Shown here piece after piece: positions 1 through 7,157 of a stretch of DNA of 7,157 bases; position 1 is the stretch's first letter; the number at the start of each line of letters is the position of its first letter. The notes under the pieces were generated by a model. The model had not been told where the DNA came from. It saw only the letters and a program-made list of their open reading frames with translations, and did no database searches. Both the position numbers and the translations under genes were made by a program. Origin of the DNA: Promethearchaeota archaeon (GTDB taxonomy: Archaea > Asgardarchaeota > Odinarchaeia > Odinarchaeales > JBHLKK01); the NCBI GenBank assembly GCA_048939465.1, contig JBHLPL010000101.1, forward strand, positions 1 to 7,157, written 5' to 3'.

Positions 1-9
1 TTTTGTTTT

Positions 10-25
10 CAGAAAGATTTAAAAG
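10..25 (+). promoter_or_regulatory. Putative archaeal BRE + TATA box for the histone gene
   Basis: CAGAAAG (10-16, purine-rich, BRE-like) directly followed by ATTTAAAA (17-24), about 60 nt upstream of the ATG at 84. This implies a leadered mRNA that includes the GGAGGA Shine-Dalgarno at 71-76. Confidence 0.5.
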
Positions 26-83
26 AAACAAGCATAAATACTAAGTGCAAATGGTTTAGTATATTAAATCGGAGGATTAAAAA

Positions 84-299
84 ATGGCTACTAAGTTGAC
101 GAATGCACGCGTTGAAAGAATAATGAGGGAGACAGGGAAGAAGGAAAAAATTCCTCGTGTGTCTGCGGATGCAGTTGTCGCAATGAATGATGCTGCAACC
201 AAGTACATCCGAAGTGTTTGCGTAGCTGCAGCAGCTCTGGCAAAGAAAGACCGACGCAAAACCGTCTTGCAGCGAGATATTGAGCAATCCTCAAAATAG
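84..299 (+). CDS. Archaeal histone (HMf/CBFD_NFYB_HMF-type histone fold), divergent variant, 71 aa
   Basis: Aligns by eye to HMfB: L..A.V.RI...G, RVS.DA, LA....RKTV...DIE, with HMfB R10, R19, R52, T54 and D59 equivalents conserved. SD GGAGGA at 71-76, ATG at 84, TAG at 297-299. Confidence 0.92.
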   Translation: MATKLTNARVERIMRETGKKEKIPRVSADAVVAMNDAATKYIRSVCVAAAALAKKDRRKTVLQRDIEQSSK

Positions 300-322
300 G
301 CACAAAACTCCCTTACGCATCC

Positions 323-349
323 TTTTTTTGAGACTACACTATCTTTTTT
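323..349 (+). terminator. Oligo-T archaeal terminator(s) after the histone gene
   Basis: T7 at 323-329 and T6 at 344-349, 24-50 nt after the stop codon. Confidence 0.6.
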
Positions 350-552
350 CTGATTCTGGTGAGGTTAGTATCCTGGCATCAATTGGAAAGATATTTTTTG
401 CGATTTATGCAAGAGGTCTGTGCCCAAGGTCATTTTGGAATACGGTCCTTATGATACTCCCAATCGCGACAGGAGAAAAATGCGGAATCCTTAAATGTTA
501 TTTTGTGCAATAGTTTATTAGGAGTCCAAAGAATGTCGCGGGAGACTGCTAA

Positions 553-1110
553 ATGCTGCTAAACAATGCGTTATTCAAGGTAATTGTCACCGGAGAGGGC
601 GGTGTTGGAAAAACCTGCCTTGTTCAGCGGTACACTGTTGGAACCTTCTATCACACCAGAACGACCATTGGGGTAGGATTTGCGACAGCTAAAATCGATC
701 TCGATGGAAGAGACATAAGGCTCCAAGTGTGGGACTTTGGTGGTGAAGAGCGTTTTAGAAGACTCCTTCCATCTTTCTGCAGAGGGGCGAGTGGTGCGTT
801 AGTTTTATTCGACTTGACCAGATTTCCCACTTTTCTTCATCTCGATGAATGGATAAATCTCATACGAGATAATACGGACAACGTACCTCTGGTCTTGGTG
901 GGATCAAAAGCTGATCTTGAGAATATGAGAGCTATCGCCAGAGAGCATGTTGCCAAACTGATGAGAAAATACAATATTGAACACTATTACGAGGTTTCTT
1001 CGAAGGATGGAATAAACATAGAGGTAGTTTTTATTCAAATGGCTAAACTAATAGTTAGCTCATTTGAAGCCGTCAATTCGAATCATCAACACGGCATAAT
1101 AAGCATATAA
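553..1110 (+). CDS. Rab-like (Ras superfamily) small GTPase, Asgard type, 185 aa
   Basis: G1 GEGGVGKT, G2 TTIGV, G3 WDFGGEE, G4 SKAD, G5 SSKDG. Rab-family-like motifs IGVGF, RLQVW, RFR, FCRGA, VLFDLT. SD GGGAG at 540-544. In-frame TAA immediately before the ATG. No C-terminal Cys. Confidence 0.95.
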   Translation: MLLNNALFKVIVTGEGGVGKTCLVQRYTVGTFYHTRTTIGVGFATAKIDLDGRDIRLQVWDFGGEERFRRLLPSFCRGASGALVLFDLTRFPTFLHLDEWINLIRDNTDNVPLVLVGSKADLENMRAIAREHVAKLMRKYNIEHYYEVSSKDGINIEVVFIQMAKLIVSSFEAVNSNHQHGIISI

Positions 1111-1124
1111 TAAGGAGGCACAGA

Positions 1125-2111
1125 TTGTTGAGTATAACTGACCAAGACTTCCTAAAGACAAAGCAGCCGGTCACGTGTGATATTTGCGGAGAAAAGTTTA
1201 GCATAAAAATCGAAAAGGACTATCTTAACGATGTTAAGCGCTTTCCTTTCTCCTACACGTTTGTACATGGTGCACCACCTCACGCAGTTGTAGTGTATCT
1301 TGACAAGGATTTAAACGTCCGTGGAACTGAGACGTCTGATCTAACAAGCATAAAGAGCGGTGAATTAGATTCTCCTGCAGTAAATGTTACCCCAGAGACT
1401 CGTCCTATTCTTTCAAGACGTGATATTGGAAAGCTAGAAATGGACGGAGAAACAGTCTTTATACTCCGAGAGGTTGACGGCAAACTCACAGTTGAGGAAA
1501 TCGCTAAGAAGGTCAAAATGGACGTAGACAAAGCTTGTCAGAAGGTTCAGTATTTGGTTGACTCGGGTGTTCTGATGCCGCTACTACCCACTGATCTCTG
1601 CAATGTGGACTACCATCGAATTTACGAACTCGTACCCCCTTATGACACAAACAATGTAACAATGACTGCTGGTGCCCAAAGAAGTTCTGAAACATGCACA
1701 ATTCTCAGCAATCTTGATAAGAACTACACTGTTCTGGAAATTGCTCAAGGTCTCAAAAAGGTTGGCTTTCATAAGTCTCCTCAAGATGTCCTAGAGACAT
1801 TAGAATATTTCAGAGCCAGGGATGTGGTTCGAGTAAAAGGCTTGACGAAAACAGATATACCGGAGGACTGGAAGGATCCAGTGTTCAATCAAGTACCAAG
1901 ATTCGCAGACGGGATAGATGAAGAAAGCATACTTAAGAAGGTGGGAATTCGAGACAAGACACACTATTTCATTATCAGGAACATCGGGAAAAGGAGTATA
2001 TTGGAGATTACTTTGGGCTTGATAGGGCTCGGCATAGAAACAAATCCTAGGAAAGTGCTGGAAACAGTAAGGAAGTATCAGAAACAGGGCTTAGTGTATG
2101 CCACTTTTTAG
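1125..2111 (+). CDS. Uncharacterised 328-aa protein: N-terminal putative C2H2 zinc-binding domain plus three winged-helix-like repeats
   Basis: Long ORF with a TTG start 6 nt after a strong AAGGAGG SD (1112-1118) and 14 nt after the GTPase stop. CDIC...HGAPPH...VYLDKDLNVR at aa 18-66. Three repeats of the pattern IL..[IL/V].....[TS][VI].EI...........[VA]...[VL].......G/D.V. Confidence 0.85.
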   Translation: MLSITDQDFLKTKQPVTCDICGEKFSIKIEKDYLNDVKRFPFSYTFVHGAPPHAVVVYLDKDLNVRGTETSDLTSIKSGELDSPAVNVTPETRPILSRRDIGKLEMDGETVFILREVDGKLTVEEIAKKVKMDVDKACQKVQYLVDSGVLMPLLPTDLCNVDYHRIYELVPPYDTNNVTMTAGAQRSSETCTILSNLDKNYTVLEIAQGLKKVGFHKSPQDVLETLEYFRARDVVRVKGLTKTDIPEDWKDPVFNQVPRFADGIDEESILKKVGIRDKTHYFIIRNIGKRSILEITLGLIGLGIETNPRKVLETVRKYQKQGLVYATF

Positions 2112-2130
2112 GCGTACACGGCCTCTCAAC

Positions 2131-2143
2131 TTTTTCCATTTTT
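2131..2143 (+). terminator. Possible oligo-T terminator after the GTPase/328-aa bicistron
   Basis: TTTTT-CCA-TTTTT 20-32 nt after the TAG at 2109-2111. Confidence 0.45.
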
Positions 2144-2222
2144 CTCAATAATACTTAATAATGCACGATACCATAATCTGATTTGCAAAGTTTAGCTGTG
2201 ACACGTCAGGGAGGAAGAAATT

Positions 2223-2495
2223 GTGAGCAGACCAGAGAATGTGAGATGTACGTGTAAATTGTGCGAAACCATCATTAATGTTCCAGTTCCAGAAGACTTT
2301 GATGCCAGTGAAGGGGGGGTTGCTCCGATTATGTACGTTCATGGGAATCCCCCACACACGATAATTGTGTACGTGGATGTGAATCTAGCGGTTAGAAGTA
2401 GCTTCGTTGTTAAGACCACCGATCCCAAAAAAGCGTTGACTGAGCTCAGAAAGAAATCACTCAAAAGAATGGTAAAACGTGTTAAATCACTTTAG
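2223..2495 (+). CDS. Uncharacterised 90-aa protein: stand-alone paralogue of the putative C2H2 zinc-binding domain plus a basic amphipathic C-terminal helix
   Basis: GTG start 8 nt after SD AGGGAGG (2208-2214). CKLC...HGNPPH...VYVDVNLAVR clearly matches the N-terminus of the 328-aa ORF, which argues that both ORFs are real genes. Confidence 0.85.
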   Translation: MSRPENVRCTCKLCETIINVPVPEDFDASEGGVAPIMYVHGNPPHTIIVYVDVNLAVRSSFVVKTTDPKKALTELRKKSLKRMVKRVKSL

Positions 2496-2522
2496 ATATG
2501 TGAGCTTGTCCGGCAGGATATT

Positions 2523-2545
2523 GAGAAAAGAGGAAAGGAGAAAAA
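2523..2545 (-). terminator. Pyrimidine/oligo-T tract terminating the por operon
   Basis: Minus strand reads TTTTTCTCCTTTCCTCTTTTCTC starting 6 nt after the porB stop. Confidence 0.5.
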
Positions 2546-2551
2546 TAACTC

Positions 2552-3517
2552 CTATTTCTCGCCACATCGCCTCAGTAGTAGGTCCCAGTTTTGGTCAACA
2601 TGCGTTTGAATCTGATTGATAATATCATTGCGTCTCTCTGGTCTGAACAGATGTCTAAAGCGACCTTGAAGATTTAAGAACTCTTCTACCGGCTTCTTTC
2701 TCTCTGGTTTTCTAACTATTATCTTGCTTGGCGTAGATAGTCTGTAAACGGATTTTCCATTCTCAAAAACTGCCTCCCAAAGCGGAAAGAAACAGGTTTC
2801 AACTGCTACTCTTGCAATCTTCACTGATATGGCCGAATCGTGACGCCATCCTCTCTGGCACGAAGTGAAGAAGTGTAAGAACGCCGGACCTTCTGCATCA
2901 TATGCCGTCTGGGCTTTCTGCATCAAATCTCTCCAATAAGCAGGGGATGCTGTCGCAACGTAAGGTATCTCGTGTTCAACTGCAATTCTTGCAATGGGCT
3001 TTTTCCATTCAACTTTCCCTGGAAGGACCTTGCCGGCGGGGCTCGTCGTCGTCCAAGCGTAGCGAGACGTACCGCCACTTCTCTGGATGCCGGTATTCAT
3101 GTATGCTTCGTTATCGAGCAACACATACACAAAATCGTGTCCTCTTTCTAGGGCTCCAGACAGGGCTTGAATGCCGATGTCAATCGTGCCTCCATCTCCA
3201 GCCAGCGCGACAACATTGATATGTTTTTTCAGTTTCCCACGCCTTCTAAAGCTTTTAAGAGCAGCTTCCACGCCACTTGCTGTCGAAGCTGCATTCTCAA
3301 ACGCACAATGAATCCACGGTATTTTCCAAGAAGTATAAGGATAGATGCTGGTTGAGACCTCAAGACAGCCTGTTGCGCTGACTGCTATAATGGGATCCTT
3401 GCTGGCTTTTATAAGGAGTCTTGTTGATGTTCCCTCCCCACATCCCGGGCATAGTCTATGACCTCCAGAAAGCAATTCCTCAGCGGATTCTGCTATTTCC
3501 TTTGGCTTCAGTGACAT
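2552..3517 (-). CDS. porB: Pyruvate (2-oxoacid):ferredoxin oxidoreductase beta subunit (TPP-binding)
   Basis: HRLCPGCG, TGCLEV, TPP motif GDGG..DIG...LSGA..RG....Y..LDNEAYMNTGIQRS, C..GW. SD GGGGGTGA at 3527-3534. Starts 1 nt after the porA stop. Confidence 0.93.
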   Translation of the reverse strand: MSLKPKEIAESAEELLSGGHRLCPGCGEGTSTRLLIKASKDPIIAVSATGCLEVSTSIYPYTSWKIPWIHCAFENAASTASGVEAALKSFRRRGKLKKHINVVALAGDGGTIDIGIQALSGALERGHDFVYVLLDNEAYMNTGIQRSGGTSRYAWTTTSPAGKVLPGKVEWKKPIARIAVEHEIPYVATASPAYWRDLMQKAQTAYDAEGPAFLHFFTSCQRGWRHDSAISVKIARVAVETCFFPLWEAVFENGKSVYRLSTPSKIIVRKPERKKPVEEFLNLQGRFRHLFRPERRNDIINQIQTHVDQNWDLLLRRCGEK

Positions 3518-3518
3518 T

Positions 3519-4736
3519 CTACTCTCTCACCCCCAGATATTGAACTGTCTCTTTGACCTCCCCGGTCTTAGCAGTTCTCAGTCCTTCTTTGAAGGATTTT
3601 CTAATGAGTTCTTGAGGCACATCACGGCCACCTAGGCCATATATGTAATTCTTTATGATTGGCTTTTCTTCCTCTTCATAGAACATCGATCTCAGTTCGT
3701 TGAATACTGGACCTCCATATCCTCCTGGTACTGAGCTTCTATCTAGAACCACTACCACCTTGACGTTCTTCAATGCCTCCAGCAATCTCTCACGCGGGAA
3801 AGGTCTGAATACCCTGAGCTTCAGCGATCCAACTTTTGCCCCCTCGGCCTTCATGGTTTTTGCCACATATCTAGTTGTACCAGATGTTGAGCCTAAACTC
3901 AAGACCGCCACTTCTGCATCTTCCAATCCGTATTGATCAATGACACCGTAGGTTCTTCCAGACAGTTCCCCGTATTCTTTATCAATCTCATCAATAACCT
4001 TTTCGACATCATTCATTGCCAGGATTTGCTGTAGTTTGATTTCAAAGTAGTAGTCTGTCAGCGCCAGATCTCCGAAGCTTAATGGATTCTCAGGGTTTAA
4101 GGCGTAGGGGACTTTTTTTCCTCCCACATCCACCTCTGAAATCTCTTTATCTCCTATGAAATCCTTGACTATTTCATCTGGAAGTGTAGCCACATTCTCC
4201 AACGTATGGCTTAAAACAAAGCCATCCAACGTATCCATAACTGGCAACTGAACCTTGGGGTGTTCGGCTATTCGCCATGCTTGGATTGTAGTATCATATG
4301 CTTCTTGGCTATTTTCGCAGTAGATCTGTACCCACCCACTGTCCCTAGCTCCCATCGTATCTGAATGATCACAGTGAATGTTTATTGGTGCCGATAGTGA
4401 ACGATTCACAACAGTCATGACTATTGGCAGACGCAGCCCTGCTGCTATATAGAGGATTTCCCACATCAATGCCAACCCCTGGCTGGCAGTCGCAGTATAC
4501 GCTCTTCCTCCAACGGCAGCTGCGCCCACGCATGCAGACAAAGCCGAGTGTTCCGATTCTACAGGAACGAACTCGGTATTCACTTCTCCATCTGCGACAT
4601 ATTCAGAAAATCTTTCAACGATTATTGTTTGGGGTGTTATCGGATAAGCAGCCACAACATCTGGATCGCATTGCTTTGCCGCGAATGCTGCAGCCTCATC
4701 CCCATTTAAAGCTAAGATCTTTTGTTTCACGACCAT
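3519..4736 (-). CDS. porA: Pyruvate (2-oxoacid):ferredoxin oxidoreductase alpha subunit
   Basis: AAYPITPQT, ESEHSA, TATASQGL, HCDHSD.M, DGFVLSH, YGLGGRD. ATG at 4736 preferred because SD AAGGAGTGA lies 8 nt upstream; the alternative GTG at 4745 overlaps the porD stop. Confidence 0.93.
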   Translation of the reverse strand: MVVKQKILALNGDEAAAFAAKQCDPDVVAAYPITPQTIIVERFSEYVADGEVNTEFVPVESEHSALSACVGAAAVGGRAYTATASQGLALMWEILYIAAGLRLPIVMTVVNRSLSAPINIHCDHSDTMGARDSGWVQIYCENSQEAYDTTIQAWRIAEHPKVQLPVMDTLDGFVLSHTLENVATLPDEIVKDFIGDKEISEVDVGGKKVPYALNPENPLSFGDLALTDYYFEIKLQQILAMNDVEKVIDEIDKEYGELSGRTYGVIDQYGLEDAEVAVLSLGSTSGTTRYVAKTMKAEGAKVGSLKLRVFRPFPRERLLEALKNVKVVVVLDRSSVPGGYGGPVFNELRSMFYEEEEKPIIKNYIYGLGGRDVPQELIRKSFKEGLRTAKTGEVKETVQYLGVRE

Positions 4737-4741
4737 CCGTA

Positions 4742-5011
4742 TCACTCCTTAATCATGGTTATCGCATCAACGGGACATTCTTCAGCACAGACACCGCACC
4801 CCTTGCAGAAATTATAATCAAAAGTGATCTTTTTCCCGTCCCATTTCACCGCCATGTCCGGACAATAAAGCCAACATAGCATGCACGTTGTACATTTCTC
4901 ATGATCTATCACCGGTTTGAATGTACGCCAATCACCTGTGTGATACTCCTCGCTGGACTTCCACGCAACTCCACCCATTGGTATTTCCTTCGATCCCTTC
5001 TTCTCAATCAC
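4742..5011 (-). CDS. porD: Pyruvate (2-oxoacid):ferredoxin oxidoreductase delta subunit (2x[4Fe-4S] ferredoxin-like)
   Basis: TGDWRTFKPVID, CTTCMLCWLYCP and CKGCGVCAEECP. GTG at 5011 (9 nt after GGAGG at 5021-5025, overlapping the end of porG) is preferred over the ATG at 5029; the start is uncertain. Confidence 0.9.
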   Translation of the reverse strand: MIEKKGSKEIPMGGVAWKSSEEYHTGDWRTFKPVIDHEKCTTCMLCWLYCPDMAVKWDGKKITFDYNFCKGCGVCAEECPVDAITMIKE

Positions 5012-5576
5012 TCTCTTCTGCCTCCTCATACGCTCTTGTGATTAGGTTGACATTCATTTCTCCAACCTTTCCCCTAAATCGCTCTTTGGTTGCGTTCAAT
5101 ACGCTGTCCAGTTTCGCATATCCTGTTGCTCTGATTAGAGCTCCAATCATCGCTGTACTGGTAATCTCCCGTCCTAGAATTTCGACAGAGAGATCAGTAG
5201 CCGGTATCGCCCAGATTTTCTGTGATTTGAGCAGTTTAATCCTCTTCTTCAGGTCTGTTGGAGAGTCTCTTGAATTCACTATTATACTGCCTTCTTTGAC
5301 CAGCCCATCAGCGACGTCAACCGCGTCGAGCAGTGTAGGGTCCAAAACCACAACGCTGTCTGGTTCGTAAATACCACAATGAAGATCTATTGGATTATTC
5401 GAAATACGGACATATGCCTCCACAGGAGCACCACTTCGCTCAGGCCCGAATGCCGGAAAGGACTGTGTGTATCTGCCTTCGTTGATCACTGCCTTTGCCA
5501 GTATCTGTGTCGCGGTCCAAGCACCTTGACCACCTCTACCGTGAAATCTTATCTCTATGATCTTGTCCGCAGACAC
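5004..5576 (-). CDS. porG: Pyruvate (2-oxoacid):ferredoxin oxidoreductase gamma subunit
   Basis: EIRFHGRGGQGA, SFPAFGPERSGAPV, IYEPD.VVVLDPTL. GTG start with SD GGAGG at 5584-5588. Confidence 0.93.
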   Translation of the reverse strand: MSADKIIEIRFHGRGGQGAWTATQILAKAVINEGRYTQSFPAFGPERSGAPVEAYVRISNNPIDLHCGIYEPDSVVVLDPTLLDAVDVADGLVKEGSIIVNSRDSPTDLKKRIKLLKSQKIWAIPATDLSVEILGREITSTAMIGALIRATGYAKLDSVLNATKERFRGKVGEMNVNLITRAYEEAEESD

Positions 5577-5627
5577 TAAATCGCCTCCATACTATTAGAT
5601 TAACCATACACCGTGAAATTGGAAGAT

Positions 5628-5641
5628 AGATATAACACTTG
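5628..5641 (-). promoter_or_regulatory. Possible TATA box of the por operon
   Basis: Minus strand CAAGTGTTATATCT, with TTATAT at 5635-5630, about 55 nt upstream of the porG start and downstream of the nad terminator. Confidence 0.35.
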
Positions 5642-5656
5642 TGCTGAGAGAGGAGC

Positions 5657-5684
5657 AAAAAAACACCAAATCACGGCTCCGTGA
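5657..5684 (-). terminator. Hairpin plus T7 terminator after nadC
   Basis: Minus strand TCACG-GAGC-CGTGA (5684-5671) followed by TTTGGTGTTTTTTT (T7 at 5663-5657), beginning 13 nt after the nadC stop. Confidence 0.55.
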
Positions 5685-5697
5685 GGGACTTCATATC

Positions 5698-6564
5698 TCA
5701 TTCGTCGGAAGAGACGGTCTTCATTAACTCCAATTTCATGCTGAGAGCCCTAGCTGAATGAGTTAAACTTCCCATTGAAAGCACATCAACGCCAGTTGCT
5801 GCATATTCATCCACGTTTTCAAATGTAATTCCTCCCGATGCCTCAACGATAACTCTATCTCTTAATCCTTGGTCCTCGAGTTCATGTACGGCTTGTTTAA
5901 TCTGGTCCGGAGTCATATTATCCAGCATAACTATGTCTGCGCCTGCTTTGGCGGCCTTTAGGCAGTCTCCGATATTCTGAACCTCGATTTCCACCTTTTT
6001 GGAGAAGCTGACCTTGTTTCTAGCAATTCTCACTGCAGTCTCAACGTCTCCGACAAGAACAAGATGATTGTCTTTGATCAAGACGCAATCATCTAGTCTG
6101 AATCTATGTGTATCTCCTCCCCCAATCTCAGCGGCCCGTTTGTCGAAATATCTGAGAAGAGGGGCTGTCTTCCTAGTAACTGCAATCCGAATATCGGGGT
6201 TCGCTTTTCTTGCCTTTTCTATGCTTCTGCCAACAGCGGTGGCTATCCCACTCATTCGCATTAAGAAATTGAGGGCTGTTCTTTCACATGTAAGTATGGC
6301 CTTTGCTGACCCTTCGATAATCATAACAGTAGTTCCAGCTCGTTCAACCTTGTTTCCGTCTTTCAATTTGGTTGCGACTTTTAGCCCCATTTCTTCAAAA
6401 ATGATCTTCGCCTCTCTGATTCCAGCTAAAACACCAACTTCTTCAGCAACTATCTTAGCCTTACTCCTCTCATCTCCAACTAGAATCTCCGTGGTAATGT
6501 CACCGAACCCTGCATCTTCATTTAGCGCACTAATTACTCTTTCTTTAAGATCAAGAGCTTTCAA
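5698..6564 (-). CDS. nadC: Quinolinate phosphoribosyltransferase (nicotinate-nucleotide pyrophosphorylase, carboxylating)
   Basis: EDAGFGDIT, ERTALNFLMRMSGIAT, TRKT, HR..LDD.VLIKDNH, IEVE-like VEIEV, IVMLDNM, EASGGIT, D..S.GSLTHS. TTG start 3 nt after the nadA stop, SD GGAG at 6574-6577. Confidence 0.95.
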   Translation of the reverse strand: MKALDLKERVISALNEDAGFGDITTEILVGDERSKAKIVAEEVGVLAGIREAKIIFEEMGLKVATKLKDGNKVERAGTTVMIIEGSAKAILTCERTALNFLMRMSGIATAVGRSIEKARKANPDIRIAVTRKTAPLLRYFDKRAAEIGGGDTHRFRLDDCVLIKDNHLVLVGDVETAVRIARNKVSFSKKVEIEVQNIGDCLKAAKAGADIVMLDNMTPDQIKQAVHELEDQGLRDRVIVEASGGITFENVDEYAATGVDVLSMGSLTHSARALSMKLELMKTVSSDE

Positions 6565-6567
6565 AAG

Positions 6568-7157
6568 CTACAACTCCATCATACGTTCCATGGCTTTTCT
6601 TGCCTTGACTGCGATTCTCTCGGGAACCTTCACTATCGGGGATTTATTCTTTAGCGAAAGGAAGACCTTCTCTAGCGTGATACTCTTCATTTGTTTACAT
6701 TTTGCCTCCTCGTTCGCACAAACAAAGGTCTTATGAGGGATCTCCCGTCTCATTCTCTCGATCAATCCAGTCTCAGTAGCAACTATGAATTCTTTACAAT
6801 GTGATTCTTGAGCATGTCTATACATTTGCCCGGTACTGCCAACGAAATCTGCTGCCTTTTGGATCTCCGGATCACATTCGGGGTGAACCATAAGCTCTGC
6901 CTTTGGATACTGCTCTTTCTTGATAATTGTCTCCGCGCCAAACATTGTATGAACGTAACAGTGCCCATGTGGGGGAATAGGAATTATCTCCTTATCCGGG
7001 ATTTTGCTCTGGACATACCATGCTAGGTTCTTATCCGGTCCGAAGAGGATCTTGTCCGCATTGAGCTTTCCCACAACCTGTGCTGCGTTGGCTGATGTGC
7101 ACATGACATCTGCTTCAGCTTTCGCCTCCGCTAGTGTGTTCACATAAAGAACAACTA
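6568..7157 (-). CDS. nadA: Quinolinate synthase A, C-terminal part (5' end lies outside the window)
   Basis: Frame is open to the window edge (VVLYVNTLAEAKA; the GTG at 7143 is an internal Val). Motifs ADVMCTSANA, GPDKNL, GHCYVH, HPEC, GSTG, ATE.G, C..MK.ITL; two of the three [4Fe-4S] ligand Cys are visible. Confidence 0.93.
   Translation of the reverse strand, partial: VVLYVNTLAEAKAEADVMCTSANAAQVVGKLNADKILFGPDKNLAWYVQSKIPDKEIIPIPPHGHCYVHTMFGAETIIKKEQYPKAELMVHPECDPEIQKAADFVGSTGQMYRHAQESHCKEFIVATETGLIERMRREIPHKTFVCANEEAKCKQMKSITLEKVFLSLKNKSPIVKVPERIAVKARKAMERMMEL

Follow-up and report, generated by a model that had tools for sequence, protein, structure and literature searches.

Eukaryote-like small GTPases number in the dozens in Asgard archaea, and to our knowledge almost nothing has been learned about the proteins that regulate or read them. 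The scarcity of operons makes it hard to pair these GTPases with their partners (Tran et al. 2024, PMC10933270). The DNA analyzed here, a stretch of 7,157 nucleotides from a Hodarchaeota-like Asgard archaeon that we call the window, carries a Rab-like GTPase gene followed on the same strand by genes for proteins of 328 and 90 amino acids, both of which contain the same small zinc-type domain. The question raised by this locus is whether the three genes constitute a small-GTPase partner or effector module, and we put the chance that they do at about even. The features on which the argument draws are as follows.

481..552, plus strand: region upstream of the GTPase gene, with TTAAAT at 491-496, TTTATT at 514-519 (TATA-like) and GGGAG at 540-544 (Shine-Dalgarno-like)
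553..1110, plus strand: Rab-like small GTPase gene, 185 aa (Pfam Ras, E=4e-41)
1108-1110, plus strand: TAA stop of the GTPase gene
1113..1118, plus strand: AGGAGG, Shine-Dalgarno-like, 6 nt 5' of the TTG start of the 328-aa gene, as read off the sequence
1125..2111, plus strand: gene for the 328-aa protein, TTG start at 1125, encoding a Cys2His2 beta-domain, a disordered linker and three winged-helix units
1137..1340, plus strand: zinc-type beta-domain of the 328-aa protein, aa 5-72, from conserved columns and the AF2 strand pattern
1404..1631, plus strand: winged helix 1, aa 94-169, closest to the first winged helix of NPRL2 (VIA-align, Foldseek)
1686..1904, plus strand: winged helix 2, aa 188-260, from AF2 secondary structure
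1920..2105, plus strand: winged helix 3, aa 266-327, from AF2; pI 9.8
2131..2161, plus strand: T5 tracts at 2131-2135 and 2139-2143, then TATA-like TTAATAA at 2155-2161, kept in three genus members
2209-2214, plus strand: GGGAGG ahead of the 90-aa gene
2223..2495, plus strand: gene for the 90-aa protein, GTG start, encoding a zinc-type beta-domain and a basic C-terminal helix
2238-2411, plus strand: zinc-type beta-domain of the 90-aa protein, aa 6-63
2424-2489, plus strand: basic C-terminal helix of the 90-aa protein, aa 68-89

A first-pass annotation of this DNA had proposed that the GTPase and 328-aa genes form a bicistron. All three open reading frames are as it described them, and the GTPase stop is separated from the 328-aa gene by only 14 nt that include the Shine-Dalgarno-like sequence AGGAGG. 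This junction, with its Shine-Dalgarno-like site, is kept within the genus, and the starts of the 328-aa and 90-aa reading frames match the N-termini of homologs. Block 481..552 is near-invariant across three genomes of the genus, in contrast to the remaining spacer, which varies, and the sequence elements of the block make it a candidate promoter and 5' UTR of the GTPase gene. Likewise, the elements at 2131..2161 may end transcription of the bicistron and give the 90-aa gene a promoter of its own. Among the public sequencing runs containing this stretch, no RNA run is listed; the DNA runs are mangrove and sediment metagenomes.

The annotation had also speculated that the module ties the GTPase to chromatin by way of an adjacent histone gene. 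That gene does lie upstream, 253 nt away and in the same orientation, an arrangement kept in the genus. However, phmmer finds no other histone-fold open reading frame in the genome, the T7 tract 3' of the histone gene is conserved, and a histone gene occurs near the operon only within the genus (0 of 87 loci elsewhere). The link is therefore unsupported, and we regard it as scarcely credible.

The feature that most invites comparison with other genomes is the domain common to the two proteins. BLASTP aligns the 328-aa and 90-aa proteins with 34% identity over 53 aa (E=3e-9), confirming that they share a domain, which is a Cys2His2 beta-domain of about 60-65 aa. The putative ligands in the 328-aa protein are C18, C21, H48 and H53, accompanied by the conserved residues D60 and R66. 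Among 50 diverse members of the family, one C and both H residues are invariant, and the first C together with G, P, D and R is conserved in at least 90%. The four putative ligands, which are located in two neighboring hairpin turns, are invariant or nearly so, and the domain may well bind metal. D60 and R66 are kept in GTPase-linked and unlinked members alike and are thus not GTPase-specific. The AF2 model of the 90-aa protein (pLDDT 92) consists of a five-stranded sheet and one helix at residues 68-89, which is strongly basic (net charge +8) but only weakly amphipathic (muH 0.24-0.42). 

The domain also proves to be undescribed, as had been suggested, in that it has no match in Pfam, NCBIfam or the PDB. 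Searching the PDB by sequence yields only chance-level knuckle matches, and searching it by structure gives a best Z of 4.5 among 48,161 chains, although this value does not by itself prove a new fold. Three known families were considered and rejected. A classical C2H2 finger has the spacing C-x2-4-C-x12-H-x3-5-H and a beta-beta-alpha fold, whereas the domain here has C-x2-C-x26-H-x4-H on a five-stranded sheet and gives no zf-C2H2 match. The Brz zinc beta-ribbon (PF23454) scores at best 12.6-15.7 bits against a threshold of 27.9, with only the CxxC knuckle covered. Finally, a whole-genome search for ArvC / DUF2072 (OapC, PF09845) returns two chance-level matches (E of 0.5 and 1.3), neither of them on the zinc-domain genes. 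Comparison of the domain profile with the genome's own roadblock proteins gives an hhalign probability of 0.3%. A profile of the domain matches 352 of 400 Asgard genomes (about 88%), with roughly 1,700 hits in all.

The GTPase itself carries the G1-G5 motifs of the Ras superfamily, as seen in alignment: the P-loop GEGGVGKT, the switch-I Thr, the G3 motif DFGGEE, SKAD and SSK. Rabs make up all of its 60 closest matches in the PDB (E about 3e-36), and in Pfam it scores as Ras/Rab (140 bits) and leaves Gtr1_RagA unmatched. Two positions deviate, with Glu at the position of Gln61 in Ras and Ser for Asn in the NKxD motif (SKAD). The Glu at the catalytic position suggests that this GTPase is probably slow in GTP hydrolysis or dependent on a partner. 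No C-terminal Cys prenylation motif is present, given that the protein ends HGIISI, its last Cys is residue 76, and the last 100 residues contain none.

In a synteny survey, which the first-pass annotation had named as a way to check its proposal, the domain is strongly enriched beside small GTPases. Of 89 sampled loci, 24 have a Ras-like GTPase gene as direct neighbor on the same strand, and by automated count it lies upstream in 23 of these. The figure of 26% is biased upwards because this first sample comprised the top-scoring matches of a profile that had been seeded with linked members, and it includes related genomes which are not independent observations. Ras-family genes make up 0.8-2.1% of the genes in these genomes (a background of 1-2%). 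After de-replication, 13 of 59 gene clusters have a GTPase gene immediately upstream (P<=2e-8 even if the background is set at 3%), and in three genomes for which all matches with loci were counted, 6 of 30 domain genes sit beside a GTPase gene versus about 0.8 expected. The gaps between the GTPase gene and the zinc-domain gene are mostly -3 to 26 nt and recur across several Asgard families. A second, independent pair exists in the same genome, where contig C12 carries a roadblock-like gene, a GTPase gene, a gene for a 320-aa zinc-domain protein and a methyltransferase gene. Adjacent partners have only the zinc domain in common, their C-terminal parts being different, and no fusion of the zinc domain to a GTPase domain is seen in the sampled members. 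Immediately downstream of 21 of 92 zinc-domain genes there is a V4R gene (V4R proteins being related to TRAPPC3/Bet3); nine of these loci are GTPase-Zn-V4R triads, and in some proteins the zinc domain and V4R are fused. The window has no V4R match in any protein, the place after the 328-aa gene being taken by the 90-aa paralog. According to Tran et al., the small-GTPase genes of the cultured Lokiarchaeon MK-D1 do not as a rule share operons with roadblock, longin or TRAPPC3 genes, and the triad therefore appears to be undescribed.

The GTPases involved are likewise not drawn at random. A phylogenetic tree puts 25 of the 26 unlinked GTPases of three genomes into a single clade with 100/99 support, and none of the 26 linked GTPases falls inside it. 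The window GTPase groups with the zinc-linked subgroup, alongside GTPases that are linked to zinc-domain genes in other families. Thus, it belongs to a distinct Asgard Ras-like subgroup whose genes habitually precede a Cys2His2 beta-domain gene.

These numbers must be weighed against the possibility that the zinc domain is a general interaction module, and that the GTPase gene arrived upstream of a conserved zinc-domain pair as a lineage-specific accident. About 80% of domain genes do not adjoin a GTPase gene (in each of two Loki-type genomes, 1 of 11 does), and the domain joins many unrelated modules, TPR arrays and HTH domains among them. In six loci, stand-alone copies of about 100 aa lie 1-26 nt ahead of a DEAD/Ski2-type helicase gene, and in a seventh the distance is 453 nt. 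Furthermore, another lineage has a 47%-identical pair of 322 aa and about 100 aa that adjoins the same POR/nadC block; the gene upstream of this pair is ubiquitin-like, and within 4 kb there is no GTPase gene. The tandem of 328-aa-type and 90-aa-type genes is therefore kept even when no GTPase gene accompanies it, and the smaller ortholog has the same basic tail as the 90-aa protein. None of the 89 sampled loci has a ubiquitin-like neighbor, which makes the ubiquitin/ESCRT adjacency at this locus (L132) look lineage-specific. An accident would nevertheless have to account for an enrichment far above background, the second GTPase/zinc-domain pair in the same genome, the junction preserved throughout the genus, and the placement of the window GTPase in one subgroup with GTPases that adjoin zinc-domain genes in other families. 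For these reasons we consider this explanation unlikely, and we return to a partner or effector module as the preferred reading.

If the GTPase has a partner, the architecture of the 328-aa protein should bear on what that partner does. Its AF2 model (pLDDT 91, pTM 0.71) begins with a five-stranded sheet of about 65 aa that bears the Cys2His2 ligands and a single short helix; after it come a disordered linker and three winged-helix units, the number that the first-pass annotation had predicted. As that annotation had also noted, neither a longin nor a roadblock (Robl_LC7) family is matched by any protein of the window. Winged helix 3 shows internal repeat similarity to winged helix 2. When the winged-helix part is searched against the PDB with Foldseek, the top 13 matches are all NPRL2/3 or Npr2/3 chains, with E values down to 9e-6. 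With VIA-align, residues 81-153 of the model superpose on residues 162-236 of NPRL2 (Z=11.8, rmsd 2.8 A over 73 aligned residues), whereas DNA-binding regulators reach a Z of about 7. In GATOR1/SEACIT, NPRL2 and NPRL3 (Npr2 and Npr3 in yeast) are the core that acts as GAP on RagA/Gtr1. Levine et al. 2013 (PMC3747258) define NPRL2/3 by a longin domain and at least two winged HTH repeats. The 328-aa protein resembles them in having a globular N-terminal domain ahead of repeated winged helices and in its tie to a small GTPase, here a genetic one. It differs in that its N-terminal domain is a Cys2His2 beta-sheet and not a longin domain, the neighboring GTPase is Rab-like and not Rag-like, the window has no DEPDC5-like gene, and no similarity can be detected at the sequence level. 

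A rival reading takes the zinc-domain/winged-helix proteins for DNA-binding transcription regulators of one-component type, with the zinc domain as a ribbon for dimerization, sensing or nucleic-acid binding and the neighboring GTPase gene as a sign of co-regulation or autoregulation of the operon. In its favor, some members are fused to genuine DNA-binding HTH types (GerE, E=3e-7), TrmB and MarR names occur among AFDB matches, the winged-helix units give weak HTH_47/TrmB/MarR matches, winged helix 3 is the only basic unit, the helix of the 90-aa protein is strongly basic, and stand-alone copies precede helicase genes. On the other side, winged helices 1 and 2 are acidic (pI 5.0 and 5.8) and have third helices devoid of basic residues, and the best structural matches are the NPRL2/3 winged helices, which serve as protein scaffolds. 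The rival also leaves unexplained why a dedicated GTPase subgroup tracks the domain and why some fusions to V4R or TPR have no HTH. We consider it rather unlikely.

In the preferred reading, the zinc domain would dock the protein onto the GTPase, as roadblock and longin platforms do in MglB, Ragulator and NPRL2/NPRL3. The winged helices would build an NPRL2/3-like scaffold for further partners; being mostly acidic, they are less likely to contact DNA directly. The 90-aa paralog would most likely pair with the 328-aa protein by way of their common domain, giving a platform of two subunits. The partners might serve as effector, GAP or GEF. In one variant, which we regard as improbable, the zinc domain would itself be a GAP element, with R66 as an arginine finger for a GTPase that has lost the catalytic Gln, by analogy with longin GAPs, which use a GP motif and an Arg finger (PMC12290439). 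The subclade of the window GTPase does have Glu at the Gln61 position, and G, P, D and R in the hairpin HGxPxH...D...R are invariant or nearly so. However, these residues are equally kept in unlinked members, helicase-linked ones included, which makes a structural role the simpler explanation, and most linked GTPases retain Gln.

Roadblock proteins offer a second comparison, since prokaryotic operons such as MglA-MglB and the actinobacterial conservon (roadblock, DUF742 and GTPase) also combine a Ras-like GTPase with small partners. Winged-helix repeats homologous in sequence to those of the 328-aa protein occur in paralogs whose N-terminal domain, in place of the zinc domain, matches Roadblock/LAMTOR2 models in the ESM Atlas (TM by hit 0.55-0.63). 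This structure comparison, made with P0014, gives moderate support. By sequence, the N-domain of the paralog has two roadblock entries at the top of a PDB search, but at E about 1; against the genome's own roadblock proteins the hhalign probability is 1.8%, and an ESM-Atlas feature search scores below 0.9. For DUF742 (PF05331), relatives give sub-threshold matches (E 0.007-0.05) and the 328-aa protein gives none. A third comparison is ArvA-ArvB-ArvC (PMC10927574), an archaeal small GTPase co-transcribed with two small partners, one of which, ArvC, is a zinc-ribbon protein of unknown mechanism. No DUF2073 partner is present here, and that paper reports ArvA homologs in only 8 of 183 Asgard genomes.

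A bolder possibility, less likely than not, is that the Cys2His2 beta-domain is an unrecognized GTPase-binding domain used throughout Asgard archaea by effectors and regulators with different output modules (winged helix, V4R/TRAPPC3-like, TPR, HTH), much like RBD or CRIB domains in eukaryotes, and exchangeable with roadblock platforms in NPRL2/3-like scaffolds. GTPase-Zn-V4R operons would in that case be the first pairings of Asgard small GTPases with partners to be encoded in the genome. The locus thus bears on how regulators of the GATOR1, Ragulator and TRAPP types came together before eukaryotes, and it supplies protein pairs that can be cloned. Should the domain not bind GTPases, it would still be a large archaeal domain family that merits a name.

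The window spans an entire contig of 7,157 bp (C34), which belongs to a 1.96-Mb genome that is 91% complete; its nearest database proteins carry the labels Hodarchaeota or Promethearchaeota. The following features are relevant to the arrangement of its genes.

84-299, + strand: histone-fold gene (CBFD_NFYB_HMF, E=6e-13)
323-329, + strand: T7 tract 3' of the histone gene, conserved in the genus
553-1110, + strand: Ras-family GTPase gene (Pfam Ras, E=4e-41)
1108-1110, + strand: GTPase stop codon TAA, read from the sequence
1113-1118, + strand: AGGAGG, between the GTPase stop and the next start
1125, + strand: TTG start of the 328-aa ORF, read from the sequence
1125-2111, + strand: 328-aa ORF (ORF call)
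2223-2495, + strand: 90-aa ORF (ORF call)
2552-7155, - strand: four-subunit 2-oxoacid:ferredoxin oxidoreductase operon (beta, alpha, delta, gamma), then nadC and a truncated nadA

ORF calls reproduce the entire layout described in the first-pass annotation, from the histone gene to the opposite-strand operon, and the reported succession of GTPase stop, strong Shine-Dalgarno sequence and 328-aa gene is present as TAA, AGGAGG and TTG. The observation of a GTPase gene accompanied by two Zn-domain genes is confirmed. A further proposal, that the adjacent histone connects the GTPase to chromatin, is not supported: this gene is the sole histone-fold ORF recovered by phmmer, seeded with that gene, in the 91%-complete genome, it is followed by the conserved T7 tract, and outside the genus a histone gene lies beside the operon at 0 of 87 loci. 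The spacer between the 328-aa and 90-aa genes holds a pair of T5 tracts and a TATA-like box, all conserved in the genus. Because of these conserved tracts and the TATA-like box, the histone gene probably forms a transcription unit of its own, and the 90-aa gene is probably driven by a separate promoter. The oxidoreductase/nadC/nadA block also adjoins the Zn-domain gene pair in relatives at 85% (L007) and 47% (L132).

Both downstream genes had been said to repeat one domain, and their N-terminal regions are indeed 34% identical across 53 residues (E=3e-9). This domain has no match in Pfam or NCBIfam, and aligning 25 to 50 diverse members reveals an invariant or nearly invariant pattern, C-x2-C ... 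H-G-x-P-x-H ... D ... R. Confident AlphaFold2 models of the 328-aa (pLDDT 91) and 90-aa (pLDDT 92) proteins depict a five-stranded antiparallel sheet in which the first hairpin turn holds CxxC and the second holds HGxPxH, which fits a putative Cys2His2 metal site. No solved structure resembling the domain was found among 48,161 PDB representatives (best Z 4.5), and its neighbors in AlphaFold-DB and ESM-Atlas are uncharacterized archaeal proteins throughout. Assignments to DUF2072/ArvC and to the Brz zinc ribbon were rejected on family comparison.

The Zn-domain profile matches 352 of 400 Asgard genomes and 77 of 85 genera, with approximately 1,700 matches overall and up to ~14-22 copies per genome. 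In a synteny survey of 89 fetched loci, a same-strand Ras-like GTPase gene is directly adjacent in 24, upstream of the Zn-domain gene in 23 of these by automated count, and four further loci carry one on the opposite strand. After de-replication at 65% identity to 59 clusters, 13 have a GTPase gene as the next gene upstream, most gaps being -3 to 26 nt, versus a Ras-family share of 0.8-2.1% of genes in the sampled genomes (P<=2e-8, even with the background set at 3%). This sample is biased because the profile was seeded on linked members and its top matches were taken. We therefore made a second count covering all matches that have a locus in any of three well-assembled genomes, where 6 of 30 Zn-domain genes abut a GTPase gene (~0.8 expected), very unevenly distributed (4/8, 1/11 and 1/11). 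The GTPase link covers a minority of a large, versatile family.

A maximum-likelihood tree places 25 of the 26 unlinked GTPases from three genomes in one clade (support 100/99) that contains none of the 26 linked GTPases; the lone unlinked GTPase outside it was confirmed to have no Zn-domain neighbor. The window's own genome encodes a second pair at C12:3515-6505 (L004), in the order roadblock-like 142-aa gene (hhalign 71%, E=4e-5), Ras-like GTPase, 320-aa Zn-domain protein and methyltransferase. This 320-aa protein carries a divergent Zn-domain copy, and its start overlaps the end of the GTPase gene. The GTPase-adjacent partners have nothing but the Zn domain in common.

The closest solved relatives of the window GTPase are Rabs (all of the best 60). 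Its alignment shows the G motifs, with two deviations: Glu replaces the Gln61 of Ras (DFGGEE; codons 61-62, nt 733-738), and SKAD stands for NKxD in its subclade. The protein lacks a C-terminal Cys. The Glu is common to its closest linked relatives in families f33 and f4, and Gln is retained in most other linked GTPases. It is a reasonable inference from these residues that hydrolysis would be slow or partner-dependent.

One ortholog of the 328-aa protein, at 47% identity, retains the downstream 90-aa ortholog with the same basic tail, as well as the oxidoreductase/nadC block, and has no GTPase gene within 4 kb. Its immediate upstream neighbor is instead a ubiquitin-like gene, and E2 and ESCRT-II genes (EAP30, Vps25-like) lie further out (L132:1-3936). 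Because this ortholog keeps the pair without a GTPase, the two Zn-domain genes in tandem are the most conserved unit of the 328-aa subfamily, and we have less confidence in the GTPase as an obligatory component. Since the tandem is most conserved, we favor a model in which the 328-aa and 90-aa proteins would pair as a heteromer. Overall, the interpretation of the GTPase and its Zn-domain partners as a module is partly supported. Separately, in one ESM-Atlas cluster with the fold of the Zn gene pair, 25% of the members carry a ubiquitin domain.

Other neighborhoods and fusions also recur. Of 92 Zn-domain genes, 21 have a V4R-domain gene as their direct downstream neighbor, nine of them in GTPase-Zn-V4R triads, and V4R is fused to the Zn domain in some lineages (Pfam V4R, E down to 2e-19). 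Elsewhere the Zn domain is fused to GerE, to TPR arrays or to long unassigned regions, and none of the sampled proteins joined it to a GTPase domain. In Loki-type genomes, stand-alone Zn proteins of ~100-110 aa are encoded directly 5' of large DEAD/Ski2-type helicase genes, with gaps of 1-26 nt at six loci (L021, L035, L044, L052, L056, L076) and 453 nt at a seventh (L045); this is a second conserved neighborhood of the domain. Family f14 (L022, L027, L028, L032 and relatives) forms a conserved GTPase-less trio in which a Zn-domain/wHTH protein (~160 aa) is accompanied by a LarA-like protein (433 aa) and a V4R protein (169 aa). At L080 and L087, the genes for large Zn-domain proteins (739-843 aa) are divergently paired with those for proteins of 504-545 aa whose Ras domain sits behind an N-terminal extension, and other long forms (604-620 aa) bear TPR arrays. 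The domain is C-terminal in a 377-408-aa protein of two genomes (the window's own, C137:5943-7169, - strand; and L093:2032-3162) that repeatedly has weak matches, just under Pfam cut-offs, to ATC_hydrolase (V4R-like region) and ARPC4 (ARP2/3 subunit 4).

Beyond its Zn domain, the 328-aa protein is modeled by AlphaFold2 with a disordered linker and three winged-helix units, the latter in agreement with the first-pass annotation; units 1 and 2 are acidic and unit 3 is basic. The C-terminus of the 90-aa protein, described previously as a basic, amphipathic helix, is a single long helix that is basic (net charge +8) but not clearly amphipathic (low hydrophobic moment). When 1.84 billion cluster representatives were searched exhaustively with a profile, just 29 relatives of the full-length 328-aa protein were recovered. 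One group among them (~150 aa) has the Zn domain and winged helix 1 alone. Another (~285-420 aa), with one representative in the window's own genome, retains the winged-helix repeats behind a different N-terminal domain of ~110 aa. Sequence profiles do not recognize this domain as roadblock, and the ESM-Atlas model of one such paralog matches Roadblock/LAMTOR2 clusters (TM by hit 0.55-0.63). Because of this match, the Zn domain appears to take the place of a roadblock-like domain in a winged-helix scaffold family. Elsewhere in the genome (C33:7524-8675 and C138:9143-10504), further small GTPase genes adjoin winged-helix proteins, judged by eye to be one E2F/DP-like and one TrmB-like, which suggests a wider GTPase/winged-helix theme.

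Full-text literature searches gave no description of the Zn domain or of the GTPase-Zn-V4R triad, which is not proof of absence. An ArvA-ArvB-ArvC operon includes a zinc-ribbon partner (Mills et al., PMC10927574). Structures of Asgard Rab, roadblock and TRAPPC3 proteins have been solved, and in the cultured Lokiarchaeon MK-D1 small-GTPase genes generally lie outside roadblock/longin/TRAPPC3 operons (Tran et al., PMC10933270). NPRL2-like longin proteins and a LAMTOR1-like/Rab-like GTPase/DENN operon have been reported in Asgard genomes (Liu et al., 10.1101/2020.10.19.343400). When the 328-aa model was searched against the PDB with Foldseek, the top 13 matches were NPRL2/NPRL3 or Npr2/Npr3 chains of GATOR1/SEACIT, and winged helix 1 superimposes on NPRL2 (residues 162-236) at Z 11.8, versus ~7 for ordinary DNA-binding winged helices. 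By these model-based fold searches, NPRL2/3 would be the closest known family.
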